Source: Desulfatiglandales bacterium
GTDB taxonomy: Bacteria > Desulfobacterota > DSM-4660 > Desulfatiglandales > Desulfatiglandaceae
NCBI GenBank assembly: GCA_963666345.1
Contig: OY762721.1
Coordinates: 2,304,001-2,368,000, forward strand
Length of the DNA: 64,000 bases
Direction of reading: 5' to 3'
Position numbers and translations under genes: made by a program. A model generated the notes under the pieces. It had not been told where the DNA came from, searched no databases, and worked only from the letters and a program-made list of their open reading frames with translations. This document shows, one piece after another, positions 1-64,000 of this stretch (within the stretch, counting starts at the first letter, position 1; every line of letters starts with the position of its first letter).

Positions 1-231
1 GGATGGTCTCATAAGTATTTTGAGCTTTTACACGATGTAGGGATAGAACAAAATATCGTAGATTATAAAAATTTAAACAAAGACGACCTGTTTTCACTAA
101 GTGATAATGCATGGCTTAATCGTAAGGAATTGCGCCTCACGCTTGAACAAAAGGTACCAGAACAGGTTTATAAAAGCGCCAGGGCACTCGATCACGCTGC
201 ATCTATATTTACAAATATGAATCCTTCATGA
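1..231 (+). CDS. 3' end of polysaccharide pyruvyltransferase (WcaK-like) family protein, truncated by window edge
   Basis: Frame 1 reads GWSHKYFELLHDVGIEQNIVDY...NMNPS* (TGA 229-231, ATGA overlap with next gene). GWSHKYxELL is a typical C-terminal motif of this family. Confidence 0.7.
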   Translation, partial: GWSHKYFELLHDVGIEQNIVDYKNLNKDDLFSLSDNAWLNRKELRLTLEQKVPEQVYKSARALDHAASIFTNMNPS

Positions 232-1415
232 AAAAAAACGATAATATATTGCATGTGTTGGAAAGACATTTATGCACCGGTTGCGGTACCTGTGCAGGTG
301 TTTGTCCTGTTAATGCTATTGAAATGGTCGAGTGGCAGTCAGGGGAACTGCGCCCGGAAATTGAAGGCGCTCTATGTATAGATTGTGGTTTGTGCCTTAA
401 GGTATGCCCGGGAATAAATGTTCGGCGAACAAAGGCCAGCCTCGGAGATCCTTTTGTCGGCGAGATATCGGCAGCCTATGCAGGTCAAATTACTAATAAA
501 AATTTGCTTGCGACAGCCCAAAGCGGAGGTATTGTAACGGGGCTTTTATTGCATGCCCTAGAGGTTGGATATATAGATGCGGCACTAGTAACATCGCAGA
601 ACGTGAATGGGATTGTAAGGCCTGTAGTGAAATTAACTGATGATCCGGATGAAATAATCAGTGCTCAGCAATCTAAGTACTGTCCGGTTGCACTGAATGC
701 TTTTTTGCCTGATATTCGAAAGTCAAGCAGAAGAATTGCTGTAGTCGGATTGCCCTGTCATATGCATGGATTATGGAACATTGGGAAGGAATTTCCTGAT
801 TTACTGAAAAATGTGGTAATGCGTATAGGTTTGTTTTGCGACAGAACACTCACATACGGTGCTATCGACTCTCTTATAAAAACTGCGGGCTTGAAGGAAC
901 ACAATGTTGCCGATTTCAGGTATCGCAGCAAAAAGTGGAGAGGCTGGCCTGGTGATGTCTATATAAAGAACAATCATGGAGAAGAAATAAATCTACCCCG
1001 TGAAATTCGTTATATGATCAAAGAAAAGTTTACCCCGATTCGTTGCCGCCTCTGTTACGATAAATTGAATACATTTGCAGACATCTCTGTCGGAGATTCT
1101 TACGGAATAAGTGAGTCAGTAGAAGGGATGTCGTCGATAATAATCAGAAATGAGAATATACATAAACTGATTTTGAGTGCTCGAGACTCCGGTAGTATCA
1201 GGCTTCAGGATGTGGATCCTTACCGCATTGTATGCGGTCAGGCAATCGAGGCCCGAAGAAAGCAATTTGCTATGTTTTCAAGCACATGGGAAAGAATGGG
1301 ATATATTTCACCTAAATACAGTCTCAACTTTGATTACACAAAAGTGCATGAGACAATCGATTTGACATCCTATGAGAATGTACTGAGTTCAGCGCTGAAC
1401 TGTCATAGCAAATAG
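228..1415 (+). CDS. Coenzyme F420 hydrogenase/dehydrogenase beta-subunit (FrhB/FdhB)-like protein with N-terminal 2x[4Fe-4S] domain
   Basis: CTGCGTCAGVCP and CIDCGLCLKVCP; SGGIVT, SKY, VVGLPCH, GLFC, YRSxxWxGWPG, RCRLC and ADISVGD motifs. Confidence 0.85.
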   Translation: MKKNDNILHVLERHLCTGCGTCAGVCPVNAIEMVEWQSGELRPEIEGALCIDCGLCLKVCPGINVRRTKASLGDPFVGEISAAYAGQITNKNLLATAQSGGIVTGLLLHALEVGYIDAALVTSQNVNGIVRPVVKLTDDPDEIISAQQSKYCPVALNAFLPDIRKSSRRIAVVGLPCHMHGLWNIGKEFPDLLKNVVMRIGLFCDRTLTYGAIDSLIKTAGLKEHNVADFRYRSKKWRGWPGDVYIKNNHGEEINLPREIRYMIKEKFTPIRCRLCYDKLNTFADISVGDSYGISESVEGMSSIIIRNENIHKLILSARDSGSIRLQDVDPYRIVCGQAIEARRKQFAMFSSTWERMGYISPKYSLNFDYTKVHETIDLTSYENVLSSALNCHSK

Positions 1416-1495
1416 ATCTAAAAAGGCTATGTATCAGGACACCGACGCCGGCCGTATTTGAATTAGGCATAATTGAATGGAAATTAGGAAGAAGC

Positions 1496-3403
1496 ATGGC
1501 GCAGATGAACAAAGACGGAAACTTGAAGATATCTCTTTGCATGATCGTAAAAGATGAAGAGTCCTGCCTCGGGAGCTGTCTGAAAAGCGTACGGGAATAT
1601 GTAGATGAAATCATTCTTGTGGACACCGGGTCAAGGGATAAAACAGTAGAGATTGCAAAAAGTTTTGGTGCCAGGATCTACCATCACCCCTGGGAAGATG
1701 ACTTCAGCAAGCACAGAAACCAGTCACTTTCTTATGCAACAGGTGATTGGATCTTTCAACTGGATGCCGATGAAGAACTGTTTGACGGGGACGGGCCTGA
1801 TTTAAAAAGGACTATTGAAAACGGAAATGCAGATTATTATCAATGCATGTTTTACGATATGAAAAAGGACGGCACCGTCCATGGGGTGTTCAACCTTATC
1901 AGGCTTTTCCGGAACGGCATGGGGATGTACTACACGCGGAAGGTCCACAACCAGCTTTGCCGAGTTGGAACAGGCGCCTATTCAAACTTGCGCATCAGGC
2001 ATTATGGTTACGATCTTTCCAGGGAAAAGATGGAGGTGAAGCATGTCAGGACAACAACCCTGTTGGAAGAGATGATCTTGATGAATCCTGGAGACATCTA
2101 CAGCCGGTATCAGTTGGCCGCGTCCTATTCAATGCACAAAGATTATGAGAAAGCGGTGGAACATGGAGAATTTGCCTTGAGAATGAGACGTGAAAAAGGA
2201 CTTACAGACTCATATTTCATCAACACCTATTATGCAGTTGGTCAGGGATATCTTGCTTTAGGCGACCTTGAAAATGCGGAGCTTACATTCCTTGAGGCGC
2301 TCGATTATTTTGATCTGAATCTCGACGCCTGCTATATGCTGGCAAATATCTATTTCAAAAAAAGGAATGCTGCAAAATGCAAAAAACTATCTTTCCGTTA
2401 TCTGGAAATTTTAGATACATTAAAAAATAATCCGGAAAAGATGCGAGGGGTCTATTTCTGCAGTTTTACCGATGCCCCTCAGATTTATTATGGCCTGGGC
2501 TGTGTCGCTTACATAGAAAACGATTATAAAAAGATGGACCAGTACTTCCTGCAATCATTTGAAATGGATTCTTGCAAAGCGGAAAAGGCATTAGTTGCAG
2601 CGAGGTTTTTTCTTGAAGCTGACATGGATGAAAGGAGCCTGAGATGGCTTACTGCCGCCTACAAAGAGGGAAGCCGCGATAAGGATCTCATAGGATATAT
2701 GAAGCAGATCTACGAGGAAAGGACAGGCGCAGATGAGGCGCTCCGGAAAATTACCGGTCTTTTGAATAATTTTCCTGGATGGGCAGCACTTTGGAGTGCT
2801 TCAGGTGACCTGCAAATTCGCCTCGGGAATCCCAGGGAGGCGGCTGAAAGTTTCAGAATAAGCCTGAAACTCGACCCGGATAATAGTGAGGTTTACTTGA
2901 AGCTTGTACCGATCTATGAGGCATTAGGCGACATATGTCTGGCGAAGACCGTCTGTCAGGAACTCTGCCGACGCTTTCCCTCTGAGCAACGGGCCTTACT
3001 CAAAATGGGAAAACTTCTGATGACCAGAGAACCAGAAAAGGCATTAGAGTATCTTCAGGATATCTCCACAAAATCCCTGGAAGAATTCGATCGTTTCGAA
3101 ACAGCGCTGTTGAAGATAAAACTTTTCTGGCGTTTGGAGCAGATTGAAAAATTAGTCAAATGCTTAGAGAAATTGATGGTTTCTCTCGGCATGGAAACAG
3201 AACTTGTGGTCAATTCGTTAGCGGATTTGGGAGAGCTTGTCTATAATGTTTCCGAGGTATTTTGCCACCGTCTGCAATGGCATCTGGCAGAACAGGCCCT
3301 CAGCCTTGCCATTCAAATCGCCCCTGCTATTTTTGATCACAATAAATTTGACCGGATTCTTCTGAGCGCCGAACAGAGACCTTTTCAATCCTCCCGATTT
3401 TGA
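1496..3403 (+). CDS. GT2 glycosyltransferase with TPR repeats, probable flagellin glycosyltransferase
   Basis: ISLCMIVKDE, VDTGSxD, DFSxxRN, LDADE and IRHYGY motifs followed by TPR-like helices; lies immediately upstream of flagellin. Confidence 0.85.
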   Translation: MAQMNKDGNLKISLCMIVKDEESCLGSCLKSVREYVDEIILVDTGSRDKTVEIAKSFGARIYHHPWEDDFSKHRNQSLSYATGDWIFQLDADEELFDGDGPDLKRTIENGNADYYQCMFYDMKKDGTVHGVFNLIRLFRNGMGMYYTRKVHNQLCRVGTGAYSNLRIRHYGYDLSREKMEVKHVRTTTLLEEMILMNPGDIYSRYQLAASYSMHKDYEKAVEHGEFALRMRREKGLTDSYFINTYYAVGQGYLALGDLENAELTFLEALDYFDLNLDACYMLANIYFKKRNAAKCKKLSFRYLEILDTLKNNPEKMRGVYFCSFTDAPQIYYGLGCVAYIENDYKKMDQYFLQSFEMDSCKAEKALVAARFFLEADMDERSLRWLTAAYKEGSRDKDLIGYMKQIYEERTGADEALRKITGLLNNFPGWAALWSASGDLQIRLGNPREAAESFRISLKLDPDNSEVYLKLVPIYEALGDICLAKTVCQELCRRFPSEQRALLKMGKLLMTREPEKALEYLQDISTKSLEEFDRFETALLKIKLFWRLEQIEKLVKCLEKLMVSLGMETELVVNSLADLGELVYNVSEVFCHRLQWHLAEQALSLAIQIAPAIFDHNKFDRILLSAEQRPFQSSRF

Positions 3404-3533
3404 GCTAGACACCGACATCTTGCCTTACGACCGATCACATCTACGAGGTTGTACTGTCCCTCAACTGATTGCCAGAATCAAATCGATTTTGAAATTGAAA
3501 CCAGTCATCTTTCTATTTCTTAGTAAAAAAGCC

Positions 3534-3561
3534 TAAAGATAACCATGCCTCTTGCCGATAA
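3534..3561 (+). promoter_or_regulatory. sigma28 (FliA) promoter of flagellin
   Basis: TAAAG-N15-GCCGATAA, about 140 bp upstream of fliC. Confidence 0.85.
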
Positions 3562-3700
3562 CATGTTTGAAGGTTCGAAACGATCCAAATCATCGGAAAG
3601 GGGGGAATGATTTTCAAGAGAATAAAAACAGGATCGTAAACCTGCGGCAAGGACGCCAAAATATTAACGTCGCAAAAACGATATCAAGGAGGATAGAAAA

Positions 3701-4816
3701 ATGGGTTTAAGGATTCAAAACAATATCGCGGCACTGAACGCACACCGGAATCTTACGGTTTCAGACGCAGGAATGAGCAAGTCTCTGGAAAGGCTTTCTT
3801 CTGGCTTTCGCATCAACTCCGCCAAAGACGACGCAGCTGGGTTGGCTATCTCTCAGGGATTCCGGGCTAATATTGCAGCCACCAAAGTTGCTCAGAGAAA
3901 CGTGAGCGAGGCAAATGCCCTTTTGCAGACTGCTGAAGGCGCAATGAACACCGTAGGTGATATTCTGACAAGAATGAAGGAATTGGCAACCCAGGCATCT
4001 TCCGCCAACGCGGGAACTGATATTGCAAAAGTTTCAGCCGAATACAACACCTTGGTGCTCGAAATTGATCGTATCGCCAACGGCACCAAGTACGCAGGCA
4101 CGGCACTGGTTAATGGTAACTTCAGTTCCGGCAATACACTCAAAGCCGCGTCATCAACTTGGGACTCCGCAATAGCAAACGTGTACGATATTAATGTATC
4201 GAATGCAGCGGCGGGAGCATATACGGTCGCTTACTCGGCCACCTCAGACGCAATGACGATAACCAAGGGTGGTGTGTCGGAATCTAAGACACTTGTCGAT
4301 GGTGCTCAGACGGTTAATTTTGGAACGTTTGGTATAAGTTTCAAGACAACTGCCGCCGCCGTTGCAGACACTGTGGGTGCGGCTATGGATGATGTGCAAA
4401 CGGTTGAACTCGGAGCCAACTCCAAGGACTTCCAGATCGGTTCCGAAAATAATATCTATAATAAGATCTCTGTGAGTATTGATTCCATCACAGCCACTAC
4501 TCTGGGGGTTGCCTCGGGGGATATTGCCACGGCAACGGGCGCCCAAAGTACTCTCACAACAATTGATAGTGCGGTTAGCGCCCTGGCCACATCCCGTGGT
4601 GAAATCGGCGCCTATCAGAACCGTCTCGGTTATGCATCTTCCAACCTCTCCATTACACTGGAAAATTTTACTGCCGCGGAATCGGTTATCCGCGATGTGG
4701 ATATGGCATCTGAAATGACCTCATTTACCAAGAACCAGATCCTGCTCCAGGCCGGTACCGCCATGCTTGCACAGGCTAACATGGCCCCGCAGCAGATCTT
4801 GTCCCTGTTCGGATAA
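3701..4816 (+). CDS. fliC: Flagellin
   Basis: MGLRIQNNIAALNA...LERLSSGFRINSAKDDAAGL N-terminus; GAYQNRL...IRDVDMASEM...AQAN C-terminus; AAGGAGG RBS. Confidence 0.98.
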   Translation: MGLRIQNNIAALNAHRNLTVSDAGMSKSLERLSSGFRINSAKDDAAGLAISQGFRANIAATKVAQRNVSEANALLQTAEGAMNTVGDILTRMKELATQASSANAGTDIAKVSAEYNTLVLEIDRIANGTKYAGTALVNGNFSSGNTLKAASSTWDSAIANVYDINVSNAAAGAYTVAYSATSDAMTITKGGVSESKTLVDGAQTVNFGTFGISFKTTAAAVADTVGAAMDDVQTVELGANSKDFQIGSENNIYNKISVSIDSITATTLGVASGDIATATGAQSTLTTIDSAVSALATSRGEIGAYQNRLGYASSNLSITLENFTAAESVIRDVDMASEMTSFTKNQILLQAGTAMLAQANMAPQQILSLFG

Positions 4817-4892
4817 TAAGGCGCTGCCTTAAGGCTTTTATCAAGGGCGGCTGCGTTGCCCGGGATCGAACAGATTTACAAATCTTAACCAT

Positions 4893-4931
4893 AAGACCCC
4901 GCTTCCGGAACCAGGGAGGCGGGGTCTTTGT
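4893..4931 (+). terminator. Intrinsic terminator after fliC
   Basis: AAGACCCCGCTTCC / GGAGGCGGGGTCTT stem followed by TGT. Confidence 0.75.
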
Positions 4932-4948
4932 GCTTCAGCCCTATTGAT

Positions 4949-4964
4949 TGGCAGACATCTTGCT
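4949..4964 (+). promoter_or_regulatory. sigma54 -24/-12 promoter upstream of fliD
   Basis: TGGCAGACATCTTGCT (GG-N10-GC). Confidence 0.7.
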
Positions 4965-4990
4965 ATATGCATCAGCAGGCATGAAAACTC

Positions 4991-5018
4991 TCAAGGTTTG
5001 GGTCACCTTTTCCGATAA
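4991..5018 (+). promoter_or_regulatory. sigma28 promoter upstream of fliD
   Basis: TCAAG-N15-TCCGATAA. Confidence 0.6.
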
Positions 5019-5126
5019 TTAATATTAAACAGGAAAAATTTTCCACCTTTTTGTGATCGGGTTCTTTTCGGAAACCTGATTGATAAAGGACCTTGTGCAT
5101 CAAATCCTATTTTTGTGAGGTGCAGT

Positions 5127-8100
5127 ATGTCGTTAAGCACGAACCTGATTTCAGGCCTTTCGAGCGGTTTTGACTGGCGCGGTATGATTGACCAGTTGAT
5201 GGCGATCGAACACCAACGGGTTGATCTGGTTGAGGATAAAAAAAGCGAATATGAGGAAGAGCTCTCAGCGTGGCAGTCCTTTAATACTAAACTATTGGCG
5301 CTGAAGACCGCTGCGGAGGGGTTAAAAGACCAGGAAGACTTTTATCTCTATACATCGAGCATGACCTCAAGCGACAGCTCCCTGGATGCCTCCGATCTCA
5401 TCTCTGTTTCAACTACTTCTGATGCCTCGCCCGGTTCATATACCATCCAGGTAACCCAAACGGCCACTGCGGAAAAACTTTCATCCAAGTCCTTCTCAAA
5501 CATCTCTGAATCGCTTGGCGGTTCATACGCGGGTGATATTCTAATAAACGGAAATGTTATCACCATAAGTGATTCAGATGACCTGGTCGATATGCGCGAT
5601 AAGATAAACAATGCCAACAGCGGCGCGGATGAAAGCGGTGTGACGGCCTCAATAATCAATTATGGTACAAGCGGGTACAGGCTCATTCTTTCCAGCGACG
5701 ATACAGGAGCAGAGGGAATAAGCCTCCTGAATGGAGGGGCGGCAGACCTGCTGGGCAATATGGGCTTTGTAGATAGTGCCGCCAAGACCGCCAAGACCGC
5801 TATAAACGGGGGGCACAAAAGCGATGCGTTTTCAGGAACCGCCACTGCGATTGGTAGTTCCGGCCTTTTGAATCTGTCTGACGGCCAGGAAGGCACTGTG
5901 ACATTGAATATCATCGTAGGTGGAATCGTCTATTCAGCCGATGTCTCAATTGATCTTTCCTCCAGTGGAGATTCTCTCAACGATATTTCTACAAAGATCA
6001 ATTCCGCCTTTGCGGCCCTGGGTTCGCCCCCTCCTTCCGACCCCGCTTCGGTCATAAGCGAGACAGAGGATGGGGAGACCATGTATCGGCTGCTTATCGA
6101 AGGAGAATCAATCAGTTACACGGATTCCAACAATGTCCTGGAGACTTTGGGCGTTCTGGAGCGGGCCGGCGTATCGGAGGAAAAGGGCGTAACAGGCGAT
6201 GTGGCCAACACATCGGACGGAGCCCCCATCACCTCTTCTACCTTGATTAAGGATATAGACGGTTATCTTGATTATGCGAGCGGAGATAAAATAAGGCTGA
6301 CAGGCACAGGTACCGGGGGCGCGACTGTTGATACGTCACTGGACCTTGACGACACCACCACGGTTGCTCAACTTCTAACGGCAATCGAGGGCGCATACGG
6401 CAATGTAACGGCCTCTGTCACCGCTGAAGGCAAGATCCAGGTCGTAGACAATGAAATAGGAGATGCCGATCTTGTGGTTAGAGTTAACGTCAGAAACGCG
6501 GGTGATACTTCTGAGCGTGACCTCAGCTTTGACACAAATGAAAACGGTTTTGAAAATGGAGGTGATCCATCGAAGATCAGATCCCGCCGGCTCCAGGCGG
6601 GCTCTGATGCCCAGATCACAGTGGATGGCGTTACTGTAACAAGCAGCGACAATACCGTGGAGGATGTCCTTTCAGGCGTGACGCTCAATTTGTTGAACCA
6701 TGCTGCTTCGGAACCGACTATTACGCTTAGTATCGATAGGGATATCGATGCCATTATGGAAAATATCAGTGATTTCGTGGATAAATACAATGAAGTGGCG
6801 GCCTACATTTCACAGCAGCAGACCTATGACGAGGAGAGTGAGACGATCGGCGGAATCCTTTTTGGCAACGGCACGCTTTCCTCGGTGAAATCGGATCTGA
6901 CATCCATCCTGATAGATGCCGTATCGGGTGTGTCAAGCGAGTTTTCAATACTGGGTCTGGTGGGAATAAATCTGGACAACGACGGCCAGCTGGAGATAGA
7001 TGCCGATACCCTTAAGGGTTACCTGGAAACCAACTTTAATGATATCAACAACCTGTTCACCTCAAACGGGGGCACAAGCGGCGGCGAGCTGGTCTATGTC
7101 GATCATTCCCGAGATACCCAGCCTGGTACATATGCGGTCCACATAACCAATTCCGCCGTACAGAGTAACGCTGTGAGCGTTGACGGCGGAGTTGCAGCCG
7201 ACGAGACTCTTACTATAACCGAGGGTTATAAAACCGCTTCCATCGATTTGACAAGCGATATGACGCTTGAACAGATCGTGAGTACTATTAATGCTGATCT
7301 GGACGCCGTTTATACGGAGACCCTTGTAGGCAGTGAGTCCCTCACCACGGACGGTGCTTCGGATTACATCAGATCTTCTACCAAATGGTCCGAAATATAT
7401 GGCATGCCGGCTCTGGAAGACGAAGATGTGATCTCTTTTACCGGCACCACCCGTAACGGCGTTGCGGTAAATGGGGAATATACCGTTGACCAGGTAACCT
7501 CCGACACGGTTCAGGGACTTTTGTCGGCAATAGAAGATTCGATGTCAAACGAGGTTACCGCCTCCATTGACGACTATGGACGGATCGTTTTGATGGATAA
7601 ATATACCGGATACAGCGAACTTTCCCTTGAGATAACAGAACCTGTGGGGAAGGGTCTTGATTTCGGGGATGTGGACGTGACACAGGGGGTGGATGACGGA
7701 AGCCGGGAAGGTCGTTACGCCATGGCTATTACCGCTTCGGATGACGGCAGCGGCCATCTGGCGCTTACCCATGACAGTTACGGGTCCGGTCACGATTTTT
7801 CCGTCCTGGAAAGCAGGGATGACGGTCTCTGGAACCTGGATACTGAAATCACTGTTGAAAATGGCGAGGATGTGGCCGGTACCATAAAAGGGGAGGCTGC
7901 AACCGGAAGCGGCCAGATTCTTACAGGCGCGGAAGGGGAGAATAATGTGGACGGCCTGGTGATCAAATACACCGGTACGGCTGAAAATCAGGACATGGGC
8001 TCCGTCACGCTCACCATAGGCGTTGCCGAACTTTTTGACCGTGCACTCTATAATATTACCGATTCATATGACGGTTATGTGATCTTCAAGCAGGATTCCC

Positions 8101-8288
8101 TTCAAGAGAGGATCAATGATTTTGATGACCAGATTGAAGAGATGGAGGCACGGCTTGATTTTAAGATGGAGACGATGATCAACCGTTTTGTTGCCATGGA
8201 ATTGGCCCTTAGCGAAATGCAGAACCAGAGTGACTGGCTTGCGGGTCAGATAAGTGCCTCATACAGCGGATGGGGACCCTTACGTTAA
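5127..8288 (+). CDS. fliD: Flagellar filament cap protein, unusually long (about 1050 aa)
   Basis: ISGLSSGFDWRGMIDQLM N-terminus; C-terminal coiled coil ...RFVAMELALSEMQNQSDWL; between fliC and fliS; ATG 5127 follows GAGG. Confidence 0.93.
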   Translation: MSLSTNLISGLSSGFDWRGMIDQLMAIEHQRVDLVEDKKSEYEEELSAWQSFNTKLLALKTAAEGLKDQEDFYLYTSSMTSSDSSLDASDLISVSTTSDASPGSYTIQVTQTATAEKLSSKSFSNISESLGGSYAGDILINGNVITISDSDDLVDMRDKINNANSGADESGVTASIINYGTSGYRLILSSDDTGAEGISLLNGGAADLLGNMGFVDSAAKTAKTAINGGHKSDAFSGTATAIGSSGLLNLSDGQEGTVTLNIIVGGIVYSADVSIDLSSSGDSLNDISTKINSAFAALGSPPPSDPASVISETEDGETMYRLLIEGESISYTDSNNVLETLGVLERAGVSEEKGVTGDVANTSDGAPITSSTLIKDIDGYLDYASGDKIRLTGTGTGGATVDTSLDLDDTTTVAQLLTAIEGAYGNVTASVTAEGKIQVVDNEIGDADLVVRVNVRNAGDTSERDLSFDTNENGFENGGDPSKIRSRRLQAGSDAQITVDGVTVTSSDNTVEDVLSGVTLNLLNHAASEPTITLSIDRDIDAIMENISDFVDKYNEVAAYISQQQTYDEESETIGGILFGNGTLSSVKSDLTSILIDAVSGVSSEFSILGLVGINLDNDGQLEIDADTLKGYLETNFNDINNLFTSNGGTSGGELVYVDHSRDTQPGTYAVHITNSAVQSNAVSVDGGVAADETLTITEGYKTASIDLTSDMTLEQIVSTINADLDAVYTETLVGSESLTTDGASDYIRSSTKWSEIYGMPALEDEDVISFTGTTRNGVAVNGEYTVDQVTSDTVQGLLSAIEDSMSNEVTASIDDYGRIVLMDKYTGYSELSLEITEPVGKGLDFGDVDVTQGVDDGSREGRYAMAITASDDGSGHLALTHDSYGSGHDFSVLESRDDGLWNLDTEITVENGEDVAGTIKGEAATGSGQILTGAEGENNVDGLVIKYTGTAENQDMGSVTLTIGVAELFDRALYNITDSYDGYVIFKQDSLQERINDFDDQIEEMEARLDFKMETMINRFVAMELALSEMQNQSDWLAGQISASYSGWGPLR

Positions 8289-8367
8289 TTGTCGATTCGT
8301 TACGGGTATTATGTATGATCAAAAGATAAACAGGGAATGAAAGACTAAAAAGAGGAGGGCTTTTAAA

Positions 8368-8802
8368 ATGTATAGCAATGGACTCCGGTCCTACCTGGAA
8401 ACCGACGTGATTACGGCGGACCCAAAAAAATTGGTGCTGATGTGCTATGAGGGAGCGATCGAGAATCTGAAAATCGCAAAGGTCAGATATGATGAGGAAG
8501 ACTATGAGGGCAAATGCAAGGCAATCATAAAGGCTCAGGATATCATTAACGAACTGCTATGTTCACTGGACTTGGAAAAGGGAGGCTCTATAGCCGGGAA
8601 TTTGAAATCTCTTTATAGTTATATGTTAGGCGAAATACTCCATGCCGATATAAATAGAGACTTTCATGCTATTGAAGGGATTATAGGAATGCTGGAAGGG
8701 CTGAAATCCGCCTGGGAAGAGGCCTTTTACGGACGGGAAAAGACGATCAGCGCCGGAAATGAAAGATTCGACGCGATAAGGGTGATGGCACAAACAGGCT
8801 GA
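8368..8802 (+). CDS. fliS: Flagellin export chaperone
   Basis: TADPKKLVLMCYEGAI, KAQDII, NLKSLYSYM and LKSAWEE motifs. Confidence 0.95.
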   Translation: MYSNGLRSYLETDVITADPKKLVLMCYEGAIENLKIAKVRYDEEDYEGKCKAIIKAQDIINELLCSLDLEKGGSIAGNLKSLYSYMLGEILHADINRDFHAIEGIIGMLEGLKSAWEEAFYGREKTISAGNERFDAIRVMAQTG

Positions 8803-8860
8803 AGTCAAAAGGTTCAAAGTTCAGGAGTGAGGCTTCAGGAGCCCAACCGGAGGTGAGGTT

Positions 8861-9313
8861 ATGAAACATATTGAAACCGCAGAGAGGGTTTGTCTTTTTA
8901 TGGAAAAAAAATTGACCCTTTTAAGGAGGTATTTGTCCCTTACAAAGAAGATGAAAGAGACATTAAAGGATAGGGAATCGACCGGCATAGAAAGACTTGT
9001 TATAGAACGTAAGGACTGTATCAAAAGAATTCATAAGATAAATCTATTAGTGAAAAGGCTCGGTAAGGCAGGACCTGAAAAGCTGCTTGTCGCAACGGAT
9101 AGATTGGCATGCATGATTGAAGGTTATCTCAGGGACATAAGAAATACCATGGAAGCCATCGCCTCTGTGGATCAGGAAGTGACGGTAATGGTAAGAGCGG
9201 AGAGCGAGAGCATCAAAACCCAACTCCTTAGTATGCGTAATACCCGACAGGCCGCGCAGGGTTATAAAAGGGATGGGCCGGCTTCTCCAAGATTTCTGGA
9301 TATCAAAAGGTAA
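8861..9313 (+). CDS. FliT/FlgN-like helical export chaperone
   Basis: All-helical, follows fliS, ends AAQGY...RFLDIKR; GGAGG RBS. Confidence 0.6.
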   Translation: MKHIETAERVCLFMEKKLTLLRRYLSLTKKMKETLKDRESTGIERLVIERKDCIKRIHKINLLVKRLGKAGPEKLLVATDRLACMIEGYLRDIRNTMEAIASVDQEVTVMVRAESESIKTQLLSMRNTRQAAQGYKRDGPASPRFLDIKR

Positions 9314-9430
9314 CATCGCCTGAACAAGAGACAAAATTCGTGGAAATAGAAAGATGTTTAATGCCGGCGGCCTTATAAATTTTTTACTCTGAAATCCAAC
9401 CTATGGGAAATTGTCGTATTGAGATCTTCC

Positions 9431-9457
9431 TAAAGTTTTCTTCAGGGATTCCGATAT
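9431..9457 (+). promoter_or_regulatory. sigma28 promoter of flaG-REC-HD-GYP unit
   Basis: TAAAGTTT-N11-TCCGATAT, canonical spacing. Confidence 0.85.
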
Positions 9458-9481
9458 AGAGATATAAGGAGGTGATTCAAA

Positions 9482-9832
9482 ATGTTAGCCGAATCTGTCG
9501 CTGCATCAGGAAACGAAACTGCTCAAATGGTTCAAGCAAGTCTTCCGGCAGCAAATGAAAATGCCCAAAACGGCGGGGCGGATATAAGGACGGAAAAACA
9601 GACGGATTTTTCCAACATAGCGGAAATTATAGCTGAAGTTCAAACAAGTCTTGATATTATTGGTAATTTGGATCTGCAATTTTCGATCCACGAAGGTACC
9701 GGCAAAATTATGGTGACCGTAAGAGATGAAGCCTCCGGCGAGGTAGTAAGGGAAATCCCCGCTAGAGAGATTTTGGACCTTGCGGCCAAATTAGACGCAA
9801 TGGTCGGTCTCATATTTGATCAAAACTGCTGA
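9482..9832 (+). CDS. flaG: FlaG family protein
   Basis: LQFSIHEGTGKIMVTVRDEASGEVVREIP...GLIFD motif; AAGGAGG RBS. Confidence 0.92.
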   Translation: MLAESVAASGNETAQMVQASLPAANENAQNGGADIRTEKQTDFSNIAEIIAEVQTSLDIIGNLDLQFSIHEGTGKIMVTVRDEASGEVVREIPAREILDLAAKLDAMVGLIFDQNC

Positions 9833-9864
9833 AAGGCGGGTTGGCGGGGTTTGTATCCAGACAA

Positions 9865-10548
9865 ATGCGTGAAGAAGACCTGCAGATAAAAGTCCTTATC
9901 GTTGATGACGATAAGATCATAGCAGACATTTTGTTTGACCTCATTGCAGATACGCAAAGATCGGTCGATGTGTGCCATGACGGTTTGGCTGCCATTGAAT
10001 GCATACAAAAAAGATCTTATGATCTGATTATGGTTGATCTGGTTATGCCCAAGGTGGGCGGGCTGGATATATTGAGATATGTAAAAAAGGCCAATCCTGA
10101 TTCGATTGTAATTATTCTTACAGGTTATGCGTCATTAGAAACGGCGATTACGGCCATAAGAGAGGGGGCATATGATTACATCAGAAAGCCGTGTAAACTC
10201 GAAGAGATAAAAATTGTAATAGATAACGCAGTAGACAGGATTAAATTAAACAGAGAGAACAGGGAACTGTTAGCCAGATTGCAGGATGCCTACCGGGAAT
10301 TAATGGACCTGAAACATGAAAATGACGAGGAAAGCTATTCATCAGGTGATGAAAAAACGGAAAATGTGAATTTTTTCCCGTCAGGCCCGCCAAATCTCCA
10401 TTATCTTTACAATACGGATTCCCCTTCCAGCAGTTATGTGGACAAATTGCAGGCCTTGAGCGGGTTAAAGGACAAAGGCATGCTGACTGAAAATGAATTC
10501 AATGAATTCAAGAAACATCTTCTGAAAATGATCGGTCTTAATGGATGA
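9865..10548 (+). CDS. Response regulator: REC, coiled coil, C-terminal SHOCT-like domain
   Basis: LIVDDD, MVDLVMP and KP motifs; ends DKLQALSGLKDKGMLTENEFNEFKKHLL. Start at 9841 or 9865. Confidence 0.8.
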   Translation: MREEDLQIKVLIVDDDKIIADILFDLIADTQRSVDVCHDGLAAIECIQKRSYDLIMVDLVMPKVGGLDILRYVKKANPDSIVIILTGYASLETAITAIREGAYDYIRKPCKLEEIKIVIDNAVDRIKLNRENRELLARLQDAYRELMDLKHENDEESYSSGDEKTENVNFFPSGPPNLHYLYNTDSPSSSYVDKLQALSGLKDKGMLTENEFNEFKKHLLKMIGLNG

Positions 10549-10563
10549 CAAGCAGGCAATTTC

Positions 10564-12072
10564 ATGAATGAAGAATTAAAGATACTTGTTGTCGATGATG
10601 AAGAGATGATTCTGACTGTCTTCAGAGAATACCTCGAAGCCACAAACTATTCCGTCATAACGGCTTCAAACGGTTTCGAGGCCCTCGAAATATTTAAAAG
10701 CCAGGAGATTGACTGCTGTTTCACGGATATTTCCATGCCGGGATTGGATGGCCTGGAGCTGACCAGGAAAATCCATATCCATGATAACACGGTTCCGGTG
10801 ATAATCATGACCGGAAATCCTTCCATGGACAACGCAATAGAAACCCTGAAAAACGGTGTAGTGGATTTTTTGACCAAACCGATAAAAATGGAGCAACTCC
10901 ATCACATTATTAAAAGAGTAATGATGGAACGGTCTCTATTTATTGACAATATATTGCTGAAAGAGGAGGCCCAGAAAAACAGGAAACTTTCGGGTATAAA
11001 TCAAGAGTTACAGCAGAAGATAAACGAAGTTGAATGCATGAACCTGATCCTCCAGCAATTGGACCGGGCAAAAACCAGTAAAGATCTTTTCAACACCTTG
11101 GTAGATTTGTCCGGGAAAGTAACTAGTTGTGATGAAGCGCATTTTTGCATTTTTACTCAGGAAATGACAAATCCGGAGACGATTACCTCTTTTGTCAGGA
11201 ACAAAGACAGGGCCATAGGGGCTGCAGGCTTTATAGAAAAGGATATAATCAAAAGGGTCGCGGATGACGGATTGCCTTTCCTTATAAAAAAAAGGCATGG
11301 AAACGGCAATATCATGGCCGTACCTCTTAAAATAAGGTCCAATGTATTTGGAGTTCTTTTTTTACTTATCAGAGAAGACAGGGAATGTTTCAGTGAAAAA
11401 GATCTTTATTTTTCAAGTTTTCTGGCGCAGCAGGCCTCCTTTTTGATAGAAAATCTGGCCCTTTATGAGAATATATATGAAAATCTTTTTTCTACACTCT
11501 ATGCATTTGTAGAAACCATAGAGGCGAGAGATCCATACACCAAACAGCATTCAACAAGGGTATCAAGCTACGCCGTATCAGTTGCAAGGGCTATGGGCTG
11601 TTCGCAAGAGGAGGTCGACGAGTTGAACGTTTCCGGTAACCTGCATGATATCGGCAAGATAGGTATCCCTGACGATATTCTCTTAAAACCGGGTCGACTT
11701 ACGGATGAAGAGTATGAGGTTATAAAGAGGCATCCGGTAATTGGAAGTAATATTATAGGGCATTTCAGCATGTGGTCATTTGAAGAAAAGATAATCAGGT
11801 GCCACCATGAAAGATGGGATGGAAAAGGATACCCCGGCAATCTGAGAGGGGCGGAAATCCCCTTGCTTGCCCGTATCCTTTCAGTGTCCGATGCCTATGA
11901 TGCCTTGACTACCGACCGTTCTTACAGAAAAAAAATGCCGGAAAACGTCGCATTAAAGATTATTTCGGAAAATGCAGGAAGCCAGTTCGATCCTGAAATT
12001 GTGGATGTCTTTCTCAGACTTCAAGGCCAGGGAAAGATCATAGCGAATCATGAAGTATTTTTTCAGGAATAA
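10564..12072 (+). CDS. REC-GAF-HD-GYP cyclic-dinucleotide phosphodiesterase
   Basis: REC with Asp (FTDISMP); EARDPYTKQHS, LHDIGKIG, HHERWDGKGYP and DAYDA motifs. Confidence 0.92.
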   Translation: MNEELKILVVDDEEMILTVFREYLEATNYSVITASNGFEALEIFKSQEIDCCFTDISMPGLDGLELTRKIHIHDNTVPVIIMTGNPSMDNAIETLKNGVVDFLTKPIKMEQLHHIIKRVMMERSLFIDNILLKEEAQKNRKLSGINQELQQKINEVECMNLILQQLDRAKTSKDLFNTLVDLSGKVTSCDEAHFCIFTQEMTNPETITSFVRNKDRAIGAAGFIEKDIIKRVADDGLPFLIKKRHGNGNIMAVPLKIRSNVFGVLFLLIREDRECFSEKDLYFSSFLAQQASFLIENLALYENIYENLFSTLYAFVETIEARDPYTKQHSTRVSSYAVSVARAMGCSQEEVDELNVSGNLHDIGKIGIPDDILLKPGRLTDEEYEVIKRHPVIGSNIIGHFSMWSFEEKIIRCHHERWDGKGYPGNLRGAEIPLLARILSVSDAYDALTTDRSYRKKMPENVALKIISENAGSQFDPEIVDVFLRLQGQGKIIANHEVFFQE

Positions 12073-13384
12073 GATCCACGAGAATGGGAAACTGAGATGT
12101 GGTAAGCCCCAGTGTCTGCAGCCGGGAAGGAAGGTTATCCATGTTAAGACCTTTTATTTCCTGCCCTGTCTGGAATCCGGCCATGAGCAAATCGGCAAGA
12201 TATACCAGGTGTGCCAGTTCATGGGCTTTTGTGGCTGATTCCGGATTATGATGATGTCTGATGGAGTCTGATAAATTTTCCGGTAATAACCAGTTTTCAG
12301 CCAGCAGCCCTCCGGCCTCCTGGTGAGTGATGCCGAGCTTTTCCTTTTCCGCCTTACAAATATCAACCCTGTCTATCTGGGTTCGTCTGTAAAAAAAGGG
12401 AAACGCCTTTGAAATATATTGGTCCAGGACGACCTTTCCTATGTCGTGCAGCAACCCCGCAGTGTAAGCTACTTCGGGAGGCGCCTTCCCGGTATATCTG
12501 GCCAGTTTTTCGCAAACCGTCGCAGTCCCCATGGCGTGTTTAAAAAGCCCTCCTTTACAAAGAGAATAACCTTGTAACGTATCAAAGAAATAGAGTTCGA
12601 TTGAAACCGAAAGAACCATTTGAAGAAGTAGCTTTTCACCCAAAACGATTAGCGCCCTGTCAATAGAGTCAATTCTTTTTCTAAGACCCATAAAGGATGA
12701 ATTACTCATCGTGATGATCCTGGCACTTATGACTTGATCCTGTTTTATCTCCGATGCAACCTGATCTATCTCGTAATCACCTTCATCCATCATCCGTGCA
12801 ATCTTAAGGGCTACCTGCGGAATGGGCCGGACAAGACGGATCGAATCGGCAATTTCACCAATGCCCGGTTTTCTGAACTCTTCTTCAGAAGGGAAAGGTT
12901 GATCAATCATGGGAAGGATAGAGCTTTCGAATGTGTCCAGATTTAAACCGAGCCGGCAACAGAAACATCCGCCGGTTTCGGATTGCACGACTGCTATCCC
13001 CTCTTCCTTCAGGATGGCATGAACAATCTCGGCTGTTCTGCCTCCGATATCAAGATCAAGGTCCAGACTTTTCACCGGACCTACCAATGCACCTCCCGCA
13101 ATGCAGGCCTCCATTCGTTTTCTACGGGCACCGTCCTCACAGAGGGCTTTGATGAAAAGGGGCATGCCGGTTGTTGCATAAGCAACCGGGTTCACCGGCT
13201 TGCTCAGTCCTGTCGGCTCCGGAAGAAGCAGGTGAATCAATCCACCAACCCCGGCTTCCTTGTCACGAAGAGCCACCCCGACGCAGGTTGCCAGATGGGC
13301 CTCTAATCTCTCTTTCCTTTTCCTGCCTGTGACATAATTGCCGGACCAAACATGTCTTATTTGTGGTGCTGTTTCAGTTTTCAT
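12038..13384 (-). CDS. CheD-HDOD fusion protein
   Basis: N-terminal LATCVGVALRD...GGLIHLLLP, AGGA and IGGRT (CheD); C-terminal RPIPQVALKI, NSSFMG, AGLLHDIGK, THQEAG and HHH (HDOD). Confidence 0.88.
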   Translation of the reverse strand: MKTETAPQIRHVWSGNYVTGRKRKERLEAHLATCVGVALRDKEAGVGGLIHLLLPEPTGLSKPVNPVAYATTGMPLFIKALCEDGARRKRMEACIAGGALVGPVKSLDLDLDIGGRTAEIVHAILKEEGIAVVQSETGGCFCCRLGLNLDTFESSILPMIDQPFPSEEEFRKPGIGEIADSIRLVRPIPQVALKIARMMDEGDYEIDQVASEIKQDQVISARIITMSNSSFMGLRKRIDSIDRALIVLGEKLLLQMVLSVSIELYFFDTLQGYSLCKGGLFKHAMGTATVCEKLARYTGKAPPEVAYTAGLLHDIGKVVLDQYISKAFPFFYRRTQIDRVDICKAEKEKLGITHQEAGGLLAENWLLPENLSDSIRHHHNPESATKAHELAHLVYLADLLMAGFQTGQEIKGLNMDNLPSRLQTLGLTTSQFPILVDLIPEKILHDSL

Positions 13385-13404
13385 GCCGAATTATCCGTAC
13401 TCTT

Positions 13405-15342
13405 TTAGTGCAGGACTCGTTTTATACTTTGCGACAGTTCACTGATATTGAATGGTTTCTGTATAAAACCGTCACAACCACGTTTCAGTATCTCAGTGGC
13501 CTGGCCGTCGATATTGTATCCGCTGGAAAGAAGAACCTTTACGTTGGGATCTATTTCCTTTAATTTGTCATACGTTGTCCCACCGCCCATTTCCGGCATG
13601 ATCATATCAAGTATTATCAGATCGGGTGCCGAGGCCGAACAACTGGTATCGCCGAATATCTCTATCGCCTCCCTCCCGCTTCCGGCTAATATAACCTTGT
13701 AGCCGAGAGTCTTAAGAATTTCAGCGGCAACATCAATAATCACTTTCTCATCATCCACAAGGAGAATCGTTCCCGAACCTTTTTGGACTTCAGCCGATAA
13801 CTCTTCCTTTGTTACAATTGCTTTTTCCGTGGCAGGAAGGTAAATATCAAATGTTGTTCCTTTGCCTATTTCACTGTTTACATTTATAAAACCACCATGG
13901 TTTTTGATGATACCGTAAACAGAAGCCAGTCCCAATCCCGTACCTCTTCCCATTTTCTTGGTGGTGAAAAACGGCTCAAAAATTCTTTTCTTTGTCTTTT
14001 CATCCATCCCCGTACCTGTATCGCCGACGCTAATCTCCACATAGTTCCCCGGTCCTGTTTTAAATGGTTTGACATGGTTTTCATCAAGGGAAGTATTCTT
14101 TGTTTGAAGCCTTAATTCTCCGCCTTCAGGCATGGCCTGCCATGCATTGACATAAAGATTTAAAAGGGCCTGTTTTATCTGCCCCTGATCTACCTCCACC
14201 GTCCAGATATCTTCTTGATACTGAGCGTGGATATTAATTTCCTTTTTTGTTCTACCAAACATCTCGGAGGTTTTTTGGACCAGTTTATTTATATCAGTAG
14301 ACTTGACCTTGTATTTGCCTCCCCTTGCGAAGTCCAGCAGGTGTCTGGTAAGCTCAGCCCCGCTTTCTACCTGACCTTCTATCCCCTTTAAATTTTTATA
14401 GTGGGGATGTGAGGCCTCCAAATCCATCAGCATCAGGGAAACATAGCCCTGCATTCCCATTAGGAGATTGTTGAAATCATGCGCTATCCCACCGGCCAGG
14501 GTTCCAATGGCTTCCATTTTCTGTACCTGCAGGAGTTTGGCCTCCATATTTTTTCTCAGGCTGATATCGTTGAGTATAACAACCGTTGTTTCACTTCCCT
14601 CATCTTTGACAGGCAGGGTCTTAATGGTAAGCTGCCTTTCGCCAAATATAACGGGTGAATCTTCGGCAATTGTCTTTGGTCTTTGATTGTATCCGTCTAG
14701 GAGCTTCGTAAGCCTTTGTCTGTCGGTTTTTCCGAAAAATTCTGTAAAATCGGAGGCCAATAATTTTTCTTCAGGCACTCCGAGCAGGGAGGTTGCAGCC
14801 GGGTTGCAATAAACGACCTTTGCTTTGGAAGTAAGCTCCAGAATCCCTTCTGACATACCCTCTAAAATTGTCTCAAAGTGTTTTTGAGATGAAATCAGTT
14901 CCTTAGTAATGCTGCGAAAATGGATGTTTTCGAGGCCCGTAACTTCTTCAGGAAAGATTCTTGACCCCGTCTTCTCCCGTTCGTTTAAAGCGAAGAAAAT
15001 ATCCTGAGACATGCTATTGAAAGGGCCTTTTGCAATACAGGCATCAGCCCCCAGTTCAGTATGGTTTATATCTTCCTCTGCGGCAACTCCGGACAGGATT
15101 ATGACGTAAATGTCTTTCAGCTCAGGAGTCTGTCTGATTATCCGGCATAGCCTCTTACCGTCGATATTCGGCATTATAAGATCAACAAAGATAGTGTCCG
15201 GGACGTAGGTTTCCAAAACTTCCAAAGCGGAAAGCCCATTTTCCGCCGTACGAACGTGATAGCCTTTTTCTGCAAGAAAATTTGTCATGAATTTCAGTAT
15301 GATCTGATCATTATCTACGACCAATATGTTTCTATTTTTCAT
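13405..15342 (-). CDS. Hybrid sensor histidine kinase REC-PAS-HisKA-HATPase-REC (CckA-like)
   Basis: QKMEAIGTLAGGIAHDFNN, NAWQAM, DTGTGM and PFFTTK...GTGLGL; two REC domains; no TM segment. Start 15342 (ATG) or 15372. Confidence 0.92.
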   Translation of the reverse strand: MKNRNILVVDNDQIILKFMTNFLAEKGYHVRTAENGLSALEVLETYVPDTIFVDLIMPNIDGKRLCRIIRQTPELKDIYVIILSGVAAEEDINHTELGADACIAKGPFNSMSQDIFFALNEREKTGSRIFPEEVTGLENIHFRSITKELISSQKHFETILEGMSEGILELTSKAKVVYCNPAATSLLGVPEEKLLASDFTEFFGKTDRQRLTKLLDGYNQRPKTIAEDSPVIFGERQLTIKTLPVKDEGSETTVVILNDISLRKNMEAKLLQVQKMEAIGTLAGGIAHDFNNLLMGMQGYVSLMLMDLEASHPHYKNLKGIEGQVESGAELTRHLLDFARGGKYKVKSTDINKLVQKTSEMFGRTKKEINIHAQYQEDIWTVEVDQGQIKQALLNLYVNAWQAMPEGGELRLQTKNTSLDENHVKPFKTGPGNYVEISVGDTGTGMDEKTKKRIFEPFFTTKKMGRGTGLGLASVYGIIKNHGGFINVNSEIGKGTTFDIYLPATEKAIVTKEELSAEVQKGSGTILLVDDEKVIIDVAAEILKTLGYKVILAGSGREAIEIFGDTSCSASAPDLIILDMIMPEMGGGTTYDKLKEIDPNVKVLLSSGYNIDGQATEILKRGCDGFIQKPFNISELSQSIKRVLH

Positions 15343-15509
15343 TTGCCAAATTCCTTTTACTTTTAATGCCAATTTCGCAATGTTATGAGAATGTCATTGG
15401 TGCAAGCTCAGACGACTGTTTTTCGCAGGATAAATTGTAGAAAGGGCTCTTAATCCTGTCTAAAGGCCTTTTATGGATGAATTCCTCCTATGTTTTCAGT
15501 TCATTATCC

Positions 15510-15670
15510 TAATTAGTCCCCATCCGGAAATGGCTGTTTTCCGGATTGGTGCTATCAGCAATAGGCATACGGCCGTCAGAAAAAGCGATGATTGGACAAG
15601 GAATTAATCTGAATGTCGACAACTGAGTGCTTCAGCCGGAAATCCTTGATTTATAAATGGGCGCTAATTA
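15510..15670. repeat. Degenerate miniature inverted-repeat element
   Basis: TAATTAGTCCCCATCCGGAAAT (15510-15531) vs reverse complement of 15649-15670, TAATTAGCGCCCATTTATAAAT (16/22 match); related ends near 38181, 38226 and 61116. Confidence 0.5.
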
Positions 15671-15672
15671 TC

Positions 15673-15699
15673 TTATCGGTAGATTTTTTATTTTCTTAA
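15673..15699 (-). promoter_or_regulatory. sigma28 promoter for hybrid kinase / CheD-HDOD operon
   Basis: Minus strand TTAAG-N14-ACCGATAA. Confidence 0.6.
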
Positions 15700-15744
15700 C
15701 AGAATATCGACCGGATATATTTCCGACGTTATATCAATAAAACA

Positions 15745-17217
15745 CTATGCCTTGATCGACGCTAAACGCAGAAGGCTGCCTGATCGTTTTAAATGGTACA
15801 GCCTGGAGTCAGCCCTCTGGATCAATTTTTCCTCGTCTTGCCCTTTCTTATCCCCAAGGGTGGTTGATATTCCGTGACTTATCTTAACCTCTATCCTTTC
15901 AGACCTCCATCCAAAGGCATGATTTTTGACGGTCCGTAAAATCCTTTTCATAAGCATATTTGCCTTCTGCATACCGGTTTCCGGGAGTATAATCACAAAT
16001 TCATCTCCCCCATACCTGGCCACTATGTCAGTTTTTCTTACGGATCTCTTCAGGCATTCAGCCAGTTCCCTCAAGACACAATCTCCTGCCTGGTGGCCAA
16101 AAGAATCATTAACTGACTTAAAGTCGTCCACATCAATCATAATCAGGGAGAGGGGCTTGCTGTTATACCTTCTGGATCTTTGAAGTTCTCTTTTCATAAC
16201 CTGCCGGAATCCTTTCTGGTTGTAGACTCGGGTAAGTTCGTCAACAATAGCCATCTCTTTCAGCCTGTAATATTCCCGGGCGTTTTTCAGGGACATGGCA
16301 AGAATATTGGAGATGGTTGACATCAACCCTTCAAATCCCCTTTTGTAATCATTTCCACCCCTGGGAACAATAACGAGCATGCCCAAACGCTTCCCCGCGA
16401 TACTTAAAGGGTGGACGCATTTGCTGGAAATGGGAAGATATCCTGATGAAGAAACTTTGATATTTGCCGGATACAGATGAAGGGCCAACTCTTTTGGTGA
16501 GATTTTTTCCCCTGACAGCGTCATAAATCTGACGGCTATATCCTGTTTTAACCTTTTTAGGCTTTCATTATTGATTCCCTTTTCCGATAAGTGCAGATCA
16601 AGATTCCACCTGCTGCCGATTCGGTATAGGATTCCTAACAGCTCAAGATCGACAACTTTTTGGAGACCTGCATCCAGGATATTGGGTAGGATTCTGTCCC
16701 ATTCTGGATCGTATGATACCTTATTGCTTATCAGGTTGATGAAAGTTAGCTCCTGATTTTTTTCCCTAAGGGAATCCCTTTCCCTTCTGAGCGTGTTATT
16801 GGTGTCCCTGAGCTCATCTATCATTCCCAAGATATCAACAAAAGCCTTTCTGTTTTCGAGTCCTACCATCACGGTATCGTAAAGACGTTCAGAAAGCAGG
16901 GGCCGGGGAATAAATGCATAAACTCCTTTTTGAAGTATATTCGAAATTTTATCCGGATCGATTTGTTGTCCGTACAGGATCAAACAGGCCTTGGACCTGA
17001 TTTGCCGAAAAAACCCGAGCCAGGCGTAAAGGGTGTTCCCTATAAAATCGTAGTCTGCAAAGACGGCGGAATAGTCACCTTTGTTAATCGCAACTTTAAT
17101 TTCATCAGGAAAACACATGCCCTTGATGTCAAATCCTTTTGAACCAAGTATCTGTTCGAAAATATTAAAGTCATTCTTTTTATCACTCATAATAAGGATT
17201 TTTTCAGCCATGGGCAT
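15745..17217 (-). CDS. Diguanylate cyclase: degenerate REC, GAF-like region, GGDEF
   Basis: DELTRVYN, DVDDFKSVNDSFGHQAGD, RKTD I-site five residues before GGDEF. Confidence 0.92.
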   Translation of the reverse strand: MPMAEKILIMSDKKNDFNIFEQILGSKGFDIKGMCFPDEIKVAINKGDYSAVFADYDFIGNTLYAWLGFFRQIRSKACLILYGQQIDPDKISNILQKGVYAFIPRPLLSERLYDTVMVGLENRKAFVDILGMIDELRDTNNTLRRERDSLREKNQELTFINLISNKVSYDPEWDRILPNILDAGLQKVVDLELLGILYRIGSRWNLDLHLSEKGINNESLKRLKQDIAVRFMTLSGEKISPKELALHLYPANIKVSSSGYLPISSKCVHPLSIAGKRLGMLVIVPRGGNDYKRGFEGLMSTISNILAMSLKNAREYYRLKEMAIVDELTRVYNQKGFRQVMKRELQRSRRYNSKPLSLIMIDVDDFKSVNDSFGHQAGDCVLRELAECLKRSVRKTDIVARYGGDEFVIILPETGMQKANMLMKRILRTVKNHAFGWRSERIEVKISHGISTTLGDKKGQDEEKLIQRADSRLYHLKRSGSLLRLASIKA

Positions 17218-17300
17218 CTCTTTCTCTATTTTAAGATATTAACCAATATTAATTAATAAGCATAAAAAGATCATCCAGTCTGTCTAACATGAGAAATTTC

Positions 17301-17316
17301 TGCAAATTTTATTCCA
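17301..17316 (-). promoter_or_regulatory. sigma54 promoter of the diguanylate cyclase
   Basis: Minus strand TGGAATAAAATTTGCA (GG-N10-GC), about 85 bp upstream of the start. Confidence 0.55.
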
Positions 17317-17718
17317 TATGTGAGGAAATACGCTTCGAATAGAAGCGTATTTCGAAATTCAATTGGAATTTTTACTGATTCTTCAGAAGGCTTTTCTCCC
17401 TGTAAGATTGGGGCTGGATATTGACTTAAATCATAACTTAGGCTTGTTCATCGCATTTGGTGCTTTAAATCAGGATAAATTGCAGGAGCATCATCTATAT
17501 GCTAAAATTAAATGTAGCCTTAATAATTTGGGTCTTCTTGCCACCCATGAGCTGGCTCCTAACATAAATCGGGAATTTCCGAATGGAGCATTCGGCCGGC
17601 GGCATTTATCTTAATAAGGTTTTTTTCATAGTTTTTGCGGACAGCTGAGAAAGTCGATTGCGGTAACACGAATCGGAAAAAACATTCCCTGGCGAGGGCC
17701 AGCTAAGCTGAAGGATAG

Positions 17719-18069
17719 ATGATGAAAACTTTGAAATGGCAGGAGGAAAAGGATCAAAGGGAAAAGGAATCATTGCAAAGACATGCAAGACTTGCCAGGC
17801 TGTTTAAAAGTGACAGATTGGCCTTTGAGCGGGAAAGAAAAGAGATGATTGACGCGCTTATTAATAGTGTGAAAAATGAGGACCAGAGAAAAAGATTGCA
17901 GGCCTTTCAAGACTCATGGGATAAAAAAATGAGGGGTGCGGGTTCAAGGCACAACAGGTTTGTCCTGGCGCAGACTTTCTTTTGGGAACATTTTCATGAT
18001 ATCTGGCACCCTGCCATACGGAAATATAGTTTCATGTTGAACGGCGGCTCTGATGATCGTAATTCATAG
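17719..18069 (+). CDS. DUF3135-like small helical protein
   Basis: LFKSDRLAFERERKEMIDALI...QRKRLQAFQDSWD...FWEHF resembles DUF3135 (from memory); AAGGA RBS. Confidence 0.6.
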   Translation: MMKTLKWQEEKDQREKESLQRHARLARLFKSDRLAFERERKEMIDALINSVKNEDQRKRLQAFQDSWDKKMRGAGSRHNRFVLAQTFFWEHFHDIWHPAIRKYSFMLNGGSDDRNS

Positions 18070-18195
18070 GCCGAGTCCCGAAAAGAGGACTCTCAATCAT
18101 TTGATTATCCGGCTTCTGTTATGGGTCAATATTTTGACGTAGTGTCATGGGATTTATTTTTTCGACACGGATGAACGGCTCTGTTCCGGTTATAT

Positions 18196-18221
18196 CGGTG
18201 GTGACCTTAAGGTCACCACCG
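18196..18221. terminator. Perfect 26-bp palindrome, probable terminator between convergent genes
   Basis: CGGTGGTGACCTTAAGGTCACCACCG, 22 bp past the MCP stop; no clear U-tract. Confidence 0.55.
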
Positions 18222-18243
18222 TACATGTATGGAGCCGGCAGGT

Positions 18244-20256
18244 CTAAAAATCCTGGAAATCGGAATTATCCATGGGGATAAGAGCATCAGGATTGATCTT
18301 TTTCCTTCCGGTCTTTTTTAAAGGGGCTGCAAGGGCCTTATGGTTTCTTGAGTCTGCCCCTGTATTCTTGCTTTTCCTTTTACCGACTGTCGAAGACCCG
18401 CTAGCGGGAGCGTTCCGGGCAGGCCGATGATTATCGGTTTTATCGCCATTTCCTTCAACCAGGGTTACCAGCTCTCCCACAACCTCTTTCATCTGTTCTG
18501 CCTGGCCATTCATCTCTTCACTTGCAGAGGCTGACTCTTCAGCATTCGCGGCGTTCTGCTGGGTTACCTTATCCATTTCCATTACGGCGGTATTGACCTG
18601 TTCGATACCCTGCGCCTGTTCATTAGAGGCCGCTGCTATTTCTTCCATAAGACTGCCTACCTGTTTTACGATGTCAACATTTCCCTTGAAGGCGGCCATT
18701 GTTGAATTTGTAAGCTCATTGCCTTTTTTGACCGCCTTGACCGTGTTATCGATCAGAACGGAAGTGTTTCTGGCAGCCTCTGCAGCCCTCATTGCCAGAC
18801 TCCTGACCTCGTCCGCAACTACGGCGAATCCGGCACCGGCTTCTCCCGCTCTGGCGGCTTCGACAGCCGCATTGAGAGCGAGAAGATTGGTCTGAAAGGC
18901 GATCTCATCTATGTTTTTGATTATCTTATTGGTTTCTTCACTCGATTTTGTGATCTCAGCGATTGAATCCGACATCGCCGCCATGTCGTTGTTGACCTCC
19001 TCTACGATCTTGGCAGCCTCGCGCATTCCTCCGCTTGCCTCATTTGCATTTTCCGCATTCTTTTTGGTCATGGAAGACATCTCCTCAAGGGATGATGACG
19101 TCTCCTCTATGGAGGCTGCCTGTTGAGATGCCCCTTCGGCGAGACGTTGGCTTGCAACGGAAATCTGTTTTGATCCGGAGGAAACCAGACCGGCCCCATC
19201 AGACAGGTTCTCTATTATCTTTTTTATGGGTCTGTTTATGGAGCGGGCAATGAGGAGCCCTACCACTGTTATCGTAAGGAGCCCTATTATGCCTATAACC
19301 GCAGTGAGCCACTTCAGGTCGCCGACGGCCTTGAAGGCCTCCGCCTTATCTATCTCAGCGATTATCGCCCACCTGGACCCGAATATATCAAGCGGCGCAA
19401 AGGAAGAAAGCACACTGTTTCCTTTGTATCCGTTTATTATCCTCTGGCCCTGACCACCTTCCAGGGCCTGTGCGCTTGCCTCCGTATCGACCGTTCCCTC
19501 GGCTGGGTTTTTAAAAGATGCCTTGACGGAACGGCTTTCAGGGTCGATGAGGGAATCAGACCTCATCAGCCTGTCGCTTCCAACAAGATATACCTCTCCT
19601 GTCTCTCCCATGCCTGTTCGTTCCTTCATTATCGCGTTGATGCCGGCGGAGGGAAGTTGAAGGATAACGGCCCCTATGGTTGTGTCCCCCTTTTTTACGG
19701 GGCCGCCGAGAAATGCCAGGGGTTCATTGTCGGCAGGGGCATAAGGGCTGAAGTCCTGGACAGCCGGGCCCTTGAGGGAGGCATTGAAGCATCTTTCAAG
19801 GCCTGTATCTTTCAACTCACCTTGCAGGACGTTTTTGCCGAGTTCCGAACCTTTGGCAACCGAATAGACCACCCTGCCGTCCGACTTGATCAAAAAGATG
19901 TCACGGTAGCCGTAGTCCTCCTTAACTGCCTTGATCCTGGATCCGAATTTTTCCTCATAATAGCTAATCAACTTTTCGTTATACTGCCCGTCGCCGATTG
20001 CCATGGCAAATTTTTCAGTTGCATCGGTTACCGCGTTGTCTCCTGAAAGAACCTTCGCGTCGTCCATCCTCTGTGAAAAGTAATCCTTCATCTGATTTTC
20101 TTTTATCTTCTGGACTGCCGCTATTTTTTCAAATGCGGCTTTTGAAAGGGCGCTGTTGGAATTGAACAGCGAGACTGCCGCCATCACGGCGAAGGGCACG
20201 ATGCCTACGCCTAGAAACGAGACTAGAAGTTTGGTGCCTAATTTCATCCGGAACAT
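18244..20256 (-). CDS. Methyl-accepting chemotaxis protein, dCache sensor, with C-terminal pentapeptide
   Basis: Two TM segments; GETGEVYLV Cache motif; [34 protein letters not shown]; ends DFQDF; AGGAGG before ATG 20256. Confidence 0.95.
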
Positions 20257-20407
20257 GCTGGGGTCCTCCTTTTTGGGGATAGAAGTAAAATTTTCATAAA
20301 ACACAGAAAAAACGGCCTTTGATTCGCTTTTCCGTGTGTTTCTAATGAGGATTTTTTTAAAAGGGCCAGATCCTGTTTGTCCAATTTTGGCAATTCTTCT
20401 GAAAATA

Positions 20408-20434
20408 ATATCGACGGATTAATAAAAAACTTTA
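20408..20434 (-). promoter_or_regulatory. sigma28 promoter of the MCP
   Basis: Minus strand TAAAGTTT-N11-GTCGATAT. Confidence 0.75.
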
Positions 20435-20723
20435 GCATTAAATGATGTCATTAAAGATATAAGGCCCGCAGGGTTGCTATAAAGAAGAAAAGTGATAGGC
20501 AGGACAGCCATTGCCAGGTTGAATGCCTAGGCAGTTAAACACTTAAGTATATAGGTGAAAGGATCTATTTGAATCGACCGGGAAAGGAAAGTGTATTCGG
20601 CTCGGCAGAATCCCTTGAGAGCCGGACAATCGGACGGTTATTGATATGAAAAAACGGGTGGAGACGATGCCCCATAAGTAATGGAGTGCCATAGTCCCGA
20701 CACTGCTTTGTGAGCCGGGAGAA

Positions 20724-21149
20724 GGCCATTCCGAGTATGTAGTTTGTATTCAGTTCAGTCCCGAATGATGGCGCTTTTTCTATCTCTTCGCCTTTTATGT
20801 TGAGAACTTCGGATACGGAATCGACCACGATACCCATCTGTATAGTGCCGTTTTGACCTTCGATTTCTACAACGATGATGCAGGTGCGTTCGGTATAATC
20901 GATCTGTTCCAGACCGAAGCGCAGGCGCAGATCAACAACGGGAATCACCTTTCCCCTGAGGTTTATCACCCCTTTCATGAATTAGGGGGTCCTGGGAACC
21001 GGGGTAATAGGCATGAGTCCTATGATCTCCTTTACCTTTAAAATCCCTATACCGTACTCTTCGTCGGAGAGGGCGAATGCAAGGTATTTACCCTCCTTGT
21101 CGGTTGCTAAATCCAGCCTCTGCCCGGTATTTTCTGCTGATTGAGTCAT
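20724..21149 (-). pseudogene. cheW: cheW pseudogene (internal stop and lost C-terminus)
   Basis: ATG 21149 MTQSAEN...[45 protein letters not shown] (TAA at 20982-20984). CheW similarity ends after YILGMA near 20724; the usual ILLD strand is absent. Confidence 0.85.
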
Positions 21150-21240
21150 TTTTTCGCCTCTCTGTTTAAGAATGGAAAAGGCCTTTTAAATATTCTTCAG
21201 GTTGTCTGCCTGCTTTTTAGCTTTCCTAATACGGGCGAAG

Positions 21241-21341
21241 GTAAATCCCCGCCTCTAGGCGAAGACCTCAGTTTGAGGTTCTGGCCTGAAGGAGTTAACC
21301 CGGGTGAGATATCTTCACTCGGGTCCTTTAATCCTCAAACT
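21241..21341 (+). mobile_element. Probable IS200/IS605-family left-end remnant without transposase
   Basis: GTAAATCCCCGCCTCTAGGCGAAGACC subterminal hairpin plus nested long stem (AGTTTGAGG/CCTCAAACT; ACCCGGGTGA/TCACTCGGGT). Family recalled from memory, not searched. Confidence 0.55.
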
Positions 21342-21553
21342 ATCTGGTTCAGCCGATATTTGCAGCTCCTGGATATGCCTTGATAATCATTTTTTAAATA
21401 GGCAAAAGAGGAATGATTGAAGGCTGGAGTAGGAAAAATTTGCCCGGTTGATTCCTGATCAGCCCCCCGTAAAACCAGAAAAGACCTTCCTTTTAGTTCC
21501 AGGGATCCGGACTCTTTTTAAGTCACGGATGAAAATATATGGCCGGGAACATC

Positions 21554-21569
21554 TGGCACATATTATGCT
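21554..21569 (+). promoter_or_regulatory. sigma54 promoter of the uncharacterised gene
   Basis: TGGCACATATTATGCT. Confidence 0.7.
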
Positions 21570-21891
21570 TAAATCAAGGTGGCATGTTTACTCAACTTGG
21601 GTTCCCCGTCGAACCCTTGGATGATTACATTAGTATCCCCTATCATGGTTCGGTTTATGGATCGGAAGCCGCAAACGCTCCCCTGTATCCTTTTCTCAAG
21701 CTGGATTGCGGAAGGGCTGAAGGTTTCATGGTTACAGTAGCCTTAAGGTTAAGGTGAAAAGATCGATTTACAGGGACCGGCAAAGGACACCCGGACCGAA
21801 TAGAAAACCATTTCCCTTACCCGCTTTCGGCGCAGGGGGCAGGGACAAACAGACGGCCGATAATACAACATTAGAACCGGAGGAAGGAAAC

Positions 21892-22983
21892 GTGTCGAGT
21901 CTGAATCCTAATGTCCAATGTCAGTATATCAGGACGGTCCAGGCCGCCATGACCGGGGCGGGTGGTAAAACAGGTGTTTCCGGGAGCGGGGAGCGGCGAT
22001 TTGAGTCCTTCCTCATTGAAGAGATTTTTCCCAATATTGACAAGCCTTGCAACTGCCAGACTAGTGTGCCGGTGTCCAGGGGAAACCTGTTTCACGGTAT
22101 ATCCCCGGTATCTCCGAAAAAAGACGTGCTTTCCGTTTATGAAAAAAAGGGGGAAGAGCAGAGCGAATGGCAGAAATATGCGGATGATCAGCTCTTAAGC
22201 AATCCGGGGGGAGACCGCTATTATCTGGAAGAAAAGAAGGTCCTTGATAATGGTAAGGGCGGGGAGTCTTTCTGGGGGAGGGTTTCCAAGGATATATGTG
22301 ATGCGGTGTCGAATGTGAAAAATGTCTTTAGGAATGTTTTTTTCGGGGCAAAGAGGTTTTACCGGGGCGATGGAAATCGAATAAAAGAGGCAAAACAACG
22401 AGGCCTTGTAGGCTCTGTTTGTGATTGTGTCAAAAATATTGCACGTGCATTTTCCTTCGGCAGCTGGAGGTCCGCCGGGGAGGTCGAGCCCAAAGGATTT
22501 GCCGGAAAGGTAGGGTTCATGTTTTCAAAGATGAAAAAGGCGCTTTTCGGCGACATTGTCCAGGGGGTGGGAGGAAGCAGCGTGCATATAGGCGAGGACC
22601 TCCTGCTTGCAGGGTGGAATCTCATTGAGACGATGCCTGATGCCACTATTGGAAATTTCAAAAAAGGGAGGGATCTTACCACGTCCGTGTTTGATAACGG
22701 GCAGGTGGTAATAGACTACATAACGGATGTTGTTCCAACCGGTGAGGCATGGCTCAGAGTGCATGCCTCCGAGTTGAGCCATATAAGCGATATAAAGGCC
22801 CCTGTCCTGTATAACCTGAAAATGCCGGAGCGTTATTCAGGGGATGTAAGATGGCGATATGTAAGAAACACCCCTTTTAGAAAAACTATTGAGACGATAG
22901 GTTCCCTGGTAGCTGACTCGTTTACACTGAAACGGCTGGGAGACCTGAGACTGTTGAGTGAAAAACGGCGTGAGAAGAATTGA
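21892..22983 (+). CDS. Uncharacterised protein (about 363 aa; up to 409 aa from 21754)
   Basis: Long ORF; GGAGGAAGG before GTG 21892; no family recognised. Confidence 0.75.
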   Translation: MSSLNPNVQCQYIRTVQAAMTGAGGKTGVSGSGERRFESFLIEEIFPNIDKPCNCQTSVPVSRGNLFHGISPVSPKKDVLSVYEKKGEEQSEWQKYADDQLLSNPGGDRYYLEEKKVLDNGKGGESFWGRVSKDICDAVSNVKNVFRNVFFGAKRFYRGDGNRIKEAKQRGLVGSVCDCVKNIARAFSFGSWRSAGEVEPKGFAGKVGFMFSKMKKALFGDIVQGVGGSSVHIGEDLLLAGWNLIETMPDATIGNFKKGRDLTTSVFDNGQVVIDYITDVVPTGEAWLRVHASELSHISDIKAPVLYNLKMPERYSGDVRWRYVRNTPFRKTIETIGSLVADSFTLKRLGDLRLLSEKRREKN

Positions 22984-23106
22984 AAGATCGTCCCGGATGC
23001 CTGGGCTTTTTGTTGAAGCATTCCGCCGCAGTTTTCTCGATTTTGTAAATCTTCACCCGCATCAATATCTGTTTTGGGCGGGGTCCTGAAAAGACAAGAA
23101 AGCAAA

Positions 23107-23120
23107 GTCAAAGTTTTGAC
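23107..23120. promoter_or_regulatory. FleQ/FlrA-type activator box
   Basis: GTCAAAGTTTTGAC, about 115 bp upstream of a sigma54 promoter. Confidence 0.6.
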
Positions 23121-23233
23121 GCTTTTACATGGGGATGACCCGGGGTTCCCCGGCTCTGATCAGAAAAAAGTCCCTCAATGATACCTGTGGCGGCCTACGG
23201 CGCTCTCTAAAAGGGGTGGGAATCTTCGGATGC

Positions 23234-23249
23234 TGGTATGACAATTGCA
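23234..23249 (+). promoter_or_regulatory. sigma54 promoter of pilZ-che operon
   Basis: TGGTATGACAATTGCA. Confidence 0.7.
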
Positions 23250-23337
23250 AGTTATTCCCTCTAATCAATATTCACCCAGGCCTTTTCCCAGGGAAGAAGG
23301 CTATGAGTAGCATACCCGCTTTTCGCAGGAGGAAGGT

Positions 23338-23922
23338 GTGATTGAAATAGAATCCAATGACCAGCGTTCTTTTGTTAGGGCCAACCTGTCCTTTAAAGTC
23401 AGATTCAAGGTCCTGACCCGGGATGAATACGAGGAGGTTAGGGAACCCGGCAATAAATTCCTGTCTCCGGATGAGAAAAAACTAATTTTTGAGAGTAATG
23501 ATGCCGATGAGAAGTTCAACGGTATTGCAGCAAATCAATGCCTTGTGGATTTTTTATTTCATATAGATGAGAAATTGGATCTCATACTGGCTGCATTATC
23601 AAAGGATGATCCGGATATTGCCCTTTTTAATGAAGGAGCCGGAGTCGATATCGGAGCCTCAGGGATGAAAATTTTGGTGGATCGCCCTGTTGATCCGGGG
23701 CTGTTTGTTCACCTGAACCTCATCCTTTCAAGATCCCCTCTCACGTTTATTGATGTGTTCGGTGAAGTTGTCAGGTCGGAGCCTGTAGGTGAGCTAGATA
23801 ATCCTTTGTATAAACTCGGCATAAAATTTCTCGATCTTGGCATAAATGATAGGGAAAAGATTATTTCCTGTGTATTTCAAAGACAGAGAGAGGTCATAAG
23901 GAGTGCCAATAAAGAAAGGTAA
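23338..23922 (+). CDS. PilZ domain protein
   Basis: QRSFVR (RxxxR), DIGASG (DxSxxG-like), GEVVR, LGIKF...DREKII...QRE. Confidence 0.85.
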   Translation: MIEIESNDQRSFVRANLSFKVRFKVLTRDEYEEVREPGNKFLSPDEKKLIFESNDADEKFNGIAANQCLVDFLFHIDEKLDLILAALSKDDPDIALFNEGAGVDIGASGMKILVDRPVDPGLFVHLNLILSRSPLTFIDVFGEVVRSEPVGELDNPLYKLGIKFLDLGINDREKIISCVFQRQREVIRSANKER

Positions 23923-24039
23923 GCAAAGGCGCAGGCATTCAGAGGCCCAGAGTTGTTTCTGGATCTCCCTGCTTAACCATCGGAGCCGATAACAGCCGGC
24001 TTTTGTCATGAGAACAATTAGATATAGGGCTTTTTTTAG

Positions 24040-24873
24040 ATGCAGGAACCGGTATTGAGGGAGCGCGATTTCAATAAGTTTAGCCGCTATGTTTACGATA
24101 CGTGTGGGATCAATCTGCATGGAGGTAAAAAACAGTTACTAAAGGCAAGACTTGGCAAAATTCTTCGGCAGAAGGATTTGCGGTCTTTCAGCCAATATTA
24201 CGACCACGTGGTAAATGACAAAAGCGGAAATGAGTTGATATTACTTCTTGATTCCATTTCAACGAACCTAACCTATTTTTTCAGGGAGCCTGCGCATTTT
24301 GAATTTTTAAGAAAAAAGGCCTTGCCTGAAATAATGAAAAGGAAAAATGCGCTAGGAAACAATTGCCTGAGGTTCTGGAGTGCGGGATGTTCTTCAGGAG
24401 AAGAACCATACAGTATCGCCATCACCGTTAACGAAGCACTGGATGATCGGAGAAAGTGGCAGATCAAGGTTTTGGCAACCGATCTGTCAACCAGGGTGCT
24501 GGCAACAGCCGGTTCCGGAGTTTATGAGAAAAAGAAGATCGAAAAGATACCATATGAGTTGAAAAAAGGATATTTCCAGAAAGGTGACAATAAATGGAAG
24601 GGCTATTTCAGAGTAAAAAAGCAGATTAGAGAAAAGATATGTTTCCAGAGGTTGAATTTCAGGGAAAATTTCTGTTTTAAAGAGCCTTTTGATGTCATCT
24701 TTTGTCGAAATGTCATGATCTATTTTGATAGTCAGACAAAAGAGGTATTGGTGGAAAAATTTTTTCGGCATATATCCGAGGGCGGGTATTTATTTATAGG
24801 GCATGCGGAAAGTCTGTCCGGACTGAAACATCCGTTCAAGTATATTCAACCAAGTATTTATCAGAAGATCTGA
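24040..24873 (+). CDS. cheR: Chemotaxis methyltransferase
   Basis: STNLTYFFRE, WSAGCSSGEEPYS, ATD, IFCRNVMIYF and GHAES motifs. Confidence 0.97.
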   Translation: MQEPVLRERDFNKFSRYVYDTCGINLHGGKKQLLKARLGKILRQKDLRSFSQYYDHVVNDKSGNELILLLDSISTNLTYFFREPAHFEFLRKKALPEIMKRKNALGNNCLRFWSAGCSSGEEPYSIAITVNEALDDRRKWQIKVLATDLSTRVLATAGSGVYEKKKIEKIPYELKKGYFQKGDNKWKGYFRVKKQIREKICFQRLNFRENFCFKEPFDVIFCRNVMIYFDSQTKEVLVEKFFRHISEGGYLFIGHAESLSGLKHPFKYIQPSIYQKI

Positions 24874-24912
24874 TTGCGACTCTGAACCTGTGAAAAAAAA
24901 GGCAACTTTATT

Positions 24913-27171
24913 ATGGAAATATCGTTAAAGAAAATTACCGAATTTATCGATTCTCTTGCCCTTGACACTGTCATGCTGGATCCGGGAGATATCCCGGGAC
25001 TTGGTGCGGCCCTGAAATCCCTTGAATCCGTAGCGGATTTGGCCGGGGAAATCGGTGAAAAATCCCTGATATCCGTAACGGTCGGGATGAAAGGATACCT
25101 GGAAAGGGTTGTTCTGCGAGAGACTTCGGATTTGTCACCTTTTGAGGCAGGTGTATCTGAACTGCAGAAAATGTGCCGGGATCTGTGCAACGGAAACAAA
25201 CCTGATAAGGATGTTTCTTTACTTCTCAAGAGCCTTGGTTATGAACAAACAAAGGCCCATGCCATCTCTTCGAATCAGGGAAAACGAACGGATAATGAGG
25301 TGGAAGACAATTACGAACTGGCTGATGCAACTGAAAAAAGCGGCACCAGCGGGAAAGAGGAGGGGCTTCCGGCCAAATTAAGTGATGAGGACAAGGAGAT
25401 TATAGCTGATTTTGTGAGCGAGTCCTTAGAAAACCTGGGAACAATTGAAGTCAGATTGATGGATCTTGAACAGGATCCTTCTGATGTCGAGACAATAAAT
25501 GCGATATTTAGGCCTTTTCATACGGTCAAAGGTGTATCCGGCTTCCTCAATTTCAATAAGATCAATAAACTGGCTCATATATCTGAAAATCTTTTGGATA
25601 AGGCAAGAAATGGAGAGCTTTCCATAGATGGGGAAATCGTAGACGTCATACTCGAAAGCGTGGATATGCTGAAGGGCATGATTGAAAATGTCCGGGCGTC
25701 TCTTGATGCCGGAATTCCATTAGAAGGGGATGCGGACATTTCACAGCTTACCACCAGGATTGAGCGCCTTCTTTCAAAGGCCGAAGAGGTTGGAGATAAG
25801 CCATTAGGTGAGATCTTGGTTGAAAAGAAGGCGGTTTCCGAAGCTGATGTTATAGAGGCCCTTGATGCTCAAAAGGAAGAGGACGGCAAGAGAATCGGCG
25901 AGGTATTGATAGCCCGGAAAAAGGTTGAAACCAAAGATGTTCTATCCGCTCTTAGGGAACAGAAAAAAATCAGCCAGCCGGCCACCCTGCATGTCAAAGT
26001 GGATACGAACAAGCTTGATAATATGGTGGACATGGTTGGAGAACTGGCAATCGCCCAGTCAATGCTCAGGCAGAATGGATTAATCGTTTCAAGCAGGGAC
26101 AGAAGTCTGGATCAAACAGTCAATCAGTTGAACCAGCTTGTTAGCGGATTACAGAAAACGGCCATGTCACTCAGGATGGTGCCGATAAAGAACAGTTTTC
26201 AAAAGATGTTACGGCTTGTAAGGGATCTGGCAAAAAAGGCGGGTAAGGAAGTGCGGCTTGTCATGTCAGGTGAAGACACAGAGATAGACAGAAACATGGT
26301 TGAAGAAATATATGATCCGATAGTCCATATGATAAGAAACTCAATAGACCATGGACTTGAGCCGCCTGAGGAAAGGGAGGCCGCCGACAAACCTGGGCAG
26401 GGCGCCATTTATCTAGAGGCATATCACAAGGGTGGCGATATCGTAATAGAAATAGAGGATGACGGGCGGGGTCTGAACAGGAAAAAAATACTGGAAAAGG
26501 CCGTATCCGGCGGTTTGATAATGGAAGACGATAATTTGACCGATGAAGAGATATATAACCTCATATTTCATCCGGGCCTTTCTACTGCGGAAAAGATAAC
26601 CGATATATCAGGCAGGGGTGTGGGCATGGATGTAGTAAAAAGCAGGATTGTTGAAAAACTCAGGGGGCGGGTCGATGTGCAGTCAATTGAAGGAAAAGGT
26701 TCAACGTTTTATATCAGGCTGCCTCTTACCCTGGCGATAATCGACGGGATGATCGTAAAGGTCGGCATCGAGAGATATGTTATTCCCACTTTGGCTATCC
26801 AGGAGTCTTTCAGACCTGAAAAAAAAGACTGCCACACCGTAAAAGGAAAGGGAGAGGTGATCATGTTCAGGGATCATTTAGTCCCCTTAATCAGGCTGAA
26901 TCGGCTATTCGGGCTAAACGGAAGGTCCCGTTCAGATGAAATGGACTGCCCTGCATGGAAGAAATTAGTGGTTGTTGTAGAAAACCGGGGAAAAAGAAGA
27001 TGTCTGCTCATAGATGAATTAATCGGCCAAGACGAGATAGTCATCAAAAGTCTCGGTGGAGAACTTAAACATACAAAAGGGATAGCCGGTGCGGCAATCA
27101 TGGGTGACGGCACTGTAGGACTTATCCTCGATATCTCAGGGGTTTTCAGTATGTTTTCAGAGGAATCATGA
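24913..27171 (+). CDS. cheA: Chemotaxis histidine kinase (extra N-terminal helical domain; MshEN-like module instead of P2)
   Basis: IFRPFHTVKG (P1), LDNMVDMVGEL (P3), RNSIDHG and SGRGVGMDVV (P4), LPLTLAI plus CheW-like P5. Confidence 0.97.
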   Translation: MEISLKKITEFIDSLALDTVMLDPGDIPGLGAALKSLESVADLAGEIGEKSLISVTVGMKGYLERVVLRETSDLSPFEAGVSELQKMCRDLCNGNKPDKDVSLLLKSLGYEQTKAHAISSNQGKRTDNEVEDNYELADATEKSGTSGKEEGLPAKLSDEDKEIIADFVSESLENLGTIEVRLMDLEQDPSDVETINAIFRPFHTVKGVSGFLNFNKINKLAHISENLLDKARNGELSIDGEIVDVILESVDMLKGMIENVRASLDAGIPLEGDADISQLTTRIERLLSKAEEVGDKPLGEILVEKKAVSEADVIEALDAQKEEDGKRIGEVLIARKKVETKDVLSALREQKKISQPATLHVKVDTNKLDNMVDMVGELAIAQSMLRQNGLIVSSRDRSLDQTVNQLNQLVSGLQKTAMSLRMVPIKNSFQKMLRLVRDLAKKAGKEVRLVMSGEDTEIDRNMVEEIYDPIVHMIRNSIDHGLEPPEEREAADKPGQGAIYLEAYHKGGDIVIEIEDDGRGLNRKKILEKAVSGGLIMEDDNLTDEEIYNLIFHPGLSTAEKITDISGRGVGMDVVKSRIVEKLRGRVDVQSIEGKGSTFYIRLPLTLAIIDGMIVKVGIERYVIPTLAIQESFRPEKKDCHTVKGKGEVIMFRDHLVPLIRLNRLFGLNGRSRSDEMDCPAWKKLVVVVENRGKRRCLLIDELIGQDEIVIKSLGGELKHTKGIAGAAIMGDGTVGLILDISGVFSMFSEES

Positions 27172-27650
27172 TAACTCAGGTCGTTGGTGTGGGAGATATG
27201 AAGGTGAGTAATGACCCTGAATCCACCCTGGTTACTTACTCCTTAGGTTCGTGCATCGGTCTTTCCATATATGACCCTGTGGCAAGGGTCGGTGGACTGC
27301 TTCACTACATGCTCCCTGAATCCAGACTGGATGTGCAAAAGGCCAGAAATAACCCTTATATGTTCGGGGATACCGGCATCCCTCTCCTTTTTAAAGAGGC
27401 CTATAAATTTGGAGCAAAAAAGAATCGTGTCAAGATCATTGTGGTGGGCGGGGCTCAAATTCTTGACCAACAGGGCCTCTTTAATATCGGCAAGAGAAAC
27501 CATACAATCCTGAGAAAGATGTTATGGAAAAACAATGCCATGATTGATTTTGAGGATGTCGGTGGTTCGGTCAACAGGACCTTGAAATTAGAGATCAGCT
27601 CCGGTCAGGCATGGTTAAAGGTATCCGGCTCCGGGATGAAAAAGATATGA
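27168..27650 (+). CDS. cheD: Chemoreceptor glutamine deamidase
   Basis: LGSCIG, GGLLHYMLP, GGA, IGKRN and DVGG motifs. Confidence 0.95.
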   Translation: MITQVVGVGDMKVSNDPESTLVTYSLGSCIGLSIYDPVARVGGLLHYMLPESRLDVQKARNNPYMFGDTGIPLLFKEAYKFGAKKNRVKIIVVGGAQILDQQGLFNIGKRNHTILRKMLWKNNAMIDFEDVGGSVNRTLKLEISSGQAWLKVSGSGMKKI

Positions 27651-28501
27651 CAGAAATTGACAGAATAATTGAGCAAATAGACAGTTTAAAGCCGGTTTCC
27701 CGCATTGGCGACAAGATAATGGAGCTCACTTCCGATCCTGAAAGCTCCCTGTCGGAGCTTGTTGATATAATCAAATATGACCAGGGCATGACCGTCAATC
27801 TTTTAAGGATATGTAATTCCGCCTACTTCGGCCTTGCAAAGGAAATAGTGTCAATCAACCAGGCAGTGGCGTTTCTGGGGATAGACAAGGTGGCCTCTTT
27901 CATCATGATGGGCGATAGCTCCGATAACTTCAGGCAGGCCCAGACAGGTTACGACCTTACCGAAGGAGAGCTATGGAGATACTCGGTGTCTTCCGCGCTC
28001 ATGTCTCAGGATCTGGCAGAAAAAAGACACCTGGATAATATCTCCCTCATATTTACCTCCGCTCTTGTAAAAGATATAGGTAAGGTCATCTTGAACACTT
28101 ATGTAAAAGATTCTTTTGAGGCTATCAATGAGGCGGTTCGAAACAAGGGCCTTACTTTTATAGATGCTGAAAAAGAGGTGATAGGCATTGACCACGCAGA
28201 GCTGGGGGCAAGAGTAGCCGAAAAGTGGAACTTTAGCCCTGCCATGGTGAATGTCATCAGAAACCACCACCATCCTGAAAAGGCAGGGTCTGATGATTTG
28301 TCCATCCCTATTGTTTACCTGGCTGATTGCATCTGCATGATGATGGGTAGAGGTGTGGGCTCTGACGGGCTTGCCTACAAGTATTATCAGGATGTTCTGG
28401 ACCGGTTGCATTTCTCTGATATAGATCTTCAGAAGACAATGGCCTGTTTCACTGAAAAGTTTGAGGATATTGAAGAGCTGATAAGTTTATCAGGAGGATA
28501 G
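27647..28501 (+). CDS. HDOD domain protein with degenerate HD site
   Basis: LLRICNSAYFG, LWRYS, LVKDIGK, DHAELG and HHHP; ATGA overlap with cheD. Confidence 0.9.
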   Translation: MTEIDRIIEQIDSLKPVSRIGDKIMELTSDPESSLSELVDIIKYDQGMTVNLLRICNSAYFGLAKEIVSINQAVAFLGIDKVASFIMMGDSSDNFRQAQTGYDLTEGELWRYSVSSALMSQDLAEKRHLDNISLIFTSALVKDIGKVILNTYVKDSFEAINEAVRNKGLTFIDAEKEVIGIDHAELGARVAEKWNFSPAMVNVIRNHHHPEKAGSDDLSIPIVYLADCICMMMGRGVGSDGLAYKYYQDVLDRLHFSDIDLQKTMACFTEKFEDIEELISLSGG

Positions 28502-28886
28502 TGGAAAATGGCATTTAATGTCTTGATAGTGGATGACTCTTCCTCAATGAGGGCTGTCATAAAAAAGATAATTAAGGCATCAGGTTTTGGAGTCGGGGAG
28601 TTTCTGACGGCTGCCGATGGTAAAGAGGCGCTCAAAATGCTGGCGGATGAATGGGTGGATCTTGTCTTAACGGATATAAACATGCCCAATATGGACGGTA
28701 TGGAACTGATAGCCGAGATGAAGAAGGATAATCTGCTGAGCGGTATCCCGGTTGTTATGGTTACAACCGAAGGAAGTGATAAAAAGATGCAGGAGGCCCT
28801 GGACATTGGTGCAAGCGGTTATGTAACAAAACCATTCCTGCCGGAGGAAATAAAAAGGACATTAAGCCGCATAATGGGGGAGGAAG

Positions 28887-30406
<1,520 letters not shown>

Positions 30407-30600
30407 ACTGAAAATTGTGTTCAGAGAAAATCTGAAACTCGAAACGTTGACCTAAAAATGCATGCCTTCGGTCAGACACTAATTGATGGATTTATAAAAG
30501 TGCATCAAACGCTTACAGGGGCGATGGAAAACGATCTTTTGCCGTGGAAAAAATTGTGGGGTGAGTTTTTGAGATGTCATAAATAGCCAGGAGCATAAAC

Positions 30601-31386
30601 ATGATAGAAAATCTTAGAAAAGAAATAAGTAGTATAGTTGATGGCAAACTTTCAAGTGATGAGATCGAACGATTGACGGACTATCTCAGGCAGGCAATGT
30701 CCAAATGCATGGAAGAGGATAATGAAGGTTTTTTCAGAAACCTTTCCACTGAAATGTCAGGAGGGGTAAAGGAACTGGCCTTGGTGCTCATTGATTTTAG
30801 AAGGAATTTCAAATCAAAAATTCATCCCAACATAACTGACATAGCGACAAAGTATATCCCTGAGGCCTCTGATCAGTTGGAGGGAATAATTGAGACAACC
30901 GAATCGGCTGCCAATAAAGTCATGGATAATCTGGAAAACATGGAGCGGAATATCGTGGGAATCAAGAAGATGTTTGATTCTCTTAGGAAGGGAGCAGCAG
31001 CCCCTGGTCAGGAAAGAGGCGCCCGTGAAGTCAAAATAGATGGAAAAACCGTAAAAGATATTACCCCGATTATCGAATACATGGATTCAAGCACAAAAGA
31101 ATATATGTCTTTGATATCCGATTCCTTTACCCAGATGAGTTTTCAAGACCTTACCGGCCAGAGGATTAGGCGCATTATAACACTGGTGAGTGAAATAGAG
31201 GAAAAAATTAAGAGCATGGTCATATCATTCGGCATTAAACTTAATGAAAAGGGGAAAAATCCGGATATTTCCCAGGACGAGCTGCAGAGGGTGGTGGATG
31301 AAAAGGTCGAGGAATTATCAGGTCCTCAAAGGCAGGGAGAGGGCCTTGATCAGGCAGGCATAGATGACCTTCTGGCCAGCCTCTGA
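30601..31386 (+). CDS. cheZ: CheZ-like phosphatase
   Basis: TESAANKVMD, SFQDLTGQRI (DxxxQ) and C-terminal DQAGIDDLLASL. Confidence 0.9.
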   Translation: MIENLRKEISSIVDGKLSSDEIERLTDYLRQAMSKCMEEDNEGFFRNLSTEMSGGVKELALVLIDFRRNFKSKIHPNITDIATKYIPEASDQLEGIIETTESAANKVMDNLENMERNIVGIKKMFDSLRKGAAAPGQERGAREVKIDGKTVKDITPIIEYMDSSTKEYMSLISDSFTQMSFQDLTGQRIRRIITLVSEIEEKIKSMVISFGIKLNEKGKNPDISQDELQRVVDEKVEELSGPQRQGEGLDQAGIDDLLASL

Positions 31387-31618
31387 AAGACAACGCAAAT
31401 TGCCGTTATCTGTCAAAAAGCGTTGTTATGAAATCTTTATTGCCCGGGATGATGTCGCTTTGTCCCGGCATAAGGCATTTGTAATGTAAGGCCCCAGAAA
31501 TTTGTATCATGGGGTCTGTAAGAAAATGGATCATCTCCCGATTAGATGAAAATAGGACTATCATGAAATATGCCATAATTTCATCGGGAATAAAAACAGG
31601 AGGGGAGGTTGAGATGTT

Positions 31619-31996
31619 ATGGATTTAAATATGGAGGTTCTTGTTGTTGATGATTTTGCAACAATGAGGAGGATTTTAAAAAATATCCTGAGGCAGATCG
31701 GTTTTACCAACATCAGTGAGGCTGATGATGGTAAAGATGCATTAAATATGCTTAAAAAAAAGAAATTTGATTTGATATTGTGTGACTGGAATATGCCGGA
31801 GATGCCCGGTATAGAGTTGTTGAAACGGGTCAGGGCGGATGACGGGCTAAAAGACATAGCCTTTGTAATGGTTACAGCCGAAGCAAAGAAAGAAAATATT
31901 TTAGCGGCAGTACAGGAAGGTGTGAGTAATTACGTGGTAAAACCTTTTACAGCGGAAACCATAAGCGAAAAATTGGAGAAGGTTTTCGGCAGTTGA
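31619..31996 (+). CDS. cheY: Chemotaxis response regulator
   Basis: VVDDFATMRRI, DWNMP, MVTAEAKKENI and YVVKPFTA (E. coli-type). Confidence 0.96.
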   Translation: MDLNMEVLVVDDFATMRRILKNILRQIGFTNISEADDGKDALNMLKKKKFDLILCDWNMPEMPGIELLKRVRADDGLKDIAFVMVTAEAKKENILAAVQEGVSNYVVKPFTAETISEKLEKVFGS

Positions 31997-32007
31997 TATA
32001 AAAGGGG

Positions 32008-32412
32008 TTGAAAATGGATATAAATAATATTAGAAGGTTGTGCGGGGCAGGGTTCCAGGCTTCCCCTAAGTTGAATGGGGATAAGGGGTTCAGGGAAATT
32101 TTCGACCGGAAGACCGCCGAAGTAAATTCAACGGAAACCCTTACCGCTGAAAGAGACAAGGCAGATGCCTTGGAACATGGAAACAGGATTCTTAATCTCT
32201 TGGATGATTATGCGAGGGTTCTGGGTGATCCTGAAAAGACGCTGAAACATATTGAGCCCTTGATTGAAAATATAAAAAATGAGGCAGACCTTATTGAAAA
32301 CATAACTGCCGGGAAAATTCAAAATGACAGTGAGCTTAAGCGTTTTATTGAGGACGTAGCCATAACCGCGAATGTGGCCGCATTCAAGTTTAATCGTGGG
32401 GACTATGTCTAG
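32008..32412 (+). CDS. Hypothetical helical protein, flagellum-associated by context
   Basis: ORF between cheY and a sigma54 activator; ends KFNRGDYV; start 32008 or 32014. Confidence 0.7.
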   Translation: MKMDINNIRRLCGAGFQASPKLNGDKGFREIFDRKTAEVNSTETLTAERDKADALEHGNRILNLLDDYARVLGDPEKTLKHIEPLIENIKNEADLIENITAGKIQNDSELKRFIEDVAITANVAAFKFNRGDYV

Positions 32413-32471
32413 ATCAGCGCAAATATCGTTCGCCTTGAACTTGAAAATATCTGAGGAAAAGAGATAGGCTT

Positions 32472-33848
32472 ATGGCAAGAATTTTGGTCATAGACGATGA
32501 TCCTGTCATATTAAAGGTGATCTCCGACATATTGAAGACTTCAGACCATGAAGTAGCAACCGCCCCTGATGGAAAGGCCGGAATAAGGGAGTTAGAGAGT
32601 GATCATTATGATCTTGCCATTACAGACCTTATGATGCCGGAGGCGGGGGGGATGGATGTGCTTGACGTCGTGTTGACCAATAGTCCTAAAACCACGTGCA
32701 TTATTATGACCGGCTACGGAACAATAAAAAGTTCGGTTGAGGCGATTAAAAAGGGCGCCTTTGACTATATTACTAAGCCGGTAACGGCTTCCGAGCTTTT
32801 AGTGGTTGTTGAAAAGGCCCTCAAGTTCAGAAGCCTTGAAGAAGAAAATACCAGACTTAAGAAGGAGTTGCGAAGGAAATACAGATACGACAATATCATC
32901 GGGACAAGTGATGCAATAAAGAAGATATATGAACTTATAGAAAAGGTCGCTGATACTGATGGCACAATTCTTATCTCCGGGCCTACCGGGACCGGCAAGG
33001 AGTTGATATCAAAAGCGATTCACTATAATAGCGGCAGGGATGACAAACCGCTGGTCGTTATTAATTGCGGGGCTATTCCCGAGGAATTGCTTGAAAGCGA
33101 ATTGTTCGGACACGAAAAGGGGGCATTCACAGGGGCGCATAAGACCCGGATCGGCCGATTTGAAATGGCGAACGGCGGGACCGTCTTTTTAGATGAAATA
33201 GGGGAAATGAGCCCGGCGCTGCAGGTGAAGCTTCTGCGGGTACTGCAGGAAAGAAGGTTCGAAAGGGTAGGGGGGACCAGGAGTGTTCATGTGGACGTCA
33301 GGATTATTGCCGCTACCAACAGAAATTTGACGACCGCCATAAACAACGGAACCTTCCGTGAAGACCTCTATTATAGATTGAATGTCATACCGATAAAGCT
33401 TCCCTCGTTAGCACGGCGAAAGTCTGATATCCCTTTGCTTGCCGATTTTTTTCTGAAAAAACGCCAGCACGGAAAGAAAGAAAAGATCAAAGAATTCTCA
33501 CCGGCCGCGATGGATGCCCTTATGAAGTATGATTGGCCCGGCAATGTCAGAGAGCTTGAAAATGTTATAACCAGAATAACAATCCTTTGTGATAATCAGA
33601 CTGTAGGTTTTTATGATCTACCCGAATATCTCCAGGAAGGCAGCGTGCTAAATCAACACGGTCAAGAAGAGCTACTTGGAAAAGGAAGGACTCTTTCGGA
33701 GGCCGTAAGGGATTTCGAAAAGAGGCTTATACTTGAAGCCTTGGAAAAAAGCGATGGCGTTAAAGCAAAGGCTGCAAAACTGCTGAACATCAAAAGAACG
33801 ACCCTGGTGGAGAAGATCAAAAAACAGAAGGCTGCAGAAGCAGGCTAG
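32472..33848 (+). CDS. sigma54-dependent activator REC-AAA-HTH (FleQ/FlrA-like by context)
   Basis: REC with Asp, [31 protein letters not shown] and Fis-type HTH. Confidence 0.92.
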
Positions 33849-33878
33849 GCCCTGCCATATCAGAACCAGATGTTTGTC

Positions 33879-33892
33879 GTCAAAATAGTGAC
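33879..33892. promoter_or_regulatory. FleQ/FlrA-type activator box
   Basis: GTCAAAATAGTGAC (extends to CGTCA...TGACG), about 255 bp upstream of a sigma54 promoter. Confidence 0.6.
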
Positions 33893-34147
33893 GCATTGTA
33901 CCGGCTCCCTCCCGCAATAACCGTCAAGATCGGCCCCTCACTCATATCTCTTCCTTTAATGATTGATCCCCGGTATCAAACCGTTCATTTATGTTTTTAC
34001 CAGTCTAATAATTTGTCAGGGCCTTACTCCTTAAACCCTATTGCGGGAGATGGGATTGATCAAATTAAATCATGAATAAGGCCTCCTTCCAATTACTTCC
34101 AGGGCTTCAAAGTTCCAGTCACGCAATACTCATAACTTATGTGAAAT

Positions 34148-34163
34148 TGGCATAGTACTTGCT
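34148..34163 (+). promoter_or_regulatory. sigma54 promoter of AMIN-TPR gene
   Basis: TGGCATAGTACTTGCT. Confidence 0.8.
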
Positions 34164-34175
34164 GTTAAGTTCAGC

Positions 34176-36722
34176 ATGAAATGTAATACCTTGAACAGAA
34201 TTACATCAGCCCTGCTTTTTATCTATATTTTACTGGCAGCTCCAGAGTATCTGAAGGCAGCTCCTGCGCCTGGATCGAATTCCCAAAACTGCCGGATTAA
34301 CCGGACGATATCAGTCAGTGTAGCGGAGGAAAAAAACGGGACGCGAGTCAAAGTTGCGGGTAATGGAAAAACCTATGAATACGTTACAAAAACTCTTGTC
34401 TCTCCTCCCAGGGTCCTGGTTGATATCTTTATGGTTTCGACACCCTTTAAGACCAAGACCGTTATCCCGTCAAAAAGCCGGAATATCTCCAGTATAAGGC
34501 TCGGATATCATCTCAAAAGCATCCGGGTCGTATTGGATGCAAAAGGAGAGAAAATACCCCCTTTTACGGTCAGTTCCGGGCGTAAAGGGGTTAGCATTTT
34601 TATCAAATCCCGCACAGAGGTTTCTCCGGAAGGCAGACTAGCTGAGCGAGGCGGGCAGGGGACGCAGACAGCGCCTCAGACTGAACGGGATGAGGATGGA
34701 GGAAAGGCAACCGCAGGCATAAAACAGAAGCCGGATCCTGAAACGACACTTACCCGATTAGAGGTAAATGACTGGCAGGATGATACGTCTGTTTTTTTGG
34801 AAGGCCTTAGTGCGTTTAAGGCTCAAGACTTCGCAGTGGCAATCGAAAGGCTTAATCATCTCATCAAGACATACCCGACCGGCAGATACATGGAGAGGGC
34901 CTATTTCATTCTGGCGAAATCTTATGGACAGACGTATTCAGATTCTATTCCGGCGCATTTCAGGGAAATTACAGATCATTACGAGGAGGCCATCAGAAGT
35001 TTCCCAGAGTCGGCATATGTTCCGGGCGCCATCGCTGCTATTGGAGATCTATGTTTCAGAATGAAATACCATGCAGAGGCACTGGGGTATTACAACCTTG
35101 TTCTCAAAAAATATAAGGATTCGCCGGTTGCACTGAATGCCATGATGCAGAAGGCAAAGATCTTTCATCTTAAAGGGCGAAAAAAGGAGGCTCTGTCGGT
35201 TTTAGAACTCCTGGTTTCCATAGATACGGACATGCACAGAAAAACAGAAGCAGAAATAGAGATTTCCAAGGTTCTTCATGAACTGAATTCCTTTCGTAGA
35301 TCCCTTGACAGGCTTTTTCAACTCAGGGAGAGGAATCCTCAATATATTTATCAGTACCCTGAGATCTCTTTGTACATCGGCTATAACTATCAGCAGTTGG
35401 GGGATTTTGTCAGGGCCAGAAAAAATCTGTTCCGGGTTTATAACAGCTGTCCGGACAGGAAAACAAACCATCTGATATTAACGAAGATCGGAGATACTTA
35501 TAAAGATGAAGGCTTAATCGATGATGCCGTTAAGATATATCGGCTTGTCCGAAAGCGTTATCCGGACACCGAGGGGGCGCGTATAAGTGCAATAAGGCTT
35601 GCAGAGCAGCAACAAGAAGGAAGGGGCGGCATGGTTGCGGTATCCGGTAAAGGCATAGGGAGAGATATCGGTAAGTCCAGGGAAATTTATGAAGATATAA
35701 TAAGCAATTCTCCTGACAAAGATGTGAAAGACCCGTTGAGGCAGCTTGCCCTCCTCAAGCTTGCTGTTTTACATCAGAAGGGGAAAAATTTTGACAAATG
35801 CGTCAATGCATTAAAAAAATTGTTCAAGGAATATCCTCAGACATCATTAGAAAAAGAGGCAAGATATACCCTGCAAAAGGCGGTTGAGTCGTTCTTTACG
35901 GAGGAGATGAAGGCGGAGAGATACATTAGCATAATAAATATCTACGAACGTGAAAAAAGGCTGTTTTCGATAGTTGATTCTCCCGAGCCCTTTTTGGCTG
36001 TTGCAAGGGCATGCTTAAATCTGAATCTTGAGGACATGGCCACCGAGATGTTTGTCAAGGCTGATCCTCTTTTGCAGGAAAAGGAAAAACCTCCGGATCT
36101 TCTTTTCTATTTGAGCAGGAATTTATCTGAAAATGAAAGGCCGGCACCAGCCTTGGTAACCCTTGATCTTTTGATAAACAATTACCCCTCTGACAAATAC
36201 GCGGGATACGCATACAGGTTGAAGGGAGACATCCTTTTGAGTCAGAACAGATATGCCCAGGCGGCTGAGATGTTTTCTTCCGCCCTGGACTATCCTCTAA
36301 CACGATGTGAAAGATCCAGGCTTTTGGTTGACAAAGCCGGCGCGCTGGCGAGGTGCGGCTTTAGTGAGGAGGCGTTTGCGGCAATAAGGGGGGCTGATAG
36401 TATGAAAGGGGCCTGTAACGCATGCTTTGATTACATCTATCAAGAGATAGGGGACCTCTATCTGAAACTGGGTTATCCCGAAGACGCTGCAGTTGTCTTT
36501 AATCAGGCAGCCGAGATCGTAAAAGAAAAGCCCGGGGAAATCGCTATCAAGTTCAAGCTTGCTCAATGCTACCGGCTTTTGAACAGAAGGGATGATTCCA
36601 TTGCACTTTATGCTCAGATATCGAGTTTCAACGACCCTTTCTGGAGTAATCTTGCCAAAGAGAGGATCGAAGAGATCAATTTTAACGGTGAGGTCGCAAA
36701 GCGGGCCAACTGGTCCTTTTAA
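34176..36722 (+). CDS. Exported AMIN-domain plus multi-TPR protein
   Basis: Signal-peptide-like N-terminus; LVSPPRVLVDI...IRLGYH...RVVLD (AMIN); many TPRs (LIKTYPTG, IRSFPES). Confidence 0.82.
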   Translation: MKCNTLNRITSALLFIYILLAAPEYLKAAPAPGSNSQNCRINRTISVSVAEEKNGTRVKVAGNGKTYEYVTKTLVSPPRVLVDIFMVSTPFKTKTVIPSKSRNISSIRLGYHLKSIRVVLDAKGEKIPPFTVSSGRKGVSIFIKSRTEVSPEGRLAERGGQGTQTAPQTERDEDGGKATAGIKQKPDPETTLTRLEVNDWQDDTSVFLEGLSAFKAQDFAVAIERLNHLIKTYPTGRYMERAYFILAKSYGQTYSDSIPAHFREITDHYEEAIRSFPESAYVPGAIAAIGDLCFRMKYHAEALGYYNLVLKKYKDSPVALNAMMQKAKIFHLKGRKKEALSVLELLVSIDTDMHRKTEAEIEISKVLHELNSFRRSLDRLFQLRERNPQYIYQYPEISLYIGYNYQQLGDFVRARKNLFRVYNSCPDRKTNHLILTKIGDTYKDEGLIDDAVKIYRLVRKRYPDTEGARISAIRLAEQQQEGRGGMVAVSGKGIGRDIGKSREIYEDIISNSPDKDVKDPLRQLALLKLAVLHQKGKNFDKCVNALKKLFKEYPQTSLEKEARYTLQKAVESFFTEEMKAERYISIINIYEREKRLFSIVDSPEPFLAVARACLNLNLEDMATEMFVKADPLLQEKEKPPDLLFYLSRNLSENERPAPALVTLDLLINNYPSDKYAGYAYRLKGDILLSQNRYAQAAEMFSSALDYPLTRCERSRLLVDKAGALARCGFSEEAFAAIRGADSMKGACNACFDYIYQEIGDLYLKLGYPEDAAVVFNQAAEIVKEKPGEIAIKFKLAQCYRLLNRRDDSIALYAQISSFNDPFWSNLAKERIEEINFNGEVAKRANWSF

Positions 36723-36786
36723 GAATTCATGAACCTAAGTGATTAGTATTTGCACAATTTCTGAGAAGAGGAAACGGTATTTGGAG

Positions 36787-38127
36787 ATGACAAGGAAAAA
36801 GGTACTGCTTGTTAATAATGATGCTAATGATCAGGAACATTTGAGTGAGCTTTTTGCCGAATTACGTCACCATGTTAAAACCGCGGTAGACGGTACGTCA
36901 GCATTCCAGGAAATAGCCCGGAATCATTTCGATCTTGTCATAACCGAGCTTGATTTACCCAGTATGGATGGCCTCGAACTATTAAGGAGCATAAAGGCGT
37001 ATAATAAATTCCTTCCCGTTATTATTACCTCAGCCGGTGCAAGAGTTCAGGAAGCCGTAAAGGCGATGAAGCTGGGTGCCAGTGATTTTCTTGTCAAGCC
37101 GTTTACATGCGAGACAATAGACCTTGTTATGTCCCAGATATCCTCTGATGTCGACAGGATGGATAGCGGCAAATCAAATGGAAAATCTGACATAATCACG
37201 GAAAACAAGGAAATGAACCGGCTCCTGCAGCAGGCAAGAGAGATAGCCGACAGCCAGGCGTCCGTTTTTATTCAGGGAGAATCGGGAACAGGTAAAGAAC
37301 TTTTTGCAAGATATATCCATCATCATAGCAATCGAAGGGATAAGCCTTTCGTAGCCATAAACTGCGCAGCACTGCCGGAAACGCTGCTTGAAAGTGAGTT
37401 GTTCGGCCATGAAAAGGGCTCCTTCACCGGCGCGTTTACAAGGAAAAAAGGCAAATTTGAGTTGGCGAATCACGGAACCCTGCTTCTCGATGAAATAAGC
37501 GAGATGGATTATCATCTTCAATCAAAACTTTTGAGGGTGTTACAGGAAGGTGAAATTGACAGGGTCGGAGGGGTGGAGCCGATTGCAGTGGATATAAGGG
37601 TTATTGCCACAACGAATAGAGATATAAAAAAACAGATTGAATGCGCAAATTTCAGAGAGGATCTCTATTACCGTTTAAATGTTGTTCCTTTCCTTTTGCC
37701 TCCCTTAAGGGAGCGCAGGGGTGATATCCCTCTTTTGGCAAATTATTTTATCGAAAAATACAACAGAATAGATAAAAGGGCTGTCAAAGGACTGACACAA
37801 GAGGCCATGACGTCGCTTCTGCAGATGCCATGGAAAGGAAACGTGAGGGAATTTGAAAATATAGTCGAAAGAGCGGTTTTGATGTGTGACGGGAATTTTA
37901 TAGGAGAGGACGCCCTTTGTGTGACCGAGAAAAACACACGAACTGAAAATGCGGGGTATCCCTATATGCCTCTGTTATCATTAAAAGAGATGGAGAAATC
38001 CAGTATCTTTCGTACTCTTGACCACACAAATCACAACAGGACGCATGCGGCAAAAATATTAGGAATAAGTGTGCGTACATTGAGGAATAAACTAAACGAA
38101 TATAGAAGTAAAATGGAGGCGCAGTAA
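36787..38127 (+). CDS. sigma54-dependent activator (FlrC/FlbD-like) with atypical receiver
   Basis: GESGTGKE, GSFTGA, HTH NRTHAAKILGISVRTLRNKL; directly upstream of flgB; GGAG before ATG 36787. Confidence 0.9.
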   Translation: MTRKKVLLVNNDANDQEHLSELFAELRHHVKTAVDGTSAFQEIARNHFDLVITELDLPSMDGLELLRSIKAYNKFLPVIITSAGARVQEAVKAMKLGASDFLVKPFTCETIDLVMSQISSDVDRMDSGKSNGKSDIITENKEMNRLLQQAREIADSQASVFIQGESGTGKELFARYIHHHSNRRDKPFVAINCAALPETLLESELFGHEKGSFTGAFTRKKGKFELANHGTLLLDEISEMDYHLQSKLLRVLQEGEIDRVGGVEPIAVDIRVIATTNRDIKKQIECANFREDLYYRLNVVPFLLPPLRERRGDIPLLANYFIEKYNRIDKRAVKGLTQEAMTSLLQMPWKGNVREFENIVERAVLMCDGNFIGEDALCVTEKNTRTENAGYPYMPLLSLKEMEKSSIFRTLDHTNHNRTHAAKILGISVRTLRNKLNEYRSKMEAQ

Positions 38128-38131
38128 AAAG

Positions 38132-38147
38132 AGGTATGTATTTTGCT
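38132..38147 (+). promoter_or_regulatory. sigma54 promoter of flgB operon
   Basis: AGGTATGTATTTTGCT (GG-N10-GC). Confidence 0.65.
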
Positions 38148-38262
38148 ATATAATATTTCGAAGACAATGAGGTTAGATTTTGTCCATCCAGAATGATAAG
38201 GAATATAAATTTCATGCAAAAGGGCCATTTCCGGATGGAAACCTGATAGTGAGGAAAATATT

Positions 38263-38670
38263 ATGCCGATCAGATTGCAGTCCAACAAGACATTTCATGC
38301 CCTTGAACAGGCAATCAGTATTACCCGGAAAAGACACACTCTTATAGCCGGAAACATCAGTAACCTGGATACTCCGGGCTTCAGGCCGAAAGATATCGAT
38401 TTTAAGGCAGCCATGTCCAAGGCACTGGAAGCGGATCGTGGAACTGATCTGGTGAGGACAAATCCCGGACATATAGATCCAGGGACGAACTCAGCTCATG
38501 GGAATGAAACATTTGAGGATGAATATGAATACAATGGCGTTAACTGGGTCAATATAGATAACGAGATGAGAAAGCTGACAGAGAATAAATTGATGTACAA
38601 AACGGCGGTTGAAACCCTTTTGAGAAAAATAGCCATACTTAAACAAGTCATTAGAGAGGGGGGGAACTAA
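38263..38670 (+). CDS. flgB: Flagellar basal-body rod protein
   Basis: IAGNISNLDTPGFRPKDIDF and NWVNIDNEM. Confidence 0.95.
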   Translation: MPIRLQSNKTFHALEQAISITRKRHTLIAGNISNLDTPGFRPKDIDFKAAMSKALEADRGTDLVRTNPGHIDPGTNSAHGNETFEDEYEYNGVNWVNIDNEMRKLTENKLMYKTAVETLLRKIAILKQVIREGGN

Positions 38671-38671
38671 A

Positions 38672-39097
38672 ATGAATTTTTTGATATCTCTTGAGATAAG
38701 TTCATCCGGTCTTGCTGCCCAGAGAAAGAGGATGGACGTCATTTCCAGTAATCTCGCCAATATAGAGACTACACGCACGGCGGAAGGCGGCCCCTACAGG
38801 AGAAAGATGGTTGTTATGGGCACAAAGCAAACGGAGTTGAGCTTCGACTGCGTTTTGGATTCGGAACTTGAAGGGGTTCGGATCGAAGAGGTCGTCGAGG
38901 ATGAGAGCCCCTTAAAAAAGGTGTTTAATCCGGCTCACCCCGATTCAGATGACAAGGGATATCTGCTCAAACCGAATGTGGATCTGATTGTGGAAACCAC
39001 AAACATGCTGATTGCCAGAAGGTCCTTTGAAGCCAATATAGCGGCGATAAAGACGGCTAAAGAGATGGCACTTAAGGCGCTTGAAATAGGGAGATGA
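38672..39097 (+). CDS. flgC: Flagellar basal-body rod protein
   Basis: SSNLANIETTRT, PYRRK, PAHPD, PNVD and LEIGR. Confidence 0.97.
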   Translation: MNFLISLEISSSGLAAQRKRMDVISSNLANIETTRTAEGGPYRRKMVVMGTKQTELSFDCVLDSELEGVRIEEVVEDESPLKKVFNPAHPDSDDKGYLLKPNVDLIVETTNMLIARRSFEANIAAIKTAKEMALKALEIGR

Positions 39098-39390
39098 AAA
39101 TGAGTGGACTCAAAATTAGTGCCTCGCGGGAAATACCCGTAAAAATGCCTGAAAACGTCAGCCGGAAAAAAAGCTCGGAATTCGGAGGCGTTTTAAACGA
39201 AGCTATTGGAAAAATAGATAATTTAGAAAGAGAGACAGACAGGTCGGTTGTGGATCTTCTTAGAGGTAAAACAGATATCCACGAGACAATGATAGGACTT
39301 CAGAAGCTTGATATATCCGTTAGGTTACTTCTTACGATCAGGAATAAGGCTGTTGAGGCATACAAAGAAATAATGCGTATGCAATATTGA
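39094..39390 (+). CDS. fliE: Hook-basal body protein
   Basis: DIHETMI and IRNKAVEAYKEIMRMQ. Confidence 0.95.
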   Translation: MKMSGLKISASREIPVKMPENVSRKKSSEFGGVLNEAIGKIDNLERETDRSVVDLLRGKTDIHETMIGLQKLDISVRLLLTIRNKAVEAYKEIMRMQY

Positions 39391-39446
39391 CGAATTTATA
39401 AAAATACCAATTGTGCGGACTTGACGAGACAATTTTTTGCCGTACA

Positions 39447-39460
39447 GTCATCTTTTTGAC
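39447..39460. promoter_or_regulatory. FleQ/FlrA-type box in fliE-fliF spacer
   Basis: GTCATCTTTTTGAC, with variant GACAATTTTTTGCC at 39428-39441. Confidence 0.5.
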
Positions 39461-39643
39461 TTTTTTCGAACCCTCTAATGCTGAAGTGCTATTAAAGATG
39501 TATCATCTTTTGATGCGAAGTCTGAACAGGTGACAATTCCTGAATTTAACCGGAAAAGCAGGGGAAGACTTTTACAGTATTTTTAATGTCGGTGATAAGC
39601 TCTTGAACTCAACGATTTAGCCAACAGAAAGGTCTAATTCAGG

Positions 39644-41218
39644 ATGAATGGTTCGATTACCCAATTTCTCGATTTTATCGGCTCGCTGCCCTTTTCCAAG
39701 AAAATCAGTATAGCTTTCACGTTTATCCTTGTGATTGCGGGATTCGCATTTATGTTTTTTTTGGCAAACCAGGAAGATTATCAGGTTTTGTTTAATAACC
39801 TTTCCCCTCAGGATGGAAGTTCAATTGTTGTCAGGTTGAAAGAAAAAAATATCCCATACAAAGTTGAAGCCAGCGGCACAACAATCATGGTCCCGAAAGA
39901 AAAAGTATATGAACTGCGTCTGGTCTTAGCCGGAGATGGCCTTCCCAGTGGGGGAGGTGTGGGTTTTGAAATATTTGATAAACCGGATTTCAGAACTACA
40001 AAATTTGTTCAAGAATTAAACTACAGAAGAGCCTTGCAGGGTGAGTTATCAAGAACAATAAGTATGTTCAATGAAGTAAAAGCCTCTTCGGTATTTTTGG
40101 CGATACCAAAAGATTCGCTTTTTGTTGATGATAAAAAACCGACATCCGCCTCAATTCAGTTAGATCTGAGCTCAAGACTGCCGGCAAACCGGGTTGCAGC
40201 CATTGTTCATTTAGTTGCAAATGCAGTAGAAGGCCTTGATCCAAATCATGTTACGGTTGTGGATACCAAGGGGAGGGTTCTTTTTAAAGGGGAGGTCGAA
40301 GATGACGCGTCTTCAATCTTAAGCGGTACAAAACTTGATTATAAAAGAAATAGTGAAAATGAAATAAAAGATAATGTGCAGAGCATGCTTGAAGGTATTG
40401 TAGGCCCTGGTAAGGCTATAGTAAGAGTAAGTGCTGAAATCGATTTCAACAAAGTCACCTTAAATCAAGAAGAATATGATCCTTCTTCAACAGTGGTAAG
40501 GAGTAAAAGAAATTTTGAGGAGACAATGGGTGCTGCCGAAAATGCAACCGGAAATCCTGAGACATTAGTTAACCGGAGAAGTGGGGTCTTGCCTTCTTCA
40601 AACGCGGCTCGGAAAACAAAAACAAAGAAGGATATCGCCACAAATTATGAGGTCAATAAAACAATCAGAGAAGTGATAAAACCTGCAGGAAACATCAGTC
40701 GGCTTTCCGTTGCCGCTGTTATTGACGGAACATATAAATTGGAGAGACTTAAAGATGGGACCATGAAAAAGCTTTATTCCCCTAGAAGTGAAGACGAGAT
40801 GAAAACGTTTGAAGAAATAGTAAAGAAGGCCATGGGTTATAGTGAGGACAGGGAGGATCGGGTTTCGGTTCGCTGCATCCCATTTTCAGATTCAATGCCT
40901 GCCGATATGAACGGTACTGTTGAGAGTTCAGAATTTAATCCGATAACGCTATTGACAGAAAACAGGAAAACACTTGTAAATATTGCGCTGGTCATACTGG
41001 CTTTTTTTCTCATAGTGAGACCTTTGCTCAAGAGTGTTAGAGGCATAGCACAAAGGCCTGTTTTCAAAGGTGGTGAATTGCAATCCGGTACAAAGGGCTA
41101 TGTGGAAATCCCTGTATCGGAAGGAATAAATAAACGGGAAAGAATTCTTGAAATAAGTAACAGCAACCCCGAAAAAACCAGGGAAGTCATAAAAGGATGG
41201 ATAGGTGAAAAGGAATAA
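39644..41218 (+). CDS. fliF: MS-ring protein
   Basis: GLPSGGGVGFEIFD, YRRALQGELSRTI, SASI and NYEV; two TM segments. Confidence 0.97.
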   Translation: MNGSITQFLDFIGSLPFSKKISIAFTFILVIAGFAFMFFLANQEDYQVLFNNLSPQDGSSIVVRLKEKNIPYKVEASGTTIMVPKEKVYELRLVLAGDGLPSGGGVGFEIFDKPDFRTTKFVQELNYRRALQGELSRTISMFNEVKASSVFLAIPKDSLFVDDKKPTSASIQLDLSSRLPANRVAAIVHLVANAVEGLDPNHVTVVDTKGRVLFKGEVEDDASSILSGTKLDYKRNSENEIKDNVQSMLEGIVGPGKAIVRVSAEIDFNKVTLNQEEYDPSSTVVRSKRNFEETMGAAENATGNPETLVNRRSGVLPSSNAARKTKTKKDIATNYEVNKTIREVIKPAGNISRLSVAAVIDGTYKLERLKDGTMKKLYSPRSEDEMKTFEEIVKKAMGYSEDREDRVSVRCIPFSDSMPADMNGTVESSEFNPITLLTENRKTLVNIALVILAFFLIVRPLLKSVRGIAQRPVFKGGELQSGTKGYVEIPVSEGINKRERILEISNSNPEKTREVIKGWIGEKE

Positions 41219-42237
41219 TGGCTGGTAAGGAATTAAATCCGGAACGTTTGAATGGGCCCCAGAAGGCGGCCGTCTTTCTTTTGAGTATGGGGGAACATTT
41301 TTCGAACCAACTTTTTGAAGAGTTAGATGAGCAGAGCATAAAAAAAATCGGAAAATATATGTCGGAAATATCATATATCCCTTCCGATGTCTTGAATTCG
41401 GTAATGAATGAATTTGTTGTATCTTTCGAAAATTCCAATGACTTAGTAGTATCAGGAAAGGATTTTCTTGAGAAGATAGTAACCAAAACACTGGACGAAG
41501 AAACAGCAAGAGAGGTTTTTAAAATCATAGGCAAGGAAACGGGGGATGCTCCTTTCAGCGACCTGTCATATATGCCGGCACACAGCCTGAGCAAACTCAT
41601 CATGGGAGAGCATCCTCAAACTATTGCGTTAATACTTTCCTATCTTCCTGGAGGAAAGGCAGCCGAAATATTGAATATCCTTCCTGAAGAGCTTAAGTCG
41701 GATGTCGCTCTCAGGGTGGCAAATGTCGGCCAGGTTCAGGATGAATTTATAAAAGAGCTTGATCAATCAATTAAAAATAACATTTCCGCTACTAAGGTTA
41801 CAAACAGAAAATTTGACGGCATTCAGGCGTTGGCCTCTATCCTGAATGAGGTTGACGGTAAGACAGAAGAAATGGTCTTGTCATATATCGAAGATCAGAA
41901 TAGTGACCTTGCAGAGAAGATAAGACAAAAAATGTTTGTTTTTGAGGATCTTTTGGATGTTGAGGACAGAAGTTTTAGAAATATACTGCAAAATGTAGAT
42001 AATCAGCAATTAGCACAGGCCTTAAAAACATCTTCCGAGGAGCTGAAACAGAAAATATTCCGAAATTTGTCTGAAAGGGCTTCCGAAATGCTCAAGGAAG
42101 ATATCGAAGTTATGGGTCCCGTGAGATTGGCCGAGGTAGAAGTGGCTCAGCAATCTATCTTGAAAATCGCCAAGAAGCTTGAATCTGAGGGTAAAATAAT
42201 TCTTGCCGGAAAGGGGAAAGATGACATTTTTGTATAG
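41218..42237 (+). CDS. fliG: Motor switch protein
   Basis: KAAVFLL, EHPQTIA, MFVFEDL and GPVRLAEVE. Confidence 0.97.
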   Translation: MAGKELNPERLNGPQKAAVFLLSMGEHFSNQLFEELDEQSIKKIGKYMSEISYIPSDVLNSVMNEFVVSFENSNDLVVSGKDFLEKIVTKTLDEETAREVFKIIGKETGDAPFSDLSYMPAHSLSKLIMGEHPQTIALILSYLPGGKAAEILNILPEELKSDVALRVANVGQVQDEFIKELDQSIKNNISATKVTNRKFDGIQALASILNEVDGKTEEMVLSYIEDQNSDLAEKIRQKMFVFEDLLDVEDRSFRNILQNVDNQQLAQALKTSSEELKQKIFRNLSERASEMLKEDIEVMGPVRLAEVEVAQQSILKIAKKLESEGKIILAGKGKDDIFV

Positions 42238-42985
42238 CACTTCGGCTCAAATATCAAAAAGCGGGGAACCCTGGAAAAAATTTGAATTAGAATCTCTTTC
42301 CTCCGATGCTTTAACCGGAGACAGAGATAATCCGGACTTTATTCAACTGCAAACAGCTATTACAGAAAAAAATGCTTTTATTCCATTTGAAAGTGGCGAA
42401 GGTGGTCTTAAGGAAAAAATAGGAACAGAGGTTATATTGCAGGAAGCCCTGAAAAAGGCCGCTTATATAGAACAGGAGGCCTATGAGAAAGGCTTTGCCC
42501 AGGGAGAAAAGGACGGGTTGGAATTGGGAGAGAAAAGGGCTGCAAAGATTGCTGAAAATATTGAAAATATTTTGATTGAATTGAAACGGCTGAAGGAGGA
42601 AATCCCAAGAAAATATGAAAAGGAAATACTCAGCCTTATCTTTGCCATTACCAAAAAGATCGTCCACTGTGAGATCGCTTCTAATGAAACCGCCATAAAA
42701 GAAACCATCTCTGATGCGCTTAATTTCGCGGCCGAAAAAAGCGAAATTGTCTTAAGTGTCAATCCCGAAGATTTTGAGTATGTCAATAAATTGCGGAGGC
42801 AGTTTTTCTCCGAGATCAAAGACCTGAAGTCAATATCTATCAATTCGGATCTTTCTATTACCCGAGGCGGTTGCTTTTTGGAAACTTCTCATGGTGAGAT
42901 AGATTCAACCGTTGAAACTCGGCTGATGAAAATCTACCAGAATATGGAAGAACGCTTCGATGATCAAGGAGAGGCTTATTCCTGA
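42221..42985 (+). CDS. fliH: Flagellar export regulator
   Basis: AYEKGFAQGEKDG GxxxG repeats, VNPED and GGC; start 42203 or 42221. Confidence 0.92.
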   Translation: MTFLYSTSAQISKSGEPWKKFELESLSSDALTGDRDNPDFIQLQTAITEKNAFIPFESGEGGLKEKIGTEVILQEALKKAAYIEQEAYEKGFAQGEKDGLELGEKRAAKIAENIENILIELKRLKEEIPRKYEKEILSLIFAITKKIVHCEIASNETAIKETISDALNFAAEKSEIVLSVNPEDFEYVNKLRRQFFSEIKDLKSISINSDLSITRGGCFLETSHGEIDSTVETRLMKIYQNMEERFDDQGEAYS

Positions 42986-43000
42986 TATGTCCGACATGAA

Positions 43001-44368
43001 ATGGACAGTCCGAAATCAAAAGGAAGTTCCGAAATGACAGATGCCGAAATATCATGGGACAAATATCTGAACGCCGTATGCTCATGCCAGCCCGTCAGCT
43101 TGGCAGGAAAGATAGTAAAGGTCGCCGGAATTGTGGCCGAGGCGAATGGCCCCGGCCTAAGTATAGGGAGCCTTTGTGAGATAAGCATTTCGGACGGTCT
43201 CAGCATCCGGGCGGAAGTTGTAGGGTTTAACGACAAAAGGGTAATCGTGATGCCCTTCGGTGAAACGAGAGGGATAAGTCCGGGGAGCCGAATTGTAGCA
43301 TTAAGTAACAGACCAACAGTTGATGTGGGCGAGGAATACCTGGGAAGGGTCATAGATGGCCTTGGTCAACCCATTGACGGGAAAGGTATAATAAAGGGGG
43401 ATAAAAAATATCTGATCTATGGAGATCTGCTTAATCCTTTAAAAAGAGACATTATCAACGAAGCGTTGGATGTCGGGATAAGTTCCGTCAATGCGCTTCT
43501 GACTGTTGGAAAGGGCCAAAGGATCGCCATAATGGCAGGGTCCGGTGTGGGCAAGAGTGTCCTAATGGGTATGATAGCCCGATATACTTCAGCCGATGTC
43601 ATTGTTATAGCATTGATCGGAGAGCGCGGCAGAGAGGTCAGGGAATTTATCGAAAGGACCCTTGGGGAAGAAGGTCTTAAAAAATCGGTTGTCGTAGTGG
43701 CTACCTCTGACTCCCCTCCTCTGCTGAGGATAAGAGGGGCTTACGTGGCTACCACGCTGGCGGAATACTTCAGGGACAAAGGTCTGGATGTCATCCTGGT
43801 AATGGATTCAATTACCAGATTCGCCATGTCTTTAAGGGAGGTAGGTCTGGCCGCAGGGGAGCCGCCTTCTGCGAAAGGCTATACCCCGAGTGTTTTTGGG
43901 CAGATCCCAAAACTCCTTGAAAGGGCCGGAACGGTCGAGAAACAGGGCAGTATTACAGGCATATATAACGTGTTGGCTGAAGGCGATGACATGAATGACC
44001 CTATAGCCGACTGTGTCCGATCCATAACAGATGGACATATCGTGCTGTCGCGCAGTCTTGCCGATAGAGGTCATTATCCGGCTGTGGATGTATTGGCAAG
44101 TATCAGCAGGGTAATGACGGATATTATAGAACCGGAACACTATGACAATGCCAGACGATTGATCCAGGTTCTTTCCACTTACATGGGGGCGGAGGATCTT
44201 ATCAGAATAGGGGCCTATGTGGATGGCAGCGATCCGGACATAGACATGGCCAGAAAGCTTATAGGGAAAATTAATGCATTCCTTCAGCAGGGTATCTCCC
44301 AGAAGGTGAGCTTAAAAGAAAGTGTGGCTCTTTTGAAGGGGCTGTTTGCGGATCGGATTGACCAGTGA
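43001..44368 (+). CDS. fliI: Flagellar export ATPase
   Basis: AGSGVGKS, IGERGREV, MDSITRF and DGHIVLSR. Confidence 0.97.
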   Translation: MDSPKSKGSSEMTDAEISWDKYLNAVCSCQPVSLAGKIVKVAGIVAEANGPGLSIGSLCEISISDGLSIRAEVVGFNDKRVIVMPFGETRGISPGSRIVALSNRPTVDVGEEYLGRVIDGLGQPIDGKGIIKGDKKYLIYGDLLNPLKRDIINEALDVGISSVNALLTVGKGQRIAIMAGSGVGKSVLMGMIARYTSADVIVIALIGERGREVREFIERTLGEEGLKKSVVVVATSDSPPLLRIRGAYVATTLAEYFRDKGLDVILVMDSITRFAMSLREVGLAAGEPPSAKGYTPSVFGQIPKLLERAGTVEKQGSITGIYNVLAEGDDMNDPIADCVRSITDGHIVLSRSLADRGHYPAVDVLASISRVMTDIIEPEHYDNARRLIQVLSTYMGAEDLIRIGAYVDGSDPDIDMARKLIGKINAFLQQGISQKVSLKESVALLKGLFADRIDQ

Positions 44369-44808
44369 GAAGATTTTCCTTCAGGCTCGAAAATATACTT
44401 AAATATCGAAATCATATGGAAAAAAAAGCGCAGAAAGACTTGCTGGATGCCAGGAATGAGTATTTGGAAAGGGAGAACGAAGTTGAGGGACTTGCCAGTA
44501 AAAGAATAGACAGCATAACCAAATGCAGGAATGAGGCTATAAGGGGAGTGAATGTACCCATCTATAAACTCTATCAGGTATTTCTGCAAAAACTGGATCA
44601 TGATCTTGAACAGGCTCATATGCGCCTTCAGAAAGGAAAAGAGAAGGTAGAGGCACGGGCGGAAATATTAAAGGGGGAATCGATAAAAAAACGGGCATTA
44701 GAGACTTTAAAGGATTTGCAGTTAAGAAATTTCACAAAAGACATGGAGCAAGAGGAGCAAAAGTCTATGGATGAAATGATTGCCATAAGAAAGGGCGGGG
44801 AAAAATGA
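44365..44808 (+). CDS. fliJ: Flagellar export protein
   Basis: FSFRLENILKYR...EQKSMDE coiled coil following fliI. Confidence 0.92.
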   Translation: MRRFSFRLENILKYRNHMEKKAQKDLLDARNEYLERENEVEGLASKRIDSITKCRNEAIRGVNVPIYKLYQVFLQKLDHDLEQAHMRLQKGKEKVEARAEILKGESIKKRALETLKDLQLRNFTKDMEQEEQKSMDEMIAIRKGGEK

Positions 44809-45416
44809 AACTGCTGATTCAGACTCTTCTGACCTCTCTGATCATGGTAAAAATAGTCTTAGGGTCCCTTTTCATTTACCAGATCGAATTCGCTCCAATA
44901 TTCACGGAACCTATTGCCATAGCCTCTGAAATCCAAAAAGTTCCAGAAGGAGCGATAAAGGTCGTGGAAAAAAATCCGGATACTGTCCTGTCCGCCCCTG
45001 CCGGAGAAACAGGCGAATTTCAATCAGGCGGGGAAGAGACGATCGATTTGAGTTTGCTAAAGAAACAAAGAGAGGGGCTTAAGGAAAAGGAACGGTATCT
45101 TGAAAAAAGAGAGAGACAGCTTGTTGCCCTTCAGTCGGAGATAAACGATAAGATAGATATCCTCACTCGGTTGAGGAATGAGATAAGGGCAGAAATAGCC
45201 AAGAAAAAGACAGATGAAGAGAAGAAGATCAGACACCTCATAAAGATATACTCCGCCATGAAACCAATGAAGGCGGCAGGCTTGCTTGAAAAGATCGACA
45301 TAAAACTTGCGATTGAACTGCTTTCAAAGATGAAAGGCGATACGGTTGGAAGCATCCTCTCATTTGTTGATGTGGAGAAGGCCGCTAAAATAAGTGAGGG
45401 CCTTCTCAAAAAATAG
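44805..45416 (+). CDS. MotE/YlxF/FlbB-like protein (MgtE N-terminal-like domain)
   Basis: N-terminal TM, coiled coil, LIKIYSAMKPMKAAGLL...ILS...AAKIS. Confidence 0.8.
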   Translation: MKLLIQTLLTSLIMVKIVLGSLFIYQIEFAPIFTEPIAIASEIQKVPEGAIKVVEKNPDTVLSAPAGETGEFQSGGEETIDLSLLKKQREGLKEKERYLEKRERQLVALQSEINDKIDILTRLRNEIRAEIAKKKTDEEKKIRHLIKIYSAMKPMKAAGLLEKIDIKLAIELLSKMKGDTVGSILSFVDVEKAAKISEGLLKK

Positions 45417-45637
45417 GCTTTCAGGAAGGCAGGGCTCAAAGTCTCAGCATGAACCGGCTAATGGTTGCATTTTTTTATGGATAGATCAAAAAGAATTCGT
45501 ATTCGCAACTATGTCCCACAGGCGGAATCTTTTTGCCGTCTATTCAAAGGTAACGGGCCTGAATGCTATTATTGCATGGGCCTTTATCTTGGTTGATGAT
45601 ATCGTTGAGATGGAAAAGGCTGAAATAGGAGATGAAA

Positions 45638-45829
45638 TCAGATATAGAGATCTATAAATACCCCTTTTTCCCGGAATCTATCGGATTCATGTCCTCCAGT
45701 ATTGTCAGGGGCAACAAAATCTGGCGTTTTTTGAACGGGCAGGTCGTTGGTCGGACTTTTTTGAAGCGCGACATCTTTTGACGGGACGATTACCGTTAAT
45801 GGCCAAACATTACCGATCCCCACAGTCAT
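45638..45829 (-). CDS. Small hypothetical protein (63 aa) ending KGVFIDLYI
   Basis: AAGGAGG RBS before ATG 45829; divergent from fliK. Confidence 0.65.
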   Translation of the reverse strand: MTVGIGNVWPLTVIVPSKDVALQKSPTNDLPVQKTPDFVAPDNTGGHESDRFREKGVFIDLYI

Positions 45830-46032
45830 TTCTAGTCGCCTCCTTTTCAAAGATTACAATTTTTATCATAATGGATATCAGATATCAACTGGCGGACAGG
45901 GAAATATTTTCCTTGCGGATCCGTTTTTGTGGGTAAATTATTTCCCTTTAAATATTTTCACCTTTTGAATTCCATCAGGATTGCTGCCTTAAGACTTTGT
46001 ATTGATTGATTTTTCCGATAGCCCCTCCCTTT

Positions 46033-46048
46033 TGGTACGACCCTTGCT
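46033..46048 (+). promoter_or_regulatory. sigma54 promoter of fliK-flgD-flgE
   Basis: TGGTACGACCCTTGCT; variant boxes GGGAAATATTTTCC (45899) and GGTAAATTATTTCC (45932) upstream. Confidence 0.8.
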
Positions 46049-46096
46049 ATTACATTGTACAAATCCTCCCTAAAAAAAGGATCGGTAAAGAATTAA

Positions 46097-47791
46097 ATGA
46101 TGAGCCCTATGATCTTACAAAATGTTTTATTGCCGATTAATTGCCTGAGACACAACCTTGAGGTCGAATCAAGGTCGGTGAAAGGCGTGGGGGATTTTTT
46201 GGCCTCTATCAAAGAATCTCTGGATATGAAACAGGAAAGCTCCTTTTGCGACTCCACCAGGTTGATTCAAGGGAGACCGGCTTCGGAAAAAGGATATAAA
46301 TCCTATGTCGAATCTCTTAAAAACAGCCTCCTGGCCGGGGGAAAACCTCTAACCTCGCTATCTTTGAAAGGCAAAGAATCTTTTGTTCTGAAAAAATTTC
46401 TTTTTCATTGCGGTTTTTCTAGGGAAGGCATTGAAAAAATTCTAGAGGGTCTTGCAGATAACAATCCCAAGGGGGAGATCGATCTGTCTCAATTTCTCAA
46501 TAAGGTGGCTGAATTTGAACCTCACAAAAAAAAGGCAAGTCAACCGGCCTCGTTGGATATTTCGGTTGTTCCCTATGTCGAATCGATATTGAGATCTTTC
46601 GGACTTTCACCAAAAGAACTGGGCCATGCATTTAGTTCCGCGAAGACTGAATGCGGCAATCTCGATCTAAAAAGATTTGTCATAGAATTAAAGCAGATCA
46701 ACAATCAGATAAAGCAAGCAGATCCGGAAAAGTCTGCTGTCGACGCTACTATTGATCGAGATATGTTTGTTAAGGTCTTGAGAAAAATCGAAGGGGCAGG
46801 GATTCGAATTCCTGACAAGGAAACAGGTGCGCAGATTACAATCAAGGACCTGATTACGGCACTCGAACGGATAACGGGAGATGGGGGCGAAGGAGGTCAA
46901 TTACCAGGGGATCTTAAAACTACAATCGACCAGATAGTTGAAAAAGCGGCTGTTCCCGCAGAAATGGAGGAGTCAGTTTCTCCTCTGCAAACATCATCTA
47001 AACTGAGATTAGCCGCCTTATATTCGCATGAAATAACAGATAAAAGAAATGGGGTCTCAGAAAAAACAAGTTTCCCATCAATATCGGAAGAGAGAAATAT
47101 CTCGGCTGGAAATGATACCGCCTTATCGGTTTCGAACAAGAAAGACAAAACAGGGGCAAGGGAAAATATCCTGACCCTAATTGATAAAAATCCTTCCGTG
47201 GATGCCGAAAATGGACAGGAAAAATCAAAAGCGCCTTTTCCCTTAAGAAGCGCCGAATCATTTCCCGGTTCGGATATCCCATCCGGTGCTGCGAATTTTT
47301 CCTCCTCGGATATGGTCAATAGCGCCAAACAAGAGTCAAAAATGACGCGCGAGCCATTACCTGCCTATTTGCTCAATCAAGTGGGAAGGCAGATATCCAG
47401 GTCTATACTTAGAGGTGAGAGTGTCGTCAAGTTGCAATTGCACCCCCCGGAGTTGGGTGGCGTGAAGGTCGATATGGATATTAACGGCAGAACCCTAAAG
47501 CTCGGGATGATAATTGAGAATAGTTCGGTAAAGGAACTTCTGCTGTCAAGTGCCCATGAACTGAAACAGGCACTGGTGGAACAGGGGATAAAGCTTGATA
47601 AATTGGACGTTCAGGTCAATTACGATTCCGGGCACTCCTTGAATAACTCGAATGAATCTTCAGGCCGGAAACAGAGTCGGGGCAAGGAGGCAAACTGGAT
47701 TTCATCAATTGAAGAAAGTATTTCGGAAGAATCAAAAATTATGCAGCGGATTATGTTAAGAGGCGATCGTTTGGTGGATTTATTGGCATAA
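46097..47791 (+). CDS. fliK: Hook-length control protein
   Basis: C-terminal LQLHPPELGGVKV...LKQALVEQG domain; precedes flgD. Confidence 0.92.
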   Translation: MMSPMILQNVLLPINCLRHNLEVESRSVKGVGDFLASIKESLDMKQESSFCDSTRLIQGRPASEKGYKSYVESLKNSLLAGGKPLTSLSLKGKESFVLKKFLFHCGFSREGIEKILEGLADNNPKGEIDLSQFLNKVAEFEPHKKKASQPASLDISVVPYVESILRSFGLSPKELGHAFSSAKTECGNLDLKRFVIELKQINNQIKQADPEKSAVDATIDRDMFVKVLRKIEGAGIRIPDKETGAQITIKDLITALERITGDGGEGGQLPGDLKTTIDQIVEKAAVPAEMEESVSPLQTSSKLRLAALYSHEITDKRNGVSEKTSFPSISEERNISAGNDTALSVSNKKDKTGARENILTLIDKNPSVDAENGQEKSKAPFPLRSAESFPGSDIPSGAANFSSSDMVNSAKQESKMTREPLPAYLLNQVGRQISRSILRGESVVKLQLHPPELGGVKVDMDINGRTLKLGMIIENSSVKELLLSSAHELKQALVEQGIKLDKLDVQVNYDSGHSLNNSNESSGRKQSRGKEANWISSIEESISEESKIMQRIMLRGDRLVDLLA

Positions 47792-47943
47792 AAATGAAAT
47801 TTCCCGGCTTTAAGCCGGAGAACCGAGTATAGGCCCCAGTCGAACCAAAACGATCATGAGCGTTTAGCCCTGCCGTTCATACCTGCAGCGCAACGTAACC
47901 AAACAGAATATTACGGCCGAGGAGAATTAGGAAAGGAGTTGAT

Positions 47944-48615
47944 ATGTATATAGATACGATCGGGACAACTTACGGAGACACATTATCTTCCGCCACGTCA
48001 GCCGATGATCTCGGGAGGGAAGATTTTCTGACGTTACTTGTAGCCCAACTGGAGCATCAGGATCCCTTGAACCCTCTTGAGAGTACGGAATTCACGTCTC
48101 AATTGGCCCAATACAGCAGCCTTGAGCAGCTTTTTAGCGTCAACCAGAATCTTGAGTCGATAAATTCAGATCAACAGGAAGCATCCAAGTTGCAGTCTCT
48201 TGATCTTATCGGAAAACAGATCGTGGCTGAAGGCGAAACCCTGTTATTAGAACAGGGGGAAACTTCCATGGGAAGCTTTAATCTGGATGAGGTGGCTGAA
48301 TGCAGTGTGCTGATAACAGACGCAGACGGTTATTACGTCAGGGAAATATCGCTTGATTACCTTGACCCGGGGTTACATGATTTTGAGTGGGACGGCCGTG
48401 ATGATTCGGGAAACATGCAGGAGTCAGGTTCTTACAATTTCGAGATCATAGCCGTGAATGAGGAAGGTAATATCCTTTCCGTGGACAAAATGATCACGGG
48501 TAAAGTAACCGGGGTGGACTTGGGAGGGGCGACTCCCATCCTCTACATGGGCGAAATTCCCATAGGCCTGTCACAGATCGTGGATATCAGTTCCCCTGAA
48601 TCCGAGGCGATATAA
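47944..48615 (+). CDS. flgD: Hook capping protein
   Basis: DFLTLLVAQLEHQDPLNP...QLAQYSSLEQ and WDGRD. Confidence 0.97.
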   Translation: MYIDTIGTTYGDTLSSATSADDLGREDFLTLLVAQLEHQDPLNPLESTEFTSQLAQYSSLEQLFSVNQNLESINSDQQEASKLQSLDLIGKQIVAEGETLLLEQGETSMGSFNLDEVAECSVLITDADGYYVREISLDYLDPGLHDFEWDGRDDSGNMQESGSYNFEIIAVNEEGNILSVDKMITGKVTGVDLGGATPILYMGEIPIGLSQIVDISSPESEAI

Positions 48616-48665
48616 ACGAGACAAACCAAGCTCACAATTAGTACCAAGAAAAGGAGGATAAAAGG

Positions 48666-50078
48666 ATGGCACTATCAAGCGCACTCTTTTCAGGAATCAG
48701 CGGGCTCGGCACCCTTGGAAATGCCATGCAGATCATCGGTGATAATATCTCCAATGTAAACACGGTAGGATTTAAGAGCAGCCAGTTTACCTTTCAGGAT
48801 CTCCTGAGTCAGTCTGTCGCTACCCAGTCAGGGACATCACAGATAGGAAGGGGAACCGCCATCGGGGATATTTACGCCTCTTTTGAGCAGGGCTCCTTTG
48901 AGACTACCGGCAGCAACACTGATCTTGCAATCGGCGGCGAAGGATTTTTTGTTTTAAGGGAGGCCGGAAGCGAAAGTCTCAGTTACACGAGAGCCGGCAA
49001 TTTTCGCCTTGATAAGGATGGTTACCTGACAAATCCTGAAGGCTATATTGTTCAAGGATGGGAGCTGGATGCGAACGCGGACGACGTCGGCTCGGTTACC
49101 GATGTTTGCCTGAGTTCTTTTACCTCACCACCTCAAGAGTCCCAGGAGGTTGAGATTATCGTCAACCTCGATTCAGATGGCGGTGATAATTCCGCGGGAG
49201 CGGATGATTCTCTGTCCAGTACATGGGACGGAACGAATAGCACCCCTCTTGGCGAGACCTCTTATGAATACCAGACAACATTGAAGGTTTATGATTCCCT
49301 GGGAAGTACTCATGATATTACCCTTTATTTTGATAAGGCCGATACCGGATCGGCCTATGAGTTTATAATCACCTGCAATGCGGGCGAAGATAAAAGAACC
49401 GGTGCCTCCGGAAATCAATGGGCCGGATTGCTTGGAAGGGGTCTGATTCATTTCAACTCCGGCTCCGGAGTCATAAATGATATCGATATGTGGCAGATAA
49501 ACCCTGCCACAGGTGCCTCGGTAGCTCAGACAGAGGCAGGTGACCTGACAGAAGGGTTTTTCACTTTTGAGTCGGACTTTATTTCAGGGAGCCCTATGAA
49601 TATCGCACTCGATTTTGGTTCACATTATGATGGAACCAGTTGGATGAATAATTCCCTGTCTACAACGCAGTTTGCAAGGTCATCAACTACCACATTCCAA
49701 TCAAGCGATGGTTATGGAGCCGGTGATCTGCAGGATATAAATGTGGATGTGGACGGCGTTGTAACTGGGACATACTCCAACGGACAGGTATTACCCCTTT
49801 ATCGGGTTGCATTGGCCAAGTTCCAGAACAACCTGGGATTGTATAAGGAGGGTGGAAATCTTTACAAGGAAACAAGAACAAGCGGGGCGGCCACCACGAG
49901 CAGTCCGGGAACTAACGGCCTCGGCAGTCTGGCTCCCAATTCTCTTGAGCAATCCAATGTCGATATCGCCAACGAGTTTGTCAGAATGATCACGACACAA
50001 AGGGGATTCCAGGCCAATTCCAAGATTATCACGGTAACAGACCAGATGCTTGCGGATCTCATCAATCTGAAGAGGTAG
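48666..50078 (+). CDS. flgE: Hook protein
   Basis: GDNISNVNTVGFK, YTRAGNF, YDSLG and LEQSNVD...QRGFQANSK. Confidence 0.97.
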   Translation: MALSSALFSGISGLGTLGNAMQIIGDNISNVNTVGFKSSQFTFQDLLSQSVATQSGTSQIGRGTAIGDIYASFEQGSFETTGSNTDLAIGGEGFFVLREAGSESLSYTRAGNFRLDKDGYLTNPEGYIVQGWELDANADDVGSVTDVCLSSFTSPPQESQEVEIIVNLDSDGGDNSAGADDSLSSTWDGTNSTPLGETSYEYQTTLKVYDSLGSTHDITLYFDKADTGSAYEFIITCNAGEDKRTGASGNQWAGLLGRGLIHFNSGSGVINDIDMWQINPATGASVAQTEAGDLTEGFFTFESDFISGSPMNIALDFGSHYDGTSWMNNSLSTTQFARSSTTTFQSSDGYGAGDLQDINVDVDGVVTGTYSNGQVLPLYRVALAKFQNNLGLYKEGGNLYKETRTSGAATTSSPGTNGLGSLAPNSLEQSNVDIANEFVRMITTQRGFQANSKIITVTDQMLADLINLKR

Positions 50079-50085
50079 TCGGTGA

Positions 50086-50117
50086 GAGGCGGGTGTCAAG
50101 AAGCTGACGCTCGCCTC
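50086..50117 (+). terminator. Hairpin after flgE, also containing GTCA-N6-TGAC at 50095-50108
   Basis: GAGGCGGGTGTCA-AGAAGC-TGACGCTCGCCTC. Confidence 0.55.
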
Positions 50118-50252
50118 ATTCCTTGACGCAGCTTCAATTTTAAAAATCCAAAATTTAAAGATATGCCATCGGTCATAAAGATGCACCGCCATATCTATCT
50201 GTAACATCTCACCTTTTACCCTTCAGAAATATAGCCCTCTTATCAATCCAAA

Positions 50253-50268
50253 TGGCACAAAGATTGCT
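50253..50268 (+). promoter_or_regulatory. sigma54 promoter of motA operon
   Basis: TGGCACAAAGATTGCT. Confidence 0.85.
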
Positions 50269-50322
50269 GTATATCCGTGAAGAATGTCAGCATCAGTTCA
50301 ACGAAAAGCTTGAGGAGACTTT

Positions 50323-51081
50323 ATGGATATTGCCACGGTTTTAGGCGTTATATCTGCATTCGGCCTTGTATCGGTTGCTATTTTCATGGGCGGTGGGATT
50401 CAGCTGTTTATAAATATTCCTTCATTGATGATAGTCGTTGGCGGCACCCTCGGGACGACGATGATTAATTATCCCTTAAAGGAGGTATTCGGTGTCTTAA
50501 GCGTTGTCAAAAAGGCCTTTCTTTCAAAGAAGGTCTCCGCAGACGATCTCATCAAAAAGTTCCTGAATTTTGCCGTTAAAGCCCGCAAAGAGGGCATTTT
50601 GTCATTAGAAAACGAAATTAAGGACGTTAATGATGAATTTCTGAAAAAGGGAGTGCAGTTATCCATCGACGGATTGGAACCCCAGGAGATCGGCGGTCTC
50701 CTGGAGACGGAGCTCGAATTCATCAAGGCCAGGCACCAGTTAGGGGCGGAAATCTTTACCACCATGGGGACATTCGCCCCTGCCCTCGGCATGATCGGAA
50801 CCCTTATCGGATTAGTCCAGATGCTCCAGAGCATGGATGATCCCAGTACCATAGGCCCGGCAATGGCAGTGGCGCTGCTTACGACCTTCTATGGCTCCAT
50901 CCTGGCCAATATCGTTTGTATGCCCATAGCGGGAAAGCTCAGAACCAGAAGCAATGAAGAGTCTTTGCTGAAGGAGCTGACGATTCAAGGAGTATTGTCC
51001 CTTTCAAATGGCGATAATCCGAGGATCCTTGAACAGAAGCTCCATGCCTTTATTTCCCCTAATCAGAGGGAGTCTTATTAG
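50323..51081 (+). CDS. motA: Stator A subunit (PomA/MotP-like)
   Basis: ARKEGILSLE, APALGMIGTLIGLVQML and ALLTTFYG. Confidence 0.96.
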   Translation: MDIATVLGVISAFGLVSVAIFMGGGIQLFINIPSLMIVVGGTLGTTMINYPLKEVFGVLSVVKKAFLSKKVSADDLIKKFLNFAVKARKEGILSLENEIKDVNDEFLKKGVQLSIDGLEPQEIGGLLETELEFIKARHQLGAEIFTTMGTFAPALGMIGTLIGLVQMLQSMDDPSTIGPAMAVALLTTFYGSILANIVCMPIAGKLRTRSNEESLLKELTIQGVLSLSNGDNPRILEQKLHAFISPNQRESY

Positions 51082-51084
51082 ACA

Positions 51085-51851
51085 ATGGGTAGGAAGAAAC
51101 GAATAACGATAAAGGGGCTGAAACGAACGTAGGGGCACTTATGACAGTTTCCCTTTTCCTTATACTCCTGACCTTCTTTATCCTGCTTAACTCCATAGCA
51201 GTGTTGGACGAAAAGCGAATTAGACTTAGTATAGGTTCACTTATAGGGTCCTTCGGCAGCCTCAGCGGCGGTTTATCAGCATCTAAAGCAGGTGAACTGG
51301 CTCTTCCTCCTTCCGCCCCCATGATGGAAAAGGGATTGGCCATGAGTAAGTTATTATCGCTCATGAACAGGGATTTTGCGGACCAGATTAGGTTAGAAGT
51401 GAATGACGGAGAAGAAATGATAACCCTCAATGAAAAAATTCTCTTTGATAAAGATAAATCAAGACTAAGGACATCTTCATACCCTGCATTACGCTGTATA
51501 TGCGATTTAATGAAAAACGGGGATTATCCCGTGGAAATCCTCGGGCATACGGCCGGCATTCCGGCGGAAGAAAAGGGATATGAATCCAACTGGGAACTTT
51601 CCACTCTGATGGCGATGCAGGTGTTCAGGTATTTTACGGCAGTGGGAAATATCAATGCCGACAGGCTTGAAGCGTTTGGATGCGGCAGCCACAGGCCAAT
51701 TGCCTCTAATGATACAAGGCTTTCAAGGGAGAAAAACGCAAGAGTCGAAATTGTATTACATATTAATGCCCCTGCTTACGCCAGAAGAATTTTCATGAAG
51801 AAACCATCGGGGATCTTTACCTATAAAAAGTTTGACTTCAGGATTTTTTGA
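51085..51851 (+). CDS. motB: Atypical MotB paralog, no TM Asp; possible 5' frameshift
   Basis: TM SLFLILLTFFILLNS, plug, OmpA-like domain with GHTA and NWELSTLMA. Main ORF starts at 51141; an MGRKK start at 51085 is in another frame. Confidence 0.8.
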
Positions 51852-51854
51852 AAA

Positions 51855-52595
51855 ATGGCCAAAAGGAAGACAGATTTTTCAAACGGTCGAAGCCTGAATT
51901 CCGGTGCATGGCTGGTGACATTTTCAGACCTTATTATGCTTCTTCTAACCTTTTTTGTATTGCTTCTTACCATGTCCTCAATGGATACAAAATTGCTTAA
52001 AGAAACATTCGCCCATTTTAAAGGAGGCGCTCCCGGTGTGCTTGAGTTGGTTGAATCAAAAGAAATAGATGGTTTAGCCGAATTTATAACAAACTTTAGA
52101 AGTTCCGAGGGTTTATTGGTGCTTGACCAGGATCGCATTAAACGCCTTCTCATACCTACGGAAAAATCAGGTGAAAATGCGGCGGAGAGGGTAAAGAAAT
52201 TCTATGAACAGATCAAGATATCAGATGATGACAGAGGAATAGTTCTATCCTTTCAGGAAAATGTCCTCTTTGAATCAGGATCGGTCGTCATCAAAGAGGA
52301 CGCAGTGCCTTTTTTGAACTCAATGGCCAAGGCGATAGAATCCTGTTCCAATGATATTATCATTACGGGCCATACGGATGGTATTCCTGTTAAAACAGGG
52401 GCGTATCAATCAAACTGGCATCTTTCATTACGCAGAGGCCTTTCTGTTCTTGAATATCTTTTAGGTGATAGAAGGCTTCCTCCGGAACGTTTTGCTTTAG
52501 GGGCGTATGGTGCTGTTAAACCTCTGCATCCAAACAATTCTCCCGAAAACAGGGCGCTTAACAGAAGAGTCGAGATAATCTTTAAACATTTGTAA
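51855..52595 (+). CDS. motB: Stator B subunit (canonical)
   Basis: WLVTFSDLIMLLLTFFVLL, GHTD, NWHLSLRR and NRRVEI. Confidence 0.95.
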   Translation: MAKRKTDFSNGRSLNSGAWLVTFSDLIMLLLTFFVLLLTMSSMDTKLLKETFAHFKGGAPGVLELVESKEIDGLAEFITNFRSSEGLLVLDQDRIKRLLIPTEKSGENAAERVKKFYEQIKISDDDRGIVLSFQENVLFESGSVVIKEDAVPFLNSMAKAIESCSNDIIITGHTDGIPVKTGAYQSNWHLSLRRGLSVLEYLLGDRRLPPERFALGAYGAVKPLHPNNSPENRALNRRVEIIFKHL

Positions 52596-52606
52596 GGAGC
52601 TATAAT

Positions 52607-53095
52607 ATGGTGGAAGAAAATGATCCTAAAGAAGAAAAGACTAAGCGGTCCTTTCCTAAATTTGTGATTTTGGGAATCTTGGTGGTCGCTCTCGGTGCCG
52701 GTGGTTATTTTGGATGGAATATGTTTGTAGAGCAGACCAAAACCGAGAAACAAACGTCGGAGCATCCTCAAATAGAGGAGCAAGATAAGACCTCTGCAAT
52801 TCCTCTTGACTCCTTTATCATCAATCTCATGGATAAATCCGGATCAGGCAAAAGATATCTGAAGGTCGGGATAATCCTCGAGATCGGCGGGCAGAAACAG
52901 GGATCGGCAATTGAAAAATTCAAGCCACAAATAAGGGATACCATACTTCTTCTGCTTTCAAGCAAATCCTTTGGAGAGATCAGCACAATGGAGGGCAAGC
53001 TCGGATTAAAACAGGAACTCCTATCGAGGATCAATCAGATTTTGGGTGAGGTTATCGTTAGCAGGATCTATTTCACGGAATTTGTGGTGCAATAG
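52607..53095 (+). CDS. fliL: Flagellar basal-body associated protein
   Basis: TM, FIINL, RYLK, IRD and IYFTEFVVQ. Confidence 0.95.
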   Translation: MVEENDPKEEKTKRSFPKFVILGILVVALGAGGYFGWNMFVEQTKTEKQTSEHPQIEEQDKTSAIPLDSFIINLMDKSGSGKRYLKVGIILEIGGQKQGSAIEKFKPQIRDTILLLLSSKSFGEISTMEGKLGLKQELLSRINQILGEVIVSRIYFTEFVVQ

Positions 53096-53103
53096 GGAAG
53101 GTC

Positions 53104-54075
53104 ATGGGGAATATTTTATCACAGGACGAGGTCGACTCCCTTCTTGGCGGAATAGGCAGTGGGAGCGTTGAAACTGAAACGGATATCCCTGAAAAAACCG
53201 AGGGAGTTGAGGTATATAATTTTGGTACGCTGGCCGGTCCAATAAATATGCCCGTCCTTCAAGTGATTAATGAAAGATTCATCGGTTTTCTAAGGAACAG
53301 CCTTTCTCTAGCAACGGGATCCGACGTGGATGTAAAACTGTCCACTAACGAGTTGGTTGATTTTAACGGCTTCTGCCGTTCCCTTCCCCTTCCTGCAAGT
53401 CTGAATATCTTCAAAATCGAACCCTTAAGGGGTTCAGCCATGCTTGTCGTGGAAGGTCCCCTTGTATTTTCCTTTGTTGACATCTTTTTCGGGGGAAAGG
53501 GCCTGGGTCATGTCAAACTTGAAGGAAGAGCTTTTACGGCCATTGAATCAAAGATTATAGAGAAGATAACCAAGATAGCCTTGGAAGACCTGCAGCAGGC
53601 ATGGTTAGATGTTCATAAGGTGAAAATAGTCTACTCACACTCCGAGATTGATCCTCAATTTACGCCGATTGTACAACCGGCCGAAATGGTAATCGCGATC
53701 AAGTTTATGATAACACTGGCAAACGAGTCCGGATCAATAAGTATCTGTATCCCCTATTCCACGGTTGAACCGATAAGAGACAAACTCAAAAAGAAATTCC
53801 GGGATGAAAGATTAGAAGTCGATGACAGGTGTCGGAAACATATCATAAATAAAATTAGGCAAGCGACTGTGAATTTGAATTGCATTATGGGAACTTCAAA
53901 AATAAGCGCCGGAGAATTGATAGGGATGAAAGTTAATGACGTTATATTGCTGGATCATAAAATAAGCGATGCAATGATTGTCAATGTCGAGGGTGTTCCG
54001 AAATTCAAGGGTCATCCAGGTTCCTATAGCAGCAATAAGGCCATAAGGATAACTGAAAGATTTGATAAGGAGTAA
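53104..54075 (+). CDS. fliM: Motor switch protein
   Basis: ILSQDEVDSLL, FFGGKG and IPYSTVEPI. Confidence 0.96.
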   Translation: MGNILSQDEVDSLLGGIGSGSVETETDIPEKTEGVEVYNFGTLAGPINMPVLQVINERFIGFLRNSLSLATGSDVDVKLSTNELVDFNGFCRSLPLPASLNIFKIEPLRGSAMLVVEGPLVFSFVDIFFGGKGLGHVKLEGRAFTAIESKIIEKITKIALEDLQQAWLDVHKVKIVYSHSEIDPQFTPIVQPAEMVIAIKFMITLANESGSISICIPYSTVEPIRDKLKKKFRDERLEVDDRCRKHIINKIRQATVNLNCIMGTSKISAGELIGMKVNDVILLDHKISDAMIVNVEGVPKFKGHPGSYSSNKAIRITERFDKE

Positions 54076-54078
54076 AAA

Positions 54079-54411
54079 ATGAGTGAAAACGGGGAAATGG
54101 AGGGTAGCGGTCAAGCAGGGCCTTTGAATGAAAATGAGTCAGGTCAAAAGGAATATGATATCGATCTCATCCTTGATATACCCCTTGACGTATCCGTTGA
54201 ATTGGGGAAGGTCAAGATGATTGTTAACGATTTGATTCAGTTGGGGCAGGGATCAATCGTAGATCTGGAAAAACCGGTGGGCGAACCTCTCGAGATATAC
54301 GTAAACGGTAAACTGGTCGCCAGGGGTGAAGTCGTGGTCGTAGATGAAAAATATGGCATAAGAGTGATCGATGTTGTCAGCCCCGCTGAAAGGGTGAAAT
54401 CTTTGGGCTGA
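54079..54411 (+). CDS. fliN: Motor switch protein
   Basis: ILDIPLDVSVELG and ARGEVVVV. Confidence 0.97.
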   Translation: MSENGEMEGSGQAGPLNENESGQKEYDIDLILDIPLDVSVELGKVKMIVNDLIQLGQGSIVDLEKPVGEPLEIYVNGKLVARGEVVVVDEKYGIRVIDVVSPAERVKSLG

Positions 54412-54484
54412 TCCGGATAAGCTATCCCGAAAGCCAGCTTAAGATCGTAAAACGATACGGGGAAAAACTTTAAAACTAGAGGCG

Positions 54485-54787
54485 TTGAAAATGGATGGAA
54501 TATCGGAATTTAACATGATCAGCACGGGTATTAAGACAACCGCCATGCTTTTTATCGTTCTCGGTTTCCTGATTCTCATCCTCTACCTCATGAAAAGATT
54601 CCTGTTTATAAGGAAAGAGGTAAAAGGGAATTTGGCCATAAAGGTCCTTTCTTCACTCCATCTATCGTCAAAAGAAAGGGTTGAGGTTGTAGAAATTTGC
54701 GGTGAAAGGATCGTGCTGGGTATTGCACCGGGCAGGATTAATTATTTGATCAAGCTTAGTGACTCAAACGGGGAAACGGAAAAATAA
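54485..54787 (+). CDS. fliO: Flagellar biogenesis protein
   Basis: Single TM plus IKVLSSLHLSSKERVEVVE; between fliN and fliP. Confidence 0.88.
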   Translation: MKMDGISEFNMISTGIKTTAMLFIVLGFLILILYLMKRFLFIRKEVKGNLAIKVLSSLHLSSKERVEVVEICGERIVLGIAPGRINYLIKLSDSNGETEK

Positions 54788-55552
54788 ATGCAACCAAATA
54801 AAATCATAAGGGTTTTCACCCTTTTCCTGATTCTTTGCGTTTTATTTTCAGGTAACACATCGGCCGGGGATTTCCCTCTTCCATCGTTTAACATAGGGAT
54901 AGAGAAGGGAAATGATCCGGGTGACGTTTCCGTTTTACTCCAGATTATATTCTTCTTAACTATTTTAACCCTTGCGCCTGCAATCCTTATACTTATGACA
55001 TGTTTTACCAGGGTGGTTGTCGTTTTTTCATTTTTGAGGCATGCCCTGGGTACCCAACAGACGCCCTCCAACCAGATTATTGCCGGCCTCGCTTTATTCC
55101 TGACCTTTTTTATTATGATGCCGGTCTGGCAACAGGTTAACAGTAATGCATTGCAGCCATACCTCAATGAGGAGATTTCTCAGGAAGTCGCACTGAAAGA
55201 GGCTGTACAGCCTGTCCGGCAGTTTATGTTCAAACAGACGCGGGAAAAGGATCTTGCTCTGTTCGTGGATATGGCAGAGGTGAAAAGGCCCAAAAACCGT
55301 GAGGACGTTCCCACGTCGGTTCTCATCCCCGCCTTCGTCATTAGTGAACTAAAAACCGCTTTTATTATCGGATTCGCCTTATTTGTGCCTTTCCTGATCA
55401 TCGATATGGTGGTGGCAAGCGTTTTGCTCAGCATGGGTATGATGATGCTGCCGCCGATCATGATTTCCCTCCCGTTTAAGCTTATGCTTTTCGTCTTGGT
55501 TGATGGTTGGTACCTGATAGTCGGATCACTTGTAAAGAGTTTCACGGGATAG
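54788..55552 (+). CDS. fliP: Export gate protein
   Basis: ALGTQQTPSNQ, PAFVISELKTAF and MGMMMLPP. Confidence 0.98.
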   Translation: MQPNKIIRVFTLFLILCVLFSGNTSAGDFPLPSFNIGIEKGNDPGDVSVLLQIIFFLTILTLAPAILILMTCFTRVVVVFSFLRHALGTQQTPSNQIIAGLALFLTFFIMMPVWQQVNSNALQPYLNEEISQEVALKEAVQPVRQFMFKQTREKDLALFVDMAEVKRPKNREDVPTSVLIPAFVISELKTAFIIGFALFVPFLIIDMVVASVLLSMGMMMLPPIMISLPFKLMLFVLVDGWYLIVGSLVKSFTG

Positions 55553-55581
55553 CAGTAATTGACAGGCCGCGAGGAAAGAAT

Positions 55582-55851
55582 ATGACACCGGAATTTGTCG
55601 TCACTTTAGCACAGGAAGCGATTAAAACGACCATACTTGTATCTTTGCCCATGCTGGGTCTTGGGCTTGCCGTAGGTCTTATCGTAAGCATATTCCAGGC
55701 GGTTACCCAGATCAATGAAATGACACTGACATTCGTTCCAAAGATATTGATTGTGTTGTTGTCCCTTCTGGTTTTTGCCAGCTGGATGATTGAACATTTG
55801 ATGGTTTTTGCCACCACTACTATCGAACAGATACCGTATTATATAAGGTAA
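55582..55851 (+). CDS. fliQ: Export gate protein
   Basis: FQAVTQINEMTLTFVPK; ATG 55582 after GAGG. Confidence 0.97.
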   Translation: MTPEFVVTLAQEAIKTTILVSLPMLGLGLAVGLIVSIFQAVTQINEMTLTFVPKILIVLLSLLVFASWMIEHLMVFATTTIEQIPYYIR

Positions 55852-56633
55852 TGGATTTTTTGCCGATACAATATCAAGAGATCAGGTCATTCCTCCCTAT
55901 ATTAATAAGGGTTAGCGTTATTATGCTCATGTTTCCGTTTTTTAATTCAAGGGCTTTCCCTGTTTTAGCCAAGGCGGGACTTGCTCTTATAATAGCCATA
56001 ATACTCTTTCCGGTTATAGATGGTAAGGGATTCGAGTTCCCCGTTACACTGTACGGAATTTTTCAAATGATAACGTCGGAGTTCATAATAGGCATGATTC
56101 TGGGAATATCGGTTCAGATACTTTTTGAGGGGGTCAGGATAATGGGGCAAGTCGTAGGTTTTCAAACAGGCTTTGCAATCACCAATATCCTCGACCCACA
56201 AAGTGGCACGCAGGTTTCTATCATCTCAAATATGGCATATCTCTGCGCCATGGTACTTTTTCTTGTTTTAAACGGCCACCATATATTGCTGGATGCGATG
56301 AGGGATAGCTTTCAGATTATAAATGTGGGTTCGTTGAAGCTGGACGGAGGGATATTTCAGGCAGTTGTGCAGGCTTCAGGCGGCATGTTCGTTATAGCAA
56401 TAAAGATAGGTGCGCCGGCTATTGCCATCCTGCTGTTTGTGCAGGTGGCATTCGGCCTTATTACAAAACTCATACCACAGATGAATATCATGATCGTGGC
56501 ATATCCCGTTCAGATAGTTATGGGCCTTGTATCCTTCGGCATATGTTTGAATATGCTTCTTTTATTTATGGAAAGATATCTGGGATGTCTTAGTTCTCAT
56601 TTAATCAACGCTATGAACTTGCTGAAGGCATAG
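55851..56633 (+). CDS. fliR: Export gate protein
   Basis: GFQTGF...DP, NGHH and PQMNI. Confidence 0.96.
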   Translation: MDFLPIQYQEIRSFLPILIRVSVIMLMFPFFNSRAFPVLAKAGLALIIAIILFPVIDGKGFEFPVTLYGIFQMITSEFIIGMILGISVQILFEGVRIMGQVVGFQTGFAITNILDPQSGTQVSIISNMAYLCAMVLFLVLNGHHILLDAMRDSFQIINVGSLKLDGGIFQAVVQASGGMFVIAIKIGAPAIAILLFVQVAFGLITKLIPQMNIMIVAYPVQIVMGLVSFGICLNMLLLFMERYLGCLSSHLINAMNLLKA

Positions 56634-56682
56634 TTTTTGACGAATGCATCAAACTTAATATCATCTAAGGCGGACCTGAAAA

Positions 56683-57759
56683 ATGGCTGAAAAAAGCTAT
56701 GAAGACAAGACCGAGAAGGCTACTCCTAAAAGGAGACAGGAAGCCAGGAAAAAGGGGCAGGTAGCAAAAAGCAGGGAACTGCCTTCCGTAGCTGTTCTTT
56801 CAGCCAGCCTGATTACATTATCCACCTTCGTATCCTATATGTACTCTCATATTAGAACCATTATGGGAAGGTCCTTTTCTTTTTCCGTTTGCAATAATTT
56901 TAATACACAAGATTTTATAGCCTTTGGCCGGGAGATGGTTACCCTGTTTATCATGACGTTAGCCCCTCTTTTCGTGGCGATTGTTATCGCAGCGGTCCTG
57001 TTCAATGTTATGCAGGTTGGCTTTTTGCTTTCATCGGAATCGATCAAGCCTAAAATATCGAAGTTGAACCCGATTAAGGGCTTTGGAAGGCTTTTTTCAA
57101 AACAGTCGTTTATGGAACTGTTCAAATCCTTGATGAAGCTGACGATTGTCGGAGGAGTCGGATATCTCACGATAAAGGGTGAAATCAAAAATGTTTCATT
57201 CCTGGGAGATATGGAATTGCATTCAATTATTGCATATACCCTTGCGGCCATCTTCAAACTTTTTGTCACATGCACAATTGCCATGATTGTTATTGTAGCC
57301 ATTGATTATGCATTCCAGAAGTGGGATTTTGAAAAAAAGCTCAGGATGAGTAAAAAGGAAATAAAGGACGAACTGAAAAAAACCGAAGGAGATCCGCTTA
57401 TAAAATCAAGGATAAGAAGCATTCAAATGCGGATGGCCAGACAGAGAATGATGCACGAAGTTCCCAATGCCGATGTGGTAATTACCAACCCTACCCGTCT
57501 TGCAGTTGCCTTGAAGTACGATGGCCTCGTCATGAATGCGCCTAAATTACTTGCAAAAGGGGCCGGCGGGACTGCCAAAAGGATAAAGGATTTAGCGGGA
57601 AAACATGGTATCCCAATCATAGAAAACAAGGAACTTGCCAGGAGTCTGTATTCCTTGGTCGAAATAGGTAAAGAAGTGCCTGGAGTCCTATACCAGTCTG
57701 TTGCCGAGATTTTGGCTTACGTTTACAGGCTCAAGGATAAAGGCAGGGGCACAATCTAA
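56683..57759 (+). CDS. flhB: Export switch protein
   Basis: KTEKATPKR, EGDP and TNPTR cleavage loop (His replaced by Arg). Confidence 0.97.
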   Translation: MAEKSYEDKTEKATPKRRQEARKKGQVAKSRELPSVAVLSASLITLSTFVSYMYSHIRTIMGRSFSFSVCNNFNTQDFIAFGREMVTLFIMTLAPLFVAIVIAAVLFNVMQVGFLLSSESIKPKISKLNPIKGFGRLFSKQSFMELFKSLMKLTIVGGVGYLTIKGEIKNVSFLGDMELHSIIAYTLAAIFKLFVTCTIAMIVIVAIDYAFQKWDFEKKLRMSKKEIKDELKKTEGDPLIKSRIRSIQMRMARQRMMHEVPNADVVITNPTRLAVALKYDGLVMNAPKLLAKGAGGTAKRIKDLAGKHGIPIIENKELARSLYSLVEIGKEVPGVLYQSVAEILAYVYRLKDKGRGTI

Positions 57760-57776
57760 AAAAACATATAAGAAAG

Positions 57777-59876
57777 ATGAAAAACAATATGCAGGATATT
57801 ACGGCATCAAGATCTAAGTTCGCTTCCGCCAGCGAGGTCATGACGGTCATTGGAGTTGTTACTGTCCTTGTGGTCATGATCATTCCGCTGCCTTCGATGC
57901 TTCTCGATCTTTTTCTTGCCCTTAATATCACCATAGCAATAACCATACTCTTGATTTCCATGTATACCGTAAGTGCCCTGGATTTTGCCATATTTCCATC
58001 CCTTCTTCTTGTGACTACTCTCTTCAGGCTTTCCCTTAATGTGGCATCTACCCGATTGATCCTTCTCCATGGTAATGAAGGCGCTTTGGCCGCTGGGAAG
58101 GTTATCAGGTCATTCGGGAGTTTTGTGGTCGGCGGCAATTATGTCGTAGGCATGATTGTCTTTATTATCCTGGTTATTATCAATTTTGTGGTTATCACAA
58201 AAGGGGCGACCAGGATCGCCGAGGTTGCTGCAAGGTTTACTCTTGATTCGATGCCCGGCAAGCAAATGAGTATCGATGCGGACCTGAACGCCGGCATTAT
58301 AGATGAAAATGAAGCGAAACAGCGCAGAAAGATGGTAACGAGAGAGGCCGAATTCAATGGAGCAATGGATGGTGCGGCCAAATTTGTAAGAGGAGACGCC
58401 ATAGCTGGCATAATAATTACCCTTATAAATATCATCGGTGGACTTATAGTCGGTGTTCTCCAGCAGAAGATGGCGATTATTGACGCTGCCCAGAATTATA
58501 CCCTCTTGACTGTCGGTGACGGCCTGGTTTCACAGATTCCCGCACTTATAATATCAACGGCCGCGGGAATTGTTGTGAGCCGGGCGGCTTCAGAAGGTAC
58601 TATGGGAGCGGATTTTGCCGATCAGTTCTTTAAACATCCAAAGGCGGTTTATCTTTCCGCTCTTACCATATTTTTCTTCGGTCTCATTCCGGGGCTGCCG
58701 CACATCCCCTTTATAATGTTATCCGCTCTGATCGCAGGAGGTCTTTATCTTTTGAGAAGAGAAAAGACAGCACGGAAGACAAAGGAGATTTCAGGCAAAC
58801 AGCTGGAAAAGCCGGAGGTGGGACCGGAGCCGGTTGAACATCTGCTGCTGGTTGATACTCTTGAGGTAGAAGTCGGATACGGCCTGATAGGTCTTGTAGA
58901 CAGGGAGCAGGGAGGCGAATTCCTTGATAGGGTGAGATCAATAAGGAGGCAGTTCGCACTCGAAATGGGGTTGATTATACCTCCGATCCATATCAGGGAT
59001 AACCTCCAGATAAAACCATCCGAATACCGGATACTTCTTAAGGGGGTCAAAATAGCCGGTGCGGAACTAATGGTAAATCATTATCTGGCAATGAATCCCG
59101 GAGGAGCTACAAGAAAAATTGAAGGGGTAGATACAAAGGAACCCGCATTCAATTTATCTGCATCCTGGATACCAAAGGACAAAAGAGAAGAGGCGAAGCT
59201 GGCGGGTTATACGGTAGTTGATAATGTCACGGTAATGGCGACCCATTTGACTGAGATTATTAGAAAACACTCATCGGAAATGCTCGGGAGACAGGATGTT
59301 CAGAATCTCCTGGATAACCTGATCAAGCAATATCCGAAAGCGGTTGAGGAACTGGTCCCAAATCTTCTTTCTTTGGGTGGAGTACAAAAAGTCCTTCAAA
59401 ATCTTCTGGAAGAGCAGATATCCATAAAGGATATGTTGACTATAGTTGAGACGCTTGCTGACTACGCCCCATTGACCAAGGATCCGGAGCTTTTGACCGA
59501 ATATGTCAGGCACAAACTTTCCCGATCTTTTATCAGCCCGCACATCGGAGAAGATGGTGTGTTGAAACTGATAACCATGGCACACGATGTGGAGGATTTG
59601 CTTCAAAAGGGCATCCAGAGAACGGAACATGGTTCATATCTTTCAATAGATCCGAAGGTTGCAGATCCCATTATTACTTCCATCAAAAGGGAGTCGGAAA
59701 AGGCCATGGCAAAAAACGTACAACCGATTCTTATGACATCTCCCACCCTGAGAAGGCATCTAAAAAAGATGGTTGAATATTTCATACCTTCTTTAATGGT
59801 TTTGTCTCAGAGTGAGCTCTTGAGTGATATACGGTTTAAATCCATCGGAGAGGTAAGTTTGAACTATGCAGACTAA
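57777..59876 (+). CDS. flhA: Export apparatus protein
   Basis: AEVAARFTLDSMPGKQMSIDADL and GAMDGAAKFVRGDAIAG. Confidence 0.98.
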   Translation: MKNNMQDITASRSKFASASEVMTVIGVVTVLVVMIIPLPSMLLDLFLALNITIAITILLISMYTVSALDFAIFPSLLLVTTLFRLSLNVASTRLILLHGNEGALAAGKVIRSFGSFVVGGNYVVGMIVFIILVIINFVVITKGATRIAEVAARFTLDSMPGKQMSIDADLNAGIIDENEAKQRRKMVTREAEFNGAMDGAAKFVRGDAIAGIIITLINIIGGLIVGVLQQKMAIIDAAQNYTLLTVGDGLVSQIPALIISTAAGIVVSRAASEGTMGADFADQFFKHPKAVYLSALTIFFFGLIPGLPHIPFIMLSALIAGGLYLLRREKTARKTKEISGKQLEKPEVGPEPVEHLLLVDTLEVEVGYGLIGLVDREQGGEFLDRVRSIRRQFALEMGLIIPPIHIRDNLQIKPSEYRILLKGVKIAGAELMVNHYLAMNPGGATRKIEGVDTKEPAFNLSASWIPKDKREEAKLAGYTVVDNVTVMATHLTEIIRKHSSEMLGRQDVQNLLDNLIKQYPKAVEELVPNLLSLGGVQKVLQNLLEEQISIKDMLTIVETLADYAPLTKDPELLTEYVRHKLSRSFISPHIGEDGVLKLITMAHDVEDLLQKGIQRTEHGSYLSIDPKVADPIITSIKRESEKAMAKNVQPILMTSPTLRRHLKKMVEYFIPSLMVLSQSELLSDIRFKSIGEVSLNYAD

Positions 59877-60972
59877 TACATACCGTGCCAAAACAATCAA
59901 GGAGGCCACTGCAAAGGTTAGGAATTGTCTCGGTCCGGATGCAATGATAATTTCAACCAAAAGATTGAGTGAAGGTGACGGGGATGACCTGTTTGAAATA
60001 TCTGCAGTGCCTGGAGAGACGGATATTTCCGGAAAATATTCAGGTTCCTTGGCTGAAGTGAACGCCCAGTTGATGAGTATAAAAGATCTAATATCTCTTC
60101 TGAATCGTCCGGATTCTTCAATTGAACATCTGGTGATGAATCCTGTCGCCCTCGGTTTTTATGCAAAATTGATCAGGGAGGGAGTCGATGAATCATTGGC
60201 AAGAAACATCCTGGAAGTAGCCGGAACGATCAAAGATGGTTTCGGCAATAACAGTGATAACGTCAGAGAGAAAGCAATTGGTCATTTAATGCGGATTATA
60301 GATGTAAGAGATCCCTTTGAGATAAAAAACAACGGTCGAATCATAGCGGCATTTATTGGAACGACGGGTGTAGGAAAAACAACAACAATTGCAAAACTGG
60401 CTGCGCAGCTCATGCTTAAGGCCGGTAAAAAGGTGGGTTTAATCTCAATTGACACTTATCGAATAGGGGCCATGGAACAACTTAAGACCTATGCGAATAT
60501 ATTGGGTATCCCATGTTTTCAGGCATTTAAGCGGAAGGATTTACTATTCGCTATTAGAAAACTGGAAGACAGCGATGTCATTTTGATCGATACGGCGGGA
60601 AGGAGCCAGTACGATAATTCCAGGATAGAGGAACTCAAAACAATGCTTGGCGGTGATTCGGATATCAGCTCTCATCTACTACTAAGTATCGGAACTAAAC
60701 AGACGGAAATGTTTAAGACGGCAATGAGTTTCAGTCCACTGAGATTTCAGACCTATGTGTTTACAAAGATCGATGAAGCGGAGAGGATTGGCTCTCTTAT
60801 AAATCAGGTAACGAAAATTAGACTGCCTGTTTCGTACATTACTACCGGACAGAATGTTCCGGAAGATATTGAGCCGGCGAATAAGAAAAGCATTTTAAAA
60901 ATGTTGCTGAATAACAAACATGAAGGGCCGTTTTCTTTCAGCGGTTTGGATTTCCAACATTTCGGGGTTTAG
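59866..60972 (+). CDS. flhF: SRP-family flagellar GTPase
   Basis: GTTGVGKTTTIAKLAA, DTYRIGA, DTAG, TKIDE and GQNVPEDI. Confidence 0.96.
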   Translation: MQTNTYRAKTIKEATAKVRNCLGPDAMIISTKRLSEGDGDDLFEISAVPGETDISGKYSGSLAEVNAQLMSIKDLISLLNRPDSSIEHLVMNPVALGFYAKLIREGVDESLARNILEVAGTIKDGFGNNSDNVREKAIGHLMRIIDVRDPFEIKNNGRIIAAFIGTTGVGKTTTIAKLAAQLMLKAGKKVGLISIDTYRIGAMEQLKTYANILGIPCFQAFKRKDLLFAIRKLEDSDVILIDTAGRSQYDNSRIEELKTMLGGDSDISSHLLLSIGTKQTEMFKTAMSFSPLRFQTYVFTKIDEAERIGSLINQVTKIRLPVSYITTGQNVPEDIEPANKKSILKMLLNNKHEGPFSFSGLDFQHFGV

Positions 60973-61226
60973 GGCGACTGGGTCAATTGCTTCTTACCCC
61001 GAAATAAGAAATTCCCGGATGAATCGCTCGGCAATCATCTTAATTTAAGGTTTTCCCATGGTTTTTGCTTTCAGCTGACGGCCGATTGTTTTTCGCAAGA
61101 ATCCGGGAAAGAGCCTTTCCGGATGAACACAAAGAAATTTAAATCCGGCCTTATAATTTTTCCAAGCCGGAAGCTGCAACTCCAAGATCCTTAAGCCTAA
61201 ATAATTTTTTATCGGAGAATAAAAGG

Positions 61227-62162
61227 ATGGATCAGGCAACACGTTTAAGAAGAATAATAAAGGGGGAATCCGACAGGATTTTTGAGTTCAGAACAAAAAA
61301 TCAAAATGGAACATTTACCGCTGTAAATACTCCCGCCGTCTTTGCCGTTACCAGCGGTAAAGGTGGGGTCGGTAAAACAAATATTGTCGGTAATCTTGCT
61401 ATTGCATGTCAGCGAATGGGCAAAAGGGTCCTGATATTTGATGCGGACCTGGGGTTGGCCAACATCGATATTATTTTTGGTTTTAATCCGGAGCATAACA
61501 TTGATGAAGTCATCAGGGGAGAAAAGGATTTATCTCAGATTATTGTTAAAGGCCCTGAAGGGGTGTCTGTAATTCCAGCGAGTTCCGGTGTACAGGAACT
61601 CGCCAATTTGACGGAAGGTCATAAAATAAATCTTTTAAATGAATTTGATAACTTGAACAGCATGTATGACATTCTGCTGATTGACACGGGTGCCGGTATT
61701 TCTTCCAATGTCCTATATTTCAACTTGGCGGCACAGGAAAGAATCATTGTTTTGACGCCTGAGCCTACATCGATAACAGATGCCTATGCCCTTTTGAAAG
61801 TCATGTATCACAAACACGGTACCAAGAATTTTACCCTTTTGATCAATATGGCTAAAAACGAAAAGCAGGCAAAATCAGTCTACGAAAACCTTACCAAAGT
61901 GGTGGATAGATTCTTAGGCGATATTTTCATAGATTACGCGGGATATATTCCAAAGGATGATTTCGTGGTAAAGGCTGTAAGCAAACGAGAGCCTGTCCTA
62001 TGCAGTTACCCTGAAGCGCCTTGTTGTAAAAAGTTTCGTCAATTAGCTGACTATCTTATAAACCGGATCGATAAAATACCGCTTGACGGCAATATCAAAT
62101 TTCTGTGGAAAAGATTAATCGGGCAAACAGCAGGAATAAATAATGACGCCACAAATCAATAA
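61227..62162 (+). CDS. flhG: MinD-like flagellar number regulator (FlhG/FleN)
   Basis: MDQAxxLR, SGKGGVGKT, DADLGLAN and PEPTSITDAY. Confidence 0.96.
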   Translation: MDQATRLRRIIKGESDRIFEFRTKNQNGTFTAVNTPAVFAVTSGKGGVGKTNIVGNLAIACQRMGKRVLIFDADLGLANIDIIFGFNPEHNIDEVIRGEKDLSQIIVKGPEGVSVIPASSGVQELANLTEGHKINLLNEFDNLNSMYDILLIDTGAGISSNVLYFNLAAQERIIVLTPEPTSITDAYALLKVMYHKHGTKNFTLLINMAKNEKQAKSVYENLTKVVDRFLGDIFIDYAGYIPKDDFVVKAVSKREPVLCSYPEAPCCKKFRQLADYLINRIDKIPLDGNIKFLWKRLIGQTAGINNDATNQ

Positions 62163-62904
62163 GTATCATCAGGCTATCAAAACAGGCCGAGACCATAAGG
62201 ATAGCAAAACCAGAGAAGAACGCATTCTGGAATGTGCCCCTCTTGTAAAACACATTGCGGACAGAATGGCAATTCGTTTGCCCCCCAATGTTTCGAGGGA
62301 AGAAATGATGAGCGCTGGAATCCTCGGATTATATGATGCCTTAGACAAATTCGATCCCGAAATGGGGTTCAAATTTCAAACATATGCCGAGCATAGGATA
62401 AAGGGAGCAATGTTGGATGAATTGCGGAAAATGGGTTGGGTTTCAAGATCCGTCATGAAAGACGTGCACAGGATTGAAAATACCTTCAACGCGCTAACCT
62501 TCAGGCTTGGCAGGGAACCGGAAGATTTTGAGATTGCCAAGGAAATGGGTGTAGATATTGATAAATATCACAAAATGATCAGGCGGGCGCAGGGGGTAAG
62601 TCTTTTAAGCCTTGACGAGATCATGTCGGATGGAAACGTCCCAAAATTTACCGACCGTACATCCAGTACACCTTCTTCTTTAAATGAGTTAGAAATAAAG
62701 GAATTGAAAAATATCGTTTCTAAGGCAATTTTAAGTCTTGCGAAAAAAGAGCAATTGGTCGTCGCACTATATTACTATGATGAATTGACATTAAAAGAAA
62801 TAGGTGAGGTGTTGCATTTAACAGAGTCAAGGGTATCCCAAATTCATTCAAAGACGATACTGAAACTAAGGGTAAAACTCAAATCATATTATGAAGATGG
62901 ATGA
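62143..62904 (+). CDS. fliA: Flagellar sigma factor sigma28
   Basis: RIKGAMLDELR and LYYYDELTLKEIGEVLHLTESRVSQIH. Confidence 0.97.
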   Translation: MTPQINKYHQAIKTGRDHKDSKTREERILECAPLVKHIADRMAIRLPPNVSREEMMSAGILGLYDALDKFDPEMGFKFQTYAEHRIKGAMLDELRKMGWVSRSVMKDVHRIENTFNALTFRLGREPEDFEIAKEMGVDIDKYHKMIRRAQGVSLLSLDEIMSDGNVPKFTDRTSSTPSSLNELEIKELKNIVSKAILSLAKKEQLVVALYYYDELTLKEIGEVLHLTESRVSQIHSKTILKLRVKLKSYYEDG

Positions 62905-63496
62905 CAAAAAAGAACAATCCTCCGCCATTATATTAGATGACATCGGGGAAACCGGGGAACAATTCTCAGGAAATGAATTGGATGAGCCGGAAGACATAAT
63001 CGTCGAATCAAGTCCTGACACGAAATCCGCAAAAGGCGCTGAAAAAAGATCCAAAAGGAAAGCTTTTTTATGCTTGACTTTCGCAATCGGCCTATTTGCT
63101 TTTTCCACGATCGGATATCATATGGTCAGGCATGCAATTACTCCTTTACCAACTGATAAAAAGGAAGTCGGTCATCTTGTCAAATTTGCAATCGAAAGGG
63201 GTCAATCAGCCGAATTTCGCTCATTTGTAATTCCTTTCCAGGGGAGTAAAAAATATTGCTACATCACTTTATCCATTGCCTTCAATCTCCCGAATCAAAA
63301 ACTAAGAGAAAAGATTTTAGCGGACGGATGCCGGCTTAGAGGAATCATCTATGATATGTTGTCGGAGGAGATGGCTGAATATCAAGACATACCATCACCG
63401 GAGGAAATCAAAAAGTGTATTATCAGAGCCGTTAACAGGGTTTTAACTGTGGGGAAGATCGATAATGTATACATAATCGATCTCTTGGCTGTTTGA
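62891..63496 (+). CDS. Second, divergent FliL-family protein
   Basis: Acidic N-terminus, single TM, SFVIP, LRGIIYD, and AVNRVL..GKIDNVYI C-terminus like FliL. Confidence 0.7.
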   Translation: MKMDDKKEQSSAIILDDIGETGEQFSGNELDEPEDIIVESSPDTKSAKGAEKRSKRKAFLCLTFAIGLFAFSTIGYHMVRHAITPLPTDKKEVGHLVKFAIERGQSAEFRSFVIPFQGSKKYCYITLSIAFNLPNQKLREKILADGCRLRGIIYDMLSEEMAEYQDIPSPEEIKKCIIRAVNRVLTVGKIDNVYIIDLLAV

Positions 63497-63612
63497 CTTG
63501 CTTTGTATTCAAGCAGTGACGAAATGACGGTAATTGCGCTGCGGATGTAGATCTGACTTTTAAGAACGAACCGCTGAAATCTTAATGGTTTTGCTCTGAG
63601 TTGGAGGAAGAA

Positions 63613-63918
63613 ATGTCCGGTCTAAGTGATACGAATATTGTCTTGGGTCAGGGAGATGCCATAAAGGAAGTCCATAACATAAGAAGGCAGGATCTGGAAT
63701 TGAATCAACAATTTGTCGCACAAAAAGCGGAGAAAAAGAAAAAAGAGGAAAGATCAAAGGTTCAGGATTCTGCAGGAGGCGACAGGGTAAATATTAAGGG
63801 TGACGAAGAAGAGAAAGGGAATGAAGCTCCCGGAGAAAATAAAAGAGATCCAATGAAGAAAAAAACAAATGAGGTGTCCGATCCGTCGGAAAAAAGGCTT
63901 ATTGATATAAAGGTATAA
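63613..63918 (+). CDS. Hypothetical charged protein ending RLIDIKV
   Basis: GGAGG before ATG 63613; downstream of fliA. Confidence 0.7.
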   Translation: MSGLSDTNIVLGQGDAIKEVHNIRRQDLELNQQFVAQKAEKKKKEERSKVQDSAGGDRVNIKGDEEEKGNEAPGENKRDPMKKKTNEVSDPSEKRLIDIKV

Positions 63919-63920
63919 CC

Positions 63921-64000
63921 ATGACATCCATTGAACTGAAGTTTCTGATTTTTGCACTTATAGGAATCGATGCCGTAATCGTTTTTTTTGTTGCGATTTT
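63921..64000 (+). CDS. 5' end of membrane-anchored hypothetical protein (truncated by window edge)
   Basis: MTSIELKFLIFALIGIDAVIVFFVAI, hydrophobic; starts 2 bp after the previous stop. Confidence 0.55.
   Translation, partial: MTSIELKFLIFALIGIDAVIVFFVAI

Follow-up and report, generated by a model that had tools for sequence, protein, structure and literature searches.

A MotB paralogue lacking the ion-carrying aspartate is conserved beside canonical MotB in the flagellar stator operon of a Desulfatiglandales bacterium

The 64,000-nucleotide stretch of Desulfatiglandales DNA analysed here (the window) encodes a flagellar stator operon in which two motB-type genes stand behind a single motA. 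The first of them, motB', specifies an intact MotB paralogue without the essential membrane aspartate. MotB' is conserved, syntenic and under purifying selection, its homology to MotB extends through the membrane helix, and the Asp is lost. The reading that we tentatively favour, as plausible but well short of settled, is that MotB' is a working, non-ion-conducting stator B paralogue incorporated in a mixed MotA5-MotB-MotB' stator that has a single ion site. Searches of the openly accessible literature found no description of an Asp-less MotB paralogue, in agreement with the preliminary description of this DNA, which had regarded such a subunit as undescribed.

Organization of the stator operon

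All features given here lie on the forward strand of the window. The motA gene (50323..51081) encodes a 252-aa protein with a Pfam MotA_ExbB match of 2.5e-31, which among the NCBIfam models fits PomA (294 bits against a cut-off of 341) and MotP best. It is followed by motB' (MotB1; 51085..51851), encoding the Asp-less paralogue with its OmpA domain and a true length of 255 aa, and by motB (MotB2; 51855..52595), encoding the canonical stator B subunit with Asp25, GHTD, the Arg of the helix motif and NRRVEI. The intergenic gaps measure three bases, both between motA and the motB' start codon (ATG 51085) and between motB' and motB. The conserved block continues with fliL (52607..53095; Pfam FliL 5.2e-26), placed also by synteny. 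A putative sigma-54-type promoter motif, TGGCAC-N5-TTGCT, which we take to be the -24/-12 consensus of this type, lies at 50253..50268, 55 nt upstream of motA. This motif has no other exact match in the 64-kb window, where 0.03 are expected, and it occurs exactly in 19 of 46 related loci, in 18 of them within ~330 nt upstream of motA on the same strand.

The earlier statement of one MotA and two MotB proteins holds across the genome. Specifically, flagellar-type MotA gives a single tblastn match and is the only flagellar stator A subunit, the genome containing four MotA_ExbB-family genes in total, and the MotB_plug (PF13677) matches are confined to the two MotB ORFs. The gene order flgE-motA-motB'-motB-fliL-fliM is shared by the 26 close loci without exception, within the reach of each contig, and is also found in 20 wider loci, which are the best matches out of a 401-genome phylum sample and thus a biased sample. 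MotB' is currently annotated merely as 'OmpA family protein' or 'MotB'.

Reading frame and start of motB'

The open reading frame of motB' in the window spans 51141-51851 and encodes 236 aa; MotB' relatives are 255 aa long. Upstream of ATG 51141 the frame of this ORF continues as ...NNDKGAETNVGAL, and the frame from ATG 51085 reads MGRKKR... and meets a stop after 15 codons in the window. Contigs of two other runs, X1 and X4, which are assembled sequence rather than raw reads, carry one additional A behind 51101, the sole difference over 2273 bases, and this base restores a single frame of 255 aa from ATG 51085; X1 is not fully independent, as it may be the source sample. The 236-aa ORF is an assembly artefact of a window short of one A behind 51101, and the start of MotB1 initially assigned to 51141 is corrected to ATG 51085. 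A pseudogene or a programmed frameshift at the motB' start is ruled out by the additional A in these contigs. A homopolymer error at the gene start, as in this assembly at the A-run 51101-51103, can leave the MotB' gene missed or truncated.

Membrane helix and the aspartate site

MotB' contains the sequence MTVSLFLILLTFF, with Ser encoded by TCC at 51150..51152 in place of the essential MotB Asp, whereas canonical MotB contains TFSDLIMLLLTFF, with Asp25 encoded by GAC at 51927-51929; the translations bear out this Ser-for-Asp difference as originally noted. Across the 120 clusters of the MotB' family the site is occupied by Ser (105) or Cys (15) and never by Asp. In the close loci, the first copy carries Ser in 25/25 and the second copy Asp in 26/26. 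Among the 20 wider loci, the first copy carries Ser in 13, Ala in 4, and Asn, Gly and Asp in one each, giving 19 of these 20 more distantly related genomes within the phylum an Asp-less first copy, and the second copy carries Asp in 18/18. The site is additionally Ala (22 clusters) or Gly (about 2, with four regex mis-registrations corrected) in the wider Asp-less clade.

The predicted membrane helix of MotB' (residues 2-21) has the LLTFF core in common with MotB and is identical to the MotB helix at 9 of 20 positions, as counted on the translations. Its segment LFLILLTFFILLNS is invariant across 13 sequences whose identity to the reference falls to 54%, and no carboxylate elsewhere in this invariant helix replaces the Asp. 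The MotB' family profile matches the 6ysf MotB chain at 1.1e-30, in an alignment that begins at the membrane helix (profile position 27) and runs through the whole OmpA domain. MotB' has no counterpart of the W..TF motif found ahead of the Asp in MotB. MotB_plug scores 16.8 bits in MotB' (E 0.0052) and 18.3 bits in the genome-wide search, both below the cut-off of 24, and passes in canonical MotB only (53.3 bits); a plug-like helix is predicted at residues 24-38 of MotB'. MotB1 had been said to keep the TM, the plug and a full domain: the TM and the OmpA domain are retained, and the plug is at most suggested by the sub-threshold Pfam match and the predicted helix.

Periplasmic domain and C-terminal hairpin

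Pfam OmpA (PF00691) matches MotB' at 2.4e-14 and MotB at 7.2e-15, and Foldseek matches the MotB' OmpA domain to MotS, PomB and MotB domains with target-normalised TM-scores of 0.72-0.86. The wall-binding motifs of the window MotB' read GHTA, NWELSTLMA and NARVEI in translation, and together with the aromatic tail they all correspond to the preliminary description. The GHTD Asp persists in 117 of the 120 family clusters and the first Arg of NRRV in 114; the Arg of NxxLSxxRA survives in a single cluster, and Met stands there in 115. The GHTD Asp and the NxxLSxxRA Arg are presumably the peptidoglycan-binding residues, judging from OmpA-peptide complexes such as 3td5. GHTA and NARVEI are confined to this small lineage, and the family-wide losses are the membrane Asp and the Arg-to-Met replacement only. 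As a family trait, the proposed loss of wall-binding residues stands for the NxxLSxxRA Arg and falls for the GHTD Asp and the NRRV Arg, and the phrase 'loss of exactly the functional residues' was an overstatement. The broader Asp-less clade mostly keeps the canonical wall-binding motifs, and a relative 75% identical to the window MotB' (P0003) has both GHTA and NARVEI in common with it and an intact frame.

The C-terminal aromatic tail ...GIFTYKKFDFRIF (51804..51848) is a predicted β-hairpin with strands at residues 225-228 and 231-234 (pLDDT ~70-75), in which Tyr, Phe and Phe are invariant in 120/120 clusters and the terminal Phe is present in 116/120. Neither this hairpin nor a conserved Gly/Ser-rich linker has an equivalent in MotB or in solved chains, and profile positions beyond 234 of 255 find no match in any solved chain. 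Additionally, none of the NCBIfam MotB, MotS and MotD models reaches its cut-off on a second relative (P0002), the best being NF006508 with 113 bits against 259, and the NCBIfam matches of this relative are mostly limited to the OmpA part. An ESM Atlas search returns generic MotB/OmpA clusters only. Canonical MotB itself finds its best full-length NCBIfam alignment with MotS (8.1e-42), below the MotS cut-off.

Conservation and selection

The motB' gene is intact in 25 close loci covering the N-terminal region, a count that excludes a locus holding only the last 66 residues of MotB' (L026), and in the 20 wider loci. In tblastn comparisons with the window, MotB' has the higher identity of the two proteins in 21 of 25 loci and the lower in one; they tie in one locus and are not comparable in two. 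NG86 dN/dS ranges over 0.11-0.54 for MotB' (median 0.25, 14 pairs) and 0.12-0.72 for MotB (median 0.19, 15 pairs), and the MotB' value of ~0.25 is similar to those of MotB and FliL. On the window's own branch the ratio is 0.17 for MotB' and 0.38-0.41 for MotB, although dS near 1 for the window's pairs makes these ratios rough. A tree built by a quick method, rather than a careful search, joins 27 of 30 first copies and 9 further Asp-less representatives in one group (SH-aLRT 98). An old gene with conserved synteny and under purifying selection, the Asp-less copy therefore encodes a working protein.

Relation to known systems

Like canonical MotB, PomB and MotS, MotB' is encoded directly after motA and combines one N-terminal helix bearing the LLTFF core with a helix after the membrane helix, a linker and an OmpA-like domain, and its family profile aligns from helix to domain end with MotB of Clostridium sporogenes (PDB 6ysf, MotA5B2). 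Unlike canonical MotB, it lacks the Asp (0/120) and W..TF, stays below the MotB_plug cut-off, has Met for the peptidoglycan-binding Arg (115/120), carries the extra conserved linker and aromatic hairpin, and is always accompanied by canonical MotB.

One motA followed by two motB genes is also the arrangement of the Aquifex aeolicus operon motA-motB1-motB2, according to Takekawa et al. 2015 (PMC4525482). The same study describes the Aquifex MotB1 and MotB2 periplasmic regions as very different (23% identity) and the N-terminal and membrane regions as 97% identical, with one residue differing, and reports slight spreading, together with MotA in E. coli, of chimeras joining the N-terminal membrane region of each Aquifex MotB to the E. 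coli periplasmic region (PMC4525482). From this near-identity, both Aquifex MotBs probably carry the Asp. The present pair differs, since the membrane helices of MotB' and MotB are not near-identical and the first copy lacks the Asp. The Myxococcus gliding motor, as presented in a review (PMC9389320), likewise combines one MotA/TolQ-type protein, AglR, with two different MotB/TolR-type partners, AglQ and AglS, whose assembly as hetero- or homodimer that review states to be unsettled. Unlike the MotB' system, the AglR/AglQ/AglS motor is not flagellar. To our knowledge, it is also devoid of OmpA-like domains.

A proposed mixed stator and its alternatives

Given this intact, conserved gene without the ion-carrying Asp between motA and motB, the force-generating units of the motor probably include an anchor subunit that does not conduct ions. 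In the favoured arrangement, MotB' would be made from one operon with MotA and MotB, its membrane helix would occupy one of the two central positions in the MotA pentamer, most likely beside canonical MotB, and the resulting MotA5-MotB-MotB' unit would contain a single ion-binding Asp. MotB' would further supply the second periplasmic domain, pairing with that of MotB, its conserved Gly/Ser-rich linker and C-terminal aromatic hairpin would serve in positioning or anchoring, and its own peptidoglycan binding in this lineage would be little or none. We infer MotA binding by MotB', its pairing with MotB in the cell and all functional consequences.

The predicted pairing of MotB' residues 56-236 with MotB residues 60-246 scores 0.80, against 0.07 for the best of three controls, a mark attained in 116 of 157 solved complexes and in 2 of 215 mismatched pairs, counts that hold only roughly here as own alignments were used for this prediction. 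Agreement between runs covers at least 58% of contacts, and the partner has a pLDDT of no less than 76; resemblance to solved MotB, PomB and MotS structures may account for the pass. The preliminary description had suggested an asymmetric A5-B-B' stator or a brake/clutch subunit, and the near-invariant MotB-like helix, the 6ysf profile match and the predicted pairing are consistent with the mixed unit but do not set it apart from separate dead units or a brake, and none of them shows MotA binding. Current rotary models use both stator Asp residues alternately. Asp32 mutants of E. coli MotB, reportedly studied by Zhou et al. in 1998, are said to be non-functional and dominant-negative; a one-Asp unit would on that account be expected to stall, which counts against the mixed unit. 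The missing W..TF motif, the sub-cut-off MotB_plug match and the failure of every NCBIfam MotB model to reach its cut-off also speak against it.

MotB' could instead form its own non-conducting MotA5-MotB'2 units, competing with active MotA5-MotB2 for places around the rotor and acting as a brake, placeholder or fixed strut that sets the number of engaged active units. We regard this as rather unlikely: a permanent inhibitor made from the operon of motA and motB, three bases from each neighbour, would waste MotA, there is no sign of separate motB' regulation, and periplasmic pairing is predicted between MotB' and MotB (0.80 vs 0.07), even though MotB' resembles MotB minus the Asp in its MotB-like helix, plug-like helix and OmpA-like domain, one MotA serves both proteins, and the reportedly dominant-negative E. 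coli Asp mutants behave as a natural brake would. Outside the MotA ring, MotB' might serve as a periplasmic scaffold that surrounds the stators and is anchored in the membrane, like MotY, PflB or FliL, or a TolA/TonB-like attachment outside the pentamer, its aromatic tail and conserved linker binding another motor part. The hairpin and linker without counterpart in MotB or solved chains favour such a placement, as does fliL being the next gene after motB, and the family-wide loss of the peptidoglycan-binding Arg means that the domain may bind something else. MotY is an OmpA-like flagellar motor part that is non-conducting, secreted and without a MotB-like membrane helix, and it is not encoded between motA and motB; MotB' resembles it in having an OmpA-like domain and, presumably, no ion conduction. 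The scaffold is nevertheless unlikely, as the MotB' helix is recognisably that of MotB, sharing both the LLTFF core and the Asp at the periplasmic end, and its near-invariance is easier to reconcile with tight packing inside the MotA pore than with an anchor exposed to lipid; moreover, a helix of this kind is missing from MotY-type proteins, and the MotY model of NCBIfam gives 32 bits against a cut-off of 400.

Ion transport by MotB' through another route, with Ser or Cys in a water- or Na+-mediated path and both central subunits active, would draw on the polarity of these residues and on a MotA closest to the Na+-type PomA and MotP. It is very improbable, since the wider clade has Ala (22 clusters) or Gly (about 2), which cannot bind an ion, and the invariant helix offers no substitute carboxylate. 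Hardly credible is a decaying duplicate or pseudogene, an outcome that the preliminary description had named as refuting its proposal: the frameshift near the start of the window copy and the extra losses GHTA and NARVEI point that way, but the frameshift is absent in the X1 and X4 contigs, the gene is intact in 25 close and 20 wider loci, dN/dS on the window's branch is 0.17, and P0003 remains intact despite the same two losses. With an intact frame, an old and syntenic rather than strain-specific or patchy occurrence, and a median dN/dS of 0.25 rather than near 1, this explanation is refuted as far as sequence analysis goes.

Implications

Distinctly doubtful, in our view, is the bolder proposal that MotA5-MotB-MotB' is a natural one-aspartate 5:2 motor, an economy gear with MotB' as a fixed anchor held by its hairpin tail. 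If true, ions would drive only alternate 36-degree steps, about half the ions would be spent per revolution at lower torque, which would suit energy-limited anaerobes, and the two-Asp alternation of current models would not be obligatory.

Current models of the flagellar stator and of its relatives ExbBD, TolQR and Zorya are built on a central pair of identical subunits with alternating aspartates. In the present case, a large and old lineage keeps an Asp-less second subunit of the central type in its core flagellar operon, under purifying selection. If MotB' pairs with MotB, it is a natural asymmetric stator, which would put directly to the test whether a single ion site suffices; if it forms its own units, it would be a built-in brake or spacer. 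On either reading, a standard motor part would have an unrecognised partner.

Organization of the motA–motB′–motB locus

The flagellar block of the window lies on the + strand and comprises fliK, flgD, flgE, motA, a motB-like ORF (motB′), motB, fliL, fliM, fliN and fliO-R, with flgE at 48666–50078, motA at 50323–51081 (Pfam MotA_ExbB), motB′ at 51141–51851 as deposited (Pfam OmpA), the second, canonical motB at 51855–52595 (Pfam OmpA and MotB_plug) and fliL at 52607–53095. MotB_plug exceeds its Pfam threshold only in the second MotB (53.3 bits) and falls below the cut-off in MotB′ (16.8 bits vs 24), and the two proteins share 26% identity, confined to the OmpA-like domain. At the place of the essential ion-carrying Asp of the MotB membrane helix (Asp32 of E. 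coli MotB; the Asp site), MotB′ has Ser (TCC 51150) within MTVSLFLILLTFF, and the second MotB has Asp (GAC 51927) within TFSDLIMLLLTFF. The MotB′ translation also holds GHTA, NWELSTLMA, NARVEI and the tail GIFTYKKFDFRIF; every residue cited for the two copies in the preliminary description is present in the sequence.

By tblastn, the genome (one contig, 4.16 Mb) encodes one flagellar-type MotA, and MotB_plug matches occur genome-wide at these two places only. Three further genes bring the MotA_ExbB family to four (G000:C1:2010331–2010651, 4139817–4140176 and 635725–636081 of the window's genome; open frames of 266, 203 and 212 aa). These three are too distant for detection with MotA as query and presumably of the TolQ/ExbB type, and none is located near a MotB_plug match.

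Neighbors among motA, motB′ and motB are spaced by three bases. An exact sigma-54-type −24/−12 motif at 50253–50268 (+), 55 nt upstream of motA, is the sole exact match in the window (0.03 expected); 19 of 46 loci carry an exact copy, which in 18 of them is just upstream of motA. The spacing and the shared motif make it very likely that MotA, MotB′ and MotB are produced together, and the stator–fliL–switch–export block is probably an RpoN-dependent unit. The best-scoring models for MotA are the Na+-type PomA (294 bits, below the cut-off of 341) and MotP, and MotS is the top model among full-length matches of MotB. On this sequence evidence a sodium-driven stator is possible, and would agree with the presence of the sequence in marine-sediment runs.

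Start and reading frame of motB′

Relatives of MotB′ are nearly all 255 aa long, 19 more than the window ORF, and begin with a Lys/Arg-rich stretch (e.g. MGRKKRN...). The ATG at 51085, three bases past the motA stop, reads MGRKKR... and meets a stop after 15 codons, and the frame of the 236-aa ORF reads ...NNDKGAETNVGAL immediately upstream of its ATG, together indicating one base missing near 51101–51103. Sequencing runs X1 (possibly the source sample of the genome) and X4, available as contigs rather than raw reads, each provide one contig across all 2273 bases, with an extra A behind 51101 and otherwise no difference. Most simply read, the deposited assembly has a homopolymer error and motB′ is in reality intact at 51085–51851 (255 aa). 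The missing A belongs to a short A-run at 51100–51104 and splits the gene into the 15-codon stub and the 236-aa ORF; the one-contig genome may contain further errors of this kind.

Conservation of MotB′

The scan for close relatives gave 26 loci, one genome per species, all from metagenome-assembled genomes and almost all labeled Desulfobacterales, Desulfobacteraceae or 'Deltaproteobacteria'. The order flgE-motA-motB′-motB-fliL-fliM is kept in 26/26 as far as each contig extends, Ser at the Asp site and an open frame of 255–260 aa are found wherever the N-terminus is covered (25/25 loci), and the second copy has Asp in 26/26. None of the 120 top-ranking family clusters has Asp at this site of MotB′ (105 have Ser, 15 Cys), and the membrane segment LFLILLTFFILLNS is invariant among 13 aligned members with identity to the reference down to 54%. 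By tblastn, 21 of 25 loci have a MotB′ closer in identity to that of the window than their MotB is, one shows equal values and one the reverse; in the remaining two, a split MotB match prevents the comparison. The canonical motB is split in two or broken by masked bases at L014 (3773–4478) and L019 (3818–4314), with motB′ intact; both are loci of metagenome-assembled genomes, and the interruptions are probably assembly faults.

Nei-Gojobori dN/dS over 15 pairs ranges from 0.11 to 0.54 for MotB′ (median 0.25; 14 pairs with a value, one pair being identical) and from 0.12 to 0.72 for MotB (median 0.19; 15 pairs), with a median of about 0.09 for MotA (15 pairs). Between the window and its two nearest relatives it is 0.17 for MotB′ vs 0.38–0.41 for MotB, rough values at a dS of about 1. 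The preliminary description had set a decaying duplicate against its own proposal of an asymmetric stator or brake/clutch subunit; synteny, the consistently Asp-less site, open frames and low dN/dS rule that alternative out.

Wall-binding motifs, aromatic tail and linker

The wall-binding changes first described are all present in the window; family-wide, loss extends only to the Arg of NxxLSxxRA, which is Met in 115/120 clusters and Arg in 1. GHTD retains its Asp in 117/120 (Ala in 3, including the window) and NRRV its first Arg in 114/120 (Ala in 2). P0003, a relative 75% identical to the window, likewise combines an unbroken frame with GHTA and NARVEI, which places the window's MotB′ in a small sub-lineage with greater motif loss than the rest. 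In the aromatic tail, Tyr, Phe and Phe are invariant family-wide, and 116/120 clusters keep the terminal Phe. The Gly/Ser-rich linker past the membrane helix is also conserved, with G51, S52, F57, G58, S59, G62, G63 and S65 invariant, and is modeled by AlphaFold2 with low confidence (residues 36–66). Its segment IGSLxGxFGSLxGGxS follows the plug-like helix (residues 31–46 of the 236-aa ORF, about window 51231–51278), shows glycine-zipper-like spacing with eight invariant positions, and may be a binding or membrane-contact motif without counterpart in canonical MotB.

The wider Asp-less clade

Searching 1.84 billion cluster representatives with a profile returned 206 matches at E up to 1e-30. 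Among 118 of the best 150 (at most 330 aa, with a recognizable helix motif), the Asp site holds Asp in 30 and another residue in 88. The raw script tally of these 88 was Ser 58, Ala 22, Gly 4 and one each of Leu, Val, Asn and Pro; four regex mis-registrations (P0130, P0132, P0147, P0172) are Ser by eye on the printed context, giving Ser about 62 and Gly about 2. By a crude test the aromatic tail occurs in 0/30 Asp-bearing vs 32/88 Asp-less representatives, and many tail-less Asp-less ones retain canonical GHTD, NWELSxARA and NRRV.

Twenty wider loci, a biased set of best matches from a 401-genome sample of the phylum, share the flgE...fliM frame of the close relatives. In the first gene behind motA, the site is Ser in 13 loci, Ala in 4 and Asn, Gly and Asp in one each, and the next gene has Asp in all 18 loci reaching it. 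A quick maximum-likelihood tree unites 27 of the 30 first copies with nine Asp-less representatives (SH-aLRT 98); the three exceptional first copies cluster apart (91) and their partners join a canonical representative (99), which provisionally suggests a second, separate motB duplication. These tandem pairs, L041 (1046–1783), L043 (682–1455) and L046 (3668–4759; strand-oriented coordinates), come from two further families within the phylum, and their first copy has Asp, Asn or Gly, each in one genome; lying apart from the main clade, they possibly represent an independent duplication at different stages of Asp loss.

Predicted structure and possible role of MotB′

The best solved match of the family profile is the MotB chain of PDB 6ysf (1.1e-30), in an alignment that starts at the membrane helix (profile position 27) and extends to where the OmpA-like domain ends; no solved structure was found to match the profile past position 234 of 255. 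The model from AlphaFold2 (mean pLDDT 76) comprises helices 2–21 and 24–38, a low-confidence linker, the OmpA-like domain (pLDDT about 85–94), a short helix 212–218 and a terminal hairpin 225–234, and Foldseek matches it to PA0833-PD, MotS, DVU_2228, PomB and H. pylori MotB. No NCBIfam model passes its cut-off for the family (best 113 bits vs 259), in keeping with the labels in the source records, 'OmpA family protein', 'chemotaxis protein MotB' and 'hypothetical protein'.

Being MotB-like and nearly invariant, the membrane helix speaks for a B-subunit place in the MotA pore, which MotB′ would occupy either beside MotB or as a pair of its own. A mixed MotA5–MotB–MotB′ unit ranks first, as a plausible but unproven and tentative reading. 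Pairing of the periplasmic parts (B′ 56–236 with B 60–246) is predicted at 0.80 vs 0.07 for the best of three controls, a mark reached by 116/157 solved complexes and 2/215 mismatched pairs, counts that are only rough, own alignments having been used. At least 58% of contacts agree between runs, partner pLDDT is at least 76, and the predicted interface on B′ involves the NWELSTLMA helix, strand 177–182 and residues 210–221 of the C-terminal extension. Solved MotB, PomB and MotS structures exist, so this pass may reflect likeness alone. Current models, which alternate the two Asp residues, and the reported dominant-negative behavior of Asp32 mutants count against the mixed unit. Ala and Gly variants argue against ion binding at the Asp site. 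Separate, non-conducting MotA5–MotB′2 units rank second and are rather unlikely, and a scaffold role outside the MotA ring ranks third and is slightly less probable still.

The nearest published arrangement found is the Aquifex aeolicus motA-motB1-motB2 operon, whose MotB1 and MotB2 share 97% identity across the N-terminal and membrane region; fusing either N-terminal membrane region to the periplasmic region from E. coli yielded chimeras with which E. coli spread slightly (PMC4525482). The AglR-AglQ-AglS gliding motor resembles the window in having one A subunit with two B subunits, and the cited review gives their pairing as unknown (PMC9389320). No description of an Asp-less MotB paralogue was found in the full-text literature outside subscription-only journals. 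The window holds one more member of a widespread, apparently unpublished Asp-less MotB family, in a sub-lineage further marked by the conserved aromatic tail and by degradation of the wall-binding motif.
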